Assembly: GCA_965261395.1 (NCBI GenBank)
Contig: OZ253462.1
Location: 800,001-864,000, forward strand
Source: Candidatus Latescibacterota bacterium
Lineage (GTDB): Bacteria > Latescibacterota > UBA2968 > UBA8231
Length of the DNA stretch: 64,000 bases
Direction: 5' to 3'
The notes beneath the pieces were generated by a model. That model ran no database searches. It saw only the letters and a program-made list of their open reading frames with translations, and was not told where the DNA came from. The position numbers and the translations under genes are program-made. Of this stretch, positions 1 to 64,000 are shown in pieces (positions within the stretch are counted from its first letter, which is position 1; every line of letters begins with the position of its first letter).

Positions 1-938
1 AGAAAGCCGGGCATGATCAGCAGTCCATCGCGGCGACGGTGGCGGTATCGCCCTCGACGATTTGTCGGGAGTTGCGGCGCAATCAAGGGCAACGCGGCTA
101 TCGTCCCGGCCAAGCCCATCACAAAGCGTTGGCGCGTCGTCGCCACAAGGCGAAGGCGACCAAGATGACGGCGGCGGTCATCGAGCGCATCGAAGCGGGC
201 CTGGGTCAGCAGTGGAGTCCAGAGCAGATTGCGGGTCGGCTGGCGACGACCGACGGGTTTCGATTGAGTCCGCAGCGTATCTACCAGCACATCCAGGCGG
301 ATCGCCAGGCGGGCGGGATGTTGTATCGCCATCTGCGCCACAGTCAGAAGAAACGCAAGAAACGTTATGGAAAAGCCGATGCCCGAGGGCAGATTAAAGG
401 CCGCATCAGCATGGACCAGCGACCGGCCATCGTGGAGGAAAAAAGTCGCATCGGCGATTGGGAAATCGACTTGGTGATGGGACGTGCACGCACCGGGGCG
501 CTCGTCTCGGTGGTGGAACGTCGCTCGCGCTATACCGTGCTGGGCAAAGTCCCCTCCAAACAGGCCGAGCACGTAGCGGCGGCCACCATTGCGTTGCTCG
601 CTGCCCATAAGGGGCATACCCAGACGATTACGGCCGATAACGGCAAGGAGTTTGCCCACCATGCCACGATCAGCCAAGCGTTGGACGCGGCTGTGTATTT
701 TGCCCATCCCTACCATGCCTGGGAGCGCGGACTCAACGAGAACACCAACGGGCTGATTCGCCAGTATGTGCCCAAAGGGACGGCCTTGGATACGCTGTCC
801 CAGGCGCAGGTACACCACATCATGGAGCGGCTCAATCATCGACCGCGAAAGGGCTTGGCATTTCAAACGCCGCATGAAATCTTATGCAAGGAAACAGAAG
901 TTCAACCCAAACATGGCGAAATTGCGCTTACGAGTTGA
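1..938 (+). CDS. IS30-family transposase, 5' end probably before the window
   Basis: ORF 39..938 with WSPEQIAGRL, GDWEID, TITADNGKEFA, YFAHPYHAWERGLNENTNGLIRQY and LNHRPRK motifs. Confidence 0.95.
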   Translation, partial: KAGHDQQSIAATVAVSPSTICRELRRNQGQRGYRPGQAHHKALARRRHKAKATKMTAAVIERIEAGLGQQWSPEQIAGRLATTDGFRLSPQRIYQHIQADRQAGGMLYRHLRHSQKKRKKRYGKADARGQIKGRISMDQRPAIVEEKSRIGDWEIDLVMGRARTGALVSVVERRSRYTVLGKVPSKQAEHVAAATIALLAAHKGHTQTITADNGKEFAHHATISQALDAAVYFAHPYHAWERGLNENTNGLIRQYVPKGTALDTLSQAQVHHIMERLNHRPRKGLAFQTPHEILCKETEVQPKHGEIALTS

Positions 939-944
939 ATCCGC
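1..944 (+). mobile_element. IS30-family insertion sequence, left end outside the window; right end near 921-944
   Basis: IS30 transposase ORF ending in ATTGCGCTTACGAGTTGAATCCGC, an IS30-type end that overlaps the stop codon; abuts a truncated gene. Confidence 0.85.
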
Positions 945-1506
945 GAATCGTATTAGAAAGATCTCTATCGACCTTTGTCGGGCCAGCATTGCCCCAGAGG
1001 GTGATTATAAGATCGTCGTTGGGGAACCGATCATTTGCCTTGTATGGGTTTTCCCCCGTCGTCACAGTCTCATCATTTTCGTGATTTGTCGGGATGGGGG
1101 TAAAAATGACATCCACCGATTCCTCTTTGGAATCCTTTGGAATCACGATACTGGATAGCACCACAGTGAAGCGACGACCTCGCGCCTCCACCGCATCACG
1201 TCCCCCAATATTGAATACCTGAAGATCACCAGACGGGTTTTGTACATAGATCAAACCCTCTGCACGCAAGAGCACCACCCGCTCCCCATCACCGAACGCC
1301 TCATGTTCTCCACCTACATAAGTCTTGGCTGTCACCTTGATCGTGACCGCACCGCCATCCTCGCGGAACTCTGTCTTGTCCACCGACAGCCGAATTCCAT
1401 CAGCCAACTGCGCCTGCGTTTCCCCGGCCCATCCCAGCACCAAACCAAACGCCAGCAACCAAGGCACATAAGCCAAGCGCCTGATTAACGACTTCGTGTG
1501 TATCAT
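945..1506 (-). pseudogene. N-terminal part of a secreted or surface protein, interrupted by IS30
   Basis: Signal peptide MIHTKS...WAGETQA followed by a beta-rich Ig/Calx-like segment; the frame runs into the IS end and stops inside it at 928. Confidence 0.7.
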
Positions 1507-1865
1507 TACTCAACCCTCCCAGGGAAAGCGTCCCTGATTAAAAGTGAGATAAGAAGATGAATCTGCTTTAAGATATTGCGTTCGTGCGTGTTTCATCGGT
1601 AGTGCATTCGTTTGAAATTAAGGTGCGCCACTCCGCTTTACGATGAGTCCTAAGAAACTGTTGAGTTATTAGATGCCTTTAGCGACGGTACCCCTTACTT
1701 AATAATGGCGATACAAATCATGTTCTCCGCGGAACCACCTGGTTCCGTTGGAGTTGACCTGACTTGTGGATTGCCTCGGTTAGAGGCACGGCTCCACCTG
1801 CCTCCGATAAATATACGTTCCAAGCGGTCAGGGAATGTCCGTTGGTCAAAAAAATTCAAATATTA

Positions 1866-1936
1866 ACGTGAGTTCGGGATAAGGTGAGGGACTCCTTTTT
1901 GGCTAAACTTAGGTATGCCCACCATACAGCCTAGCC
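1866..1936 (+). mobile_element. Orphan, diverged IS982 left end
   Basis: ACGTGAGTTCGGGATAAGgtGAGGGACTCCTTTTTGGCTAAACTT nearly matches 3494-3538; no transposase follows. Confidence 0.85.
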
Positions 1937-2008
1937 ATCAGCGAGATGTTGAACTGCGCGGGAGCCGCTGGTAAGCAGGCCCCCGCAGCTTGGCGTGAGT
2001 CATATTAT

Positions 2009-3187
2009 TCATTGGCAGACAGACAATCCCAGTTGATCGAGGTCATTGTTCAATATCGTGTCCAGACTGGGCGGGATACACCCACTTAACTGATTGCCGG
2101 ACAGAAGCAGGAGGTAAAGGTTGGTCAGTTGGCCTAACGCAGAGGGTATCGAGCCGGTTAAATTGTTGCCGTGCAGGTCCAGACCAATAACGCGTCCCCC
2201 GGCATTGGTGGTTACGCCCTCCCATGTGCCGATAGGTTCATCGCTTCCCCAATTGTGGCCCGTCCAATTACTACCTCCGCCCGTAGCTGCATAGAAGGCC
2301 ATCAGTGCAGGACGATCAGTTTGTTGGGGCTGCTCAGGTTGTTGGGACTGCTCAGGTTGTTGGGACTGCTCAGGTTGTTGGGAAATACCCACCGACCCGG
2401 ATTGAGGTTGAGGTGTAGAATCTCGAACATCACCTGAACAAATGGAATCATCCAAAATGGAATCATCCAAATAAGGCCGGTCGTCCTCGGGCAGGGCGGT
2501 AAGCGTATCGAGCGCCGCAGCACTAAAATTAACCGGCAGGTAGTAGGCGCTTGCATAATACGTGCTGCTTATTTCTACAAGATCGGCCGGTCGCGGCTCA
2601 TTGCGATTGTGCACACTAAGAAAATTGCGGTGGCGCACCGACCCTTCTGCTGCCACAGAGGCGATGGGATACTGCATATCGCCTTCTAACAGAGTATATC
2701 TGGCATTCGGCGTATCTCTATACAAGTAGTTTACATCCCCCCGATAAATACGCACCACCGAGGAATCATGGTCGATAGCCTCGCTCCAGATGCCACACGC
2801 TCCGTCACCCGGGCGGAAACCCGACCGGACTCTCCCAAGATGGGTCGAGGTTTCTGATGCCCAGTATTGCGTCTTACTATTGCTATCTAGATAATGCGAA
2901 AACAGGACGCTGTCGCCGTGGGCTTGGAACCGATAGTCTGATCCGTAGAATACAGTCCACACGGAATCTACTTCCGTATCGCAAGGCCAAGATATGGCAA
3001 GGCATTCGCCAGAGTCCGAACCCACCTGAGCCTTTCCGGCGGGCGGGCTAATGAGCGCTAGCGGATTTTCATAATCTGTACAAGAAAATCCCATGAATGC
3101 TACTAAAAGCAGTAAAATTTTTGTCTTGAAATCGCCTCGGTTTAGAGATTCAGGCAGGATACTTACGGTAAAGACAGTCTTTTTCAA
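2009..3187 (-). CDS. Predicted lipoprotein with a Gln/Pro linker and a C-terminal plant-type leucine-rich repeat domain
   Basis: Lipobox-like FMGFSC; LRRNT-like DRPALMAFYAATGG..W; LRR consensus LDLHGNNLTGSIPSALGQLTNL..LLLSGNQLSGCIP; start codon uncertain. Confidence 0.8.
   Translation of the reverse strand: MKKTVFTVSILPESLNRGDFKTKILLLLVAFMGFSCTDYENPLALISPPAGKAQVGSDSGECLAISWPCDTEVDSVWTVFYGSDYRFQAHGDSVLFSHYLDSNSKTQYWASETSTHLGRVRSGFRPGDGACGIWSEAIDHDSSVVRIYRGDVNYLYRDTPNARYTLLEGDMQYPIASVAAEGSVRHRNFLSVHNRNEPRPADLVEISSTYYASAYYLPVNFSAAALDTLTALPEDDRPYLDDSILDDSICSGDVRDSTPQPQSGSVGISQQPEQSQQPEQSQQPEQPQQTDRPALMAFYAATGGGSNWTGHNWGSDEPIGTWEGVTTNAGGRVIGLDLHGNNLTGSIPSALGQLTNLYLLLLSGNQLSGCIPPSLDTILNNDLDQLGLSVCQ
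2321..2382. repeat. 18-bp coding tandem repeat, about 3.4 copies, encoding QQPEQS/P
   Basis: GTTGGGACTGCTCAGGTT units read directly. Confidence 0.9.
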
Positions 3188-3418
3188 TTTACTTACCCTT
3201 TAGTTCTAGCTTCGTCGCAAAAAATCGCGAGTAGCCGTTTCATGGTTCGCTCCCGTAGACGGTTGGGAAAAAGGATGTACTGGACTGGAGACCTACTCGA
3301 TAACGTATGTTGATTGAGTGTGTTGAAAAAAATATAACACATTGGGTAAATGTGCAATCTCGTTTTACGTTCGAGTGAATCAAGCATACTAGAGGATTTT
3401 GAACTGTTTTTATCAAGT

Positions 3419-3450
3419 ACCATATATGGTTCCAAGGAACTATATATGGT
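3419..3450. promoter_or_regulatory. Imperfect 15+2+15 palindrome, candidate operator upstream of the LRR gene
   Basis: ACCATATATGGTTCC-AA-GGAACTATATATGGT, arms match at 14/15. Confidence 0.4.
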
Positions 3451-3493
3451 CCCCTTGCATATTACCATTTTGCCAATTTATATTTGTTAATCA

Positions 3494-4474
3494 ACGTGAG
3501 TTCGGGATAAGCAGAGGGACTCCTTTTTGGCTAAACTTTGGTTTGCCGACCAATGCTCATTCAGCCATCGAGGAGCCCCGCGATGAATTTAGTCGAATTG
3601 TTCTGCCACGTCGATGATTTTTGCCAAGCGTTTGAAGGATCATGGATCCGCCACCAATTAACGACCGGGCACCGGCGTCGGCGTCGTGCTGGTCAACTAT
3701 GTTTGAGCGAGATCATGACGCTATTGATTTGGTTTCATCCGTCCCACTACCGGGATTTCAAAGCCTTCTACCAACACCATGTCTGTAAACACCTACGCGA
3801 CGCATTTCCCGGGTTGGTCCGCTATGGACGCTTTGTCGAGCTGATGCCTTCGACGCTGATTCCGTTATGTAGCTACCTCCGCCAATGCCAAGGAGCCTGC
3901 ACGGGGATCTCGTTTATCGACTCGACGCCGTTGGCCGTATGTAATCCCCATCGGATTCATCAGCATCGGCTTTTCGCTGGCCTGGCGCAGCGGGGCAAAA
4001 GCTCGACGGGTTGGTTTTTCGGGTTCAAACTGCACGTGGTCTTCAATGACCGGGGACAACTGCTCAATCTGGCGCTGACGCCGGGCAATGTCGATGACCG
4101 AAAACCCGTACCCGCTTTGGTTCAAGAGCTGTTTGGCAAGTTATTTGCCGATCGAGGCTACCTATCCAAAGCGCTCTGCCAAAAATTGAGCGCACTCTTT
4201 GATCTCCAGTTGATCACCAAGCTGCGATCCAACATGAAAAATCAACTCCTGCCGATGGCCGATAAACTCCTACTACGCAAACGGGCAATTATCGAAACCA
4301 TCATCGATCAACTCAAAAATATCTCTCAGATCGAACACACAAGACATCGAAGCCCGGTCAACTTTATGGTCAATCTCCTAGGTGGATTGATTGCCTATTG
4401 TCATCAGCCTAAAAAACCGGCCCTAAGAATACAAAAGCTACCCGTATTGAAGACCCCTTAAACCGAACTCACGT
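3494..4474 (+). mobile_element. Complete IS982-family element, about 981 bp
   Basis: Terminal inverted repeats ACGTGAGTTCGG (3494) and CCGAACTCACGT (ending 4474) enclose a transposase. Confidence 0.93.
3583..4461 (+). CDS. IS982-family transposase
   Basis: [37 protein letters not shown] and RKRAIIETI motifs; ATG 3583 after a GAGGAG ribosome-binding site. Confidence 0.95.
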
Positions 4475-4530
4475 AACATTAGCTTTTTTTACCTTTTCCG
4501 TAGAGTATTCTGAATAACCCAACGGATTCT

Positions 4531-4590
4531 AAGAGACAGACAAAGAGACAGACAAAGAGACAGACAAAGAGACAGACAAAGAGACAGACA
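4531..4590. repeat. Perfect 12-bp intergenic tandem repeat (AAGAGACAGACA) x5
   Basis: Read directly from the sequence. Confidence 0.95.
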
Positions 4591-4669
4591 CAAAATCTCA
4601 CGATTTTTAAAAATAGGGATATATGAGTGATGTGTATACGACGCTTGAGGCTTCTTCGATTCGGCGTCC

Positions 4670-4700
4670 TTGACGGCCATAGAAGATGGCTTACTATACT
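4670..4700 (+). promoter_or_regulatory. Candidate sigma70-type promoter
   Basis: TTGACG at 4670-4675, then TACTAT at 4692 or TATACT at 4695. Confidence 0.35.
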
Positions 4701-4760
4701 ACATGGCTCCCTAGTCCCTTTCCCTAACCCCTTTCCTAAAGGTGTTGGTAGGGGGTCGCT

Positions 4761-4800
4761 GGCCTCGTCGATACTTCGCGGCATCGTCGAGGCCTTTTTT
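4761..4800 (+). terminator. Intrinsic terminator
   Basis: GGCCTCG..CGAGGCC stem followed by a T-tract. Confidence 0.65.
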
Positions 4801-4997
4801 GTGCGCCGGCGGGTCCGGCTATCACTTCGAATATCGTTCTCAGCAGTACAAATGGGCCGCTCCCTCGTCCTGTTCCTTTAGGGCCGCGTGGGACGGCTCG
4901 GCGTGCGATGATGGGTGTGGATCCGCGTTAATCTAGAAGATCGAAGAGTGTGCAGTCCCTTGTTATCCCTCGTCCGCGTCCTCTCGGTGCAGTAAGG

Positions 4998-5420
4998 TCA
5001 GTCGTGAGTTATGATCCTCCACTTCTTCCCCTGCATTGGGATCACATATCCAGATCCTTCAGGCGCTTCCCTGTGCTCCCGAGCCTCGCGCGTAATCTCC
5101 GGCCACCAATGCAGGAAGTGCATAACTTGGGTCCAAATCTTCTTTTCTGGATATTGGCTAGCGAAAAAAAAGGCCGTCAAGCCCGACTCACGCCAAGCAG
5201 CCTTTTCGGCCCGATTTCGAGAAATCCGCATATCACCCGAGATCACGATCCACTCCCCCTCACGGCTTAATGCTTCAAGCCAAGTGACATCCTCTGTCTG
5301 CGGCGCAAAGCGGTCTTTAAGGTGTACTATCGTCCAGTTGTCTCGTTCTGCCTAGTGATCTAGGACGAGCAACGCCGCAGCTAGACGGTGAGAGATGTTG
5401 TTGTCGAGGAAAAACCTCAC
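4998..5420 (-). pseudogene. VapC45-like PIN-domain toxin with an in-frame amber stop at codon 23
   Basis: GTG 5420 overlaps the antitoxin stop; reads VRFFLDNNIS...LDH*AER...TEDVTWLEAL...VISGDMRISRN; the TAG is at 5352-5354. Confidence 0.85.
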
Positions 5421-6094
5421 GCCGCTAATTGTGCCTCGTATGCGATAGCATCGCACACTTCCCTAGTAGTGGCATCGTACCACCAAGCGACCCGGTCCAT
5501 GTCTTGCTCAGCTCGATAGGTGCGGCTCAGTAGACGGGTGCGGACACCGCTGGGATTGCATATCGGTGCTCCGAAACTACGAGTAGGTTCGATGATGACT
5601 GTGCTCTCCCGGCCCATAGGATGCCAACGCACCGGGGCACCTGTTTCCGAAAAATCTAGCTCGTTGTCGGGCAGAACAGTCCTGACGAAGTCCTTAAAGT
5701 ACTGCTCGTCGGTGACGATGTCATGCAGTGCTGCTTCTTCCACTTGTTGGAGGATACGGCGGCCATCTGTACGAAAGCTGCGCTGCGAAAATGGATGCGA
5801 ATGGCCCGTGATCTGAGCTGCTTTGTGCGAGGCAATGCGCAAGGTCGGCCACGGTACCCCCTTCTCGCGAAAACTCCGCAAGGCTCGGACTTCGATAAGA
5901 TCGACAAAGCGCAAGATAGGGCTTTCCCCCGCCTCCGTTGAATCGAACACGGGCGGCAACTTGTGGCGAAATCCATTCCGGGTGTAGCTATAACCTCGCG
6001 TCCAACGCCGAATGGTGCTGGCGGGAACACCCGTCAGCCGGGCCGCTTCCGCCACGCTATAGACGCCATGTCCGATATATAGGTAATCTGCCAT
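5417..6094 (-). CDS. VapB45-like antitoxin (MerR-type HTH plus DUF433)
   Basis: YSVAEAARLTGVPASTIRRW HTH; IEPTRSFGAP..GVRT..L and EVCDAIAYE DUF433 motifs; translationally coupled to the PIN gene. Confidence 0.85.
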   Translation of the reverse strand: MADYLYIGHGVYSVAEAARLTGVPASTIRRWTRGYSYTRNGFRHKLPPVFDSTEAGESPILRFVDLIEVRALRSFREKGVPWPTLRIASHKAAQITGHSHPFSQRSFRTDGRRILQQVEEAALHDIVTDEQYFKDFVRTVLPDNELDFSETGAPVRWHPMGRESTVIIEPTRSFGAPICNPSGVRTRLLSRTYRAEQDMDRVAWWYDATTREVCDAIAYEAQLAA

Positions 6095-6221
6095 TTTGTG
6101 TTCCTTTATAGAGCGAGCTCTGTCGCCTCGAATCTACTTAACCGATTTTTGCAGGTCTGTTACCTTAAGATAAGTAGAGCTACCACGTCAATGCCACGCT
6201 GGCTTACACCTGCCTATCTCT

Positions 6222-7982
6222 TTACTCCTCGTCCGCGCCCACTCGGCGCATATATCTCGTGTACGCCCCTCGCAACGCTGCCCCCAGCACCAGCGCTAAT
6301 AATCCCCCGACCAGCGCCACGGTCCAGCGCCCCACGTAAAACCCCGAAAAGCCGATAACGCCCCCTCCCACGGCCACCGCACCGAGCAAGGCAAGACCCA
6401 AGCCGTGCGCGATAGGTGCGCCGCCACCGGTCTCAACACCCGCCTTGTGTGCGATCGGCCCCCACCATCCCATTGGCCGAGCCTCTTTGTAGAAGGCCAA
6501 GAGCTTTCCCTCTGGCTCTGGCTTGGTGCAAAGTGCCACCACAATCCAGAGCAAGCACGTCGCGGCAATCGACGAGAGTACCACCACATACGCCGCATCC
6601 TGCCCCGCGTCGATTAAATGGACGAAAACCACGTACTTATTCAATAGAAAGACTATCGGTCCGCCGAAAGAGGCGGCCAGTCGCGCCTTGCCGTTAAAGC
6701 GCCACCACCACCACTGGCCCCAATTAGCCGTCAGTTCGGCCGAGGAAAGACCGAGCATGAAGACCGCGATATCGATGACGTTCTCGGCCTGTAGCGCGAC
6801 CGCCAGCGAGAGGCCCATGATCGCCAGCATCACCACCCGACCGACACTCATGTAGTGCGCCATCTCAGCGCCGTGCTTGATAAAGCGCCGATACACGTCG
6901 TTGATAAAGACTTGAGCCCCGAAGTTCATGTTGGAGTCCACCGTGGACATGATCGAGGCGAACATCGCCACCAGCGCCAGCCCCAGAAGACCCGAGGGCA
7001 GGTAGTGGCCCAACAAGAGACCGTAGGCCAGCTCCTTGTCCATGCTGCCGTCGTACAGGCCCGGCCACTTGACCATCGCCCCCAGAGCGGGCAGAGTCAG
7101 CACCGCCAGCATTAGGAAGAGCGTGATCTCGGTCCAGATGTACATCCGCGTCGCCTCGCGGCTGTTGCGACACGACAGCAGCCGTTGGCCCTCCATCGCC
7201 CCAGCCATCGGGGCCACGTCGCCGCCATAGCCGATCGCGGTCCCCATCGTCCAAGCGATGATCCCCACCACCCCCAAAAGTTCGTGGCTCATCGGCGGAT
7301 GCCAGCTAACGACCCCTTCCCCAAACTGAGTTACCAGTGCCTGATAAAGCCCTGTCGGCCCGCCGAAGTCGGCCCAAACCAAGCCCATCAGCACCAGCGA
7401 GGACGCGATCATGATCGCGGTCTGGATCAAATCCGACATCACCACGCCCATATAGCCGGAGAGCACCACATAGACCAAGATGATCGGAATGACCAGCAAA
7501 AAGGTCTCAACGCGCGACCAGCCCAAGAGCGCCTCGGACACTTTCGTCAGCCCCAAAAGCCCTGCTCCGGTCCAAGCTACCACTGCGATAAAGGCACTGC
7601 GCAGCGAGACCCAAGCGCGCAGCTTCGGCGCAGCCGCACCGCCAAAGCGGAGCTCGTAAAATTCCGGCGAGGTAAAAATTTTCAACCGCCGCCAGCACGC
7701 GGCGAAGAGCAACCTACCGATCATCAGCGCCAGCCCGAAGCGGCTCAAATACCACCAGCAGATAAAGGTCTCGGTGATAACCGTCATGCCGCAGTACGCC
7801 GGTGCTACGTCGGCATTCATGCAGGTGACCGCATAGCTAGTGCCGCTCATCCACCCCTTCATCTTGCGCCCACCCAGGAAGTAATTTTCCATGCTCTCCT
7901 GGGCGAATCTCCTATAGTACAGTCCCATCCCCACCAAGAAGAGCATATAGAGCGCCATCAGCGCGTAATCTAGACCCGACAC
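6222..7982 (-). CDS. Sodium:solute symporter (SSS) family protein
   Basis: Many TM helices; YFLGGR, FYELRFG and ASIMSTVDS motifs. Confidence 0.92.
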   Translation of the reverse strand: MSGLDYALMALYMLFLVGMGLYYRRFAQESMENYFLGGRKMKGWMSGTSYAVTCMNADVAPAYCGMTVITETFICWWYLSRFGLALMIGRLLFAACWRRLKIFTSPEFYELRFGGAAAPKLRAWVSLRSAFIAVVAWTGAGLLGLTKVSEALLGWSRVETFLLVIPIILVYVVLSGYMGVVMSDLIQTAIMIASSLVLMGLVWADFGGPTGLYQALVTQFGEGVVSWHPPMSHELLGVVGIIAWTMGTAIGYGGDVAPMAGAMEGQRLLSCRNSREATRMYIWTEITLFLMLAVLTLPALGAMVKWPGLYDGSMDKELAYGLLLGHYLPSGLLGLALVAMFASIMSTVDSNMNFGAQVFINDVYRRFIKHGAEMAHYMSVGRVVMLAIMGLSLAVALQAENVIDIAVFMLGLSSAELTANWGQWWWWRFNGKARLAASFGGPIVFLLNKYVVFVHLIDAGQDAAYVVVLSSIAATCLLWIVVALCTKPEPEGKLLAFYKEARPMGWWGPIAHKAGVETGGGAPIAHGLGLALLGAVAVGGGVIGFSGFYVGRWTVALVGGLLALVLGAALRGAYTRYMRRVGADEE

Positions 7983-8162
7983 AATCCCTCCTTTGTACGG
8001 GAAGCAGCTAGTTTTTATGCCGCTCTCTATGCAGAATTAAAACGCCGCGTCAAGTTATGGTGCTAGCCTGAGTTGGGACAGCGTCGCTTGCAATCTGCAT
8101 GGCCAATTATCGTTATTCGTTACCAGCATATTGATCCTCTCTACAGCAAAAAGGCCCGCCTC

Positions 8163-9503
8163 ATGTCCGCACCTATCCTCCTGACCGACGCCCAAGTCCA
8201 AGCCTACCTGACCAATGGCTATATCACCGTGCAAACCGCTCACTCGCCTGCGGTCCACCAAAATATCCACCGCCAAATCGAAACCCTCTTCGCCACCGAG
8301 GGCAATCCCGGCAACGATATCCTCCCCAAAGTCCCGGACCTCTACCAAATCCTCCAAGATCCCGCCGTTGACGGTGCCCTCCAGAGCCTCCTCGGCCCCT
8401 CCTACCTCATCCACCCGCACCGCCACTGCCACCACAACCTCAGCGGGTCTGAGGGCCAAGGCATGCACCAAGACAGCTATGAAAACGACCAGAACGTCCG
8501 CCACCACCGCACCCGCTGGACCATGGCCTTCTACTATCCCCAGGACGTTAGCTTGGACATGGGACCGACCGCGATTTTGCCGGCCACTCAGTACTATAAT
8601 TCGTCTGAACAAGCCTACGAGCGGGAAGAATTACCCCTCTGCGGCCGGGCTGGAACGGTGACCATCGTCCACTACGACCTCTGGCACCGCGCCATGCCCA
8701 ACGCCAGCGACCGCGACCGCTTTATGGTCAAGTTTCTCTTCACCCGCATGGGTGAGCCGCGGGCACCTTCGTGGGACCATCGCGACGGCACTTGGCAAGC
8801 CGAAGGCACCGACCCGCCCACTGAGCTATGCCGCCGCGCTTGGGACTGGATGCGCGGTACCGATGGCACCATAGCCCCGACGGCAGTTTCGCTCGACGAG
8901 TTGCGTCGGGCACTAGACGCCGAAGCCGAAACCGAGCGGCTGCGCACCGTATATGCCTTGGCCGCTCGCGGCGAGGAAGCAATGCCCGTCCTCCTAAACG
9001 CGCTGCGCAGCGAGGCCGCTGTGCGTCTCGAAGCCAATCTAGCGAACGCACACACCAACCCCAGCCAACTCGACGCGGTTTTCGCCCTTTCCGCCGCTGG
9101 CCTCCCCGCTGTGCCCCACATGGTGGAATTGCTCGGCGAAAATGACTGGTGGCTGCGCGCCGCGGCCGCCGATGTACTCGGCGACTTGGGCACCACAGCG
9201 TCCGACACCGTGCCCCACCTCACCCGAGTCCTCGACGACGAGGCCGAGTGGGTGCGGCGCAACGCAGTCGAAGCACTGGGCAATATCGGTCCGGCCGCCG
9301 CCGAAGCCGTGCCCGCACTGAGCCGTCGCCTGCGAGATTCCGAGAGCTGGATCCGCCACAACACCGCACTCGCGCTAGCTAAGATCGGTCCGACCGCCAC
9401 CGAAGCTGTGCCCGCCCTGCGCAAAAACACAGACGACGAGGACCGCTACGCCCGTGCCAACGCGGCCGTGGCTTTGGAGCGCATCGGCTCGGCCAGCGTT
9501 TGA
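8163..9503 (+). CDS. PhyH-like Fe/2OG dioxygenase fused to C-terminal HEAT (PBS-lyase) repeats
   Basis: MHQD...HYDLWH iron triad; repeated xVPxLxxxLxDxxxWVRxNAxxALGxIG units. Confidence 0.9.
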   Translation: MSAPILLTDAQVQAYLTNGYITVQTAHSPAVHQNIHRQIETLFATEGNPGNDILPKVPDLYQILQDPAVDGALQSLLGPSYLIHPHRHCHHNLSGSEGQGMHQDSYENDQNVRHHRTRWTMAFYYPQDVSLDMGPTAILPATQYYNSSEQAYEREELPLCGRAGTVTIVHYDLWHRAMPNASDRDRFMVKFLFTRMGEPRAPSWDHRDGTWQAEGTDPPTELCRRAWDWMRGTDGTIAPTAVSLDELRRALDAEAETERLRTVYALAARGEEAMPVLLNALRSEAAVRLEANLANAHTNPSQLDAVFALSAAGLPAVPHMVELLGENDWWLRAAAADVLGDLGTTASDTVPHLTRVLDDEAEWVRRNAVEALGNIGPAAAEAVPALSRRLRDSESWIRHNTALALAKIGPTATEAVPALRKNTDDEDRYARANAAVALERIGSASV

Positions 9504-9658
9504 CGACGCCCTCCGGCACTACGCCGCAACGCTCGGCTTCCCGTCCCTTTCGAGCTATATCATCTTGCGCCTGTGGATGGAGCGCGAGGACCTGCAGCAC
9601 GACTAGCGAGGCGGTATGAAGGCCGAAGGCGATTGTAGAAACGGGGAGGAAGAGTAGG

Positions 9659-10003
9659 CTACAAGGATCCTTTGAACAGGATCGCGCTCATGGTGGACAA
9701 CCAGCTAGCTAGGACGATGCCGATGGTCCAGCGGAAATAGGTGTCGATCTTCTCGTGGAGCGTTTGAGCCGACGTGTCGATCTTCTCGTGGAGCGTCTGA
9801 AACGACACCTCCCGCTTCCCATCCGACGTGTCAATCTTCTCATTCAGCGTCTGAAACGACACCTCCCGCTTCTCATCCAGCGTCTGAGCCGACACATCCA
9901 ACTTCTCACTGACGGCTCGCACATCGCTTTCAATCAGCTCCAAGCGGCGGTTGATCTGCTGCAGCACGTCGCGGGTGGTTATCTCAGAGGTTTCAGGGGC
10001 CAT
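9659..10003 (-). CDS. Small coiled-coil protein with 11-aa repeats and a C-terminal TM helix (DUF1640/CCDC90-like)
   Basis: VS[AF]QTLxEK repeats; FRWTIGIVLASWL membrane tail; GGAG ribosome-binding site. Confidence 0.65.
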   Translation of the reverse strand: MAPETSEITTRDVLQQINRRLELIESDVRAVSEKLDVSAQTLDEKREVSFQTLNEKIDTSDGKREVSFQTLHEKIDTSAQTLHEKIDTYFRWTIGIVLASWLSTMSAILFKGSL

Positions 10004-10201
10004 CCCAGTATTGCTCCTTGATTGGGGTTAAAAGTAGGCAACAGGAACAGACAAGCAAAACGCGAACCACCTTTTTTGTCTGACGAGCTCGCTGTTGTGT
10101 AGCCGCTTTCTGTATCTAATGGCAGACAATGTGATCCCTGCTCTATACAGCCGACCCTCCCCCTTGATAGCTGCCTGTCAGGCCCTATCTTGTTTGTCGC
10201 C

Positions 10202-11245
10202 ATGACTACAACCTTTCGCATCGGCGTCACCCGCGACTTTCTCAAGGCCGACGACACCCTCGGCTTCGGCGACATTGGTCTCGACTTGCTCGACGAATCC
10301 CCCAAGGTCGAGTGGGAGTTTTTAGCGGAAAATACCACCGAGCTGCGCCCCGACCAGATTCGCGGCTACGACGGCTTGCTGGTTCTCGCCTCGACAGTCA
10401 GCGCCGAGACCTTGCAGGGAGCAGACAAGCTGGCGATCATCGCCCGCTTTGGCGTCGGCTACGACAGCGTTGACGTCGCAGCTTGCAATGAGCAGGGCGT
10501 GCTCTTGACGATCACTCCCGACGGCGTGCGCCGGCCAGTGGCGGTCATGGCCCTGACGTATCTATTGGCCCTCAGCCACAAGATGCTGGCCAAGGATCGC
10601 TTGGTGCGCGAGGGCCGCTGGCACGAGCGCCTTGATTATATAGGCATGGGCGTCACGGACCGCACGCTGGGGCTGATCGGTCTGGGCAATATCGGCCGCG
10701 AGATCTGCACCTTAGCCACGCCCTTCGGCATTCGCTGCATTGCCGCCGACCCTTTCGTCGATACTGAACAGGCGCACGCCGCTGGTGCCGAGCTGGTCGG
10801 GCTCGACCAGTTGCTGCAACGCGCAGATTATGTCTGCATCTGCTGCGCCCTCACCGACCAGACCCATCACCTCATCGGCGAGCGCGAGCTCTCACTGATG
10901 AAGGAAAGCGCCTACCTCATCAACACGGCTCGCGGCCCCATCGTCGATCAGCAGGCCCTTACCCGCGCCCTCCAACGGGGGCAGATCGCCGGTGCCGGCC
11001 TCGACGTCTTTGAAACAGAGCCTGTATCCCAGGACGAGCCGGTGCTGGCACTCACCGACCAAACCATCGTCGCCCCGCACGGGCTTTGCTGGACCGACGA
11101 GTGCTTCCGCCTCATCGGCCGCAGCGCCTGCCGCAGCCTCGTCGAAGTGGCATCCGGTCACCTGCCCCTGTACCTCGTCAACCCCCAGACTGCAGAGCAT
11201 CCCCGTTTCCAAGAAAAACTGAACCGCTATCGAGCTATCGGATGA
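10202..11245 (+). CDS. D-isomer-specific 2-hydroxyacid dehydrogenase
   Basis: RFGVGYD, GLGNIG, LINTARG, GAGLDVF and APH motifs. Confidence 0.92.
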   Translation: MTTTFRIGVTRDFLKADDTLGFGDIGLDLLDESPKVEWEFLAENTTELRPDQIRGYDGLLVLASTVSAETLQGADKLAIIARFGVGYDSVDVAACNEQGVLLTITPDGVRRPVAVMALTYLLALSHKMLAKDRLVREGRWHERLDYIGMGVTDRTLGLIGLGNIGREICTLATPFGIRCIAADPFVDTEQAHAAGAELVGLDQLLQRADYVCICCALTDQTHHLIGERELSLMKESAYLINTARGPIVDQQALTRALQRGQIAGAGLDVFETEPVSQDEPVLALTDQTIVAPHGLCWTDECFRLIGRSACRSLVEVASGHLPLYLVNPQTAEHPRFQEKLNRYRAIG

Positions 11246-12024
11246 AACCCAATAAAGTCAAACGCACCCTCAAAGAGGGCGGCACGGTCATCGGCACCAT
11301 GACCTTTGAATTTTGCACTCCGGGCATTGCCCGTCTCTCTGCCGAGGCTGGCGCTGAATTCATTATGTACGACATGGAGCACACCGGCTGGAGCGTCGAG
11401 ACAGTGCGCGACCTGATCGCCACCACCAATGCCGATCACATTGAGCCTTTGGTGCGGGTGCCGGCGACCCAATACCACTTCATCGCCCGCGTCCTCGACG
11501 TCGGGGCCCGGGGCGTCATGGTGCCGATGATTAGCGACGCGCAGCAGACCGAGGTCATCGTGCAGTCGGGCAAGTACCCGCCCATTGGCCAGCGCGGCGC
11601 AGCCTTCCAAATCGCCCACGACCACTTCGCCGAAGGCTCCATCATCGGCAAGATCGACCACGCCAATACCGAGGGCCTGCTGATCGCTCAGATCGAAAAC
11701 CGCCCCGGGCTCGAAAACGTCGATCGCATCGCCGCGGTGGAGGGGATTGATGTGCTGTGGATTGGGGGTTTTGACTTGAGCAACTTCTTGGGGATTCCCG
11801 GGCAGTTTGACCACCCCGAATTCACCGCCGCCCTCGACCGCGTTGTCGATTCCTGCGAGCGCCACGGCAAGGCTGCTGGCTACTTGGTCAATACTATCGA
11901 GGAAGGAACGGAGATGCTGCGCCGAGGCTTTCGCTGCATAGCGTATGGCGGTGATTTATGGCTCTATCGCCGCGCCTTGGCCGAAGGCATCGAAGGGCTG
12001 CGGACGAGCGTCTGGCGGCGGTGA
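11242..12024 (+). CDS. HpcH/HpaI aldolase family protein
   Basis: DMEH, VRVP, LDVGARGVMVP, QIE and DLS..LG motifs; ATGA overlap with the upstream gene. Confidence 0.92.
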   Translation: MKPNKVKRTLKEGGTVIGTMTFEFCTPGIARLSAEAGAEFIMYDMEHTGWSVETVRDLIATTNADHIEPLVRVPATQYHFIARVLDVGARGVMVPMISDAQQTEVIVQSGKYPPIGQRGAAFQIAHDHFAEGSIIGKIDHANTEGLLIAQIENRPGLENVDRIAAVEGIDVLWIGGFDLSNFLGIPGQFDHPEFTAALDRVVDSCERHGKAAGYLVNTIEEGTEMLRRGFRCIAYGGDLWLYRRALAEGIEGLRTSVWRR

Positions 12025-12083
12025 TCGCAGAGACGCTATCCGTTTGGGTTAAGGCCACTCAACACAAATCAGGAGGTGAGAGT

Positions 12084-12320
12084 ATGGACAATCGAATTAC
12101 TATTGATCCTCAAGTGTATCACGGCCAAGCCTGCATTAAGGGGACTCGCCTTCCCGTGCATCAAATCCTCCGGATGCTCGCCAACGGGGATACCATCGAA
12201 GACCTACTTCAAGAATATCCTTCTCTAACATGGGAAGATATCCTCGCTTGCTTCGACTATGCAGCCTCACTGGCTGAAGAGCAAATGGCCCCTCTTGAAG
12301 TTCTCTCGGGCGAGGTATGA
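12084..12320 (+). CDS. DUF433 antitoxin
   Basis: RITIDPQVYHGQACIKGTRLPV...LLQEYPSLTWEDILAC; GGAGG ribosome-binding site. Confidence 0.92.
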   Translation: MDNRITIDPQVYHGQACIKGTRLPVHQILRMLANGDTIEDLLQEYPSLTWEDILACFDYAASLAEEQMAPLEVLSGEV

Positions 12321-12427
12321 AGATCTTGGTCGATGAGCACATCCCCCTCATGACGGTCCAAGCCTTGCCTATGATGGGGCATGACGTCCGCGAAAAAGAC
12401 GCAGAGAAAAGACGCAGGAACGACTAG
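12317..12427 (+). pseudogene. Truncated DUF5615 (PIN-like) toxin
   Basis: MKILVDEHIP..TVQAL...GHDV start, then unrelated sequence and a stop after 36 codons; ATGA overlap with DUF433. Confidence 0.8.
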
Positions 12428-12436
12428 GGATCAGAC

Positions 12437-12589
12437 CTATACGCATAGCCGAGCTCGCCGCGATGTGGTCTTTGCTCTGTTGGTTGGGTGTTTTTCCAAC
12501 CGCTGTTCCACTCGGTCAATCACCTCGTGAATAACCGTGTGAGCCAGTTGGTTTGTGTCGCGTGATCTTTTGGGCTTATTCTTGGACAT
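12437..12589 (-). CDS. Small basic 50-aa protein resembling ORFs that accompany IS1-related transposases
   Basis: Own translation MSKNKPKRSRDTNQLAHTVIHEVID...; family link is from recall of the KRPRDxNQLA motif and has not been checked. Confidence 0.45.
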   Translation of the reverse strand: MSKNKPKRSRDTNQLAHTVIHEVIDRVEQRLEKHPTNRAKTTSRRARLCV

Positions 12590-12648
12590 GCTATAAATAT
12601 GGGTAGTGTCCCAACACCAAGTAAGCAGATTTCACAGGGAAGACTTAA

Positions 12649-12912
12649 ATGTATCTAAGCGACCTATTGGATGCTCTCGATAATGGTAAGCCTATTGAAC
12701 TGTCAAGACGTGAACTCATCGAGATTTTTCAAAAGCAGAAGCCCTTAAATGACAGCCAACGTCTCGCCTTGTTCCATAGATTGGAACTCCGCGACCGAGA
12801 CCGAGAGTGGCCCTTTGAGAAAGAACGCCTGACACAAAAAGAGGTAGCAGAGAAAACAGGTGTATCTCTTGAACTTGTGAAACAGTATGACGCTGGAAAT
12901 CTGTCCGTCTAA
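12649..12912 (+). CDS. Small protein with a C-terminal helix-turn-helix
   Basis: LTQKEVAEKTGVSLELVKQY. Confidence 0.65.
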   Translation: MYLSDLLDALDNGKPIELSRRELIEIFQKQKPLNDSQRLALFHRLELRDRDREWPFEKERLTQKEVAEKTGVSLELVKQYDAGNLSV

Positions 12913-13010
12913 AAGGTTGGCAACCCGTTTAATGGCATCAAGTATATAATTCCCATTTCAAAATAGGCGACTACCAGGAAATCTTAAAGCCCATAGAGAG
13001 GAAGAACCAC

Positions 13011-13229
13011 ATGAACAGAAAAGATTTTGATGCTTGTGCCTGTGAATTGTCTGATAGGGTTGGGGAGATTCGAATGGAGGTAAGTAAACTTGCCAAGAAG
13101 GCGCGTAATACCTCCTTAGAGGGAGCAGTGGGTTTAGATCCGGCTGCCGCCCTAGACGAACTGGATGAATTACTAGAGGAGGTCGCTAACTCCTTGTACG
13201 TGACCTTCAAAACCGAAGACGAAATGTAA
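13011..13229 (+). CDS. Small acidic helical hypothetical protein
   Basis: 72-aa ORF with a GAGAGGAA ribosome-binding site. Confidence 0.55.
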   Translation: MNRKDFDACACELSDRVGEIRMEVSKLAKKARNTSLEGAVGLDPAAALDELDELLEEVANSLYVTFKTEDEM

Positions 13230-13251
13230 AACCCATAACTTATCATTCCGG

Positions 13252-13301
13252 ATTTCAAAATAGACCACTACCTCAAAATAGGTAGTGGTCTATTTTGAAA
13301 T
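13252..13301. repeat. Perfect 21-bp inverted repeat with an 8-bp spacer
   Basis: ATTTCAAAATAGACCACTACC-TCAAAATA-GGTAGTGGTCTATTTTGAAAT. Confidence 0.95.
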
Positions 13302-13525
13302 TGGGCATAGTCGCTGGCCACGTCTTTATTGAGCCGCGCCGGGGCCGGTGGCCTCCCCTGAGCCTTGCTCGGCTGCTGGCTGCCGGTCGCCGCGATCGCG
13401 GCCGCTGAAAGTCAAAGAGAGACACTACCAAAAAAGGAGACCGCAACGCAATTAGCCGATCCTCGAACGAATTTCAAAAAGGATTAGACCTGTGGCTATA
13501 CTTCAGGCACACAAGGAGAGTTCAA

Positions 13526-13900
13526 ATGAACTACGAAGATATTATCCAAGACTTGAGCGAGTATGTCGAGCGATTTGATTGCAAGAAGCAATACAAGCGG
13601 AGGAAAACAATACTTCAAATATATCGACTATTAGACAATAGACCTTCGGGCGGCGATTTCCGAAGGCAGTGGGGTTGGGAAGTAGTAGGGGAAATTCGCC
13701 AAGCTGGTAAAGGTCCGGCAACGATTGTGAACGTAACCCCTGACGCACCGCACTACATAAAGTCGCTGGAAGGCGATACCCAAGAAAACTTCCCCATACT
13801 CCAGAACAAAATCCGTTGTAAAGCGTTTCGGCACGAAGCCAAAAAAGTGTTCAGAAACTATTTGTCAGCCGAGATAAAACAGCTTGAAGATGACGGCTAA
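13526..13900 (+). CDS. Hypothetical protein
   Basis: 124-aa ORF with an AAGGAG ribosome-binding site. Confidence 0.65.
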   Translation: MNYEDIIQDLSEYVERFDCKKQYKRRKTILQIYRLLDNRPSGGDFRRQWGWEVVGEIRQAGKGPATIVNVTPDAPHYIKSLEGDTQENFPILQNKIRCKAFRHEAKKVFRNYLSAEIKQLEDDG

Positions 13901-13968
13901 TCAGGCAGGCAGATTTCAAATAGACCACCCATAACTTGACGCGTCATCTCACAACCGGAGGCAATGCT

Positions 13969-14517
13969 ATGAAGATCGCCAGTTACGTCCTGTTGGGCCT
14001 TTTATCTTGCGTCGAGGTCTTGGCCGGAGAGACCGCCTTTGATAGAGCCGTTGAAGCCTATCGGACCTACAAGAAAGCCCAGCACGCCTATTTTGAAGCC
14101 ATCGACGCCCACGAAGAAACTAGGCTGGCTTGGGATGCTTATTGGGCCACAGACCGAGCCGATGACGAAGCCCATAAGAAAGCCGAGGCCGCTTGGGAGG
14201 AAGCCAGAGACACAAATAAAGAAGTCAAAGGCGCCTATGCGATTTTTAGTATAACCGGAAAAGCTGCTTTTGAAGCCGTAGACGCGATTGAAGAAGTCAA
14301 GCTAGCCCTTGCCGCTTTTGATGAAGCCGAACGCGCCGTTGAAGACGCTCAAGATGCTTGGTTTAACGCCAAAGGCCCCCGTGAAGCCTATTATTTGACC
14401 GCCCTCAATGAAGCCCATGCCGCCCTTGATGAAGCCAGCGACACCTACCTTGCAGTCAGGGAAGTCTTTGATGAAGCCATCAAAAAAGCCTACGAGAGGG
14501 GCGAAAAAAACCATTGA
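13969..14517 (+). CDS. Secreted Ala/Glu-rich alpha-helical hypothetical protein
   Basis: GGAGG ribosome-binding site; signal peptide MKIASYVLLGLLSCVEVLA; repeated AFDEA/AYFEA units. Confidence 0.7.
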   Translation: MKIASYVLLGLLSCVEVLAGETAFDRAVEAYRTYKKAQHAYFEAIDAHEETRLAWDAYWATDRADDEAHKKAEAAWEEARDTNKEVKGAYAIFSITGKAAFEAVDAIEEVKLALAAFDEAERAVEDAQDAWFNAKGPREAYYLTALNEAHAALDEASDTYLAVREVFDEAIKKAYERGEKNH

Positions 14518-14542
14518 TAAGGCTTGCTGACCCAGTTCCGAT

Positions 14543-14571
14543 CCCCCTTGGCAAGAACCGTGCCAAGGGGG
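14543..14571. terminator. GC-rich hairpin between convergent genes, probable terminator
   Basis: CCCCCTTGGCA-N7-TGCCAAGGGGG. Confidence 0.6.
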
Positions 14572-14669
14572 CTGATTTTCGCAGCTTATTTCAAACTGAC
14601 CCAGTTCCGAATGAAAAATAAAAAGGCCGCCGTGTAAGGGCGGGTCCCATCGTTAGTCCACTAGCTGGC

Positions 14670-15458
14670 CTATTCGCCCTCCAGCGCCCGCCGCATCGCA
14701 TCGCCTTGATCGCGCCAATACCCGTACAGCACGGCTATATCCGTGCCAACGCAGAAGTGCCGCACCCCCATGTCGAGAAAGCGCTTGGCATCGTCGGCTG
14801 TGTTGATCTCGGCGCGCGGGTGGACGCCCATCTCCAAGGCCGTCTTAAAGACCTTCTCTTCGGCTGCGGCAATTTCCGGTGCGCCGCGCTGGCCGGCCTT
14901 GCCGACGCTCATGGAGTAATCGGCCCCTCCCCACTGGACCATCTCGACTCCTTCTACCGAGAGCATGGCTTCTAGGTCGGCGACGGCAGTTTTCTTTTCA
15001 ATCATCAAAACCACGACCACGTCGCGCAGGGCTTGGACGTACTCCGGGGTACCGCCATAGCTCATATAGGCGAAGCGCCGCATGGCTACCCCATAGGTGC
15101 CTTCGTCCCCGGGCGCGTCGGCGCGCACGCAGCGCACACAGGCCCGCGCGTCGTCTGGGTCGCGCACATCGGCAAACAGTACGCTGCCGAAGCCCGACCC
15201 TATGGCCCGTTGGGCCACATAAGCGCGGTTCTCGGCATCGACCTTGATCATCGTTCCCAAATCCCATAGCTCGGCGGCTCGGGCGAGGTTGTCCAAGTCG
15301 TGCAGGTCGAAGGGGGCGTACTCGGCGACAAATTCCACATAGTCGTACGCGCCGGTATGCCCTAGTGCTTCGACGACCGAAGGCCAAGTGGTGTGGATGT
15401 GGGTAGCGAGTGTCGGCTCGCCGGCATTGAGCTTTTCGCGCAGCTTGTTGGGTCTCAT
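14670..15458 (-). CDS. HpcH/HpaI aldolase family protein
   Basis: MRPNKLREKL start after an AAGGAA ribosome-binding site; LMIEK and WGGADYSMS motifs. Confidence 0.9.
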   Translation of the reverse strand: MRPNKLREKLNAGEPTLATHIHTTWPSVVEALGHTGAYDYVEFVAEYAPFDLHDLDNLARAAELWDLGTMIKVDAENRAYVAQRAIGSGFGSVLFADVRDPDDARACVRCVRADAPGDEGTYGVAMRRFAYMSYGGTPEYVQALRDVVVVLMIEKKTAVADLEAMLSVEGVEMVQWGGADYSMSVGKAGQRGAPEIAAAEEKVFKTALEMGVHPRAEINTADDAKRFLDMGVRHFCVGTDIAVLYGYWRDQGDAMRRALEGE

Positions 15459-15471
15459 AGTTCCTTTCCTT

Positions 15472-16443
15472 TTATGTCTGAACCTCGTCGCGGTCGGTGG
15501 CTGGTGGCGGCGCGATTGAAAGCGCCGATATCTCGGCGTACATCTCGGCCGACATGGCAAAGTCGAGTGCGGCAAGCGACGGCTTGAGCTGGTCTAGGTC
15601 GCGCCCGCCGACGATCGGCGCGGTCACGTCTTGATGCCCCATGACCCAGGCGACGGCCAAGGTCGCCGGATGCACGCCCTGGTCGCCGGCATAGCGCACG
15701 AAGCGCTCGGCGACTTCGTAGAACACGGGATTGGCGTAGCGCTTGATGTAGTTGTCTTGCTGCAAGAGCCGACCCCGCTCGGGCCGCTTGTCGATCCCGT
15801 ACTTGCCGGTCAGCAAGCCGCCTCCCAAGGGGCTGTAGGTAATCACGCCCAAGCTTTCTGAGCGGGCCAGCGGCAGGATTTCTACCTCCACTTGCCGCTT
15901 GGCCAAGCTGTACATGGGTTGAATGCAGGCAAAGGATGCCAGCCCCTCGCGGGCGCAGTGGCCGAGGGCTTTGGCAATTTGCCAAGCGGCCCAGTTGCTC
16001 ACGGCCGGATAGAGGATTTTGCCGCCGCGCACCAAGTCGTCGAGCGCGGCGAGGGTCTCTTCCATCGGCGTATCTTCGTCGAAGTTGTGGACGAAGTAGA
16101 AGTCGAGGCGATCCGTCTGCAAGCGCCTGAGACTGGCCTCTACGGCCTGCACAATATGCCGCCGCGACAGGCCCCGGTCGTTGGGGCCGTCGCCCATCGA
16201 GCCGCAGACTTTCGAGGTGATTACCAACTCGTCGCGCTCGCCTTGGATCAACCGGCCCAAGATCTCCTCGGAACGCCCGTTGGAATAGACATTGGCCGTG
16301 TCGAAGAAATTGATCCCCAACTCGCGGCAGTAGCGATACATCTGCCCAGAGGTCGCCTCGTCCGTATCGCCGCCAAAGGCCATAGTACCATAGCACAGGG
16401 CAGACACTTTGACGCCTGTGCGGCCTAGGGTATTGTACTGCAT
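15472..16443 (-). CDS. Aldo/keto reductase
   Basis: GINFFDTANVY, SLRRLQTD and YSPLGGGLLTGKY motifs. Confidence 0.95.
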   Translation of the reverse strand: MQYNTLGRTGVKVSALCYGTMAFGGDTDEATSGQMYRYCRELGINFFDTANVYSNGRSEEILGRLIQGERDELVITSKVCGSMGDGPNDRGLSRRHIVQAVEASLRRLQTDRLDFYFVHNFDEDTPMEETLAALDDLVRGGKILYPAVSNWAAWQIAKALGHCAREGLASFACIQPMYSLAKRQVEVEILPLARSESLGVITYSPLGGGLLTGKYGIDKRPERGRLLQQDNYIKRYANPVFYEVAERFVRYAGDQGVHPATLAVAWVMGHQDVTAPIVGGRDLDQLKPSLAALDFAMSAEMYAEISALSIAPPPATDRDEVQT

Positions 16444-16598
16444 CTTCTATTTTCTCCTTTAGTAGAATTCCGTGCGGCAGGGCAAGCTAAGGAAGAGGGT
16501 AGCTGTTATCAAGTGGCGTCATTGGCCGCGCCGCACCGCCTTTCTATATTAAGCGCTGCGCTGTACACACCCCGCATCACAGGAGTGGCTCAACCCCA

Positions 16599-16883
16599 AT
16601 GGACGCACCCCGCCAACGCCTGCTCTACTTGCAGGCGCGCACCCCTAGCGTCATGTCCAATATCATCGGTCTAACGCTCATCGAGCCGGTCGCGGGCTTT
16701 GCGCCCGAAATCCACGCCGAAACAGCACCCGATTGGCCCTACGAAACCGTACACGACGCCGTAGTTGACGGCTGGCAAATCGTCCAATTTCCTCACCTCC
16801 AGGCCCCGTTCGACGACAGGGAATTGGACGTGATAGGCTATGAATTTATCCTACAGAAAATGGAGGTTATTGCCGATGGATAA
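16599..16883 (+). CDS. Small hypothetical protein coupled to the downstream dioxygenase
   Basis: AGGAG ribosome-binding site; 8-bp overlap with the next gene; PY..V.DA..DGW.I.Q and YEFILQK pattern. Confidence 0.75.
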   Translation: MDAPRQRLLYLQARTPSVMSNIIGLTLIEPVAGFAPEIHAETAPDWPYETVHDAVVDGWQIVQFPHLQAPFDDRELDVIGYEFILQKMEVIADG

Positions 16884-17655
16884 GCATCTGCTCAGCGACG
16901 CCGAAGTGGCCCGTTTTCTCGTCTCCGGCTACCACCTCATCGAGCCGGAATTACCCACCGGGCTCAACGAGTCCATCGCCGACCAGCTCGACGCTTTGGA
17001 CCACAATCCCGGCGACGCCATCACCGAAGCGGTGCCCGGGCTCTGGCAAGTGCTTGACCACCCGGCCGTCACCAGCGCGCTTGTCAGCCTGCTCGGCCCG
17101 GACTACGAGGTGCAGTCGCATCGCCATTGGCACTGCAAGCAGCCGGACTCCCCGCACATGAACTGGCACCAAGACGGCCTCAACAACCGCGATGTATTGC
17201 TCAACCGCTTCCTAGGGCTGTACTACCCGACCGACGTCACGCCCGATATGGGGCCGACGATCATCGTCCCCGGCACCCAATTCCGCAACGCGCCGACGGA
17301 TCGCATGGCCACGTACTCCAACATTCGCGGCCAAGTGCCGCTCGTGGTCAAGGCTGGTACCGTGGCCTTCACGCACTACGACCTCTGGCACGGCACAGCC
17401 GCCAACCGCTCGCCGCACAAGCGCCACATGATCAAGTTCCTCTTCCGCCGCACTCGGGATAACACAGCACCCACTTGGAATCACGACCCAGAGGCGGCCG
17501 ACAAGCCCGCCGACTGGAATGAGCGCGACCGGGCCGAGGACGTCACCAACATCTTCAACTTCACCAATCCGCTAGGCGTCTCCCAGAGCGACCACTACAA
17601 GGAGCGCGCCATCCGCCGCCAGAACTGGAACTACCTCATGGGTCTGTCAGCCTAA
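16876..17655 (+). CDS. PhyH-like Fe/2OG dioxygenase
   Basis: WHQD...HYDLWHG triad; MGPT.IVPG. Confidence 0.9.
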   Translation: MDKHLLSDAEVARFLVSGYHLIEPELPTGLNESIADQLDALDHNPGDAITEAVPGLWQVLDHPAVTSALVSLLGPDYEVQSHRHWHCKQPDSPHMNWHQDGLNNRDVLLNRFLGLYYPTDVTPDMGPTIIVPGTQFRNAPTDRMATYSNIRGQVPLVVKAGTVAFTHYDLWHGTAANRSPHKRHMIKFLFRRTRDNTAPTWNHDPEAADKPADWNERDRAEDVTNIFNFTNPLGVSQSDHYKERAIRRQNWNYLMGLSA

Positions 17656-17683
17656 TCCCAACCCCTAGCAGAGAAAGCATTTT

Positions 17684-18361
17684 ATGACCGTCCAGATTGC
17701 CCGCGTTGAAGAGCGTTTCAAATGCCCCGGACCTCAGCCCAACGGCCTGCAAGCCGCGCCCGACGGCCTCTGGTGTATCGACCAAGTGGACCTCAAGGTC
17801 TATAAATTCGACTACGAGAGCGGCGAGATCCTCTTTGAAGCCCAGACCGACACCGCACACTCCAGCGGCATTACCCTCGGCGACGGCTCTATGTGGATCG
17901 CCTCGACCTTTGAGCTTAAGATCGCCCGCCTCGACCCGGCTACGGGCCAGACCATCGCCAAGCTGGATTCGCCCGGCAATGGCGTCGTCGCTTGGGTCGC
18001 CGACCAGCAAAATGGCCGCGTCACCGGGGCCCACGGCCTCGAGTGGAAGGACGGCAAGGTGTACGTGGCCTCGCCGCCTTCGCAGTTCGTTCACGTGATG
18101 GATGCCAGCACTTGGGAAGAAGTCCATTCCTTCCGCGTCCCCGGCCTTCGGGTTCACGGCCTAGCTTGGGCTGACGACGGCACCCTCTGGGTCGCCGACA
18201 CCTCAGCCGGCACCATCAACCGCCTCGATCCCGAAGACGGGCGCATCTGGGAGGTCATCCGCGTCGAAGCTCCCACCGAAGTCCACGGACTGACCATCCA
18301 CGAGGGCGTGCTCTGGTACTGCGACGCCGCCACGCGCGCAATCGGCCAACTACATCTATAA
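17684..18361 (+). CDS. Beta-propeller protein (glutamine cyclotransferase/Vgb-like)
   Basis: Repeated [PV]HGL[AT]W.DG.LW blades. Confidence 0.75.
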   Translation: MTVQIARVEERFKCPGPQPNGLQAAPDGLWCIDQVDLKVYKFDYESGEILFEAQTDTAHSSGITLGDGSMWIASTFELKIARLDPATGQTIAKLDSPGNGVVAWVADQQNGRVTGAHGLEWKDGKVYVASPPSQFVHVMDASTWEEVHSFRVPGLRVHGLAWADDGTLWVADTSAGTINRLDPEDGRIWEVIRVEAPTEVHGLTIHEGVLWYCDAATRAIGQLHL

Positions 18362-18376
18362 AAGAAAGGGGCTCCA

Positions 18377-19510
18377 TTGAAGATCACCGGTGTCAAGACC
18401 GCCGAAGTGCGCATAAAAGCCAACGGCCAACCCCGCTATCTCTACTATTACGTCCGCATCCATACCGACGAGGGCATCTACGGCACTGGCGAGGCCAGCC
18501 ACGTCAATGGCGGCTGGCGCGGCTCCACCCAGTCCATGGCCGCCCAGCTCATCGGCAAGGACCCACGCGATGTCGATGCGCTCTTTGAAGGCATTCGCCG
18601 CAGCTACATCTTCCGCGGCGGTATGTCGGGCTTGGCGATTTCGGCGCTGACCGGCATTGAGGTCGCGCTTTGGGATTTGGCTGGCAAGGCCCAAGGCGTA
18701 CCCGTTTACCGGCTCTTGGGCGGCAAGTTCCGCGACCGGGTGCGCCTCTACGTCGATAGTGCCCATTCGGACTACAAACAGCGCGCCGAGGATGCGCGCG
18801 CCAAAGGCTTCACCGCGATAAAGTTCGATCTCGACGACGCGGGCCATCCCGAAAAGCTCGATCCTTGGAATTGGTCGGTGACTCCTGCCGAGTTGGAGGA
18901 TCTAGTCGCCCAAGCGCACCAGATCCGCGAGGCCGTCGGCCCCCACATGGACCTAGCCATTGACTTGCACGGTCGCTACGACGCCACCGCCGGGATGAAG
19001 TTCGCCCACGCGCTCGAGGGCCTGAATCTGCTGTGGCTCGAAGAGCCGGTACCGCCCGAGAATATCGACGCCCTCAAGCGCATCACCGACTCGACCCGCA
19101 CCCCGATCTGCGCCGGCGAGAACGCCTATCTGCGCTACGGCTTCCGCGACATGCTCGAACAGCAGGCGGTCGATATCATCATGCCCGACATTTCCAAGTG
19201 CGGCGGCCTATCCGAGTGTCGCAAGATCGCCAACATGGCCGAGACCTACTACATCCCCTTTGCTCCGCACAACAACTCCAGCGCCTTGAGCACTGTGGGC
19301 GACGCCCACGTCTGCGCCAGTGTGCCCAATTTTCTCGCCTTGGAGTTCCATCGCTACGACGACCCGACCTGGAACGACGTGGTGCTATCCGATGAGCCGG
19401 TGATTCAGGAAGGACACGTGGCCCTGAGCGAGAAGCCAGGGCTAGGGGTAGAACTGAACGAGGCGTTTCTACAGAGTATGCTGGAGGACGGGGAGCCGCT
19501 CTGGCAGTAG
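18377..19510 (+). CDS. Mandelate racemase/muconate lactonizing enzyme family (acid-sugar dehydratase-like)
   Basis: ALWDLAGK, KFD, WLEEP, GE, PD and PGLGVELN motifs. Confidence 0.93.
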   Translation: MKITGVKTAEVRIKANGQPRYLYYYVRIHTDEGIYGTGEASHVNGGWRGSTQSMAAQLIGKDPRDVDALFEGIRRSYIFRGGMSGLAISALTGIEVALWDLAGKAQGVPVYRLLGGKFRDRVRLYVDSAHSDYKQRAEDARAKGFTAIKFDLDDAGHPEKLDPWNWSVTPAELEDLVAQAHQIREAVGPHMDLAIDLHGRYDATAGMKFAHALEGLNLLWLEEPVPPENIDALKRITDSTRTPICAGENAYLRYGFRDMLEQQAVDIIMPDISKCGGLSECRKIANMAETYYIPFAPHNNSSALSTVGDAHVCASVPNFLALEFHRYDDPTWNDVVLSDEPVIQEGHVALSEKPGLGVELNEAFLQSMLEDGEPLWQ

Positions 19511-19552
19511 CACCAGCGCAGGAATAAATCTGAGATAGGTTCTATAGCAGAG

Positions 19553-19620
19553 TTGAACGATTCGAGATGCGGATCATCTTGTGCATGCTATTCTGCGTCC
19601 ATCTGCGTCCATCTGCGGAT
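19553..19620 (+). repeat. Dispersed 68-bp intergenic repeat, copy 1, ending in ATCTGCGTCC units
   Basis: 65/68 identical to 48928-48995. Confidence 0.9.
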
Positions 19621-19640
19621 CATCAATTAGGAAACCCACC

Positions 19641-20039
19641 ATGACCCAACGCAAAGCATACAACCCCGCCTGGCCTTGGACCGAGAATTTCCGCATCTCA
19701 CAGGCTGTGCAGGTGGGCGATACGATCTATGTCTCCGGCCAAGGGCCGCTCGACCCGGAGGGGCAACTCGTCGGCGACGGCGACATGACCGCGCAGTCGC
19801 GCCAAGTCTTTGCCAATATCCGCGCCGTGCTCGCCGAAGCCGGTGCGACCATGGACGACGTGGTCAAGATCACCTCGTTTATCACCGACACGGGCCGCTA
19901 CGCCGAATATGCGGCCGCCCGCGCCGAAGCCTTTCCCAACCATGTCCCCGCCAGCTCTACCGTGACGGTCGCCGATCTAGTCCTGCCCGGAATGCTCGTC
20001 GAGGTCGAGGCTATAGCCGTGCCCGGCAGCGGTAGCTAG
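19641..20039 (+). CDS. RidA (YjgF/UK114) family protein
   Basis: SQAV, IYVSGQ, DVVK, PASS and LVEVEAIA motifs. Confidence 0.92.
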   Translation: MTQRKAYNPAWPWTENFRISQAVQVGDTIYVSGQGPLDPEGQLVGDGDMTAQSRQVFANIRAVLAEAGATMDDVVKITSFITDTGRYAEYAAARAEAFPNHVPASSTVTVADLVLPGMLVEVEAIAVPGSGS

Positions 20040-21764
20040 CTACCTCGGCTCCCGATAGACATCCGGCCCGGAGCCGCCGACCAAGATGTCCAAGTCAACG
20101 CCCTTGTCGGCTTGGAGCACGTGCCGGACGTAGAGACCGGCATAACCCCGCGTGACGATCGGCGCGGGCGGCGTCCACGCTTGCCGCCTTCTTTGTAACT
20201 CCTCATCGGGCACGGCCATATTCAACGACCGCTTCTCCACGTCTAGCTCAATCAGGTCGCCTTCCTGCACCAAGGCCAGCGGACCGCCCACGGCGGCTTC
20301 GGGCGCGATGTGCAGAATCACCGTCCCGTAGGCCGTGCCGCTCATCCGCCCGTCCGAGATGCAAACCATATCGCGCACGCCCTGCTGCAACAGCTTCTTG
20401 GGCAATCCTAACTTCCCGGCCTCGGGCATACCGGGGAAACCTTTGGGGCCGATGCCCTTTAAGACCAGCACGCTGTCTTTATCGACGTCGAGATTGGGGT
20501 CGTCAATCCGCTCCCTATAGTCTTCTATACTCTCAAACACTACGGCTCTTCCTCGGTGCTGCATCAGTTCGGGTGAGGCGGCCGACGGCTTGATAATCGC
20601 CCCATCCGGGCAGAGGTTACCCCGGAGCACGGCGATCCCGGCCGCCTCCTTGAGCGGCTTGTCAATCGCGGCGATGACCTCTCGGTTGTAGCATTGGGCA
20701 CCCGAGGTGTTTTCGCCGAGCGATTTGCCCGTCACCGTCAAGGTATCCATGTGCAGATGTTCCTTCATCTCTTGAATTACGACGGGCAAGCCCCCGGCGT
20801 AGAAGAAATCCTCCATCAGGTATTCGCCCGAGGGCATTAGATTGACCAAGTGCGGCATGCGGCTGCCCAAGCGGTCGAAGTCGTCCAAATCCAATTCGAC
20901 GCCGAGCCGTCCGGCAATGGCCAACAGATGCACCACGAAGTTGGTCGAGCCGCCCAGTGCGGCGTTGACCTTGATGGCGTTTTCTATGGCTAGCCGCGTC
21001 ACAATGCGCGACATGCGCAAGTCTTCGCGCACCATCTCGACGATGCGATTGCCCGCCAGATGCCCCAAGCGCTTGCGCCGCGCATCTGGTGCCGGAATCG
21101 CCGCGCCGCTCGGCAGCGTCAGCCCGAGGGTCTCGACCATGCAGGCCATCGTCGAGGCCGTGCCCATGGTCATGCAGTGGCCGTCTGAGCGCGAAATCCC
21201 GGCCTCGGCCTCCAGATAATCCAAGCGCGAGATACTCCCGGCCCGCAGCTCGGTCGTAAAGCGATAGACATCCGTGCCGGAGCCGATATTCTGATTGCGG
21301 AACTTGCCGTTGAGCATCGGCCCGCCCGTCACCGCGATGGTCGGCAAGTCCACGCTCGCCGCTCCCATCAGACAGGCTGGCGTCGTCTTATCGCAGCCGG
21401 TCAACAGCACCACCCCGTCGAGCGGGTTGGCGCGGATACTTTCCTCCACGTCCATGCTCGCCAAGTTGCGGTAGAGCATGGTCGTCGGCTTCATCAGCGT
21501 CTCGCCGAGCGAGGTAACCGGAAATTCGAGCGGAAAGCCTCCAGCTTCGTACACTCCGCGCTTGACTTGCTCGGCCAAGATCCGCAGATGCGCGTTGCAA
21601 GGATTCAAATCCGACCACGTGTTGCAGATCCCGATCACGGGCCGGCCATCGAACATCTGCTCGGGATGGCCTTGGTTTTTGGTCCAGCCTCGGGACACAA
21701 ATCCTTGATGCCACTCGTCGCCAAACCAAGCGGCGCTGCGCAGCGTCTTTTCGTCGCCTGTCAT
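20040..21764 (-). CDS. IlvD/Edd family dehydratase (L-arabinonate/sugar-acid dehydratase-like)
   Basis: PCNAHL, GCDKTTPA, GHCMTMGTASTM and SDGRMSGT motifs. Confidence 0.93.
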   Translation of the reverse strand: MTGDEKTLRSAAWFGDEWHQGFVSRGWTKNQGHPEQMFDGRPVIGICNTWSDLNPCNAHLRILAEQVKRGVYEAGGFPLEFPVTSLGETLMKPTTMLYRNLASMDVEESIRANPLDGVVLLTGCDKTTPACLMGAASVDLPTIAVTGGPMLNGKFRNQNIGSGTDVYRFTTELRAGSISRLDYLEAEAGISRSDGHCMTMGTASTMACMVETLGLTLPSGAAIPAPDARRKRLGHLAGNRIVEMVREDLRMSRIVTRLAIENAIKVNAALGGSTNFVVHLLAIAGRLGVELDLDDFDRLGSRMPHLVNLMPSGEYLMEDFFYAGGLPVVIQEMKEHLHMDTLTVTGKSLGENTSGAQCYNREVIAAIDKPLKEAAGIAVLRGNLCPDGAIIKPSAASPELMQHRGRAVVFESIEDYRERIDDPNLDVDKDSVLVLKGIGPKGFPGMPEAGKLGLPKKLLQQGVRDMVCISDGRMSGTAYGTVILHIAPEAAVGGPLALVQEGDLIELDVEKRSLNMAVPDEELQRRRQAWTPPAPIVTRGYAGLYVRHVLQADKGVDLDILVGGSGPDVYREPR

Positions 21765-21765
21765 G

Positions 21766-22647
21766 CTACGCCGGCATCTCTCGCTGCGTGTGCGCTCGCC
21801 CCGCCCGGGCCGTTTCCTCATTCCCCCCAGAGAACACTCGTCCCCCAGCGTCAATTTTCGCTGCGACCGTTTCGGGTGCGGCCCCGTCCAAAAAGGCCAC
21901 GCCGTTTTGCCGACACGCCGCCTTGACCCGCTCGTGCGTCTCCTGCATCTGCTCGGGCCACGGCTGCGGCATCGTCCGATACCCCAGCGAAAGGCTCAAG
22001 TCGCCCGGGCCCATCTCGGCAAAGCCGATCCCCGGTACGGACAGGATTTCCTCAATGTGGGGCAGGGCCGCCACCGACTCGATCTTCAGCCCTAACAGCA
22101 ACTCGCCTTGCGGGTTGAGCGGCCAAGGATCGGCCTTGGTTAGATACTCGTCGCGGTTCACTCCCCACACGCCCCCACACACCCCCTCTGAGCCAACGCC
22201 GCGCGTGCCCCGGCCCAAGTCGGCACCGACGCCGATGGTGTTGATTGGATAGCGGCACGACTCGACAAAGGCCCGGACGGCCGCGGCCGATTCGGCTTGG
22301 CAAAGCAGAATTCCGTGCGCGCCCCGGCCCAATATCTGCCGAAACTGCCAAGCGTTGTAGCGCACGATCTCCTCCGACCTTCCTTCGACCGGGGTCTCGA
22401 CGATCACCGTCGGCGTCCGATGCCCGCTGCGCGTCGGTCCGCCGGCGATCAGGCCGCGCAAGTACTCGTCCAGCCCGGCCATATCGAACGAACCGTGTTC
22501 CATGCCGACATTGATGTAGTCGGCCCAAGTTCCGGCGTCCTCTTTGCCCTGCTCGTAGGTCAGCACGTGTCCGGCGTGGGCACCTGTGTAGTAGATTGGC
22601 TGACCCTCGGCGAGGAGTTCGACAGCGCGGTTGATTTTCTTACTCAT
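21766..22647 (-). CDS. Aldolase/citrate lyase (HpcH-like) family protein
   Basis: GMEHG, LKIES and GPGDLSLSLG motifs. Confidence 0.85.
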   Translation of the reverse strand: MSKKINRAVELLAEGQPIYYTGAHAGHVLTYEQGKEDAGTWADYINVGMEHGSFDMAGLDEYLRGLIAGGPTRSGHRTPTVIVETPVEGRSEEIVRYNAWQFRQILGRGAHGILLCQAESAAAVRAFVESCRYPINTIGVGADLGRGTRGVGSEGVCGGVWGVNRDEYLTKADPWPLNPQGELLLGLKIESVAALPHIEEILSVPGIGFAEMGPGDLSLSLGYRTMPQPWPEQMQETHERVKAACRQNGVAFLDGAAPETVAAKIDAGGRVFSGGNEETARAGRAHTQREMPA

Positions 22648-22672
22648 CCAATTGCTCCTTAAGTGATCTGTG

Positions 22673-23533
22673 TTAATTCCACGAGTCCGCCCCCAAGAGC
22701 TTCCGCCCTAGGGAGGTCAACTCGGCAGGCTGCTGATGCTGGTGTTCCCAATCCCGCTCATCGCCGGGCCAGCCAGACGTCGGCCGCCGCTCCTGCCAAG
22801 CAGCAACCCGCTCCTGGCATGCGGCCTCTCCGTTGGCGGGTGCTGGCGACATGGTGATGTACTGCGCCAATCGCGGCCGATCGGCCCGATTGTGACCGTT
22901 GCCGTGGGCCAACAACCGATGCCAGATCAGCAGGTCTCCAGCTTGGCCCGCAATCGACTTGACCGTTAGCCCTGTCAGATCGGGCCGGCGCGTGTCGCGA
23001 TCTGCTGGCTGAGTTTTGACCCATTCGTCGAATATCCGGTGAAAGCCGGGGACGCACTGGAAACCGCCTTGGTCCTCCGTCGTATCCGTCAAATACAGCA
23101 CCCCTTGCACCCCAAAGGACACCGGCTGCTGTGTCGTATCGACATCCCAGTGAATCATCCCCTTGTTGCACCACTCGGGCCGATCTTCGCGCGCCGGCGG
23201 TTTCATATTGGCCCGGTCCAGCGAGACCCACAATTTTTCGTCGCCCCAGATCTCGGCAAAAGCCTGATGCACCTTGGGGTACTGCCGATTGTCCCACAAA
23301 GCTTGGTGCTGGTAGATTTCGACCATCCCCGCCGCTGAAATCGGCGAACACAGATTGTCGCGGGTATAGGGCTGGTACTTGTACCATTCCTCTGCGCGTT
23401 CTGGATCCATCTCCAGAAATTCCCAGACGGTCGTCACCATCGCGTCCAAATTTTCCTCGGGCACGGCGTTGTGGACGACCACATAGCCATTTTCCTCCCA
23501 GAAGGCCCGATCTTCTTTGCTCAATACTGGCAT
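22673..23533 (-). CDS. PhyH-like Fe/2OG dioxygenase
   Basis: FWEENGY, IHWD, GGFQCVPGFH and LAHG motifs. Confidence 0.92.
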   Translation of the reverse strand: MPVLSKEDRAFWEENGYVVVHNAVPEENLDAMVTTVWEFLEMDPERAEEWYKYQPYTRDNLCSPISAAGMVEIYQHQALWDNRQYPKVHQAFAEIWGDEKLWVSLDRANMKPPAREDRPEWCNKGMIHWDVDTTQQPVSFGVQGVLYLTDTTEDQGGFQCVPGFHRIFDEWVKTQPADRDTRRPDLTGLTVKSIAGQAGDLLIWHRLLAHGNGHNRADRPRLAQYITMSPAPANGEAACQERVAAWQERRPTSGWPGDERDWEHQHQQPAELTSLGRKLLGADSWN

Positions 23534-23570
23534 ATTCTCTCCTCTAAGTCGCCCTGCGTTTATGCCTAGC

Positions 23571-24584
23571 TTATCCATACACCATCTGTATCAATGCCCG
23601 AATATACCCAATGGCATACGCCTTCCCGTACAACGACCCGTACCCATGTGGAAAAGACGGCGTGTGGTCCATCATATACGGCCCATTAAACCCATTATCG
23701 CGATATACTTCCATCGCGCGCCGCATATCCACTTCCCCCTCATCCAAGAACACCTCGGTAAATCGCGGCAACTGCCCGCGTACATTGCGGAAATGCACCC
23801 ATGCGATTTTGTCCTTTGCAGCCATCTCGGCGATTGCGTCGTAGATCTTTTCCGGCCCTAGCAACTCGGTCATGCACCCCTGGCAAAAGAGCATGCAATT
23901 GCTGTCGCTTGGCGCGATCTTGAAGAAGATCCTGCGGAACTGCTCCATGGTCGAACAAATCTGCGCCACGCCCCCTAGCGGCTCGGGAATCGGCGGGTCG
24001 TCCGGGTGCAGGGCCATCCGCACCCCCGCCTTTTCGGCCGCGGGGATCGCCGCCGCTAGAAATCGCTCCATCCGCGCCCACATCTGCGCTTCGTCCACTG
24101 GAGGCTCGTGTGGTTCGGGCCGGTTTTTAGCAAAAACTGCGTAGTCGAACGTACTGTATTTCACGCCGCCTCTACCCGTATCCGCAGGGGTGCGAAAATT
24201 GCCCATGGGTTTGAAATTCCAGCCCACGCAGGGAATACCGGCTTGGCCCACGCTCTCCAGCATCTTGCACCAGTGGCCGATCTTCTCGTCCATGTCCTCC
24301 TCGGCCAAGGTGATCTCCTCCCAAGCAGGCATGAAGATATTGTTCAGCTTCATGCCGTGCGCCTCAATCTTTTCCCGCGCCTGCGCCAACGTGTCGGTGC
24401 AGTCCTTGCCGGCCTTTAAATCCTGTGCCAGCGACGTATTCGCCGAGCCGGTACCGCTCCGACGCCCGGCGACGGGCGCTCCTCCACGCAACTCCAGATG
24501 GACTGAGTCCACCCCGATCGCGCGAAAAAAGCTCAGATGCTCGTCGTCGAGTTCGCCGATGGAAATTTGGTCTTGGATATACAT
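23571..24584 (-). CDS. Mannonate dehydratase (UxuA-like)
   Basis: ALHPDDPP, FCQG, VHFRNV, DH.P and YAIGYIRA motifs. Confidence 0.88.
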   Translation of the reverse strand: MYIQDQISIGELDDEHLSFFRAIGVDSVHLELRGGAPVAGRRSGTGSANTSLAQDLKAGKDCTDTLAQAREKIEAHGMKLNNIFMPAWEEITLAEEDMDEKIGHWCKMLESVGQAGIPCVGWNFKPMGNFRTPADTGRGGVKYSTFDYAVFAKNRPEPHEPPVDEAQMWARMERFLAAAIPAAEKAGVRMALHPDDPPIPEPLGGVAQICSTMEQFRRIFFKIAPSDSNCMLFCQGCMTELLGPEKIYDAIAEMAAKDKIAWVHFRNVRGQLPRFTEVFLDEGEVDMRRAMEVYRDNGFNGPYMMDHTPSFPHGYGSLYGKAYAIGYIRALIQMVYG

Positions 24585-24632
24585 CCGCCGCTTTCTTTGT
24601 TGACCGCAACCCTCCGCGTCAATACCTGTTTA

Positions 24633-25550
24633 TCATCCGGCGACCGGCCGATCCCGCTGATTTTGTCCGCCGTAGCGGAAGCCCGGCACGTTGTCGGCGC
24701 AGTAGGTTCCGCGGAAGAGGGTCTGCCGCATCGGTGGCATCTGCTCGACGAGTTCGGCCGGTGGCGACCACGAGCTCCAGCGCGAGCCAACGCTATTGTA
24801 GAGGTTGAAGATGCCCACCCGCTCGTTGTCGGCATTGGTCCACGGAGAGGTGCTGTGCGCCAGGGCCTCGGTAAAAAACAATACCGACCCAGCCGGGCAC
24901 TCGTATGTTTCCCACACCGCCGAATGCGGGTCCTGAATGGCGGCGGGCGAGGGGTATGCGGCCTTATGGCTCCCCGTGGCTAAGAGCGTGCCGCCCTGTC
25001 TCATTTTGACCGGTGCTAGCTCCCACACCACCCGCGTCAACCCGCTAAAGGACTTGCCGGGAATACTCTGGTAGTGATGCGAATCTACAGCAAAGCGAAA
25101 GAAGCCGCTGCCGTTGTGCGGTTTGAAAACGCCCTCCCGCTCGGGGGTCGCCGCTGGGTTGCGCAAGCCACTGCCCTCCATGCGAAACCCGTAGCACTCG
25201 GCGCTCGATAGCCCAGGAAACGCCAGAAACTCGTTGAGGAAGCCCACTACCACCGGATGATCGGTCAGCTTCTCCAGCGGCCCGGCCACAAAGGAACGCT
25301 CGTGTTCCGGCAGCGACTCCGGGTGCTGCTGCACGCGCAATGCGTACTCGCGCATGGCTTCAATCTCGTCGTCGGCCAATACCCCGGGCACCAAGAGCCA
25401 CCCGCGGACATCGAAGAGGTATTTCTGCTCGTCGGTCAGCTCGGCGACCGGTTCGCCATCGGCGTTTTTTTGCGGTAGGTCGCCTTCCTCCAACAGCAAC
25501 GGCTGCCCTAGATTCTTATCTACTACGTATGCTTCGCTCATCTTGTGCAT
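24633..25550 (-). CDS. PhyH-like Fe/2OG enzyme with an HxG motif
   Basis: KYLFDVRGW, PHNG, GGT...GSHK and EALAHS motifs. Confidence 0.85.
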   Translation of the reverse strand: MHKMSEAYVVDKNLGQPLLLEEGDLPQKNADGEPVAELTDEQKYLFDVRGWLLVPGVLADDEIEAMREYALRVQQHPESLPEHERSFVAGPLEKLTDHPVVVGFLNEFLAFPGLSSAECYGFRMEGSGLRNPAATPEREGVFKPHNGSGFFRFAVDSHHYQSIPGKSFSGLTRVVWELAPVKMRQGGTLLATGSHKAAYPSPAAIQDPHSAVWETYECPAGSVLFFTEALAHSTSPWTNADNERVGIFNLYNSVGSRWSSWSPPAELVEQMPPMRQTLFRGTYCADNVPGFRYGGQNQRDRPVAG

Positions 25551-25576
25551 CCTCCTTTTCGCGGTGCATCTAGGAC

Positions 25577-25882
25577 CTACTCGGCCTTGGGGAATGGGCC
25601 GGGCGGCGTCTTATTGGTTCCATCCACCTCGTATTCGTCCGCCGGAAACGCCGTGCATAAGAACTTGCGAAAGCGCTGTGCTCGCGCCTCGGGCGTATCG
25701 CCCATCGGATCCATGGGGTCGGCGTCCGTGCGTACGTTCTCTGGCTCGGGCGTGTACAGGATGTTCTTGATCACCCCGCGCATCTCTGCCGCTTGGTCGG
25801 CCGTCGCGACCCCAGGCACTGTGAAATAGCCCTTCTCTTCCCACGTTTGGACTTGGGCTTGGGTGGGTTGCCAGCTTTTCAT
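25577..25882 (-). pseudogene. PhyH-like dioxygenase with its catalytic core deleted in frame
   Basis: PhyH N-terminus (WEEKGYFTVPGV) joined to a short tail; no HxD or distal His; only 101 aa. Confidence 0.7.
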
Positions 25883-25894
25883 GCGTCCTCCATC

Positions 25895-27034
25895 TCAGTG
25901 CTCTTCAACTACCAGCGAGCTGAATTTATCCTCGTCCCACTCCGCGCCCCAACCCGGCCCATCCGGGGGCGCGATGTGCCCTTCTTCAATCAAGGGCGCG
26001 TTGAGCAAACCCCACCGCGCCCCGGTCTGCCGCAAGCTGTCGGCCGTTGCCCCGAAAAACTCGTAGAAATCCGTGTTGTCGATACAGCAGCCCAAGTGCG
26101 CGTGGACCAGCCCATCCAACGCCCCGCCGCCATTCAGTTCGATATTCGCGCCGTGCAGCTCGGCCAGATGCGCCAGCTTCAGCACCTGCGTCGTCCCGTG
26201 CCGGGCATTGCCCCGCAGGCGATCGGTCGCCCCTTGGATCAGCCATTGCGCCGTCAAGTCGATGTCGTGCATCAGCATCTCGGTGCCCATCACCGGAATG
26301 GTCAACGCTCGGCACAACTCCTGATATTGATTCATCTTCTGCTCGTGCATCGGCTCTTCCAACCACACAAAATCCAGTTCCTCCAGCACCCTCCCCACTT
26401 CAAGGGCCTCGCGCAAGTCATAGGAACACACTGGATCGGTGATCAACTCGTAATCCGGCCCCACGGCGTCCCGCACGGCCCTGTAAATGGGGATATCGGC
26501 CTTGCCTCCTTTATAGGTGTGAAACTTGTACGCCCCAATACCCATCCCCTTGCCGGTCTCTATGGCCCTGAGATAGCCCTCTATGTCCGTATCTCCGCCG
26601 GTCAGATACGCGGGTAGCCGCGGCCGCACGCGCCCCACCAACGCATAGACCGGTAGCCCCGCAGTCTTGCCCAAAATGTCCCACAGACAGTTGTCAAACG
26701 CCCCAAACCAACCCGGGGGCTGGTACACCCACCGAGTTCCCTTCCAAAACTGCTGAAACAACTCCTCGCGCTCCCAAGGGCTCCGCCCCACCGAGTGATA
26801 CCGCACGATGTCGGCCTGATAGGGAGTCATCGACGTATCGCTGCGGCCCACGATCCCCTCGTCCGTATGCACCTCCAAAAAGCTCTGCCGCACCGGGCGC
26901 AATTCCTGATCGGGTCTGCCCCTATGCGTGTACTGTGTCCTCCTCAGCCCCTCTACCCGCGCGATACTATGGCCGACGCTCCCCTTGCGGCTTGGGTCTT
27001 CCAACACCAGCAATTTCACCGCAGTGATTTTCAT
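25895..27034 (-). CDS. Enolase-superfamily (mandelate racemase-like) protein
   Basis: LWDILGK, KFH, WLEEP and PGWG motifs. Confidence 0.9.
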   Translation of the reverse strand: MKITAVKLLVLEDPSRKGSVGHSIARVEGLRRTQYTHRGRPDQELRPVRQSFLEVHTDEGIVGRSDTSMTPYQADIVRYHSVGRSPWEREELFQQFWKGTRWVYQPPGWFGAFDNCLWDILGKTAGLPVYALVGRVRPRLPAYLTGGDTDIEGYLRAIETGKGMGIGAYKFHTYKGGKADIPIYRAVRDAVGPDYELITDPVCSYDLREALEVGRVLEELDFVWLEEPMHEQKMNQYQELCRALTIPVMGTEMLMHDIDLTAQWLIQGATDRLRGNARHGTTQVLKLAHLAELHGANIELNGGGALDGLVHAHLGCCIDNTDFYEFFGATADSLRQTGARWGLLNAPLIEEGHIAPPDGPGWGAEWDEDKFSSLVVEEH

Positions 27035-27112
27035 GTTCGTCTCCTTTATCGGCGAATTTGAGTACCCTATATTTCATTTCCTCCCGACGACTGTCAACCT
27101 CAGAGACCTATT

Positions 27113-28249
27113 ATGAAAATCGCCGCTATTGAAACCTTCGACCTCACCTGCCCCCTTGAACGCCCCTTTGGCTGGTCCCAAGGCTGGATCGACCAGCGCA
27201 GCACCACGCTCGTCAAAGTCTCCACGGACGACGGCCTCGTCGGCTGGGGCGAAGGCGCGGCCGCCGGTCTCATCGACGGCTTGCTCGCCCCGCTGCTCAT
27301 CGGCCAAGACCCCATGGACCGCGCGGGGCTGTGGGAGCGCATGTTCCACGCCCTCTACAACGGCAATAACGCGGTCGGCCTAGCCGGCAGCGCCCTTTCC
27401 GCGCTCGACATTGCCCTTTGGGATCTCGCGGGCAAAGCCACCGGCCTCCCGGTCTGCGCCCTCCTCGGCGGCAAGGTCCGCGATAAAGTGGCCGTCTATG
27501 CCACCGGCCTCTACTATACCGAAGGCGAGTTTCCCGACCGCCTGCTCGACGAGGCGCGGGGCTATGTGGCCGCAGGCTTCAAGGGGATGAAGACCAAGGT
27601 CGGGGGGCTATCCATCGCCGAGGATGTTGCGCGCGTCAGGGCGCTACGCGAGGCCATCGGCCCGGACATTCATCTCATGGTCGATGCCAACGAAGCCTAC
27701 AACGCCACCACGGCGATTCGCCTTGGCCAGAAGCTGGCCGAGCTGGATCTGGTGTGGTTTGAAGAGCCGGTCAACGCCCAAGACTTGGACGCCTATTTGG
27801 AAATCAAAGCGGCGCTACCCATGGCCATTGCCGGCGGCGAAAACCTGCGCACTCGCTACGAATTCAAGCCCTATCTGACGCGCCGCGCCTACGACATTGT
27901 CCAGCCCGACATCATGCACTGCGGCGGCATCACCGAAATGCAGCGCATCTGCGCCATGGCCAATGCCTGCGGCATTCAGGTCAACCCCCACGTCTGGGGA
28001 TCGCCCGTTATGATCGCCGCCACTTTGCATCTAGCCGCCACCTTGCCGCCCTGCCCGCCAGCACGCAACGCCCAACCCTATATGCAGGAGCCGGTGATGG
28101 AATTCGACCGCACGCCGAGTGCCATCCGTCAAGAACTATGCGCGGTGCCGTTTGACCAAGAGGACAGCTTTGTGCTCGTGCCGACCGGGCCGGGATTGGG
28201 GATTGAGGTGGATGAAGAGGTGGTCGGGAATTTGCGGGCCTCTCGGTGA
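27113..28249 (+). CDS. Mandelate racemase family, D-galactarolactone cycloisomerase-like
   Basis: YATGLY, KTKVG, MVDAN, WFEEP, GGE, QPD, PHVWG and EFD motifs. Confidence 0.9.
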   Translation: MKIAAIETFDLTCPLERPFGWSQGWIDQRSTTLVKVSTDDGLVGWGEGAAAGLIDGLLAPLLIGQDPMDRAGLWERMFHALYNGNNAVGLAGSALSALDIALWDLAGKATGLPVCALLGGKVRDKVAVYATGLYYTEGEFPDRLLDEARGYVAAGFKGMKTKVGGLSIAEDVARVRALREAIGPDIHLMVDANEAYNATTAIRLGQKLAELDLVWFEEPVNAQDLDAYLEIKAALPMAIAGGENLRTRYEFKPYLTRRAYDIVQPDIMHCGGITEMQRICAMANACGIQVNPHVWGSPVMIAATLHLAATLPPCPPARNAQPYMQEPVMEFDRTPSAIRQELCAVPFDQEDSFVLVPTGPGLGIEVDEEVVGNLRASR

Positions 28250-29172
28250 CGGCGAGCGACCGGACGGAGCGTCGATCACTAGGCCTGACCCTTGCCTTTA
28301 CCACTCTGCTGTTGTGGGGTGCCCTGCCCGTGGTGCTCAAGCTGCTGTTGCAATCGCTGGACCCCTTTACCGTTACTTGGTACCGTTTCCTGCTCGCGGG
28401 TGCTATGCTAGTCCCCGTCGTCCACTTTCGCTACGGCCTCGCGTCCCCCTTTCGGATCCGCGGCGCGGCCTTGGCTCTGGCGGTGGTTTGCGTCCTCGGC
28501 CTCGGCGGCAACTACCTGACGTATTTGATGGGCCTGAGCCGCATCTCGCCTGGCTCGGCTCAGATTGTGATGCAGTTTTCGCCAATAATTGTACTCTTGG
28601 GCGGGCTGATCCTCTTCAAAGAATCCTTTAGCCGTTTGCAGTGGATCGGCCTCGGCGTGCTAATCGTGGGGATGGGGCTCTTTTTTAATCAGCGCTTCGC
28701 CGAACTGCTCTCCTTGGTGGAAAACTACGGCATCGGCGTTTGGCTCGTCTTTACCTCGGCCATCCTCTGGGGAGCTTTCATGCTGGCGCAAAAACCCCTG
28801 CTGCGGCACTTGCCCTCGACCTCGATCATGGCCTTGGTCTATTGGTTTGGCATGATGCTGTTCCTGCCCTTGGCCCAGCCGAGCCGCATACTCGACCTGC
28901 CGGCCATCCCCTGCTTGCTCTTGGCCTGCTCGGTCGTCTTCACCCTCGTCTCCTATCTCAGCTTCGCCGAATCGCTCAAGCGGATGGAAGCTTCGCGCAT
29001 AGGTGCGCTGGTCTCGCTGACGCCCCTGATCACTATAGCCATGATGGGCCTACTCGCTCTCTTCGACCCCAACCTAGTCCCTATGGAACCCCTCAACAAA
29101 CTCGCCGTCGGCGGTACCATACTAGTCGTCATCGGATCTATGTGCGGCACCTTGGGGAGGAGCGCCTCCTAA
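28246..29172 (+). CDS. DMT/EamA family transporter
   Basis: About ten TM helices in a duplicated EamA pattern; GTGA overlap with the upstream gene. Confidence 0.9.
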   Translation: MTASDRTERRSLGLTLAFTTLLLWGALPVVLKLLLQSLDPFTVTWYRFLLAGAMLVPVVHFRYGLASPFRIRGAALALAVVCVLGLGGNYLTYLMGLSRISPGSAQIVMQFSPIIVLLGGLILFKESFSRLQWIGLGVLIVGMGLFFNQRFAELLSLVENYGIGVWLVFTSAILWGAFMLAQKPLLRHLPSTSIMALVYWFGMMLFLPLAQPSRILDLPAIPCLLLACSVVFTLVSYLSFAESLKRMEASRIGALVSLTPLITIAMMGLLALFDPNLVPMEPLNKLAVGGTILVVIGSMCGTLGRSAS

Positions 29173-29289
29173 CGGCCTAAAGCAAAGCGAGAAAACATCC
29201 CGAGAAACTCATTAGCCGGGATTGAGGGTTGAAGTGGATGAAGAGGTCGTCGCGAGATTGCGACGAGAACCCTACAAGGAGCCAATTCT

Positions 29290-30471
29290 ATGGTATTCTC
29301 AAGAGTATTCAGTGCGGCTTTGGCTGTGGTCCTTCTATTCGCGCAGGGCGAACCTGTCGAAGCAATTTCTGAAAGGATCTCTCCGTCGGTGCGCGTCAAC
29401 GGGATGGGTCAGGCGGGCGTCGCTCTCCCGGACGAGCCGGCCGGTTACTACAACCCTGGTGCGACAGCCCTGTCATCTCCTGCACATACGCTGCAGAGCC
29501 GTTTCTACCTGAGCGAGATGCCGTGGCTTCCAGCGTTGGCAGATGATTTGAGCTACAACTACTTTGCTGCTCAGGCCGCAGCCGAGCGTGTTCTCGACGG
29601 CTTCTTGGGGTTGGATAGGCCAACAAGGCTTAGAGCAGCATTCTACGGGTACCGTACGAAGCTGGATCTCGGAGAACAGTTGCGCACAAATGAAAGGGGC
29701 GAGGTAACAGGTACTTTCACCGATGTAGATGCCTCCAACAATATCGGCGTCAGCTTGGCATTGAGGTCCGTCGTGGAGATAGGCGTCGGTGCGACCTCCA
29801 AGCGGATTTCATCTAGTCTTGGCGGGAGAAAAGGCTCAGCCGAGGCATACGACTTCGGTCTCATGGCGGTAGTACCGATGGTCGGAGTTTTGGAGCGCCT
29901 CACCGGAAGGGAGCTTACCCGGAATCAACACCTTCGGCCGCAGCTCAATGTCGGATTTGGTATCACATGGCAGAACCGTGGGGGTGAAACCATTAGCTAC
30001 CCCGACGTATTGTTTGCCGATCCTCTACCAGCGAACAGGCGGCACGGATGGTCGGGCACCTTGGGAATGGACTGGCGCTCAGACTCCCTCAGTCTCGCTA
30101 TCGGCAGAGTGACATTTTCCAAGGAGACCTACCGCCCCCAAGTAGATGGTGCCCATATCACTAGCCTTGCTGAGGACGACAAGAGCGGATTTGAGGTTTC
30201 GATTCTGGAGACGGTCTCGATTCGGCGGGGGACGTATGACGACTTTGATGGCGAGATTCATTTGGAGACCTCGGGGTGGACCGTTAAATCCGATGGTCTC
30301 TTCAAGTTTTTTGCACACCAATTGGACAGTACTCCGTCCAATTCCGAAGGCGGCGCACTCCAGTTCCTTGCCAGACACTTGTCAATCAGTTGGTCTCGGT
30401 TCGAATACCGCGACAGAAGTCCGTCACCGTTCCGCGGTGTCGGCCACTCCTTCATCGGCTTGTCGTTCTGA
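29290..30471 (+). CDS. PorV/PorQ-like outer-membrane beta-barrel
   Basis: Signal peptide; PSVRVNGMGQAGVAL..EP..YYNPG and WLPALADDL motifs; C-terminal Phe. Confidence 0.75.
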   Translation: MVFSRVFSAALAVVLLFAQGEPVEAISERISPSVRVNGMGQAGVALPDEPAGYYNPGATALSSPAHTLQSRFYLSEMPWLPALADDLSYNYFAAQAAAERVLDGFLGLDRPTRLRAAFYGYRTKLDLGEQLRTNERGEVTGTFTDVDASNNIGVSLALRSVVEIGVGATSKRISSSLGGRKGSAEAYDFGLMAVVPMVGVLERLTGRELTRNQHLRPQLNVGFGITWQNRGGETISYPDVLFADPLPANRRHGWSGTLGMDWRSDSLSLAIGRVTFSKETYRPQVDGAHITSLAEDDKSGFEVSILETVSIRRGTYDDFDGEIHLETSGWTVKSDGLFKFFAHQLDSTPSNSEGGALQFLARHLSISWSRFEYRDRSPSPFRGVGHSFIGLSF

Positions 30472-30564
30472 GTAGCGGATTCTCCGATCGGACCAATCTA
30501 TTCGCTTCTGCCCAAGGCATCGCAAAGAGATCGCTTCACCGAGCCTTCAGGATCGACAACACCA

Positions 30565-31140
30565 ATGGATTTTCGCATCGAAGAAGAACGCCTCGACGTC
30601 CTGCCCGAATACGGCCAAGTGCCTATCGTCTTTGAAGTAAAAAGCCGCTTTCGCGTCGAACTCATCGGCAATGGCTTGGGGGGAATCCAACTGGTCGAAG
30701 AATCCGTCGATCCGTCCTACATCAAAGACTACGACCACTCCGGCGGCCCCGAGCGCTGGACCCGGAGAACGTGGGACCTCTCGCGGTGGATTATCGTCGC
30801 CGCATACAGGGAACAAGAGCGCATCGGCGGAGCCCTTGTCGCCTTTCACGGCGAAGGCTTAGACTACTGCGAAGGGCGCGAAGACCTAGCCGGCCTCTGG
30901 GACATCCGCGTGCGCTCCGAATATCAAGGACGAGGCGTGGGCAAGGCGCTCTTCCAACGCGCCGAGACCTGCGCCAAGAAGCAGGGCTGCACCCAGTTGA
31001 AAATAGAAACCCAAAACATCAACGTGCCCGCCTGCCGCTTCTACGCCCGCATGGGTGCCAAGCTCGGTCAAGTCCACCTCTACGCCTACCATACCGAGGG
31101 CCTAGACGAGGTGCAACTGACTTGGTACAAGGATCTGTAG
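30565..31140 (+). CDS. GNAT N-acetyltransferase (streptothricin acetyltransferase-like)
   Basis: YQGRGVGKAL and ETQNINVPACRFY motifs. Confidence 0.9.
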   Translation: MDFRIEEERLDVLPEYGQVPIVFEVKSRFRVELIGNGLGGIQLVEESVDPSYIKDYDHSGGPERWTRRTWDLSRWIIVAAYREQERIGGALVAFHGEGLDYCEGREDLAGLWDIRVRSEYQGRGVGKALFQRAETCAKKQGCTQLKIETQNINVPACRFYARMGAKLGQVHLYAYHTEGLDEVQLTWYKDL

Positions 31141-31210
31141 CCGCCGCAGACGCTGGCGGTCAAAAACAACATTTGAGCATAATTCAGGTTTAAACCGAGG
31201 AGAGCCGGGT

Positions 31211-32362
31211 ATGACAGATCTTTTCGAGAGAGTGCGCGAAGACTTCCCGCGAGCACGGACCATGGCGTACTTCGACAACGCCTCGTCGCATCCGATCAGT
31301 GTGCACTCGGCCGCGGCCCTGCACCGGTACGTCGATTGGGTCGCGCACGAGGTGGGGGAGCCGTGGTGGCCGGCCTGGGCGCCGCCGCGAGACCAAGCCA
31401 AGGCCCTATTTGCCCAGCTCATCAACGCCGACCCCGGAGAAATCGCCTTTGCGCGCAGCACGGTGGAATCGGAGAGCAATATCCTCAACGGCTTGCGGGA
31501 TCATCTGGCGGGCGGCAATGTGGTGACATCGGATCTGAGCTTCAATCCCTGCATCTACAACTACAAGTTTCGCGAGCAGCAAGGTCTCGATGTGCGGATC
31601 GTCAAGAATCGCAACTGGCAAATCGACATGGCCGCCATGGAAGATGCGGTCGACGGCAATACCCGGCTGATTTCAGTGGCATTGGTGTCAAACGTCAATG
31701 GGTATGTCGCAGATGTCGCGGCGCTGAGCAAGCTAGCTCACGACAACGGCGCGTACCTGTATGTCGATATCATGCAGGCCGCGGGCGGCGTTCCGATCGA
31801 CGTCAAGGCGATGGGCATCGACTTTGCGGCTTGTTCGACGTTCAAGTGGCTGATGGGCGTCAAGGGGTTCGGGTTTCTGTACGTTCGCTCTGATCTGCAG
31901 CTCGACGTGCTCAAACCGTCTCAACCCACAGGTGGTGTGGCACTCAACTATCCCCCCTGGGTGGAAGATCCCGATTCGGCTGGTAAGGAGATATCGTTTT
32001 CGCCCCCGACCGGAGTCGGCGCCTACGAGGTCAGTTACCCCTCGTACGAAGGAGTCGTGTGCGCCCAGGAGAGCTTGCAATACATCCTGAGCCTCGGAGT
32101 CGACAGCATCCGCAACCACGCGAGAGACCTGACCGATCGCCTGCAGGAGGAGCTGCCGCAGAGAGGGTACAAATCAATCACGCCGCAGGGGAACGAAAGC
32201 CCCATCCTCTCCTTCGTAGCTCCACACCCCGAAGCGGTCCTAACCAGTTGCAGAAGTGCCAACGTTCATGTGGCGATGCGTTTCGGCAACAAGATGCGCC
32301 TCTCACCCTCGGTGTACAACAACCACGAGGATATCGATCGCCTCCTCGAGGCCCTGCCTTAG
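31211..32362 (+). CDS. Class V PLP-dependent aminotransferase/lyase
   Basis: YFDNAS, VDIMQAAG, STFKWLMG and RLSPSVYN motifs. Confidence 0.9.
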   Translation: MTDLFERVREDFPRARTMAYFDNASSHPISVHSAAALHRYVDWVAHEVGEPWWPAWAPPRDQAKALFAQLINADPGEIAFARSTVESESNILNGLRDHLAGGNVVTSDLSFNPCIYNYKFREQQGLDVRIVKNRNWQIDMAAMEDAVDGNTRLISVALVSNVNGYVADVAALSKLAHDNGAYLYVDIMQAAGGVPIDVKAMGIDFAACSTFKWLMGVKGFGFLYVRSDLQLDVLKPSQPTGGVALNYPPWVEDPDSAGKEISFSPPTGVGAYEVSYPSYEGVVCAQESLQYILSLGVDSIRNHARDLTDRLQEELPQRGYKSITPQGNESPILSFVAPHPEAVLTSCRSANVHVAMRFGNKMRLSPSVYNNHEDIDRLLEALP

Positions 32363-32474
32363 CAGCCGTCTCAAAATTCTAAGTGCGCTCCGCCCAACGT
32401 CATTTCACATCTGCGTTCATCTGCGGATACCTTGCCGTCGGGAGACAGCCGATAGGGGTTTTGAGACCGCTTCT
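32361..32474. mobile_element. Candidate MITE, about 114 bp
   Basis: Ends AGCAGCCGTCTCAAAA and TTTTGAGACCGCTTCT (14/16 inverted match); TTAG at both borders; internal ATCTGCG repeat. Confidence 0.6.
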
Positions 32475-32482
32475 TAGTCACC

Positions 32483-33364
32483 TCACACCGAATCGGCCAC
32501 CTCGGCGAGTCCTGCGTAGCCGTTGCTCTGCTTGGGTCTGCGGGAATGATGTGAGGGCAAGAGCAGGGCTGCCTGTTGGGGAGCGGTGAGCTCGTCCCAG
32601 TAGGACGGCCGTCGGCCGCGCACGCCGCCTCCACCCCATGACATGTGCCCGGCGTTGTACTTGTAGAGGATGGCGCGGCGCTGGTGATCGGCATCCCACG
32701 GGAGGGTGCCGTGGGTGCATGCCTCGCTGAAGATGATGGCGTCGCCGGCTTTGGCGTTTATCTCGGTCACGTATTCCTGGTACTGTTCCCATCTGCGCAT
32801 CTTGGCCGGGCAGGTCACGTTAGCCTTGTGGCTGCCGGCAATGACGCTGATGCCGCCGTCGCCGGGCCCCTCGTCGGCGAGCAGGTATTCGATGACGCAG
32901 AGGCCGGTGAAGATCTTACCCTCGCGGTAGAAATAGGGTGCGTTGTCGAAGTTGCCGTGCAGCATGCCGCCGGAACATCCCTTGTCCATAGCGATCAGAC
33001 CCGGACCGTGGTCGAGCCGCCAGCCTTCCCCGAGGATCGTATTGAGGTGAGGGATGGTTTTGGGATGCGCCAGCATTTCTCTGAACGGCTCGCAGAGCGG
33101 CCGCGGCAGTTCCAACAGGCCCTCGCTGTTGCCGAGGCGTGTCGAGGTGTTTTCACCCTGCAAAGCAACGGAATCGCCAAAGTACTCCGGGCTCGGTGTG
33201 AGCTCCATTGAGTCGATGGCGTCGTTGGCCAGCTTCAGGTGTTCCTCGCTCAGCACGTCCCGCACGATCAAAAATCCGAGCAGGTCGAAGAGGTACTTCT
33301 CATCGGCGGACATTTCCACCGTTTCTGCGGTGATTGAGCGCGAGGTGTTGGCGTGTTCAATCAT
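32483..33364 (-). CDS. PhyH-like Fe/2OG enzyme with an LHGN motif
   Basis: KYLFDLLGF, RLDH, LHGN, DGG..VIAGSHK and EACTHG motifs. Confidence 0.88.
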   Translation of the reverse strand: MIEHANTSRSITAETVEMSADEKYLFDLLGFLIVRDVLSEEHLKLANDAIDSMELTPSPEYFGDSVALQGENTSTRLGNSEGLLELPRPLCEPFREMLAHPKTIPHLNTILGEGWRLDHGPGLIAMDKGCSGGMLHGNFDNAPYFYREGKIFTGLCVIEYLLADEGPGDGGISVIAGSHKANVTCPAKMRRWEQYQEYVTEINAKAGDAIIFSEACTHGTLPWDADHQRRAILYKYNAGHMSWGGGGVRGRRPSYWDELTAPQQAALLLPSHHSRRPKQSNGYAGLAEVADSV

Positions 33365-33459
33365 GGCTGTTCTCCGTGGGATGGATTGTTGGAAGATTGG
33401 TTACAGTAGCCTTTATCGACAAAATGCCCTGAGCATATACGGTGTGCAAGGCCTATTTC

Positions 33460-33579
33460 CAACTTGGCGCGGGGCGAAGCGGTGTATATGTTGAGCAAGA
33501 TGCACTGCAACCCAAACCGAGGCTGACTATGGCCAATATCACCCGCGCCCCTTTCATTGGCAACAACTTCACCGCCCGC
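33460..33579 (+). pseudogene. Diverged relic of the upstream region and first 17 codons of the SGNH gene at 38409
   Basis: Aligns with 38339-38459; MANITRAPFIGNNFTAR versus MANITRILFIGNSFTAR. Confidence 0.85.
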
Positions 33580-33622
33580 GTATTGACTCGACTGGTCAGC
33601 GCCGGCGATAAGGGATAGCGCT

Positions 33623-34507
33623 ATGCGCCCTTGGACCTGCCCCTTAGTGCTAGATTCGTCGCGTAATATCGTCGCCGGCAGCCAAGATTCCTTGGTCCGG
33701 GCCATCCGCCGCGGCGCGGATCTGCGCATCTACACCGAATTTCGCCACAACGAGCACATTGACGTGCGCTCCCTCAGCGACGAGAAGGTGCGCGAAGTGG
33801 CCGAATTTGCCGTGACGTATCTCGTCGAAGACCGCTGGGCCGCCGGCCTGATGAGCCTGCGCCAGCCCGTGTCCCTGCCCGACGGATTTGGGCCGCGACC
33901 CTCGCTATCGTTTTTCCTCTATAACCAAGACGGCCACCAAGCCCTTGGCCGTCCCCACCTCGACGGGCAACAGACCGTGCCCGCCCCCGAGGGGGGACCG
34001 CATCCCATGCCGAAGTACCACTTGCTCGACAGCCATGACCTAGCGACCAGTGCCCCCAGCCACAACTTCGTTTACGACTTTGATATTTATAAGTTCTATG
34101 TCGCCGACACGTGGGAGGAAGTATTGCACCACGACGGCCACGGCCGCGTCCTTTCCGGCTCCATCGACGCCCTCGCCACCGCCTTTGGCGACGGTGCGTC
34201 CATCAAGGTCGGCATTGGCGAGTTGTGCGCGGACCTGCCCGGAGCGGGGGCGGATCTAGCCCACGAGGTGTTCGTCGAGACTGGCTCGGGCTATTACTAT
34301 GTCGAGCAGCGGCTCTTTATTGCCGGATCGCATCCGGTCATCCGCGTCCGGCCGAGCATCCCCATGCGCTATCAGAGCAAGGGCTGGGACTTTGGCTGGC
34401 TGGTGCTGCGCACCGACGGGGCGGTCGTCTATCGACAGTGCGACCCCTATTCGCTCGCCTTTGCCGATGGAACGCGACGTCACCCGATCCGCTGGTTCGC
34501 TCGCTGA
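33623..34507 (+). CDS. Hypothetical protein with an internal domain duplication
   Basis: 294-aa ORF with host-like codon usage; two W..L..D...GS...L..A...GA repeats. Confidence 0.8.
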   Translation: MRPWTCPLVLDSSRNIVAGSQDSLVRAIRRGADLRIYTEFRHNEHIDVRSLSDEKVREVAEFAVTYLVEDRWAAGLMSLRQPVSLPDGFGPRPSLSFFLYNQDGHQALGRPHLDGQQTVPAPEGGPHPMPKYHLLDSHDLATSAPSHNFVYDFDIYKFYVADTWEEVLHHDGHGRVLSGSIDALATAFGDGASIKVGIGELCADLPGAGADLAHEVFVETGSGYYYVEQRLFIAGSHPVIRVRPSIPMRYQSKGWDFGWLVLRTDGAVVYRQCDPYSLAFADGTRRHPIRWFAR

Positions 34508-34576
34508 CCCGCCGGTTAGCTCTTCCCTGCGGTCGGAGAGCAACCTGTTCAATCGCCCGAATCCCAATAAACGCCG

Positions 34577-35335
34577 ATGAACCCATCAGACTACGAATTC
34601 TTTCGCCACAATGGCTACGTCCGCCTAGGCCAACTCTTCTCCGATCAAGACGCCGCCCGCCTGCGCCAGAGCTTTGACGAGGACCGCGCAACTTGGGGCC
34701 GCGCCATGTGGCACCCCTTGGAAAGCGCCTACCAGACCGTCAACTGCGATCCCCTGATCACTTGGCCCGCAGTCGAAGAGATCATCCGCCACCCGCAAAT
34801 CCTCGACGCAGTGGAAGCGCTGCTCGGCGCTCCCATCTGCCTCTCTGAAGCCTGCTTGCGCCACATGGCACCCTACGAGGGCGAAGGCTGGCGACGCTGG
34901 CATCGCGACCGGCCGCACTGGCAGCAGCACCCCCTGCACACCCAGTATGTCCACGCCCTCGTCTATTTGGCCGACGTTGACGAGACCACCCACTGCTTCT
35001 CCCTCTCGCCTGAAGCCGCCGACGCGCCCATTTTGGACCAGGAAGATCAGCTCGCCCGCGGCGGTATCGTCGATCTGCACGGACCGGCCGGCACCGTCGC
35101 GCTCTTCAACCTCTCGGTGCTACACACGGCGACCATCCGCCCGACGCAACAAGAACGCAAAACCGTACAGATCTACTACGGACGCCGCGACCAACCTCAT
35201 TTGAGCAACTACACAACCCTGCCCGCTCGACTCTGGCGCGACCACTCCGACCCGGAGGTCCATGCCTTCTACTCGGTACTCAACCCTAAGTCGCGGGCTT
35301 TTGCCATAGCCTTCGGTGCATCTGCACCTGAGTAA
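34577..35335 (+). CDS. PhyH-like Fe/2OG dioxygenase
   Basis: FFRHNGY, WHRD and VLHTA motifs. Confidence 0.9.
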   Translation: MNPSDYEFFRHNGYVRLGQLFSDQDAARLRQSFDEDRATWGRAMWHPLESAYQTVNCDPLITWPAVEEIIRHPQILDAVEALLGAPICLSEACLRHMAPYEGEGWRRWHRDRPHWQQHPLHTQYVHALVYLADVDETTHCFSLSPEAADAPILDQEDQLARGGIVDLHGPAGTVALFNLSVLHTATIRPTQQERKTVQIYYGRRDQPHLSNYTTLPARLWRDHSDPEVHAFYSVLNPKSRAFAIAFGASAPE

Positions 35336-35361
35336 CGACGCAATACACGGCTGGCGCAGCT

Positions 35362-36801
35362 TTATTCCACCGGCCTGATCCGCAGCGCTAAACCGGGCCG
35401 ACCGGGCAACTCGATCGGCACCTGACCCTCAAAGGTGCCCAGCGTCTCCACGGTCATTTCCCAAGTGTCGATTACATCGGCCTCATAGCGTCCCTCTTGC
35501 GGCAGGCCATCGCCAAAGTGGCGCGGCTGGTGTTCGCCGAAATAGATCAGGCGGTAGTTGCCGCGCTGGCCAGCGGCAGTGCGATCCCACGGAAACCCGC
35601 CCACAAAAGGCTCAATACCCTCGGCTGGGCCTTGCTCGACGATCTGGCGCAAAAACTTCAGCCGCGGCCAGCTCTCACCGTGCAGCACCCCGCCCTTGGA
35701 CCACCATAGAATGTCCTCGGGGTGTTCATAGGTCTCGCCGTGGCCGGCATACCCGCCGTAGGCGATGCAAATCCAGTAGCGATGCACCAGTTCGCGGGCG
35801 GTGATATTGCCCCAGTTGCGCAGGATATTGCCCTCGTATTCGCATTCGTCGTCGATGACTGGCTTGCCATAGGCAGCACGCCACTGACGCATCTTTTTTA
35901 CATCCCAGTTCTGCACGCAGACGTGCGTCACCCCGGGCTTCGTGTGGTCGTAGTTCTTGTCAACACGGCCGTTGTGGATCGAGCGCAGGTGGCCATAGGG
36001 GTCGTTTTCCTGCACGATCTCGAAGAAGCGGTCCCAGACCGCCATTGGCTTGTCCCGCAGCATGAAGTCGTACTCATTGGCCATGGACCACCAGACATTG
36101 CGCAAGGCCGCCAACCGGGCGACCACGTAACGCAGGTAGGCGTAGTCCCTCTCGTGCGCCATCTTGGCGTAGCCCCAGCGGTCGTAGGGATGGAAGAGGA
36201 TGATATCGGCCTCTATGCCCAAGGCACCGAACTGGGCGACGCGTTGTTCGAGATGGCGGAAGAAGGCGACGTCGTAGCGGGTAAAATCCCAGTTGCCATC
36301 GGCCTTTTTCGCAAAGGGATCATAGACCGGCTCGTTTTTGTTGAAGATGTAGTCTTTGGGAAAAACGCACATCCGCAGCTTGTTGAAGCCAGCGGTCTCC
36401 AAGGTCTTGAGCGTCTGCTGCTCAAGTGCATCGCCTTGGTGGATCCAAGCGTAGCAGGTGGTGCCGAAAGGGAAGTAGGGCGTGCCGTCTTCGTAGCCGA
36501 AGTGGTATTGGTGGCGCACCCGCACTGGCCCGTGATTGTTGGGCGCTGGTGCGGTGCAGCAGAAGCTGCCGGTTTGTCCGTTAAGCGCCGCTGCATTGCT
36601 GTGGGTGCGATAGGTCCATTCGCCTTCTTGCGCTGGCATAAAGCGCACCTTATAGATGCCGTCGCCGTCGTAGAAGCCGGGCACTTTAATCGCCGCGTCG
36701 CCTTGGCGAAACTCTGCGCCCAATGCTACCTCGGCAAAAGGATTGCCCTCTGCTGGCCCTTGCAATTCCACCTCAAACACACCCCATCGTTCTACGCTCA
36801 T
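35362..36801 (-). CDS. DUF5060/DUF4038/DUF5605 putative glycoside hydrolase
   Basis: GNPF, FGTTCYAW, FNKLRMC, WSMANEYD, DECEYEG and HGETY motifs. Confidence 0.85.
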   Translation of the reverse strand: MSVERWGVFEVELQGPAEGNPFAEVALGAEFRQGDAAIKVPGFYDGDGIYKVRFMPAQEGEWTYRTHSNAAALNGQTGSFCCTAPAPNNHGPVRVRHQYHFGYEDGTPYFPFGTTCYAWIHQGDALEQQTLKTLETAGFNKLRMCVFPKDYIFNKNEPVYDPFAKKADGNWDFTRYDVAFFRHLEQRVAQFGALGIEADIILFHPYDRWGYAKMAHERDYAYLRYVVARLAALRNVWWSMANEYDFMLRDKPMAVWDRFFEIVQENDPYGHLRSIHNGRVDKNYDHTKPGVTHVCVQNWDVKKMRQWRAAYGKPVIDDECEYEGNILRNWGNITARELVHRYWICIAYGGYAGHGETYEHPEDILWWSKGGVLHGESWPRLKFLRQIVEQGPAEGIEPFVGGFPWDRTAAGQRGNYRLIYFGEHQPRHFGDGLPQEGRYEADVIDTWEMTVETLGTFEGQVPIELPGRPGLALRIRPVE

Positions 36802-37497
36802 TCTTTGAACTCCTCCTCCAGCCGGTCTCCGGCCGCCTGCCAAGCGGCAATGATCCGGTCGTAATATGGATGATCCTCGCACGCCTCCAACTGCCCGCTA
36901 GCTTCCAGCCAGTTGATCGTCCGCCGCACGCCTTCGACCCAAGGGATGGTGACGCGGAAGCCCAGGTCGGCTCGCGCCGCCGCGTTGTCGAAGAGGTTGT
37001 TGTATTTGAAATTCCACTCGGTCCACTCGGCTCGGCGCCCGGCTATCCGCACCAGCAAGTCGGTGGGAATCCGCACCATCTCCGGCGCGGGCGCGCCTAG
37101 GGCCTCGGCAATGCCCTCGTTGTAGCGCTCCCAAGTCATCCACTCTTCGCCCGCGACGTGATAGCCCCGCCCCAGCGCCTTGTCGTTGCCCAAGGCCCCG
37201 ACAAAGGCCACTGCTACGTCGTCGCGGTGGCAGGTCGGCCAAAAGGACGAGCCATCGCCGTGGACGATGATCGGCAGACCCTTTCTGATGCGGTCCACAT
37301 AGAAGTTGCCCGGCAGCGAATGGATCAGGTTGTTGCCGCCCTCGCCGTAGGTGTGCCCCGGACGGATACTGGTCACGGCCAGTTCGCCCGTCTCGTGCGC
37401 ACGGAACAAACGCTCCTCGCAGCGCGCCTTGTTGAAGGCGTAGCCAAACGCCGGATTGGGCTGCCGCTCGGCCTCCTCGGTGATCGGGTACTTAGGC
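36798..37497 (-). pseudogene. NAD-dependent epimerase/dehydratase lacking its N-terminal Rossmann region
   Basis: Frame opens only at ..YPITEEAER..GYAFNK (YxxxK) next to the upstream stop; no GxxGxxG motif and no good start. Confidence 0.75.
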
Positions 37498-38259
37498 TTC
37501 GTACATCACCGGGCAAATCTGGGGATCGTCCAAATGCGCGGTGTAGTAGCTCTGGTCGCCGGGCACCGGCACGGCCCTTTCGTCGCGCAAATGCACGGCC
37601 AAGCTCCAGCGCGCCGCATCCGAGACATTGGCGTTGGAGCCGTGGTAGGTTAGGCAGTGGTGGACGCTAAGCCCGCCTAAGGGCATCAGCACTGGCACTT
37701 CCTCCCAAGTCTCGCCCGCGGGCACCGCGATGTCCTCCCGCAGTTTATGCTGATCCTTGTCGAAGAAATTGCCCTGATTCAAAAAGCCCCAACGATGCGA
37801 CCCGCGCACAAAGCGCATCGGGCCCGACTGCTCGCCCACATCGCACAGCGCGATCCACGCTGTAAACAGCCCTTCGTCTTGCTGCCACATGCGCCAGTAC
37901 TGGCGGTCTTGGTGCCAGCCGACGTGCCCTGCAGCTGCGGACCCCGGCGGCTTGATTAGCAACTGGCTCGCCCACACCTGCACTCGCTGGGCACCCGTCA
38001 CTTCGGCGACCTTGCGCCCCACTTGTGGACAGGTCACCAATCCATAGAGTCCCGTATCCGACCGATGCGGATTATTGATCTTGCACAACACCTCTGGATC
38101 ATATCCAGGATGCTCGGTCGGCGGCAGCCCCATATCGAACACCCCATCGCGCACCGCCACCATTCCCCGCACCGCCTTTTCCAGCACATCGTCCGGCGCG
38201 ATCTGCTCATCCGCGATACAATACCCGTCCCGCTCGTATTGCTCGACCGTTTGTCTCAT
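37492..38259 (-). CDS. PhyH-like Fe/2OG dioxygenase
   Basis: KPP, WHQD, GPMRFVRGSH and TYHGS motifs. Confidence 0.93.
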   Translation of the reverse strand: MRQTVEQYERDGYCIADEQIAPDDVLEKAVRGMVAVRDGVFDMGLPPTEHPGYDPEVLCKINNPHRSDTGLYGLVTCPQVGRKVAEVTGAQRVQVWASQLLIKPPGSAAAGHVGWHQDRQYWRMWQQDEGLFTAWIALCDVGEQSGPMRFVRGSHRWGFLNQGNFFDKDQHKLREDIAVPAGETWEEVPVLMPLGGLSVHHCLTYHGSNANVSDAARWSLAVHLRDERAVPVPGDQSYYTAHLDDPQICPVMYEA

Positions 38260-38408
38260 CTGAAGTTCTCCCTATTAGACTGCATAAAAATCGCCGACAT
38301 CGAGATTCTGCCTGCTGAATACGAGGCCATTAGGATAGCAATTTGGCGCGAGGCGAAGCGGTATTTATGTTGAGCAGGACATACCTCAACCCAAACTGAA
38401 GACTTATT

Positions 38409-39062
38409 ATGGCCAATATCACCCGCATCCTTTTCATCGGCAACAGCTTCACCGCGCGCAACAATCTGCCCGGCCTCCTCGCCCAACTCGTCCATGCCGG
38501 CGGCAAAGGCGAGCTGGAATGCGAACTCATCAGCGCCGGCGGGGCCTCGCTCCGAATGCACTTGAACAAAGGCGAGGCGCAAACGCGCTTGCAGGCATCC
38601 GGCTGGGATTACGTCGTATTGCAGGAGCAAAGCACCCTGCCGGTAAAAAATCCCAAGCGCACCGGGGAAAACATCCGCGAGTTCGACGCCATAATTAAAG
38701 CAGCACAGGCGCAGACGGTACTCTACATGACTTGGGCGCGGCAAAACGCCCCCGAGACCCAAGCCGCCTTGAGCGAGACTTATACCGAAGCGGGGCGCGA
38801 GATCGGCGCGACCGTCGTGCCCGTGGGGCTAGCTTGGCGCGATTGCTTAGCGGCCCATCCCGCTATCGTCCTGCACGACAAGGACCAAAGCCATCCCAAT
38901 CTCGCCGGATCCTATCTGGCAGCTTGTGCATTTTACGCGGCGCTCTTTATCGGCCGGTCCAAGTCCATTCCCAACATCGCCATTGACCTAGACACCGAAA
39001 CGGTCAACGCCCTCCACGAAGCTGCGCTGGCAACGACGCGTATCTACAGCGTCTCCGCGTAG
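38409..39062 (+). CDS. SGNH/GDSL hydrolase (DUF4886-like)
   Basis: FIGNSFT, WDYVVLQEQS and DQSHP motifs. Confidence 0.88.
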   Translation: MANITRILFIGNSFTARNNLPGLLAQLVHAGGKGELECELISAGGASLRMHLNKGEAQTRLQASGWDYVVLQEQSTLPVKNPKRTGENIREFDAIIKAAQAQTVLYMTWARQNAPETQAALSETYTEAGREIGATVVPVGLAWRDCLAAHPAIVLHDKDQSHPNLAGSYLAACAFYAALFIGRSKSIPNIAIDLDTETVNALHEAALATTRIYSVSA

Positions 39063-39076
39063 AGGAGTTCCCCCCT

Positions 39077-39529
39077 ATGAGTGCTTTTGCAAGCGAGTAC
39101 TACCTGTGGCTCAAAGCTATCCACATCATCTTCGTCATCGCTTGGATGGTCGGCATGTTTTATCTGCCGCGCCTCTATGTCTATCACTGCCAAGTCACCC
39201 CTAACTCCGAAGCCGACGAGACGTTCAAGGTCATGGAGCGCAAGTTGCTGAAGGTGATTATGAATCCGGCGATGATCGTTTCTTTTATAACCGGCATTCT
39301 GTTAATCATCGCCACGGGTGCAGGCGCGCCCGGCACCGGCTACTGGATGCACATCAAGTTAGTGCTAGTGCTCGGCATGGGTGCCGTCCACGGCATGCTC
39401 TCTTCCTACCGCAAGGCTTTTGCACGCGGTGAGAACCAAAAGAGCGAGCAGTTTTTCCGCTGCCTCAATGAAGTGCCCACTGTCTTGGTGATCGCCATTG
39501 TAATTCTAGTTGTGGTCAAGTTCATCTGA
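39077..39529 (+). CDS. hemJ: Protoporphyrinogen IX oxidase HemJ
   Basis: KAIHIIFVIAWMVGMFYLPRLYVYH, MERKL..IMNPA and NEVPT motifs. Confidence 0.93.
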   Translation: MSAFASEYYLWLKAIHIIFVIAWMVGMFYLPRLYVYHCQVTPNSEADETFKVMERKLLKVIMNPAMIVSFITGILLIIATGAGAPGTGYWMHIKLVLVLGMGAVHGMLSSYRKAFARGENQKSEQFFRCLNEVPTVLVIAIVILVVVKFI

Positions 39530-39627
39530 GGATGGGGGAATCGGCGCGTTCCCTGCTTGATTCAGAGCCTCAATTTCCTTATACCATCGCGGTGCATTTC
39601 CGCGACCCATTTATCAAGGAGAAACCC

Positions 39628-40605
39628 ATGAAATCGCTCACTTCGGCGGTGCTCGTGCTCGCCCTGTCCCTGCCGTGCTTTTCCCAGACCCGCGAACAAG
39701 GACCTTGGTGGCCCTCGCAATGGGGGGCCGACGACCAAGCCGGCGCATCCAACCGCATTACCGCCGCAACCATCCTCAAGGCCGTACAGCTAGTAAAGAC
39801 CGGCAAGATGTACGAGCTAGGCCAAGTTTACGAGCGCGGCATGCCGCTGTTTGGCGAGCGCACGTATGCGATGTTCATCCCCGGATCGCCCACCGGTGGC
39901 CCCTTCGGCGAGAACAATATGCTGATGTACCACGACGAGTTCCTCTGCGCCGAGATCGGCCAAGTAGGCACTCAGTTCGATGGGCTGGCCCACATTGGCA
40001 CGCGCATGAAGATGGCCGACGGCTCGACCCAAGACGTATTCTACAACGGCGTTACTGCCGATGAAATGGCTGGAGCTTACGGCGTCACCAAGCTGGGCAT
40101 TGAACATGTGCGCTCCTTTGTCACCCGCGGCGTGCTCATCGACATTGCCGGCTACAAGGGCGTCGAGCACCTCGACCACAGCTATGAGGTCACCGTCGCC
40201 GATATCCGCGGCGCGCTCGCAAAGCAAGGGATCGCCGAAAGCAGCATCCAAGAGGGCGACGCCCTGCTCTTCAACTACGGCTGGTCCAAGCTGTGGAAGG
40301 ATGCTGAAACCTACAACACCAACCCGCCCGGCATCGGCATGGAGGCCAGCGAGTGGATCATCTCTATGAAACCCTCGATGATCGGCACGGATCAGTGGAC
40401 CACCGAAGTCGTGCCCGGTCCCGACCCCAAGCAGGCCTTCCCGGTCCACCAAGAACTCATCCCCAAGAACGGCATCTTCAACCTGGAGAACATGGTCTTT
40501 GAAGAAGTGTTGGCCGACGAGGTGTACGAGTTTCTCTTCATATTCACGCCGACCCGCTTCAAAGGCGGCACTGGATCGCCAGGACGGCCGATCGCCATCC
40601 ACTGA
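39628..40605 (+). CDS. Secreted cyclase-family (kynurenine formamidase-like) metallohydrolase
   Basis: Signal peptide; WGADDQAGA, GTQFDGLAH, NLEN and GGTGSP motifs. Confidence 0.88.
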   Translation: MKSLTSAVLVLALSLPCFSQTREQGPWWPSQWGADDQAGASNRITAATILKAVQLVKTGKMYELGQVYERGMPLFGERTYAMFIPGSPTGGPFGENNMLMYHDEFLCAEIGQVGTQFDGLAHIGTRMKMADGSTQDVFYNGVTADEMAGAYGVTKLGIEHVRSFVTRGVLIDIAGYKGVEHLDHSYEVTVADIRGALAKQGIAESSIQEGDALLFNYGWSKLWKDAETYNTNPPGIGMEASEWIISMKPSMIGTDQWTTEVVPGPDPKQAFPVHQELIPKNGIFNLENMVFEEVLADEVYEFLFIFTPTRFKGGTGSPGRPIAIH

Positions 40606-40618
40606 ACTGGAAATGGAG

Positions 40619-40648
40619 AACCCCGCGTCGAAAAGGCGCGGGGTTTTT
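40619..40648 (+). terminator. Intrinsic terminator
   Basis: AACCCCGCGTC-GAAAA-GGCGCGGGGTT followed by T residues. Confidence 0.75.
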
Positions 40649-40664
40649 AACACCCAAGACCTCT

Positions 40665-41771
40665 ATGCAAGCATCCCAATATCCCACTCCACCCAGTCGC
40701 CTGCACGACCTCTTGCGCCCCGAAGTCCTAGCCGCCTTCGACCGCACCTTCTTTGAGCGGGAAGGCTATTGGGTCTGGGAGGGCGTCCTAACCGACGCCG
40801 GGCAACAGCGCTGGACGGCCAGCCTGCAAAAGCTACAACGGATGAACGACGCCGTTGTAGTAGATACCGATTGGGCCGCCATGGACTACGCGAGCCGTGG
40901 GTTGCCCAAACCGACACCGGAGCAGACGACTCCTGAGTTCCTGTCCGCCTGTTGCGGCGGATCGGAGCAGATGCGCTTTATGTCGTCGAAACTCCGCGCC
41001 TATATGTACGAACAGGGGCTTTTCGGACCTGGTTCCGCGCCGGTCTCCGCGGAATTCGAGTGGCAGGGGATGATGCCCGAATACTTTCCGCTCGCCTACG
41101 ACGATTTTATCCTCGACGCCACCACCAGCCACCCGCAGATGATGGAACTGTTCGGTCAGCTCCTCGGCGAGCGCTTCCTGATTGACCACTGCCTGATGCT
41201 CAACCGGCCTGCGGGATCGAGAGGGCGACGCTGGCACGCGCACCCGTATCGCCAAGGGCAGTACGAAAGCGAAAGCGCAATCGGCGACGGCCACGCGCTA
41301 ACCACCCAATTCCTAGCGCAGCAATGCGTCCGCACCCTGTGCTATCCCGAAGGGATGGGGATCGGCGACGGAGGCGGTGAGTTGGCCGTTATCCCCGGTT
41401 CCCACCTCTATCGCATTCCCTATCGGTGGAATTCCACGAGGCCCGAATACGACGACGAAATGCAGACCAACTGGATAGCGGGTAAAATCCACGCCTTTAC
41501 CGGCGAACCTTTGCGGATTGAGCGCTTGTCGCTGCCGCCCGGCAGCATGGTTTCCTTCGTTCACCATATGCCGCATCACGTCGGCCACCGCGACCCGGAT
41601 GCGCCCACTCGCTGGGGTCTGCTGATGGCCTACCGGACTCCCGACTCCAAAGCGAGTCCGGCCAAATGGAACGAAGGGACGCCCGCCCATTGGGCCGAGC
41701 GCATGGAAGCGGCGAGCAGGCTCACTCCTGCAATGCGCCGGATATTCGAAGGGGATCATTCTTTGGCTTAG
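40665..41771 (+). CDS. PhyH-like Fe/2OG enzyme with an HxH motif
   Basis: FFEREGY, WHAH, GGELAVIPGSH and HHMPH motifs. Confidence 0.8.
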   Translation: MQASQYPTPPSRLHDLLRPEVLAAFDRTFFEREGYWVWEGVLTDAGQQRWTASLQKLQRMNDAVVVDTDWAAMDYASRGLPKPTPEQTTPEFLSACCGGSEQMRFMSSKLRAYMYEQGLFGPGSAPVSAEFEWQGMMPEYFPLAYDDFILDATTSHPQMMELFGQLLGERFLIDHCLMLNRPAGSRGRRWHAHPYRQGQYESESAIGDGHALTTQFLAQQCVRTLCYPEGMGIGDGGGELAVIPGSHLYRIPYRWNSTRPEYDDEMQTNWIAGKIHAFTGEPLRIERLSLPPGSMVSFVHHMPHHVGHRDPDAPTRWGLLMAYRTPDSKASPAKWNEGTPAHWAERMEAASRLTPAMRRIFEGDHSLA

Positions 41772-41882
41772 GGGACGCCTTTATCCTTTAATCCGATGTT
41801 CAAGCTTATGGAGCTACGACTGGCGGCTCCCGTCTATAAAGTCCTATACTATCGCCATATCGCATCCACGAGGAGATACGCC

Positions 41883-43841
41883 ATGCTCGTTTCCCTACTC
41901 CTTGCCCTCGCCCTGCTCGCTCCACCGTTACTAGCCGATTCCACCAGCGAATGGCGTTCATACGGCGCGACAACGGCCAGCACCAAATACGCCCCTTTCG
42001 ACCAAATCGACGCCACCAATTTCGCTCAGTTAGAAATAGCTTGGACTTGGGCCTCAGCCGATCAGCCCATCCTCGACGCCCATCCAGAAATCTGGACCAT
42101 GGTCTTTGAGGGCACACCCCTCCAAGTCGGCGACAAACTCTACGTTAGCACCTCGCTCAACCTAGTCGTCGCCCTCGACGCCGCAAGCGGCAAAACAATC
42201 TGGACCTACGACCCAGGTACCTGGAGGTCGGGCACGCCAGCCAACGTCGGCCTAGTCCACCGCGGCGTCTCCTACTGGGAGGACGGCGACGACCGTCGCA
42301 TTGTCTTTGGCACCGGCGACGCCTATCTCATCGCCCTCAACGCCGACATCGGCCAACCCATCCAGAGCTTTGGCGACGGTGGCCGCGTCGATTTGACCAA
42401 GGGCCTGCGCCGACCGGTCGCACGCGAACTCTACGCGGTCACCTCGCCGCCGGTCATCTGCGGCGACATCGCTGTCGTCGGCGCGGTGGTTCTCGACGCC
42501 TTTGCCGTTGGTCGCCCGCCCGACGAGACCATGCCCCCAGGCGATGTGCGCGGCTTCGACGTGCGCACCGGCGCACAAACGTGGGTCTTTGAAACCATCC
42601 CACAGGAGGGGGCCTTCGGCAACGAGACTTGGGAAGACGGCTCGTGGAAAAATACCGGTAACACCAATGTCTGGACCCTGATGAGCGCCGATCCCGAATT
42701 GGGTTATGTCTATTTGCCGGTGAGCACCCCGACCAACGACTACTATGGCGGGCACCGCCCCGGCGACAATCTCTTCGCCGAGAGCCTCGTCTGCCTCGAC
42801 GCCGCTACGGGCGCGCGCGTCTGGCACTTTCAGACCACCCACCACGGGATGTGGGACTACGATCTGCCGGCTGCGCCCAACCTCGTCGATATCAAAGTCG
42901 GGGATCGGGAAATCAAGGCCGTGGCCCAAGTCACCAAACAGGGCTTCTGCTTCGTCTTTGATCGCCAAACGGGCGAGCCAATCTGGCCCATCGAGGAAAA
43001 ACCCGTACCGCAATCCGACATCCCCGGCGAAAAGTCCTCGCCTACCCAACCCATTCCCAGCAAGCCAGCCGCCTTCGAGCGCCAGGGCCTGACTGGGGAC
43101 GATTTGATCGACTTTACGCCAACCCTGCGCCAGATGGCCAGGACCATCGCGGCAGATTACAGCTACGGCCCGCTCTACATGGCGCAGACAATGGAGAGCA
43201 TGGATAAGAAGGGGACGATCCTCGTCCCCGGCATTATCGGCGGAGCGAGCTGGGCCGGTGCTGCGGTCAATCCCCATAAAGGCATAATCTACATTCCGTC
43301 CTATACGTTCCCGGCCGTGCTGACCCTGACCGAAGCCACCGACCCCAACGCCCCCTTCCGCTATACCGGCGGGGTAGAATTCGGCCCCGACGGCCCGCGT
43401 GGCCTGCCCTTGCTCAAGCCGCCTTACGGCCGGATCACCGCCATTGACCTCAACACCGGCGAGCATCGCTGGCAGGTCCCCGTGGGCGAGGGACCGCGCG
43501 ACCATCCCAGCCTTGCCCATCTCGACCTGCCGCCCTTGGGCTGGGCACAGCGCAACTTCCCCATCATCACCGAGAGCTTGCTCTTTGCCGCGACTCAGGC
43601 GCAGTGGGACGTAGTCAACAACTCGCCCCGAGGCAACGCCGTCGAGGTCAAGACCAAGACCAATGCACCCTATCTCTGGGCCTTCGACCCGGACGACGGC
43701 GCGCTGATCGGCAAAGTCGAGCTACCGCGCAACGCCTCGGGCCAGCCCATCACTTATATGGCCGGCGGCAAGCAATACATCGCCATCCCCACCGGTGGGG
43801 CCGACCAGCCAGCCGAGTTGGTGGCGCTGAGTCTGCCTTGA
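41883..43841 (+). CDS. Secreted PQQ-dependent (glucose/quinate-type) dehydrogenase
   Basis: Signal peptide; RGVSYW, GDVRGFD, WDYDLPA and KPPYG motifs; PQQ beta-propeller repeats. Confidence 0.92.
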   Translation: MLVSLLLALALLAPPLLADSTSEWRSYGATTASTKYAPFDQIDATNFAQLEIAWTWASADQPILDAHPEIWTMVFEGTPLQVGDKLYVSTSLNLVVALDAASGKTIWTYDPGTWRSGTPANVGLVHRGVSYWEDGDDRRIVFGTGDAYLIALNADIGQPIQSFGDGGRVDLTKGLRRPVARELYAVTSPPVICGDIAVVGAVVLDAFAVGRPPDETMPPGDVRGFDVRTGAQTWVFETIPQEGAFGNETWEDGSWKNTGNTNVWTLMSADPELGYVYLPVSTPTNDYYGGHRPGDNLFAESLVCLDAATGARVWHFQTTHHGMWDYDLPAAPNLVDIKVGDREIKAVAQVTKQGFCFVFDRQTGEPIWPIEEKPVPQSDIPGEKSSPTQPIPSKPAAFERQGLTGDDLIDFTPTLRQMARTIAADYSYGPLYMAQTMESMDKKGTILVPGIIGGASWAGAAVNPHKGIIYIPSYTFPAVLTLTEATDPNAPFRYTGGVEFGPDGPRGLPLLKPPYGRITAIDLNTGEHRWQVPVGEGPRDHPSLAHLDLPPLGWAQRNFPIITESLLFAATQAQWDVVNNSPRGNAVEVKTKTNAPYLWAFDPDDGALIGKVELPRNASGQPITYMAGGKQYIAIPTGGADQPAELVALSLP

Positions 43842-43859
43842 TAAGGAAGGACCGTGCGC

Positions 43860-43955
43860 ATGAATTCCCTCTTCCGCCTCGACGCCTCCTCTTCAGCCAA
43901 CCTAGAATTCTTCCACCAAGACGGATTCACCGCCATGCCTCGGGTATCCATTTGA
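43860..43955 (+). pseudogene. 5' relic of a homolog of the dioxygenase at 45282
   Basis: MNSLFRLDASSSANLEFFHQDGF versus MNSLFRQQAPSSADLDSFHQDGY. Confidence 0.8.
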
Positions 43956-44004
43956 TAAGCACCAACCATCTCCGTCGTCGCTTTAGTACCCACCGTCCAT
44001 CTCA

Positions 44005-45285
44005 ATGAACTTTTTTCGCGGCTTCTCGCTCAAAATCACCTGTACCTTGCTGGTGTTTGCCTTGGGCTTTGCCAACTCGGTGCTGCTGGCCGGCCAACTA
44101 GGGAGGGAACAGTATGGCGTTCTAGCGGTATGGATCAACATCGTCATGCTGGGATCACTGCTCTTGGGGGACTGGCTCAACAAGGGGAACATCTACATAG
44201 TGGGGCGAGAGCGGGCGCGGGAGGCTGCGATCAATCACACCCTATTATACGGTCTCACGTTGGGTGCCCTCCTCTTGCTGAGTGCCCCTTTTAGCCTGAA
44301 GATCGCCAACCTTTTGCTTCCCGGCATTACCTTGGTCCAATGGGTCTTAGGCGTCGGCGTAATTGCGCTCACCGTGCTGCAAAACGCTGGACTTTCCATC
44401 CTTTTAGGCGAAGACCGACTCAAGCTCCACGCGCTACTACCCGTGATTTTTATCGTCGTCTATCTCGGCGGCAACCTAGTCCTTTTTCAGCTAGGGCACT
44501 TCCGCTTGGAATGGGTGATGGGGATCTGGATAGGAGCGGTAGGGGCAACGGCACTGGCGGCTTTGGTGCCTTTTCTGTACAACAGCGGGTTTCGCTTTAA
44601 GTGGGGAGGCCGATACTGGCTGGAGCAGATATTCCGAGTTGGCTCGCGTGGCGAGGTTTGCGCCGTGCTCATTTTCTTGATGCTCAAAAGCGACCTCTTT
44701 TTGATCCGCCACTTTTTGGGCGAGGAAGAAGTCGGCGTGTACAGGGTGGCGACGAACTTTACAGACATGGTGCAGCGCGTGCCCAACGTTGCTTCCCTCG
44801 TCCTCCTCGCCAAGATAGTGCGCGGCCAAGGCAGCACGCGGCTCTCCTTGAACATCGCACAGGGGGTATTTGCATTTGCTCTCCTTTCGGCTGTTGGCTT
44901 GGTCCTCGGCGGACGCCCGCTATTGAGCATTTTCTTCCCCTTGTATCCAGATGCCTACGCGCCTCTTGTTTGGCTGTTGCCCGGCATGTTGTTTTTGGGT
45001 TGCGGGGCCGTGTTCAACGCCAAGCTAATGGGCGAGGGCTACCCCTCCATAACCCTCTGGGCACCGGGCGTCGCGCTGGCGGCCAACTTGGCCCTGAACC
45101 TATTGTTGATCCCCAAGCTGGGCCTGCGCGGTGCCGCCCTATCTACTTCGCTGGCGTATGCGTTATGGGGCGTGCTGACGGCTTCTTATTTCCTTCGTCT
45201 AAACCGGCTGAGCTGGCGGGCTGTCTTCGCGCCGCCCTCTTTTGGGCGAGAGGAACCGTCGACGCTCTCAAAGGAATCGCCATGA
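44005..45285 (+). CDS. Oligosaccharide flippase (Wzx/MOP family)
   Basis: About 12 TM helices; LGREQYG, LGEEEVGVY and NLLLIPKLGLRGAA motifs. Confidence 0.88.
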   Translation: MNFFRGFSLKITCTLLVFALGFANSVLLAGQLGREQYGVLAVWINIVMLGSLLLGDWLNKGNIYIVGRERAREAAINHTLLYGLTLGALLLLSAPFSLKIANLLLPGITLVQWVLGVGVIALTVLQNAGLSILLGEDRLKLHALLPVIFIVVYLGGNLVLFQLGHFRLEWVMGIWIGAVGATALAALVPFLYNSGFRFKWGGRYWLEQIFRVGSRGEVCAVLIFLMLKSDLFLIRHFLGEEEVGVYRVATNFTDMVQRVPNVASLVLLAKIVRGQGSTRLSLNIAQGVFAFALLSAVGLVLGGRPLLSIFFPLYPDAYAPLVWLLPGMLFLGCGAVFNAKLMGEGYPSITLWAPGVALAANLALNLLLIPKLGLRGAALSTSLAYALWGVLTASYFLRLNRLSWRAVFAPPSFGREEPSTLSKESP

Positions 45286-46100
45286 ACTCACTATTTCGCC
45301 AACAAGCTCCCTCCTCAGCCGACTTGGACTCCTTCCACCAAGACGGCTATATCTTCTACCCGGACGTACTCAAGGACGAGGCCCGGCGCAGCCTAACCAA
45401 CGAAATCCTCGGCCTCGACTCGGTGCGCCACTACCTCGACGCCTTGGACGAAAAGTCCGCCGCGCCCCAATCCTACTTCGTCCGCCCCTGGAACGACCGC
45501 GGCCCATGCGGCGACCACCTCATAGACGATCCCTTTGTCACCGCGCTGCTGCAAGCTACCATCGGCCCAAGCTACCACTTCTGCCACTCCGCTCTCAACC
45601 TTGCCCCGCGTGGCATAGGCCCCGTTCCCTACCACCAAGATCACCACCACTGGAAGCACGAAAACCCCATCAACCTCGCCGAGCGCGACAAGTACTACAT
45701 CCAAATTCTCTACTATCCCAATGGCTTCACACTCGGCGACCGCAACCTCAAGGTCATTCCCGGCAGCCACCTCGTCGCCCCGACCGCAGAGGCCACGCCT
45801 GAACGCATGCTGGCCGGGGCATACGACGCAGAGGCCGGGCGCGAGCTAAAAGAGATGCGGCTCGCAGTGCCTCCGGGCAGCATGGTCTATATCAACGCGC
45901 GGATTTTCCACGCCGTCGAAGCCAAACCCGCCGACTCCCCTCAGCCCTATCGCATCTTCAACATCGACATCTTCAAAGAAGCTGGGCCGCCGCATCGCTA
46001 TACTCAGGAGATCCCGCCCGAATGGATTGCACGCGCCAATCCCCAACGCAAAAGACTCTTTCTCCGCGAGCCTTATACGGAAGGATGTTGGACGGCCTGA
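45282..46100 (+). CDS. PhyH-like Fe/2OG dioxygenase
   Basis: YHQD, VIPGSH and IFHAV motifs; real start taken as ATG 45282 with an AAGGAA ribosome-binding site. Confidence 0.9.
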   Translation: MNSLFRQQAPSSADLDSFHQDGYIFYPDVLKDEARRSLTNEILGLDSVRHYLDALDEKSAAPQSYFVRPWNDRGPCGDHLIDDPFVTALLQATIGPSYHFCHSALNLAPRGIGPVPYHQDHHHWKHENPINLAERDKYYIQILYYPNGFTLGDRNLKVIPGSHLVAPTAEATPERMLAGAYDAEAGRELKEMRLAVPPGSMVYINARIFHAVEAKPADSPQPYRIFNIDIFKEAGPPHRYTQEIPPEWIARANPQRKRLFLREPYTEGCWTA

Positions 46101-46209
46101 GCGTTTTTCGGCTAGGCATGGCAGCACTCGACTCAAGACATTACAATACCACCTTACACTGTCTGCGGCGCACAGGAGCAAGTGCCGTGTTCGCTATAGG
46201 AGCTTTACC

Positions 46210-47385
46210 ATGAGAGTAGCCGCCATCGCCACCATCTACCATCCCAAGTCGCATGCCGACGTCATTGCCACCAAGTTTATGAAGGGCATGTCCACGGACG
46301 AGGGCCTGATGCCCCCAGAAGTGGACCTAGTATCCTTGTACATCGACCATGTGCTGGAAAACGATATCGGCGTGGGCTTGGCCCAAGAGTATGGGGTCCC
46401 CATCTATCCCAGCATCCGCCGCGCCCTGCACGCTGGTGCCGACCGGCTCAATGTAGATGCGGTACTGCTCATCGGTGAGCACGGCGACTACCCCTGGAAC
46501 GAGCGGGGCCGCCACATGTACCCGCGCCGCTATTTCTTTGAGCAAATCGCTGGCGTCTTTGCCGAGAGCGGCCGCTCGGTGCCCGTATTTTCAGATAAGC
46601 ATTTAGCGTATGACTTTAGGGACGCCCAGTGGATGTGGGACCGGGCTGGAGAATTGGCCATCCCGCTGATGGCCGGGTCGTCGCTGCCCTTGGCTTGGCG
46701 CTCTCCTTGGCTGGAGCATCCCAAGGATGCGCCCATTGAGGAAGCGCTCTCCATCGGCTACGGCGGCATCGAGGCATATGGGTACCACGCTTTAGAAACT
46801 TTGCAGTGCATGGTCGAGCGGCGGCGCGGTGGCGAGCAGGGGGTGGGGTGGGTGCAGTGCCTCGAAGGGGACGACGTGTGGCGCGCCCGCGACGAGGGGC
46901 AGTGGTCTGGGGAGCTGGCCGAGGCCGCTTGCGCCGCCATTGCCAAAAAGCCGGATGGATCTATGGAGGAGCATTCCAAAGAGCCGGCCGTCTTCCTCAT
47001 AGAACACTGCGACGGCTTGCGCACGGCGACATTGATGCTCAACGGCTATGTCAGCGACTTCGCCTATGCCGCACGGACAGGAGGGCAGGTGCAGGCCACG
47101 GAGTTCTACTTGCAGAACGAGGGGCCGTTTGCCCACTTCGGCTATCTATGCCGCAACATCCAGCAGTTTTTCAAAACGGGCCAAGCCCCGTATCCGCCCG
47201 AGCGCACCTTGCTGACGACCGGGGTTATCGACGCGGCGATGAATTCGCGCTACGAAGGTCACCGCCGGGTCGAGACACCTTACCTAAACATCGCTTACCA
47301 GTCTTACGACCAGATGCCGCAACGGCCACAGGGGCCACGCCCTAGCGGTGCCTGCATCGATCCGCAGGCACCCGACATTCTGTAG
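46210..47385 (+). CDS. Hypothetical oxidoreductase-like protein (distant Gfo/Idh/MocA fold)
   Basis: SHADVI, DAVLLIGEHG, VFSDKHL, AGSSLP and YGYHALE motifs. Confidence 0.75.
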   Translation: MRVAAIATIYHPKSHADVIATKFMKGMSTDEGLMPPEVDLVSLYIDHVLENDIGVGLAQEYGVPIYPSIRRALHAGADRLNVDAVLLIGEHGDYPWNERGRHMYPRRYFFEQIAGVFAESGRSVPVFSDKHLAYDFRDAQWMWDRAGELAIPLMAGSSLPLAWRSPWLEHPKDAPIEEALSIGYGGIEAYGYHALETLQCMVERRRGGEQGVGWVQCLEGDDVWRARDEGQWSGELAEAACAAIAKKPDGSMEEHSKEPAVFLIEHCDGLRTATLMLNGYVSDFAYAARTGGQVQATEFYLQNEGPFAHFGYLCRNIQQFFKTGQAPYPPERTLLTTGVIDAAMNSRYEGHRRVETPYLNIAYQSYDQMPQRPQGPRPSGACIDPQAPDIL

Positions 47386-47388
47386 GAC

Positions 47389-47820
47389 TTAGTGTGCGCC
47401 GCGCCGGAAGAAGGCGTCGAGAGAGTAGCGTCCCGCGCCCGTTAGAAACAACGTGGCAAAGGGGGAAAAGTACAGCAGGGCGAATTCCTTTTTCGCCCAG
47501 GGGTCGTCCCCGTGTATGATAAGCGCGGCCACTAGCATGGTGACCATGAGCGGCACAGCAGCCCAGCGGGTGGCGAATCCCAAAATCACCGCTAGGGCAC
47601 AAAACGCTTCGGCACCCGTGGCCAAGGCCATGCTCAGCGATGAGCCGATGCCCAAGGGGTCGGGGAACGAGGAGGAGCGCTCCGCAAAACTGGTCAATTT
47701 ACCCCAGCCGTGGCCGAGCAACATCATACCGCCGACGGACACCCTCAACAGCAGCAGCCCCAGTGAATAGCCAATGCCGGCCGAGGGAGCCGGGCCGCAC
47801 AACAGTCTTCTTAGAATCAT
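47389..47820 (-). CDS. DoxX family membrane protein
   Basis: LLLRV..G..M..HG..KL, GFATR and GAGRYSLD motifs. Confidence 0.92.
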   Translation of the reverse strand: MILRRLLCGPAPSAGIGYSLGLLLLRVSVGGMMLLGHGWGKLTSFAERSSSFPDPLGIGSSLSMALATGAEAFCALAVILGFATRWAAVPLMVTMLVAALIIHGDDPWAKKEFALLYFSPFATLFLTGAGRYSLDAFFRRGAH

Positions 47821-47844
47821 ATTTTTTCCTTGGGTCAGCCAGTT

Positions 47845-48159
47845 TCAGTCCTTCAATTCGACGATAATATTCCGCCACGGCCCTTCGCCTGCGTTAAACG
47901 CCTCGTGCACCGCCTCCCCTTCGACCGCGTTGAACCGCACCTCCCCATCCTGCATATCCCTAGCCTCCCCGCGATTTCCCTCCGCATCGGCCGCCTGCAA
48001 CCGGCCGTCGCCAATAACTACATATAGGTAGTCGTGCTCGTGCCGATGCACTCCCGTGCTCTCGCCCGGTGCCAACCGCAGATCCCAAACCCGCACCCGT
48101 TCATTCTCAAAGAGCAACTGCGTTCCCACTTCTGGCGAAATGGTTTTGTTTGTTTTCAT
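47845..48159 (-). CDS. Cupin domain protein
   Basis: LFENERVRVW..LAPGE..HRHEHDY and HEAFN motifs. Confidence 0.9.
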   Translation of the reverse strand: MKTNKTISPEVGTQLLFENERVRVWDLRLAPGESTGVHRHEHDYLYVVIGDGRLQAADAEGNRGEARDMQDGEVRFNAVEGEAVHEAFNAGEGPWRNIIVELKD

Positions 48160-48341
48160 AATCCCCTCCTTCTGCGCCCAATGATATACTTAGGGGGACC
48201 CGCTCACAACCCCACTTGTGCTTGCCAAAGTCGCCACTACAAGGAGGGGCTTTCAGTACCTGCCATCCCGCGCCATCTTCATCAGGGATAGAATCGAAAC
48301 TCGTCGGGTTCTACATGGTCGCCTTAGCATAGGCTATCCGC

Positions 48342-48905
48342 ATGAGAATAGTCATACCAGCAATTTTTGCGCTCCTCTTTTTGGGGGGTGCCTCCAGCCG
48401 CAACATTACACCCGACGCCGTGACCCGGGCTACGATCTGGAATTCCCACGAGGGCGACCTCGATGTTCTAGGGGACGGCAAGATCCCCCAAGATGCCGGT
48501 GCCCTACCCTTCACTTGGAAGACCAAGGGGATTTTGGTATTTGCTTGGGAGGAGCCGCGGCAACTGGAAAAGTTGCGGATCTACGTCGGTGCCATCGGCA
48601 ACGACTATCAGGCTCGCGCCTATCTAGGCGGGCGCTTAGACGAGACCGGCACTCTGCGCGAACCCGAAGGGGTGCAAACCGCTCTGATCGAAGAGAATGC
48701 GCGGGCGGTGGACCAGTGGATCGAGATTTATTTTTCCCCCGACACTATGGCCGACAACCTTGAACTATGGACGCTGGGTCCTACGGTCTTCTACGAGGTG
48801 GAAATCCACGTGCACAGTCCAGACGCTACCGGAGTCGAGAAGTTGAGCTGGGGAAAAATCAAGACAGGGCAAGGATCACTTTCAGTTCTGCGCCAAATAC
48901 CGTAA
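48342..48905 (+). CDS. Secreted hypothetical protein with a C-terminal TGVEKLSWGKIK tag
   Basis: Signal peptide; beta-sandwich-like body; SWGxIK tail. Confidence 0.75.
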   Translation: MRIVIPAIFALLFLGGASSRNITPDAVTRATIWNSHEGDLDVLGDGKIPQDAGALPFTWKTKGILVFAWEEPRQLEKLRIYVGAIGNDYQARAYLGGRLDETGTLREPEGVQTALIEENARAVDQWIEIYFSPDTMADNLELWTLGPTVFYEVEIHVHSPDATGVEKLSWGKIKTGQGSLSVLRQIP

Positions 48906-48927
48906 CTATATAGCAATCCAGAATGAC

Positions 48928-48995
48928 TTGAACGATTCGAGATGTGGATCATCTTGTGAATACTATTCTGCGTCCATCTGCGTCCATCTGCGGAT
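48928..48995 (+). repeat. Dispersed 68-bp intergenic repeat, copy 2
   Basis: 65/68 identical to 19553-19620. Confidence 0.9.
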
Positions 48996-49014
48996 TAATA
49001 CGGGAGAGTCCGTT

Positions 49015-50496
49015 ATGCCCCAAATGACAAAACGCAAACTTGCAATCTCGGCTTTGCTCCTGCTGATCGGAGCCTTGATCGGCTGGGACATCTACTCCCA
49101 CCAAGCGCAGACCTTCTTCGTTGGGACGGCAGGGTCGGTACAGCAAGCCCAAGAGCTTTTGCAGGTAGAAGGCCTACCCCTCCTGCGCCCCGGCACTCTC
49201 ACCTTGGGCGAGGGCAATCCGACCGTAGCGGTCGCCACTTCGAGCGACCCGGAACTGGCCGCACCGGCAGCCCTAAACGCCTCCCTGAGCTTCGCGCAGG
49301 TGGATGCTATCGTCCGCCGCGCTCTGGATCTAGACAAGTCGGAGCGCTCCATTCGCGCCGTCATCGAGCCGAGCGACTGGGTCGTGGTCAAAGTCAACAT
49401 TGTGACCAACAAAGGAAATCCCACCTCGGCATACTACCATAATGGCATTGAACACCCGGGCCAGATCACGGATTTGCGGGCGGTGAAGAGCGTGATTAAC
49501 TACCTCATTGAGCAGGTCGGACCGCGGCGCATCACCATTGCCGAGGGCGGAGCCGAATCTCCCCGCAAAGGCGAGCCAGGCTTTCCCACCAATGCAGAAG
49601 AAGATGGCTGGTCCGCAATCTATCCCGAGTTCGGCGATCTCTCGTACATCAAGATGCTAGAAGAGTTCGCCGCCATGGGGGTCTCTACCGTGGTGGACAC
49701 CTCCGACCTCAACTACGCTCCCTTCCGCCTTGAGCCGGTTCCGGGCGGAGCCATTCAGCGCTTGGGGGTGACGCGTCTCAGCTATCCGGGTGCCCAGTTC
49801 GGCTTCCACGTGGAGGGCACTGGCAGCTTCCGCAAGGAAGGTTACTTCATGCCCGAACCGATTCTAGACGCCGATAAAGTAATTTCCATCGCCGCCATGA
49901 AGACCACTATCTACGGCACCACCCTAGGCATCAAGAACTACGTCGGCACCCTAGCCTCGGGGGCGTACGGCGATGGCACCTCCAAGCGCCAGCACTACCA
50001 GAACAATCCCGAGCACGGCTACGTGGATCTGTTCTCCTACAACCCGGCGGCCTATACCGTCATCGAGGGATTCTGGGGAACTGAAGGCGACGGGCCGCAG
50101 TGGGGGCAGAACGTCCAGCACAACGTGGTGGTAGCCGGCGGCGATCCGTTGGCCACCGAAGCCGTGGCCAACGTGGTCATGGGCTTCAATCCACTCGACT
50201 TGGAGCATCTCTACCTAGCAGCGACCAAGGGCTTTGGCACCTTCGATCTAAACCGAGTCCGGGTGGAGGGACGTGCGCCCGATAGCGTGCAGCGCGACTT
50301 TGTCAAATCCCGTGGGGGCAGTCGGCAGGGCGCGTTCTACGGGCGCGGCATCCGGCGCTGGCTCGTCGCTGGGCCGTTTCCGAATAGCAGCGATATCGGT
50401 TCCGAGCCTCTGCCCAACGAAACCCAGCTATATCCCCGAGAGGGCGCGCCGGCCGGCGATGTGGTGTGGACACAGGTGGAGCACCTCGAGCCGTAG
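49015..50496 (+). CDS. Secreted DUF362-domain protein, probably truncated at the C-terminus
   Basis: VVVKVNIV, ITIAEG, TLGIKNYVG, EGDGP and DPLATEA..MGFNP motifs; ends abruptly mid-domain. Confidence 0.8.
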   Translation: MPQMTKRKLAISALLLLIGALIGWDIYSHQAQTFFVGTAGSVQQAQELLQVEGLPLLRPGTLTLGEGNPTVAVATSSDPELAAPAALNASLSFAQVDAIVRRALDLDKSERSIRAVIEPSDWVVVKVNIVTNKGNPTSAYYHNGIEHPGQITDLRAVKSVINYLIEQVGPRRITIAEGGAESPRKGEPGFPTNAEEDGWSAIYPEFGDLSYIKMLEEFAAMGVSTVVDTSDLNYAPFRLEPVPGGAIQRLGVTRLSYPGAQFGFHVEGTGSFRKEGYFMPEPILDADKVISIAAMKTTIYGTTLGIKNYVGTLASGAYGDGTSKRQHYQNNPEHGYVDLFSYNPAAYTVIEGFWGTEGDGPQWGQNVQHNVVVAGGDPLATEAVANVVMGFNPLDLEHLYLAATKGFGTFDLNRVRVEGRAPDSVQRDFVKSRGGSRQGAFYGRGIRRWLVAGPFPNSSDIGSEPLPNETQLYPREGAPAGDVVWTQVEHLEP

Positions 50497-50804
50497 AAGA
50501 GTCGGCGACCACCCCGCCTCTACCGGAAGCACCGGCACTGCTGGAGAACTACCCGAATCCATTCAATCCCATCACCCGCATCCGCTTTGCCCTGCCCCAA
50601 GCAGGTCCTGCCAAGCTGGATATCTACAATGCGGCGGGCCAGTGGATCTGCACCCTAGTGGAAGGAGAAGCCGCCTCTGGCTATCACGAGGTGATGTGGG
50701 ACGCACGCAATGCCTCGGGCTTCAATATGGCTAGCGGAACCTACTTTGCCGTCCTCAAGGCCGGTGATCTGCGCCAGACCCGACCCATGACCCTAGTCCG
50801 TTGA
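50490..50804 (+). pseudogene. Out-of-frame FlgD/T9SS type-A-like C-terminal domain
   Basis: AVEE...LLENYPNPFNP.TRIRF..IYN..GQ..WD....ASGTYF; has no signal peptide of its own. Confidence 0.75.
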
Positions 50805-51850
50805 GCGTGGGCTTCATCGCGCCTTCAGGCGTGGCAGCGATTCAAACTCTTTACCACAACCTGACGCAACCGCTCTGGCAGGCCGCCAGCATGGCAGAGC
50901 ACTACCTGCGGAATACCTACACGCTGCGCGTCTTGGCAAGTTTCTGGGATTTGGCGGCCCAGCTCTGGTACTTTGTGGTGCTAGGTGCCCTATTCAGTAC
51001 GCTAGCTTGGCGCTACTTGCCCAAGACTCGGATCCGCCGCGCGCTCCAGCAACGGGCCAACGGCTCCATTGTGGCAGCCACCCTGCTGGCCTTGATCTCG
51101 CCCCTATGCACCTTTGCGGCTATTCCCGTGGCCGGCCGCCTGATAAATATAGGCGTACCGGCCGCACCTTTGGTGGCCTTTGTCGTGGCCTCGCCGCTGA
51201 TGAACCCCGCCCTGTTCGTGTACACCGCTGGGACCATCAGTATGGAAATGGCCATAGCCCGGCTAGCCACGGCGACTAGCGTGGGGCTGCTGGCCGGTTT
51301 TGCGGCGCAGTCCGCGCTGCGCCGTCGCCTAACGTTCGCCGTCCGCACGGCAATCTCTGCGGAGCGCGCCCCGGCCACGGCGGACGGGCGGTCTGAAGTT
51401 GGGAAGCTAGCCCAACGCTTCCGCGGCGATTTGCTCTTCATCGCCAAATTCTTCGGTCTAGGAATCTTCATCGCCGCCTTGGTAAAGACCTTTCTGTCCC
51501 AAGAGTTGGTGCTGGCACTGGTCGGCCCCGGCAGCGTCTGGGCCGTGCCCGTGGCTGTAGCCTTGGGGGTGCCGCTCTACGCCTGTGGCGGCGGCAGCAT
51601 TCCCATTGTCGAGAGCATGATGCAGATGGGCATGAGTCCGGGGGCGGCTCTGGGCTTTTTCATTGCCGGTCCAGCCACCAAGTTTTCTACCCTGACCATG
51701 CTTGGGGCGGTCTGGGGCCGCCGCATCTTGTTGTTCTACTTGGGTTTGATGCTGGTCGGGGCCTTGTTCTGGGGATTTCTCTATCCTTTTGGCGGCGAAA
51801 ACATCCAGGCCAAGGCGGGCGGGGTCTATGAGGATTTGATGGGGCGATGA
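50801..51850 (+). CDS. DUF318 (ArsP-like) permease
   Basis: SPLC, ASPLMNP, GVPLYAC and FFIAGPAT motifs; start uncertain. Confidence 0.85.
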   Translation: MSVGFIAPSGVAAIQTLYHNLTQPLWQAASMAEHYLRNTYTLRVLASFWDLAAQLWYFVVLGALFSTLAWRYLPKTRIRRALQQRANGSIVAATLLALISPLCTFAAIPVAGRLINIGVPAAPLVAFVVASPLMNPALFVYTAGTISMEMAIARLATATSVGLLAGFAAQSALRRRLTFAVRTAISAERAPATADGRSEVGKLAQRFRGDLLFIAKFFGLGIFIAALVKTFLSQELVLALVGPGSVWAVPVAVALGVPLYACGGGSIPIVESMMQMGMSPGAALGFFIAGPATKFSTLTMLGAVWGRRILLFYLGLMLVGALFWGFLYPFGGENIQAKAGGVYEDLMGR

Positions 51851-51973
51851 AATCAATCGACAGACCTCTTCAAGGTCGGCAGCGAGTCTTTCTACCTCGA
51901 CTAACCCGACGCCCTTGAGACAAGGGGCAAATTGCGTTTTATTTCGGAACTGCTATGCCGGGAGAATGACGCC

Positions 51974-52834
51974 ATGACTAACCAGATCGACTACACCTTC
52001 AAGGCCGCGCCGACCCACGACGAACTGCGCGAAATGGACCGCGACTTGCGCTTCTATCCTTGCACGGTCGATGACCCCACCACCCTCACTGCCGAACAGA
52101 CCGCCGCTTTCAACCGAGACGGCTACCTCAAGGGCCTGCGAATTTTCGACGACGCCGAGATCGCCGAGCACCGGGACTTCTTCGACGAGCAACTGAGAAA
52201 GGTCATGGCCGCTGGCTATGGCAGCTTCACCCTCAGTTCGGCGCATCTCAAATTCGCCAAGGTCTATGACCTCATGCACCATCCCAAGATTCTCGCCTAC
52301 GTCCACGATCTCCTCGGCCCCGAACTGATCGGCTTGGCCTCGCACTACTTTTGCAAGATGCCTAAGGACGGCACCACCGTCTCCTGGCACCAGGACGCCA
52401 GCTACTGGCCGTTGACTCCCTCCAAGACGGCGACCGTCTGGCTGGCTGTTGACGACGCCGATATCGACAATGGCTGTATGCGCTTTGTCGCTGGCTCGCA
52501 CCTCTACGGCCAGCTCGAATTCCGCTCGAGTGACGCCGCGGAAAATAACGTCCTCAATCAGACGGTGGACGAGGTTGAGCGCTACGGCGAGATCGTCGAT
52601 GTAGAGCTCAAGGCCGGCGAGGTCTCGATTCACTCCGACCTGCTTTTGCACAGCTCGCACTACAACGAATCGGACCGCCGGCGCTGCGGACTAACCCTGC
52701 GCTACTGCACCCCCGATGTGCGTGCGATCCCCGGCTACTCTTGGGAGAAGGAGGGCGTGCTGATCAACGCCGCCGACCCGGCTGGCCACTGGGGCAACCC
52801 GACCCGGCCCGAGCGCGACTACGAGGTGGCCTGA
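51974..52834 (+). CDS. PhyH-like Fe/2OG dioxygenase
   Basis: WHQDASYW, NGCMRFVAGSH and LLHSS motifs. Confidence 0.93.
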   Translation: MTNQIDYTFKAAPTHDELREMDRDLRFYPCTVDDPTTLTAEQTAAFNRDGYLKGLRIFDDAEIAEHRDFFDEQLRKVMAAGYGSFTLSSAHLKFAKVYDLMHHPKILAYVHDLLGPELIGLASHYFCKMPKDGTTVSWHQDASYWPLTPSKTATVWLAVDDADIDNGCMRFVAGSHLYGQLEFRSSDAAENNVLNQTVDEVERYGEIVDVELKAGEVSIHSDLLLHSSHYNESDRRRCGLTLRYCTPDVRAIPGYSWEKEGVLINAADPAGHWGNPTRPERDYEVA

Positions 52835-52964
52835 GCCGCTAGCGCAGATTTACGGGCTTCACCGCGCCTTTAGGTGAGACAGCAGGCGCGAAAATCAACC
52901 GCAAGCTAGGTCCGCTGCCCCGTGCATCTGACGGGTCTGGTCCTTGCTACAAACAGAGATGCCG

Positions 52965-54443
52965 ATGGCAAACGACAGACCGCACGTCCTCCTGATTACC
53001 ACCGACCATTGGTCCGCTTCCCTTTTGGGCGCAGCCAACCATCCCGCCATCCTCACCCCCACTCTCGACTCCTTAGCCCGCAGCGGCACTCGCTTTGTCA
53101 ACGCCTATAGCGAATGCCCGGTCTGCATCCCCGCTCGTCGCACCCTGATGACGGGCACTTCGCCGCGCACCCACGGCGACCGGGTCTTCAAAACAACCAA
53201 TCCCATGCCCGACCTGCCGACCGTGGCGCAGACCTTTCGCAACTCAGGCTACCAAGCGTATGCCGTTGGCAAGCTCCACGTCTATCCCCAGCGCGACCGC
53301 ATCGGCTTCGACGACGTGCTGCTCGACGAAGAGGGCCGACCGCACTTGGGTGCTGTTGACGACTACGATCTCTTCCTCGCGGACCAAGGCCATGCGGGGA
53401 TGGGCTTTGCCCACGGCATGAGCAACAACGAATATTCCTTCCGCCCTTGGCATTTGCCCGAGGACTGCCACCCCACCACTTGGGCGGCGCGTCAGATGGG
53501 CCGGATGATCAAACGCCGCAACCCAGCTAAGCCCGGCTTTTGGTACCTGTCCTTCCGCCACCCGCATCCGCCGCTGGTGCCCCTGCAGAGCTATCTCGAC
53601 CTCTATCGCGATATTGAGATCGACGAGGCGCACCACGGCGCTTGGGCACGCGACTTCGATGATCTGCCCTATGCGCTCAAAGTCATTCAGGGTGCCAACG
53701 CCCACCTCAAGGGGCCGGAGGTTCTGCGCATTCGCCGCGCCTTCTACGCGCTCTGTACCCAGATTGACCACCAGCTTCGCGTGGTCCTCGGCACTCTGCG
53801 CGAGGAGGGGCTGCTCGACAATACCATTATTTGCTTCACGGCTGACCACGGCGATATGCTCGGCAACCACGGGCTGTGGGCCAAGCGGCTCTACTACGAG
53901 CAGTCGGCCAATGTGCCAATGATCTTGCTCGGAGGCCGGGACGGGCGAGTGCCGCATCATACTATAGATGATCGTCTCGTCGGCTGGCAGGACGTCATGC
54001 CGACCTTGCTCGACTTGGCGGGCATCGACATCCCAGACACCGTCGAGGGCCTATCCATGGTCGGCGAGAACCGGCGCACTTATCTCTATGGCGAATGCGG
54101 CGAAGGGTCGAATGCCTCCCGCATGATCCGCGCGGGACGACACAAGCTGATCTACTATCCAGTGGGCAACCGCGTCCAGCTCTTCGACCTCGAAAGCGAT
54201 CCCAGCGAACTGAACGACCTAGCTGGCTCACCCGACCACGCCGCAATCCAGGCTCAACTCAGCGAGCGACTCGTCGGCGAACTCTACGGCGGCGACCAAG
54301 CATGGGTCCAAGACGATCAACTCGTCGGCCTGCCCGACCAGCAATGGTCTCCCCGTCCCAACCGCAATCTCTCGGGGGTCCGCGGTGCCCACTATCCCGC
54401 GCCGCCCCAGATCGGCGGCGACCAAGTCGTGGGTGCGCCGTGA
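52965..54443 (+). CDS. Formylglycine-dependent sulfatase
   Basis: CIPAR (CxPxR), GKLH, PHPP and ADHGD motifs. Confidence 0.95.
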   Translation: MANDRPHVLLITTDHWSASLLGAANHPAILTPTLDSLARSGTRFVNAYSECPVCIPARRTLMTGTSPRTHGDRVFKTTNPMPDLPTVAQTFRNSGYQAYAVGKLHVYPQRDRIGFDDVLLDEEGRPHLGAVDDYDLFLADQGHAGMGFAHGMSNNEYSFRPWHLPEDCHPTTWAARQMGRMIKRRNPAKPGFWYLSFRHPHPPLVPLQSYLDLYRDIEIDEAHHGAWARDFDDLPYALKVIQGANAHLKGPEVLRIRRAFYALCTQIDHQLRVVLGTLREEGLLDNTIICFTADHGDMLGNHGLWAKRLYYEQSANVPMILLGGRDGRVPHHTIDDRLVGWQDVMPTLLDLAGIDIPDTVEGLSMVGENRRTYLYGECGEGSNASRMIRAGRHKLIYYPVGNRVQLFDLESDPSELNDLAGSPDHAAIQAQLSERLVGELYGGDQAWVQDDQLVGLPDQQWSPRPNRNLSGVRGAHYPAPPQIGGDQVVGAP

Positions 54444-55885
54444 AATCGCCCAACTTTCTGTTCATCTTATCCGACCAGCACCACCGACTCGCCAGCGGCT
54501 GCTACGGCCATCCGCTGGTGCAAACGCCCCATCTGGACTCCTTAGCCGCACGCGGCACCCGCTTCCAGAACGCCTACACCAACTGCCCGATCTGCGTCCC
54601 CGCCCGCGCGTCGCTGGCCACTGGCCGCTACGTGCATCAGATAGGCTACTGGGACAACGGGCATCCCTATGATGGCACGCCCGTCTCCTATCATCAGCGC
54701 CTGCGCGAGCAGGGCTTCTGCTGCGACTCAATCGGCAAGTTGCACTTCAAGGGGCAAGGCGCAGACCACGGATTTAGCGAGGAAATCGAGCCGTTGCACG
54801 TAGTCGATGGCGGCGGCGATGTACTCGGCTGCATCCGCGATCGCCCGCCCTTTCGCGACAAGCACGGCGAGCTTGGGCGCGCGGGTGCGGGCGATTCGAC
54901 TTACTTGCAGTACGACGCCCGCTGCACCGAACACGCCTTGCGCTGGCTCGCCGAGCACCAAAACGACGCTAAGCCTTGGGTAGTCTTCCTCAATTTCGTC
55001 TGCCCGCATCCTCCCTATATCGCCCCGTCGGAAATCTACGCCCGATATTCGCTCGCAGACGTGCCGCTGCCGCCACAGTGGACGCCCGACACGTGGCCCG
55101 ACCATCCGGCGATGGACTACTTCCGCCGCTTCTTCCGCTTCGACCAAGGGCACAGCGAAGAGACGGTGCGGCGAGTTTCAGCCGCGTACTACGGCACCAC
55201 GACCTATCTCGATCAGCAGATCGGCCGCGTGCTCGGCGCGCTCGACGGGTTTGGTCTGACGGATTCCACCCGCGTGCTCTATACCTCCGACCACGGAGAA
55301 TGTTTGGGGGCCCGAGGCATCTTCGGCAAATTTACGCTCTATGACGAGGCCGCGGCTGTGCCGATGATTGCGGCTGGCCCCGACGTGCCGGAGGGGAAGG
55401 TGGTGCAGACGCCTGTTTCTCTGGTGGATTGTTTTCCGACCGCGCTTGAATGCGTCGGAGCTGCATTAATCGACGAAGACCTGCCCGGCCGCTCGCTGTG
55501 GCAGATCGCGCAGGAGGACGACCAAGAGCGCACCGTCTTCAGCGAGTATCACGCGTTGGGCACCGAGCACGGCACCTATATGTTGCGCCGTAGTCGCTAC
55601 AAGTACAATTACTACGTCGGTGCGCCGTCGCAGCTTTTTGACTTGGCGGAGGATCCCAACGAGCTAAACGACCTGTCCGGCATACCAGAGCACCAGGGCC
55701 TGTTGCGAGATTGCGAAAGAGAATTGCACGCCTTGCTCGACCCGGAAGCGGTTGACGAGCAGGCCCATGCCAGTCAACGGGCAACCATCGAAGCGGCGGG
55801 CGGGGCTGCTGCGGTGATTCAACGCGGTGCCTTCGACCACTCGCCGACGCCCGGGGAAAAGGCCGCGTTTAGGCCGCACAAGTGA
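54440..55885 (+). CDS. Formylglycine-dependent sulfatase (choline-sulfatase-like)
   Basis: CVPAR, GKLH, PHPP, SDHGE and SEYHA motifs; GTGA overlap with the upstream gene. Confidence 0.95.
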   Translation: MKSPNFLFILSDQHHRLASGCYGHPLVQTPHLDSLAARGTRFQNAYTNCPICVPARASLATGRYVHQIGYWDNGHPYDGTPVSYHQRLREQGFCCDSIGKLHFKGQGADHGFSEEIEPLHVVDGGGDVLGCIRDRPPFRDKHGELGRAGAGDSTYLQYDARCTEHALRWLAEHQNDAKPWVVFLNFVCPHPPYIAPSEIYARYSLADVPLPPQWTPDTWPDHPAMDYFRRFFRFDQGHSEETVRRVSAAYYGTTTYLDQQIGRVLGALDGFGLTDSTRVLYTSDHGECLGARGIFGKFTLYDEAAAVPMIAAGPDVPEGKVVQTPVSLVDCFPTALECVGAALIDEDLPGRSLWQIAQEDDQERTVFSEYHALGTEHGTYMLRRSRYKYNYYVGAPSQLFDLAEDPNELNDLSGIPEHQGLLRDCERELHALLDPEAVDEQAHASQRATIEAAGGAAAVIQRGAFDHSPTPGEKAAFRPHK

Positions 55886-55941
55886 TGTTGAGCAGCATCC
55901 TTTAGCACACTGATGCGCGGGCGATGAGCAGGGGCCGGTTT

Positions 55942-55973
55942 GCCCGAATGTACTGTCGGGCTTTTCTTTTTTT
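55942..55973 (+). terminator. Terminator-like hairpin and T-tract directly before the MFS start codon
   Basis: GCCCGA-N8-TCGGGC-TTTTCTTTTTTT-ATG. Confidence 0.55.
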
Positions 55974-57275
55974 ATGCCCGACACCCCAAGCGACACAGCA
56001 ACCCCCGATCACAGACTTTCTCCAGCAGTTCGTCGCCGCAGCCAGTCGCGGCTGATCGGCGTCGCCGTTAGCGGCTCGATCAATAACGCCCTCCTCACTT
56101 CCCTCGTCCCTCTCTTTCTTCTTTCTCTCGGTGCTTCGCCCTTTCTCATCGGCTTAGTCGCCACCAGCGAGTACCTCCAGAAGATGGGGCGCGTCGTCGG
56201 GTTGCAGCTAATGCAGCGCACCGGGAAGGCCGGGGTCTTCTTTTGGGGCCGGCTCTGCTCGTTGCCGGCTGGGCTGGCACTGGCGCTGTTGGCGTTCTAC
56301 GCCGCGGACGGGGCTTGGGCCGCTTGGATCGGCCTAGCCCTGTTTAGCGCGCGTGGTCTCATACAACAAGGAGGCAACACCGCTTGGTGGCCCCTAGTCC
56401 AAGACAACACCTCTAGGGGTGGGGTCGGAGCCTTTCTCACGCGCATGCGCCTTCAGCAGCGCCTGCTCGAACTCGTCTTGCCCATCCTGATCGGCTGGTA
56501 CCTCGGCTCTCAGCCCATGGCAGGCGACTTCGGCCCGCTCTTTGCCCTGGCGGTTTTCTCTACTTGTGGTGGAGCCCTCTTGGTGCGCGGAGTAGCGGAG
56601 CGACCTCTGTCCCCGCCCGGGGAAGGTATAGTTCGCCGCTTGCGTCAAGCGTTGGCCGCGCCCCAGATGCGTGCGTACACCCTTTTTATTATGGCCCGCA
56701 CGGCGGTGCTAGCTGCGACCTTTCCGCTGTGGGTCGTGGCGCTCACGGATTGGGGGCTGCCCGTTAGCTACTTCGTCTGGATGACGCCAGTACAAGCCCT
56801 CGGCTATTTGGTCGGACTGCATGGCTGGGGTCGGATGGTGGACCGGCACGGCAGCCGGGGAGCACTGACCATCACCCTGTTGCTGCAAGCGGCCATGGCA
56901 CCCGCTTGGCTCTTCCTGCCTGCGGAACTCCTGTGGATCGCACTTTGGGCGGGGGGCGTCTATCTGCTCTGGGGTGCGCTGGACGGCGGCCACCAGATGG
57001 GGCAGTCGCGGGCGATGATCGACGCCGTTTCCAAAGAATACCAGGCCGAGGGATTCTCCCTTGCGATGTACGCGTCGGCGCTGGGCGGTATTGTCGGCGG
57101 CATTGCGGGTGGGGCCTGTTTCCAATGGTCTGCTGCGCTGGTTGGTCCGCGGGGGCCGCTCTTTTATTTGTGTGCGGTTCAGCTCGCATTTACTGCGGCT
57201 TGGTTGCTCAGTACTCGGCTGGCCGGCTACCGAGAGCAAACCCCCGTGCGCCGCTTCTGGAGCTTGTCATCTTAG
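55974..57275 (+). CDS. MFS transporter
   Basis: About 12 TM helices; WGRMVDRHGSR motif A. Confidence 0.85.
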   Translation: MPDTPSDTATPDHRLSPAVRRRSQSRLIGVAVSGSINNALLTSLVPLFLLSLGASPFLIGLVATSEYLQKMGRVVGLQLMQRTGKAGVFFWGRLCSLPAGLALALLAFYAADGAWAAWIGLALFSARGLIQQGGNTAWWPLVQDNTSRGGVGAFLTRMRLQQRLLELVLPILIGWYLGSQPMAGDFGPLFALAVFSTCGGALLVRGVAERPLSPPGEGIVRRLRQALAAPQMRAYTLFIMARTAVLAATFPLWVVALTDWGLPVSYFVWMTPVQALGYLVGLHGWGRMVDRHGSRGALTITLLLQAAMAPAWLFLPAELLWIALWAGGVYLLWGALDGGHQMGQSRAMIDAVSKEYQAEGFSLAMYASALGGIVGGIAGGACFQWSAALVGPRGPLFYLCAVQLAFTAAWLLSTRLAGYREQTPVRRFWSLSS

Positions 57276-57334
57276 AGCACTCGTCTTATGTTGCTTTTGC
57301 GTTGATTCTCATTTCCTAAGATGCCCTCAGACAC

Positions 57335-58459
57335 ATGATTCGTACCGCACAGGCACTCGCCGAACTCGTCGAGCGCGCCCTAGACTGCGAGCGCGTTGCC
57401 CTAGACACTGAATTTGTTTGGAACCGCACCTATTATCCCAAGTTGGGCGTGATCCAATTGGCCCTCGCCGGCGACGATTACCACCTGATCGACCCGGTCG
57501 CGATTGCAGATCTCTCTCCCCTTGGTACCCTGTTAGAGCACGCGGGGGTTGAGCTGATCCTCCACGATGCCCAACAGGACCTGGCTATTCTGCGCCGGGT
57601 CACGGGTGCTTTCCCGCGCAACGTCTTCGATACCCGCTGCGCAGCCGGGCTTGCCAATATGAGTTCTACCTCTTCGCTGGTCGAACTCTTGGGGCAGACC
57701 CTCGGCGTGGTCCTCGATAAGACCGAGACGCTCACCAATTGGGTCCGCCGCCCGCTCTCCGACGATCAGCTAGCGTACGCCATTGAGGATGTGCGCTATC
57801 TGCACGAGGTGAGTGATGTGTTGCGGGCGCGCGTCGAGGAAATTGGTCGCAGCACTTGGCTGACAGAGGAGATGACCGCGTACGACGAGCCGCGGCTATA
57901 CGAGGTGCGAGACCCACGCGAGCAATTCACCCGGATCAAGGGAGCGGGCCGAGCTTCCCCGCGCGAACTGGCCATTCTCCGCGAATTGGCCGCTTGGCGC
58001 GAAGAGGAAGCCCAGCGATGCGATCGACCGCGCAATCACGTGCTGACGGACGAAACTCTCGTGTTACTAGCTCGGCGCAAGCCTCAGTCGCTGGAGGAAC
58101 TGGGTCGGCTCCGCGCACTCGGCAATCACCGCTATGACCGCTGCGTCCTCGATCAGATTCACCGCGGCTTGGCCGTCCCCGACGAGGAGTGCCCTCCCCG
58201 GTCGCGCCGGCCGAGCCTCGACAAGGAGGTCGTCGAACGCAAACTCGCCCAGTCCATGGATTACTTGCGCCGCCAAAGCAACGCGGCGCAGATTGACGCG
58301 CCTTTTGTCGCGGCCCGCGCCGAAGTACGCAACCTAGTCATCGACGCGGTTTCTGCCACGCCCGAGGATCATCGCCTCCTGCGCGGGTGGCGGCGCGATT
58401 TTATTGGCGAAACCCTCTACGGCATCGCTACTTGCCCCGGGCAGTCCGGCCACACTTGA
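57335..58459 (+). CDS. rnd: Ribonuclease D
   Basis: ALDTEF...TYYP.L..IQ, H...QD, FDT and YAIEDV motifs; HRDC domain. Confidence 0.92.
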   Translation: MIRTAQALAELVERALDCERVALDTEFVWNRTYYPKLGVIQLALAGDDYHLIDPVAIADLSPLGTLLEHAGVELILHDAQQDLAILRRVTGAFPRNVFDTRCAAGLANMSSTSSLVELLGQTLGVVLDKTETLTNWVRRPLSDDQLAYAIEDVRYLHEVSDVLRARVEEIGRSTWLTEEMTAYDEPRLYEVRDPREQFTRIKGAGRASPRELAILRELAAWREEEAQRCDRPRNHVLTDETLVLLARRKPQSLEELGRLRALGNHRYDRCVLDQIHRGLAVPDEECPPRSRRPSLDKEVVERKLAQSMDYLRRQSNAAQIDAPFVAARAEVRNLVIDAVSATPEDHRLLRGWRRDFIGETLYGIATCPGQSGHT

Positions 58460-58563
58460 TGTGGCCGCGTGAGGCACAACACAGTCAGCAATTGGGCATG
58501 GACCGTCCACCTAGCACAACCCTCAAGGTCAATGACGGCCGCTCTTAGATAGGCAGACAACAG

Positions 58564-59814
58564 ATGCTCAACGTACTGCGCCGCCAATTTTTCGAATGGG
58601 GCCTCGGCAAGGACCTCGGCGAAGATCTCGCCGCGCTGGTCGCCTTGGCTTTAGTGGCCTTCGTCGCCGTGCTCGTCCATCGCTTAGCCAAGGGGCCTCT
58701 ACTCCGCGGCCTCACCGCCATCATTCGTCGCACCGATATCCCCTATGACGATGCCCTAATCGAGTGCCGGGTCCTGCACCGGCTGGCCCATATAGTGCCC
58801 GGCCTCATCTTCTACCACCTAGGGCCGCTGGCCTTAGAAGGCCACCCCGTTTCCGTCAATATCATCCAGACCGCGGCGCATATTTATCTGGTGCTCTCCG
58901 GCTTACTAGCCATTGAGGCGTTGATCAGCGCGGGCGTCCGCATCTACAACGGCACTAAGACCTCGCACGAAGTCTCCATTAAGGGACTGGTGCAGTTTCT
59001 CAAGATCATCCTCTTTTTGCTCGGCAGCGTCCTCGTCGTCTCAATCCTAATCGGCCAATCGCCGCTCTACTTGCTCGGTGGCCTGACGGCGATGACCGCG
59101 GTTTTGCTTTTAGTCTTCCGCGACTCGATCCTCGGGTTAGTCGCTGGCATCCAGATCTCGGTAAATCGCATGGTTGCCTATGGCGACTGGATTGAAATGC
59201 CCCAATACGGGGCCGACGGCGACGTGATCGACATAACGCTGACGACGGTCAAGGTCCAAAATTGGGATAAGACCATCACGACCATCCCCACCTACGCGCT
59301 GATCAGCGAGTCGTTCAAAAACTGGCGCGGGATGCAGGACTCGGGCGGGCGGCGGATCAAGCGGGCGATCTACCTCGATGTCAGCACCATCGTGTTTTGC
59401 GACGAGGAAATGCTCGCGCGCTTCGCCAAAATCCAGTACATCACCGCCCACATTGAGCGCAAAAAGAAAGAGCTAGCCGAATACAACAAGCTCAACCGGG
59501 TGGACCTTTCGCATTTGGTAAATGGCCGACGCATTACCAATATCGGCACCTTCCGCGCCTATGTGCAGGCCTATCTGAAAAACCATCCGCAGATCAACCA
59601 AGAGATGACCTTTCTGATTCGTCAGCTAGCGCCGACCTCCAAGGGGCTACCCATCGAAATCTATGTCTTCTGCAAGGATATCGTCTGGGCCAACTACGAG
59701 GCGATTCAGGCCGACATTTTCGACCACATCTTTGCCATTGTGCCCGCCTTTGATCTGCGGGTTTTTCAGGAGCCGACGGGGACGGACTTTCAGGCGCTGG
59801 GGGGATCGCAGTAA
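58564..59814 (+). CDS. MscS-family mechanosensitive channel (YbdG-like)
   Basis: GDWIEMP..GADGDV, VQNWDKT, NWRGM..SGGRRIKR and TNIGTFR motifs. Confidence 0.93.
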   Translation: MLNVLRRQFFEWGLGKDLGEDLAALVALALVAFVAVLVHRLAKGPLLRGLTAIIRRTDIPYDDALIECRVLHRLAHIVPGLIFYHLGPLALEGHPVSVNIIQTAAHIYLVLSGLLAIEALISAGVRIYNGTKTSHEVSIKGLVQFLKIILFLLGSVLVVSILIGQSPLYLLGGLTAMTAVLLLVFRDSILGLVAGIQISVNRMVAYGDWIEMPQYGADGDVIDITLTTVKVQNWDKTITTIPTYALISESFKNWRGMQDSGGRRIKRAIYLDVSTIVFCDEEMLARFAKIQYITAHIERKKKELAEYNKLNRVDLSHLVNGRRITNIGTFRAYVQAYLKNHPQINQEMTFLIRQLAPTSKGLPIEIYVFCKDIVWANYEAIQADIFDHIFAIVPAFDLRVFQEPTGTDFQALGGSQ

Positions 59815-59836
59815 GATGCCCCGCCCCTCATCCCGT

Positions 59837-59864
59837 ATCTGCGCTCATCTGCGTTTATCTGCGG
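59837..59864 (+). repeat. REP-like ATCTGCG-N3 10-mer cluster
   Basis: ATCTGCGCTC ATCTGCGTTT ATCTGCGG; same motif near 19600, 32408 and 48975. Confidence 0.75.
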
Positions 59865-59884
59865 ATAAAAATAGAAGTGTCCCT

Positions 59885-60385
59885 ATGCCCACTGAAAACT
59901 TGCTCTACACCACCGTGCCCAGTTCCATCGGCGAGTTGCTCCTAGCCGGCGACCGCACCGGCTTGCGGCACATCCATTTCAAAAGCGACGACTTTACCCA
60001 GCCGCCGGATTGGCAGGCCGTGGCTGCCTTGCCCTACCCGGTCGCCGAACAGCTCGATGCTTACTTTGCAGGGCACCTGCGCGGCTTCGACCTGCCGCTC
60101 CATCCCCAAGGAACGGCGTTTCAGCGCAAAGTCTGGGCCGCACTCGCGGAGATTCCCTACGGTGAGGCGATCTCCTACTTGGAGCTAGCTCGCCGCATCG
60201 GCAACCCAAGCTCGGTCCGCGCCGTCGGCTTGGCCAACGGCAAGAACCCCCTACCGATTGTCGTGCCTTGTCACCGCGTCATTGGCAGCAACGGCGCGCT
60301 AGTCGGCTACGCCGGAGGACTGCCGATCAAAAGAGCGTTGCTCGCCCTCGAAGGTGCGCTTTCTCCTCAACTCGATCTCTTTTAA
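59885..60385 (+). CDS. ogt: Methylated-DNA--protein-cysteine methyltransferase
   Basis: GTAFQ.KVW, IPYGE, RAVG.ANG.NP and PCHRV motifs. Confidence 0.95.
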   Translation: MPTENLLYTTVPSSIGELLLAGDRTGLRHIHFKSDDFTQPPDWQAVAALPYPVAEQLDAYFAGHLRGFDLPLHPQGTAFQRKVWAALAEIPYGEAISYLELARRIGNPSSVRAVGLANGKNPLPIVVPCHRVIGSNGALVGYAGGLPIKRALLALEGALSPQLDLF

Positions 60386-60398
60386 GGTTGGAGGTCCC

Positions 60399-61502
60399 AT
60401 GTCCACTTATCGCGTTGCTATCATCGGCACGGGTCGCGTCGGCTATCAGTTCAGTTTCTCCGACCTGCCCGACAACCACGCCGCCGCTGTCGCTCAACAT
60501 CCCTCCTGCGAATTGGTCGCCGGTGTCAACCGAGGGCGCGACAAGCTCGACGCCTTCGGCGAGCGCTTCGGCGTCGAGGCACTCTACCACGACTATCGGC
60601 AAATGCTCGCCGAGGTGCAGCCCGACATCTGCATCGTCGCCACCCACCCCGAACTCCACGCCGCAATGGTCACCGACTGCGCCCAAGCCTCCTCGACCCG
60701 AGCCATCATCTGCGAAAAGCCGATGGCCCTTTCGCTGGGGGAATGCGACCAGATGATCGCGGCCTGCCAAGCAGAGGATGTGCTCTTGCAGATCAACCAC
60801 AACCGCCGCTGGCACGCCGAGTGGGGTCTCGCCAAAACGCTCCTCGACGCGGGGGCTATCGGCGAGCTCAACCACATCTATTGCTACATGGATGGGGGCA
60901 AGCCGGCACCTTGGTGGCGCAGCGAGAACGAAGGCCCCTTACTGCACGACTTCACCCACTATTTCGACCTGATGGATCTTTACGCTGGCGAAGTGGATTG
61001 GCTGTGCGGCATGGCTGAACAACGCATGCGTCCCTGGGCTGTCGAGGATTTTTCGGCCGCTATGCTCAAGTTCAAAGGGGGGGGCACTGGGCTGATCTGC
61101 GGTGCCGAGCTGACCCAGTACACCGACAACGCCTTTGAGTTGCGCGGCAGCACCGGCCTGATCCGCATGGACGCCGAGCAGGTCTGCCTCTTTCAGTCCA
61201 AGGTTTCGCTGTCCGAACCTGACAGCGGCTTTGAGTGGAGCAGCCTCGAAGAAGTCGAAGTCGAAAGGCCGGCAGCGGTCTCTACGTACGTCGCAGCACT
61301 ATCCGAGCTGATAGACGCCCTCGAAGGCCGCGGCACTTTGCGCAGCGGCGGTGCCGTGGGCCGCCGCTCGTTGGAAATGGTCATGGCCATCTACCAGTCG
61401 CAGCTAGAGGGCAACCGCCCCGTTCACTTTCCCGTCTCGCTCGCTGAGTCCGGCGTCGAGGCACTGCGTCGGGCGGGAAATTTTAAGGAGCTAGAAGTGT
61501 AA
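60399..61502 (+). CDS. Gfo/Idh/MocA oxidoreductase
   Basis: IIGTGRVG, CEKP and H..D motifs. Confidence 0.92.
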   Translation: MSTYRVAIIGTGRVGYQFSFSDLPDNHAAAVAQHPSCELVAGVNRGRDKLDAFGERFGVEALYHDYRQMLAEVQPDICIVATHPELHAAMVTDCAQASSTRAIICEKPMALSLGECDQMIAACQAEDVLLQINHNRRWHAEWGLAKTLLDAGAIGELNHIYCYMDGGKPAPWWRSENEGPLLHDFTHYFDLMDLYAGEVDWLCGMAEQRMRPWAVEDFSAAMLKFKGGGTGLICGAELTQYTDNAFELRGSTGLIRMDAEQVCLFQSKVSLSEPDSGFEWSSLEEVEVERPAAVSTYVAALSELIDALEGRGTLRSGGAVGRRSLEMVMAIYQSQLEGNRPVHFPVSLAESGVEALRRAGNFKELEV

Positions 61503-61625
61503 GGTATATTTAGACCCCATTGTTCCAAACTTTACTAACATAACTGGTCTGGCAACCAATCGGTCGAGCATCTGCAAGAGTTTGAAGCCTTTATCCTCTG
61601 CTTCGACGGATATACTTGAAATCAC

Positions 61626-62293
61626 TTGAGTCCTCTCTCGAAACAAGCACTAATTTATCATATCACGCATGTAGACAATCTGCGTTCGATTATCAATTGT
61701 AACGCACTGTGGTCTGATGCGAAATGTATACACCAGGGACTAACCTTTGCCCAAGTTGGAATGTCGGAGATCAAAGCTCGAAGACTTAATGAGCTCGAAG
61801 ACTTAATGAGCTCGAAGTGCGGTGCCACCCAGGTACAAAGGTCGGTGAGTATGTGCCGTTTTACTTTTGTTCTAGGTCGATCATGCTTTATCTACTTTTC
61901 AGGGGAAACCATCCAGATTTGACCTATACGGGAGGCCAACGAGCCATTCTTCATCTACAGGCAAATCTCCAGACAGTAGCCAACTGGGCCGATAAACAAG
62001 GGGTAAATTGGGCATTTTCTGACCGTAATGCGAGTTCTCGATATACATCTTTCTATAATGATCTAAATGATCTTGGTCGGATCGATTGGAATGCGGTAAA
62101 CGCGGCAGATTTTCGCGATTCCCAGGTGAAGGAGGGTAAACAAGCCGAGTTTCTCATGTACCAAGAATTTCCCTGGCAGCTAGTAGAAAAAATCGGCACA
62201 TACGACCAGATGGTCGCCGACCAAGTGAATCAAACACTGCAAAATTCTACCCATCGGCCAGTTGTATCTGTTGAACGCGGGTGGTATTATTGA
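61626..62293 (+). pseudogene. darT: DarT DNA ADP-ribosyltransferase toxin (DUF4433), frameshifted by a 17-bp duplication
   Basis: IYHITHVDNL in one frame; YVPFYF..RS.MLY, FSDRNA and KQAEFL in the next; removing one repeat unit joins them in frame. Confidence 0.92.
61775..61817. repeat. 17-bp tandem duplication (AGCTCGAAGACTTAATG x2 plus AGCTCGAAG)
   Basis: Read directly from the sequence. Confidence 0.95.
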
Positions 62294-62324
62294 TGAAGGT
62301 TTTGAAAGAAGGAGTTGAGAGACG

Positions 62325-63380
62325 ATGATTGAATTGACGCGAGGAGACATCACCAAACAAGATGCCGAGGCCCTCGTGAATACGGTGAATTGTGTAGGAG
62401 TGATGGGGCGGGGCATCGCCTTGCAATTCCGGAAGGCCTTCCCGGACAACTACGAAGCCTATCGGGCCGCTTGCAAACGTAAGGAAATACAACCGGGCCG
62501 CATGTTTGTGTCTGACCTAAACCGTATGATAAACCCGCGTCTGATTATCAATTTTCCCACAAAACGGCACTGGAAAGGGAAAAGTCGACTGGAGGATATA
62601 CGCGCTGGTTTAAAAGATCTCGTGGCAGTGTTGGAACACTATGAGGTTCAGTCTGTGGCTATTCCGCCGCTGGGATGTGGTCTCGGAGGGTTGAATTGGG
62701 GCGAGGTCTGTCCACTGATTAAAGAAGCACTTAGCGCCTTGCCTGACCTCCAGGTCTATCTATTTGAGCCCGAAGGTGCGCCATCTGCAGAGCGGATGGT
62801 CAACCATACAGCAGCTCCTAATATGACTGCTGGACGCGCCGCCCTCCTCGGCCTGATGTCTCGGTATTTGGCCGGCCTGATGGACGTGAGCGTCTCTCTT
62901 TTGGAAATCCACAAGCTGATGTATCTCTTACAGGAGACAGGCGAACCCCTAAAATTGCGCTACGCCAAGGCCACCTATGGACCCTATGCTGAGAATTTGC
63001 GTCATGTATTAGACGCCATTGAGGGTCATTTTATTACCGGATACGGTGCAGGCGAAGATGTACCGGATAAGCAGATCGAGTTGAAAGAAGATGCGGCGGA
63101 GCGGAGCAAAAACTACTTGAGCGATCATCCTGATACACGCGAAAGATTTGGCCGCGTATCCGAGTTGATTGCGGGATTTGAGACACCTTTCGGCATGGAA
63201 TTACTCACTACAGTGCACTGGGTCGCGGATCAGGAGGGTGCTGGAAATGCGGATGAGGCGATCAAGCGGACCTATGCATGGAACGACCGCAAGCGAATGT
63301 TTACATCCGAGCAGATCCACATTGCGTGGGAAGTATTGGCTAAACATGGGTGGTTGAACGCCGATTCATGTTCGGCTTAG
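62325..63380 (+). CDS. darG: DarG macrodomain antitoxin (DNA ADP-ribosyl glycohydrolase)
   Basis: EALVNTVNCVGVMGRGIALQF, NFPTK.HW, PPLGCGLGGL, YGPY and GFETPFGMELL motifs; adjacent to darT. Confidence 0.95.
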   Translation: MIELTRGDITKQDAEALVNTVNCVGVMGRGIALQFRKAFPDNYEAYRAACKRKEIQPGRMFVSDLNRMINPRLIINFPTKRHWKGKSRLEDIRAGLKDLVAVLEHYEVQSVAIPPLGCGLGGLNWGEVCPLIKEALSALPDLQVYLFEPEGAPSAERMVNHTAAPNMTAGRAALLGLMSRYLAGLMDVSVSLLEIHKLMYLLQETGEPLKLRYAKATYGPYAENLRHVLDAIEGHFITGYGAGEDVPDKQIELKEDAAERSKNYLSDHPDTRERFGRVSELIAGFETPFGMELLTTVHWVADQEGAGNADEAIKRTYAWNDRKRMFTSEQIHIAWEVLAKHGWLNADSCSA

Positions 63381-63715
63381 AAACCATGAAGATCTCTGTG
63401 TTGGCGGAATTGATCTTCTCACTTGGGATGCGTAGACTAGGCCCCCTGTCAGTTGGGGAGGATAATCGTTGTACGGGTAAGGGTGTGAAGGGAATGAATT
63501 AGTATGAAGACTCTATATTGATTGTAGAATGCCTCCGCGATACATCTGTACTGTTCACCATCAAAATTCTTCAGCGTAATTTCTCGTGGACCTGGCCTTT
63601 GTTGATATCGCGTTTCTAAGTCTAAATTCTTGGATTTATAGCGCCCTTTTACCTCTACTTACAATCATTACGGGTCCTAGTGTAGACCACCAGACCTTAC
63701 ACACGGAGACCTGAC

Positions 63716-64000
63716 ATGGCCAAAGCCAAAACGCGACCGAAAAACAAAAGCCGCGCTCGCAAAAAACTCCGCGTCGCCATCATCGGCGCTGGCGGCCGCG
63801 CCCTAATGGCCCACTACCCCTCACTGCGCGACATCCCCGAGGCCGAACTAGTCGCCGTCGCCGAGCTCGACGAACAGCGCCTGCACAAAACCTGTGACCT
63901 CTACGACATCAAAGGCCGCTACAGCGACTACCGCCAAATGCTCGAGCGCGAAAAACCCGACGCGGTCTACGCCATCATGCCGCCGCACCACCTTTTCGAC
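63716..64000 (+). CDS. Gfo/Idh/MocA oxidoreductase, partial at the window end
   Basis: Own translation: RVAIIGAGGRA...YSDYRQMLEREKPDAVYAIMPPHH; GGAG ribosome-binding site. Confidence 0.88.
   Translation, partial: MAKAKTRPKNKSRARKKLRVAIIGAGGRALMAHYPSLRDIPEAELVAVAELDEQRLHKTCDLYDIKGRYSDYRQMLEREKPDAVYAIMPPHHLFD

Follow-up and report, generated by a model that had tools for sequence, protein, structure and literature searches.

A cassette-like array of small genes in a Candidatus Latescibacterota genome is probably a graveyard of IS1-family insertion sequences

The locus raises the question of how four small orphan genes, each closed by a similar short motif, came to stand in a row. It lies in a window of 64,000 nucleotides (positions 800,001 to 864,000 of contig OZ253462.1), where the island 12395-14608 has 48.5% GC vs 62.2% in both flanks and 59.3% genome-wide. 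As described in the first-pass annotation, it contains four co-oriented, low-GC small ORFs with purine-rich stretches upstream of all four ATGs, and behind each ORF stands a copy or relic of ATTTCAAAATAGACCACTACC. An undescribed, integron-like gene-capture system had been proposed. Our analysis leads to another answer: the array is a known kind of mobile DNA (IS1-family tIS, MIC and MITE), not a new class of gene capture, and is probably a graveyard where passenger-carrying, transposase-less and broken copies of one IS1-family lineage piled up. It is a mosaic of distal halves (passenger plus end), a truncated accessory gene, a head-to-head junction and a transposase-side stub, composed as follows.

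12084..12320, + strand: DUF433 antitoxin gene (PF04255, 84 bits)
12320..12427, + strand: chimeric ORF, start of a DUF5615/PIN-like toxin fused to the end of a membrane-protein passenger
12395..12499, + strand: MIC-derived 3' end of the membrane-protein passenger with downstream DNA, 93% identical to L043 1084-1188
12437..12589, - strand: truncated IS accessory gene sbp (small basic protein), homology in codons 1-30 only (12500-12589)
12590..12634, no strand: sbp leader, 88% identical to element A
12649..12912, + strand: ORF1, 87 aa, weak helix-turn-helix passenger (sub-threshold Sigma70_r4 and HTH matches)
12955..12975, + strand: end copy 1 (19/21 match), tip 12975 a precise breakpoint between species
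13011..13229, + strand: ORF2, 72 aa, lineage-restricted passenger with relatives in the protein search
13252..13272, + strand: end copy 2 (21/21 match)
13273..13280, no strand: 8-bp spacer TCAAAATA between two facing end tips, of the length of a target duplication
13281..13301, - strand: end copy 3 (21/21 match), reads GGTAGTGGTCTATTTTGAAAT on the + strand, hairpin with copy 2
13366..13429, + strand: terminal module of a divergent end subfamily (GGCTGCTGGC...GCCGCTGAAAGTCAAAGAGAGACACTACC), two-mismatch match, no target duplication
13526..13900, + strand: ORF3, 124 aa, passenger with intact homologues in element B, G006 and G008
13913..13930, + strand: decayed, gapped end copy (ATTTCAAA-TAGACCAC--CC), intact in the G006 orthologue
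13969..14517, + strand: ORF4, 182 aa, signal-peptide-like start and helical repeat
14527..14541, + strand: half copy, outer 13 nt of a variant end plus GA
14540..14608, + strand: transposase-side terminus stub with no transposase gene, hairpin 14543-14571, variant end 14588-14608

The motif was scored in the whole genome at the 14 fixed positions of TTTCAAA-N6-CACTACC, with the reversed pattern as a control. Exact matches numbered 17 vs 0 in the control, matches with up to one mismatch 25 vs 0 and those with up to two mismatches 55 vs 21. The motif was found in 23 of the 31 genomes of the genus, and the reversed control had no match in any of the 31. In the window, a search for the 21-bp motif with up to three mismatches gave three matches (12955+, 13252+ and 13281-), and 100 shuffles gave none; 13409 and 14588 are two-mismatch matches with a chance expectation of about 0.007 per 2.2 kb. 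The ends do lie preferentially just 3' of ORFs (11 of 25, vs 19% of random positions).

The assignment of the motif to IS1-family ends was borne out. Target duplications of the IS1 family are about 8-9 bp long (ISfinder), and 8-bp duplications were found at 11 elements of the genus and 2 metagenome elements. Of 12 transposase loci that were scanned, 7 have the motif immediately after the PF03400 transposase gene. The ends at all elements of the lineage read GGTAGTG..., which fits the GGnnnTG start of IS1-family ends given in excerpts of PMC6807381.

The elements of this genome that keep 8-bp target duplications are A (2999609-3001797), B (4579586-4580816), a 17.2-kb element and the 4.46-kb L006. 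A and B retain C-terminal transposase remnants at one end; both carry ORF4 and B also carries ORF3, in line with the expectation that such elements transport passenger genes. The suggested check for an IS1-like transposase elsewhere in the genome found one in L006, where a 260-aa protein matches PF03400 with 43 bits (cut-off 24.1). This is the only PF03400 match of the genome, at 3.62 Mb, and relatives of the protein are named 'IS1 family transposase' by their sources. Its ends have the N6 CTGCGA and not the ATAGAC of the array subfamily; exactly the 21-bp ends of the array were found in G005 around an intact transposase (281 aa, PF03400 33 bits), a copy with no target duplication. The NCBIfam IS1 model was the best match for both proteins, below its cut-off of 100 bits (88 for L006, 66 for G005). 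The transposases of the lineage are encoded in a single open frame of 260-297 aa with no InsA/InsB' frameshift pair, and the lineage was therefore placed in the single-ORF branch that exists within the IS1 family. Single-ORF IS1 elements with passenger genes are reportedly known as ISMhu11-like 'transporter IS' (Siguier et al. 2009).

Elements A and B and those of G012 and G001 have inverted ends, a CDS, no transposase and a target duplication, the features of a MIC. The array as a whole has no left outward end, no duplication and no transposase gene of its own between ends, and 13281-14608 shows the geometry only. MITEs of the lineage, taken as non-coding elements below 0.5 kb with both ends and a target duplication, measure 79 bp in G020 and 93 bp in G001. 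The cargo of the lineage includes secreted proteins (ORF4, metallopeptidase-like proteins and a lyase), toxin-antitoxin pairs and defence-like genes.

The passengers of the array differ in how widely they occur. ORF4 is the commonest passenger of this IS lineage. Its homologues lie within end-bounded elements in A, B, G006 and G012, and outside any such element in G008 and G022, where promoter-like TTGACT/TAATAT sequences stand upstream. The family has 28 members among 5.8 billion proteins, all unnamed; the dN/dS of ORF4 is 0.30-0.61. ORF3 has 47-83% amino-acid identity to its homologues, with a dN/dS of 0.46-0.59. ORF2 has only two relatives among the 5.8 billion proteins (88% and 75% identity, both 72 aa) and no DNA match in the 30 other genomes of the genus, and ORF1 has partial homologues in G044, G004 and G008. 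Searches of PADLOC, NCBIfam and PDB sequences yielded no function for ORF2-4, and ORF3 had no match in Pfam, NCBIfam, PADLOC or PDB.

The end copies behind these ORFs are preserved to different degrees. The reverse-oriented end annotated at 13281 is an exact copy and faces copy 2 across the spacer TCAAAATA, which is identical to end positions 4-11 (8/8). Together, 13252-13301 form a 23-bp hairpin (-23.1 kcal/mol, z = -11), the only one found for the motif; single copies have no internal dyad, stem or T-run. The match at 13409 stands, corrected to the tip of a divergent terminal module of about 60 nt. Five of the seven copies of this module (from five genomes) end in CACTACC, and the flanks differ past that point; paired with 13281, it forms 13281-13429, an outward-facing end pair with the geometry of a 149-bp MITE and no target duplication. 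The counterpart of the gapped relic at 13913 in G006, which likewise follows the ORF3 stop codon, is an intact terminal repeat of a 5.8-kb element with a target duplication (the pair matches 7/8). The sequence at 14588 is indeed an end, though not the passenger-side one it had been taken for: in an alignment, the stub 14540..14608 corresponds to the 70 nt that follow the stop codon of the L006 transposase. The half copy at 14527 was confirmed as an exact 15-nt direct repeat of 14596-14610 (family D17). A search for partners of the solo ends within 25 kb returned weak candidates only.

On the left side, the DUF433 gene is present without the array in G010, G012, G021, G011 and G001; it is older island cargo outside the IS array. 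In the chimeric ORF the first 25 codons derive from the toxin and the last 11 from the membrane protein, with the fusion at 12394/12395 (G013 has the same breakpoint, at 12393). The intact toxin partner in G020 has 118 aa and matches PF18480 with 78 bits. At its C-terminus the chimeric ORF reads KDAEKRRRND, as does the membrane protein of the G022 MIC, and L043 1084-1188 sits in a G022 element which is bounded by ends and a target duplication. The stretch 12395..12499 is also 91% identical to G008. The sbp fragment shares 60% identity over 30 aa with the sbp upstream of the transposase in the G005 element, and sbp occurs also in A, G012, G021 and G006.

Five copies of the sbp leader were found in the genus. 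At 12602-12608 it contains GGTAGTG, an internal complement of the end tip, which had been annotated as a reverse-oriented end. A left end at this position was rejected: only 7 nt match, and the homologous position is internal in A, G012 and G021, where it belongs to the leader of the accessory gene. The leader closes with ATTTCA at 12629-12634, the inner 6 nt of a truncated end. In the passenger-less IS of G021 it runs directly into an intact end (...AAGCAGATTTCAAAATAGACCACTACC). Downstream of the same truncated end GCAGATTTCA(C) stand two different passengers, ORF1 in the array and ORF4 in both A and G012. For ORF4 of element A, a flanking 8-bp duplication TTTCAAAA was considered and dropped; G012 reads ATTTCA-C-AAAACTGGG, and the repeat thus consists of two separate pieces. 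The identity of the spacer to end positions 4-11 and the shared truncated end before two passengers are features that an accumulation of broken IS copies leaves unaccounted for.

The history of the site was read from the relatives. Judged from coordinates, the aldolase-aldolase site that holds the array is empty in 8 of 24 genomes of the genus. The empty site was read directly in G002, where the ancestral sequence resumes at AAATAAAAAGG; this puts the right limit of the island 6 nt beyond 14608. G008 carries a variant array in which 12975 is joined to 13496, so the breakpoint is exactly at the end tip and the ORF3 module follows directly. Differences in the content and order of units were seen between species, at the array locus and at other loci, but not at strain level, where contigs from three studies showed the array unchanged (contigs drop rare variants); there is accordingly no sign of current activity. 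The contigs of X2, X6, X7 and X13 had no joint that adds or removes a single unit here (rare circles are invisible in contigs), and the joints 12636->13953 and 14518->13253 in the contigs reflect other copies, of A- or G012-type elements. No target duplication is kept at the junctions or borders of the array, and the 8-mers that follow 12975, 13429, 13930, 14539 and 14608 each occur once only in the region. A tblastn search of 12.3-14.7 kb detected no transposase remnant. The left border has no outward-facing end, and the array as a whole is therefore immobile; only 13281, paired with 13429, 13930 or 14608, keeps the geometry of a transposon.

An autonomous copy of the lineage consists of an end, one or more outward-reading passengers, sbp, a small ORF, the single-ORF DDE transposase and the second end, and the lineage has many transposase-less derivatives (MICs and MITEs). 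Each unit of ORF plus motif is probably the distal half of such an element, where the 3' end of the passenger abuts the passenger-side inverted repeat. We infer the following order of events. Several elements may have inserted into or next to each other in an intergenic hotspot, richer in AT and tolerant of insertions, that already held the DUF433/DUF5615 toxin-antitoxin pair. Later events, starting from end tips or between homologous parts, would then have removed the transposase-side halves and the target duplications; a loss of flanking repeats by intramolecular transposition is described in excerpts of PMC7986276 and PMC6807381. The layering may reflect nested insertion, adjacent deletion or homologous recombination alike. 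The one IS1 transposase of this genome, at 3.62 Mb, may have mobilised the elements in trans, although its ends belong to the other N6 subfamily. The proposed accumulation draws on direct observations, namely the identity of the ends, the transposase family, the homologous passengers in elements that keep their duplications, the empty site and the breakpoint at the end tip. Counted against it are the array junctions with no target duplications, the region with no transposase remnant and the G005 copy with no duplication.

How such layers can arise was visible in the relatives. In 14 near-complete genomes, which together have 103 exact ends, five same-orientation pairs lie within 5 kb, vs a mean of 0.34 after random placement, and none of 5000 randomisations reached five. 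Composites with internal ends and a single target duplication were found in G001 (a MITE followed by a RelE/HTH pair plus an outer end, 903 bp in all) and G011 (3.7 kb), and a 1.03-kb composite in G022 has a single target duplication and ends from two subfamilies. These show that, in relatives, an outward-facing end and any downstream end move as a unit, even with internal ends. Head-to-head junctions with 7-8-bp spacers were found in four metagenome contigs, and in the two long ones, L071 and L072, the junction spacer is the target duplication of one neighbour; in relatives, the 8 bp next to a resident tip can thus serve as the target of a new copy. The composites and the tip-abutting insertions explain the layering without a new recombinase. 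A preference for end-like targets was also considered. The 11 target duplications are not end-like, and 12184 of 20000 shuffles reached the observed mean similarity, so a general preference of this kind is not supported.

It is possible, though we regard it as unlikely, that the ends act as modular joints, with a transposase that accepts any outward end together with any downstream end, even of another subfamily, and favours the 8 bp abutting a tip. Units of gene plus end would then accumulate, and each left-ended sub-array would be a mobilisable set of cassettes. This would be a transposase-only counterpart of the integron, acting in trans across the genome, and the spacer TCAAAATA and the shared truncated end would be footprints of end-directed insertion.

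Rather improbable is an array that was built elsewhere as one composite transporter-IS, came in through one transposition event and was later deprived of its left end and its transposase. The right border, an end 6 nt from ancestral sequence, would suit such an arrival, but an outward-facing end and a target duplication are missing at either border. G008 shares parts of the array, and has them at the corresponding place in its chromosome, and the relatives have composites with internal same-orientation ends and a single target duplication; here, however, the left part is joined both to a truncated toxin gene and to a piece of another MIC, and the head-to-head junction 13272/13281 shows at least two separate elements.

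We consider it highly improbable that the 21-bp motif is the site of a site-specific, integron-like recombinase which moves single gene-plus-site cassettes. As in integron arrays, co-oriented small, mostly promoter-less ORFs are each followed by a repeated site; the content and order of the modules vary between species, and one truncated end stands before two different passengers. Yet the array has no IntI, no attI and no attC-type imperfect palindrome, and its sites are transposon ends, tied to DDE transposases and to the 8-bp duplications in 11 genus elements. The lack of a nearby recombinase noted in the first-pass annotation was confirmed: of four PF00589 matches in the genome none lies in the window, and no island ORF matches a tyrosine recombinase. 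A single motif copy forms no hairpin, and the contigs of the three studies, which drop rare variants, contain no cassette-level variants. The units also lack a constant 5' border; counted from the start of ORF3, its module begins at -27, -38 and at least -97, and the end tip is the only precise breakpoint. An undescribed capture system is not supported. The units are not independent cassettes, and known IS derivatives (tIS, MIC, MITE, solo ends and intercalated copies), as excerpts of PMC3129680 and PMC6199540 describe them, fit the data.

There is hardly any chance that the motif serves the small genes as a regulatory element or a terminator and is not mobile DNA: it does lie 9-70 nt behind stop codons, the pair 13252-13301 is a strong hairpin and ATTTCAAA recurs upstream of ORF3 inside a promoter-like match, but single copies have neither stem nor T-run, the motif delimits elements that have target duplications and is found behind transposase genes, and Rfam returned nothing at its thresholds (two sub-threshold chance matches only).

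The preferred reading, a graveyard of an IS1-family lineage, was compared with known systems. The concept of the tIS is described in excerpts of PMC3129680. The lineage resembles the single-ORF branch of the IS1 family with passengers in its PF03400 DDE transposase, GGnnnTG ends (excerpt of PMC6807381), 8-bp duplications and passengers inside the ends; unlike this branch, the window itself holds no transposase. Classical IS1 has the InsA/InsB' frameshift pair (excerpt of PMC8944449), whereas here sbp and a 60-aa ORF precede the transposase. MIC231 of IS231 in the Bacillus cereus group, in the excerpted account of PMC6199540, has two inverted repeats and no transposase, flanks at least one CDS and measures 0.7-3 kb; MICs share the region by one end with the parent IS and are mobilised in trans. 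Elements A, B and those of G012 and G001 fit this description, but the parent of MIC231 belongs to the IS4 family, and the array consists of serial distal halves with no target duplications. With IS26 (IS6 family) the array shares segments split by IS sequence, insertion beside a resident copy, the loss of flanking repeats by intramolecular events and the GGnnnTG ends (excerpts of PMC7986276 and PMC6807381). IS26 arrays, however, keep whole, directly repeated IS copies and arise by a conservative reaction with no duplication; here there are 21-bp ends only, and where insertions abut a resident end, in L071 and L072, they produced duplications of 8 bp.

In conclusion, an IS1-family lineage is documented in 23 of the 31 genomes of one genus, in intact-transposase, passenger-carrying, MIC and MITE forms, and the locus shows how such elements layer into cassette-like arrays. 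For annotation, this accounts for the clustered 'orphan' genes and for the truncation of a toxin gene. For the biology of mobile elements, it provides natural cases of multi-end composites moving as units and of insertion directly beside a resident end, both of which can be tested at the bench.

The motif ATTTCAAAATAGACCACTACC was found exactly at 13252 (+) and 13281 (−) and with 19 of 21 positions at 12955, and shuffles of the window gave no match to it at up to three mismatches. The 14 fixed positions of TTTCAAA-N6-CACTACC, where N6 stands for the six variable middle positions, were scored over the 6.55-Mb source genome with the reversed pattern as control. This gave 17 hits versus 0 in the control without mismatches, 25 versus 0 with up to one mismatch and 55 versus 21 with up to two. 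Two mismatches separate the pattern from the copies at 13409 and 14588, and about 0.007 hits of this grade are expected by chance per 2.2 kb. At 13913 a relic remains that has lost three bases; in G006 (G-numbers denote genomes of the genus, G000 the source genome, and L-numbers loci) the corresponding ORF3 stop precedes an intact repeat, which truly terminates a 5.8-kb element there. The so-called 'half copy' at 14527 repeats 14596–14610 exactly over 15 nt. The pattern occurred in 23 of the 31 genus genomes and the reversed control in 0 of 31. A 192-aa secreted-looking ORF and a 392-aa leucine-rich-repeat protein enclose an extra solo end of the family, GGTAGTGCATTCGTTTGAAAT (1598–1618), which agrees with the pattern at all 14 fixed positions; an IS30-like (rve) transposase lies beside it at 39–938. 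Same-orientation end pairs about 153–155 bp apart with no gene between were observed at G000:C1:5681479/5681632 (L008) and G009:C1:2241555/2241710.

In the source genome, copies of the motif stand in inverted orientation at the two ends of elements flanked by 8-bp target duplications, listed below.

Elements of the source genome and their target duplications
2999609–3001797: element A, GCTGTTTG
4579586–4580816: element B, TGTCTCGG
6399066–6416306: 17.2-kb element, CAATTTCA
3615699–3620155: L006 element (4.46 kb), TACCATTC

A 260-aa protein encoded by the L006 element scored 43 bits on PF03400 (IS1 transposase family; cut-off 24.1) and is the sole match of the source genome to this family. It has more than 8000 homologues, the named ones being called 'IS1 family transposase' by their sources. 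C-terminal transposase remnants persist at one end of elements A and B, both of which carry ORF4 homologues and B also an ORF3 homologue. A relative of the transposase was found in 14 of the 31 genomes, and of 12 transposase loci scanned in the genus, 7 had the motif just behind the gene. The ends of the lineage begin GGTAGTG, which fits the GGnnnTG given for the IS1 family in the excerpted PMC6807381.

Tests of the lineage for the IS1 transposase family, GGnnnTG tips and an 8-bp duplication all came out positive, bearing out the first-pass annotation, which had called the motif an IS1-like end. The IS1-like transposase with the same ends that it had suggested looking for exists in G005, where an intact copy carries exactly these 21-bp ends in the order end, outward-reading 309-aa metallopeptidase-like passenger, 55-aa small basic protein (sbp), 60-aa ORF, 281-aa transposase (33 bits on PF03400) and end; no target duplication was found around this copy. 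Classical IS1 uses an InsA/InsB' frameshift, whereas this lineage does not, and it was therefore placed in the single-ORF, passenger-carrying branch, which we take to be ISMhu11-like. Elements A and B are mobile insertion cassettes (MICs) as defined in an excerpt of PMC6199540; the concepts of transporter IS, MIC, MITE (a short non-coding element with both ends) and solo end are set out in the excerpted PMC3129680.

The 17.2-kb element (L003 1001–18241) carries a chondroitinase-B-like lyase, a DUF6883 protein, a TIR-domain protein, an 8xMP membrane protein and a large secreted metallopeptidase-like protein. Judged by eye, its 1276-aa protein reads like an SNF2-type helicase, and transposase ORFs inside the element were named IS630-like and IS5-like. 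The cargo looks defence- or surface-related. The sbp (conserved consensus MSKxKxKRPRDxNxLAH...) and the 60-aa ORF lie upstream of the transposase in the lineage (L041 1615–1782 and 1984–2166; window 12500–12589, minus strand), and no family match was found for either. Just before the start codon, four of the five sbp leaders have 8 nt complementary to the end tip, and these could pair with it in read-through transcripts.

The array and its left border were resolved into the following pieces.

Features of the array
12320–12427: chimeric ORF, 25 N-terminal codons of a DUF5615/PIN-like toxin and the last 11 of a small membrane protein, fused at 12394/12395
12395–12499: MIC-derived piece, 93% identical to the same kind of MIC as in G022
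12500–12634, minus strand: sbp codons 1–30 and leader, 88% identical to element A
12649–12912, plus strand: ORF1, end at 12955–12975
13011–13229, plus strand: ORF2, end at 13252–13272
13273–13280: 8-bp spacer, TCAAAATA
13281–13301: opposite-orientation end
13366–13429: tip of a divergent end subfamily
13526–13900, plus strand: ORF3, decayed end at 13913–13930
13969–14517, plus strand: ORF4, partial variant end at 14527–14539
14540–14608: 70-nt stub aligning with the DNA behind the L006 transposase stop, hairpin and end included

The four co-oriented ORFs of the first reading are thus present within 12395–14608. The intact toxin in G020 has 118 aa (78 bits on PF18480), and the small membrane protein is a passenger in a G022 MIC. 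In a passenger-less IS of G021 the sbp leader continues straight into an intact end (...AAGCAGATTTCAAAATAGACCACTACC); in the window just ATTTCA of this end remains. The GGTAGTG at 12602 was rejected as an end, being the internal complement of the end tip inside the sbp leader. The truncated end GCAGATTTCA(C) precedes ORF1 (12629–12636) and ORF4 (element A, L002 2565–2580; G012, L026 ~1700), and may mark a joint favoured within the end, with just five such leaders in the genus. The divergent module is GC-rich, about 60 nt long and has an internal dyad (GGCTGCTGGC..GCGATCGC..GCCGCTGAAAG...); besides 13366–13429, copies lie at L003 10025–10084, in L007 (two) and in L057, L058 and L059. Of the seven copies, spread over five genomes, five end in CACTACC, past which the flanks diverge. 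One L007 copy, and apparently one L003 copy, lies just upstream of a gene with a signal-peptide-like start. The module may be a MITE-subfamily end or a separate repeat.

The insertion (12022–14614) lies between two convergent aldolase-type genes, and GC content is 48.5% in 12395–14608 and 62.2% in both flanks. In G002 the flanks meet directly, read as …GGCGGCGC TAA AATAAAAAGG…. Judged by coordinates, 8 of 24 searched genomes of the genus have an empty site (G002, G005, G007, G009, G018, G019, G020, G024). The site holds a DUF433 gene fragment alone in five (G001, G010, G011, G012, G021), a large GTPase-like gene pair in G003 and G013, about 4 kb of other DNA in G006 and a related array in G008. 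The GTPase-like proteins (L023 of G013, 2654–6757; L024 of G003, 381–4235) have a P-loop and 573–792 aa and look dynamin-like by eye; a 350-aa transposase, also at the G013 site, looks IS481/IS3-like by eye.

Since the passengers of this lineage read outward, their last stop codon falls a few bases from the passenger-side end, at about 0 nt in G005, 7 in A, 13 in B and 12 in G006. The ends had been proposed to sit preferentially just 3' of ORFs, and this held: with a crude ORF caller (ORFs of at least 60 aa), a stop lay within 75 nt upstream of 11 of the 25 genome ends versus 19% of random positions (binomial P = 0.004). It follows that every unit in the window represents one element's distal half.

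The right border of the units is always an end tip and the left border is variable. The ORF3 homology extends ahead of the start codon by 27 nt in G008, by 38 nt in B and by at least 97 nt in G006 and the window, and the G008 array runs from the last base of the ORF1 end straight into the ORF3 module (12975 joined to 13496). Halves in series would result from events starting at a transposon tip, either insertion next to other DNA or deletion outward from the tip. Such events, not site-specific cassette exchange, leave this signature of constant and variable borders. No target duplication is kept at the array junctions; intramolecular transposition or adjacent deletion would be expected to remove it, according to excerpts of PMC7986276 and PMC6807381. 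Relatives with intact footprints show the building steps: a 903-bp element of G001 combines a 93-bp MITE and a RelE/HTH pair with an outer end from another subfamily, with CAATTTTT on both sides of the composite; a 3.7-kb element of G011 (flanked by GAATTATG) contains a 1056-aa secreted protein and, internally, two additional ends; and a 1.03-kb element of G022 has ends of two subfamilies and one further end inside (flanked by CCTCTTTG). The 103 exact ends of 14 near-complete genomes formed 14 proper inverted pairs and, within 5 kb, five same-orientation pairs, four of them with a gene or gene remnant between. Random placement gave a mean of 0.34 same-orientation pairs and reached five in 0 of 5000 randomisations.

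The ends at 13252–13301 meet head to head, and no other pair in these genomes does so within 5 kb. Metagenome contigs scanned for facing tips yielded four loci with spacers of 8, 8, 7 and 8 bp. The two long contigs each have a spacer that is at the same time the target duplication of one of the adjoining elements. L071 shows a 498-bp deletion derivative, with GGCGAATT on either side, directly next to the end of a copy with a visible transposase C-terminus. In L072 a 6.7-kb element flanked by AAGCCCGT, its transposase 40% identical to that of L006, abuts a 1.5-kb element. This kind of IS does therefore insert into the 8 bp that adjoin a resident tip, and such an insertion is the simplest reading of 13273–13280, the second copy of the 8-mer being gone here. 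The spacer equals end positions 4–11; the 11 genus target duplications tested were not end-like.

Contigs from four runs of four studies were compared. The array was covered by contigs of X2 (12364–13998, no difference), X6 (12873–13886, three differences) and X7 (12845–13874, two pieces). The empty-site form was also present in X6 and X7 (joints 12022->14664 and 12029->14668), with the flanks at higher depth. Gain or loss of whole ORF-plus-motif units among strains, an earlier expectation, did not appear at this locus in the contigs, from which rare variants drop out and circles could escape. The resident L006 transposase has ends of another N6 subfamily; on sequence grounds, elements with mixed subfamilies and a single duplication make cross-mobilisation plausible.

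The passenger genes are real but fast-evolving. Four intact ORF3 copies share 47–83% amino-acid identity, and dN/dS was 0.46–0.59 for ORF3 and 0.30–0.61 for ORF4. Among 5.8 billion proteins ORF4 had 28 relatives and ORF2 two, all unnamed; the passengers are lineage-restricted. ORF4 homologues outside IS elements (L046 in G008, L047 in G022) have a promoter-like TTGACT-17-TAATAT upstream, which the IS-borne copies lack because all are cut about 26–30 nt before the start codon; judged from sequence, the IS-borne ORF4 must be read from IS-borne signals.

An integron has a tyrosine recombinase, an attC-type fold and a fixed 5' unit border, whereas the array has none of the three. A search of the window found no tyrosine recombinase, in agreement with the remark that no recombinase is nearby, and the integron-like reading fails on all three counts. 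The first-pass annotation was right about the IS1-like end, and an undescribed gene-capture system was not supported. In conclusion, the finding itself is real, and the array consists of layered remains of mobile elements of a known kind.
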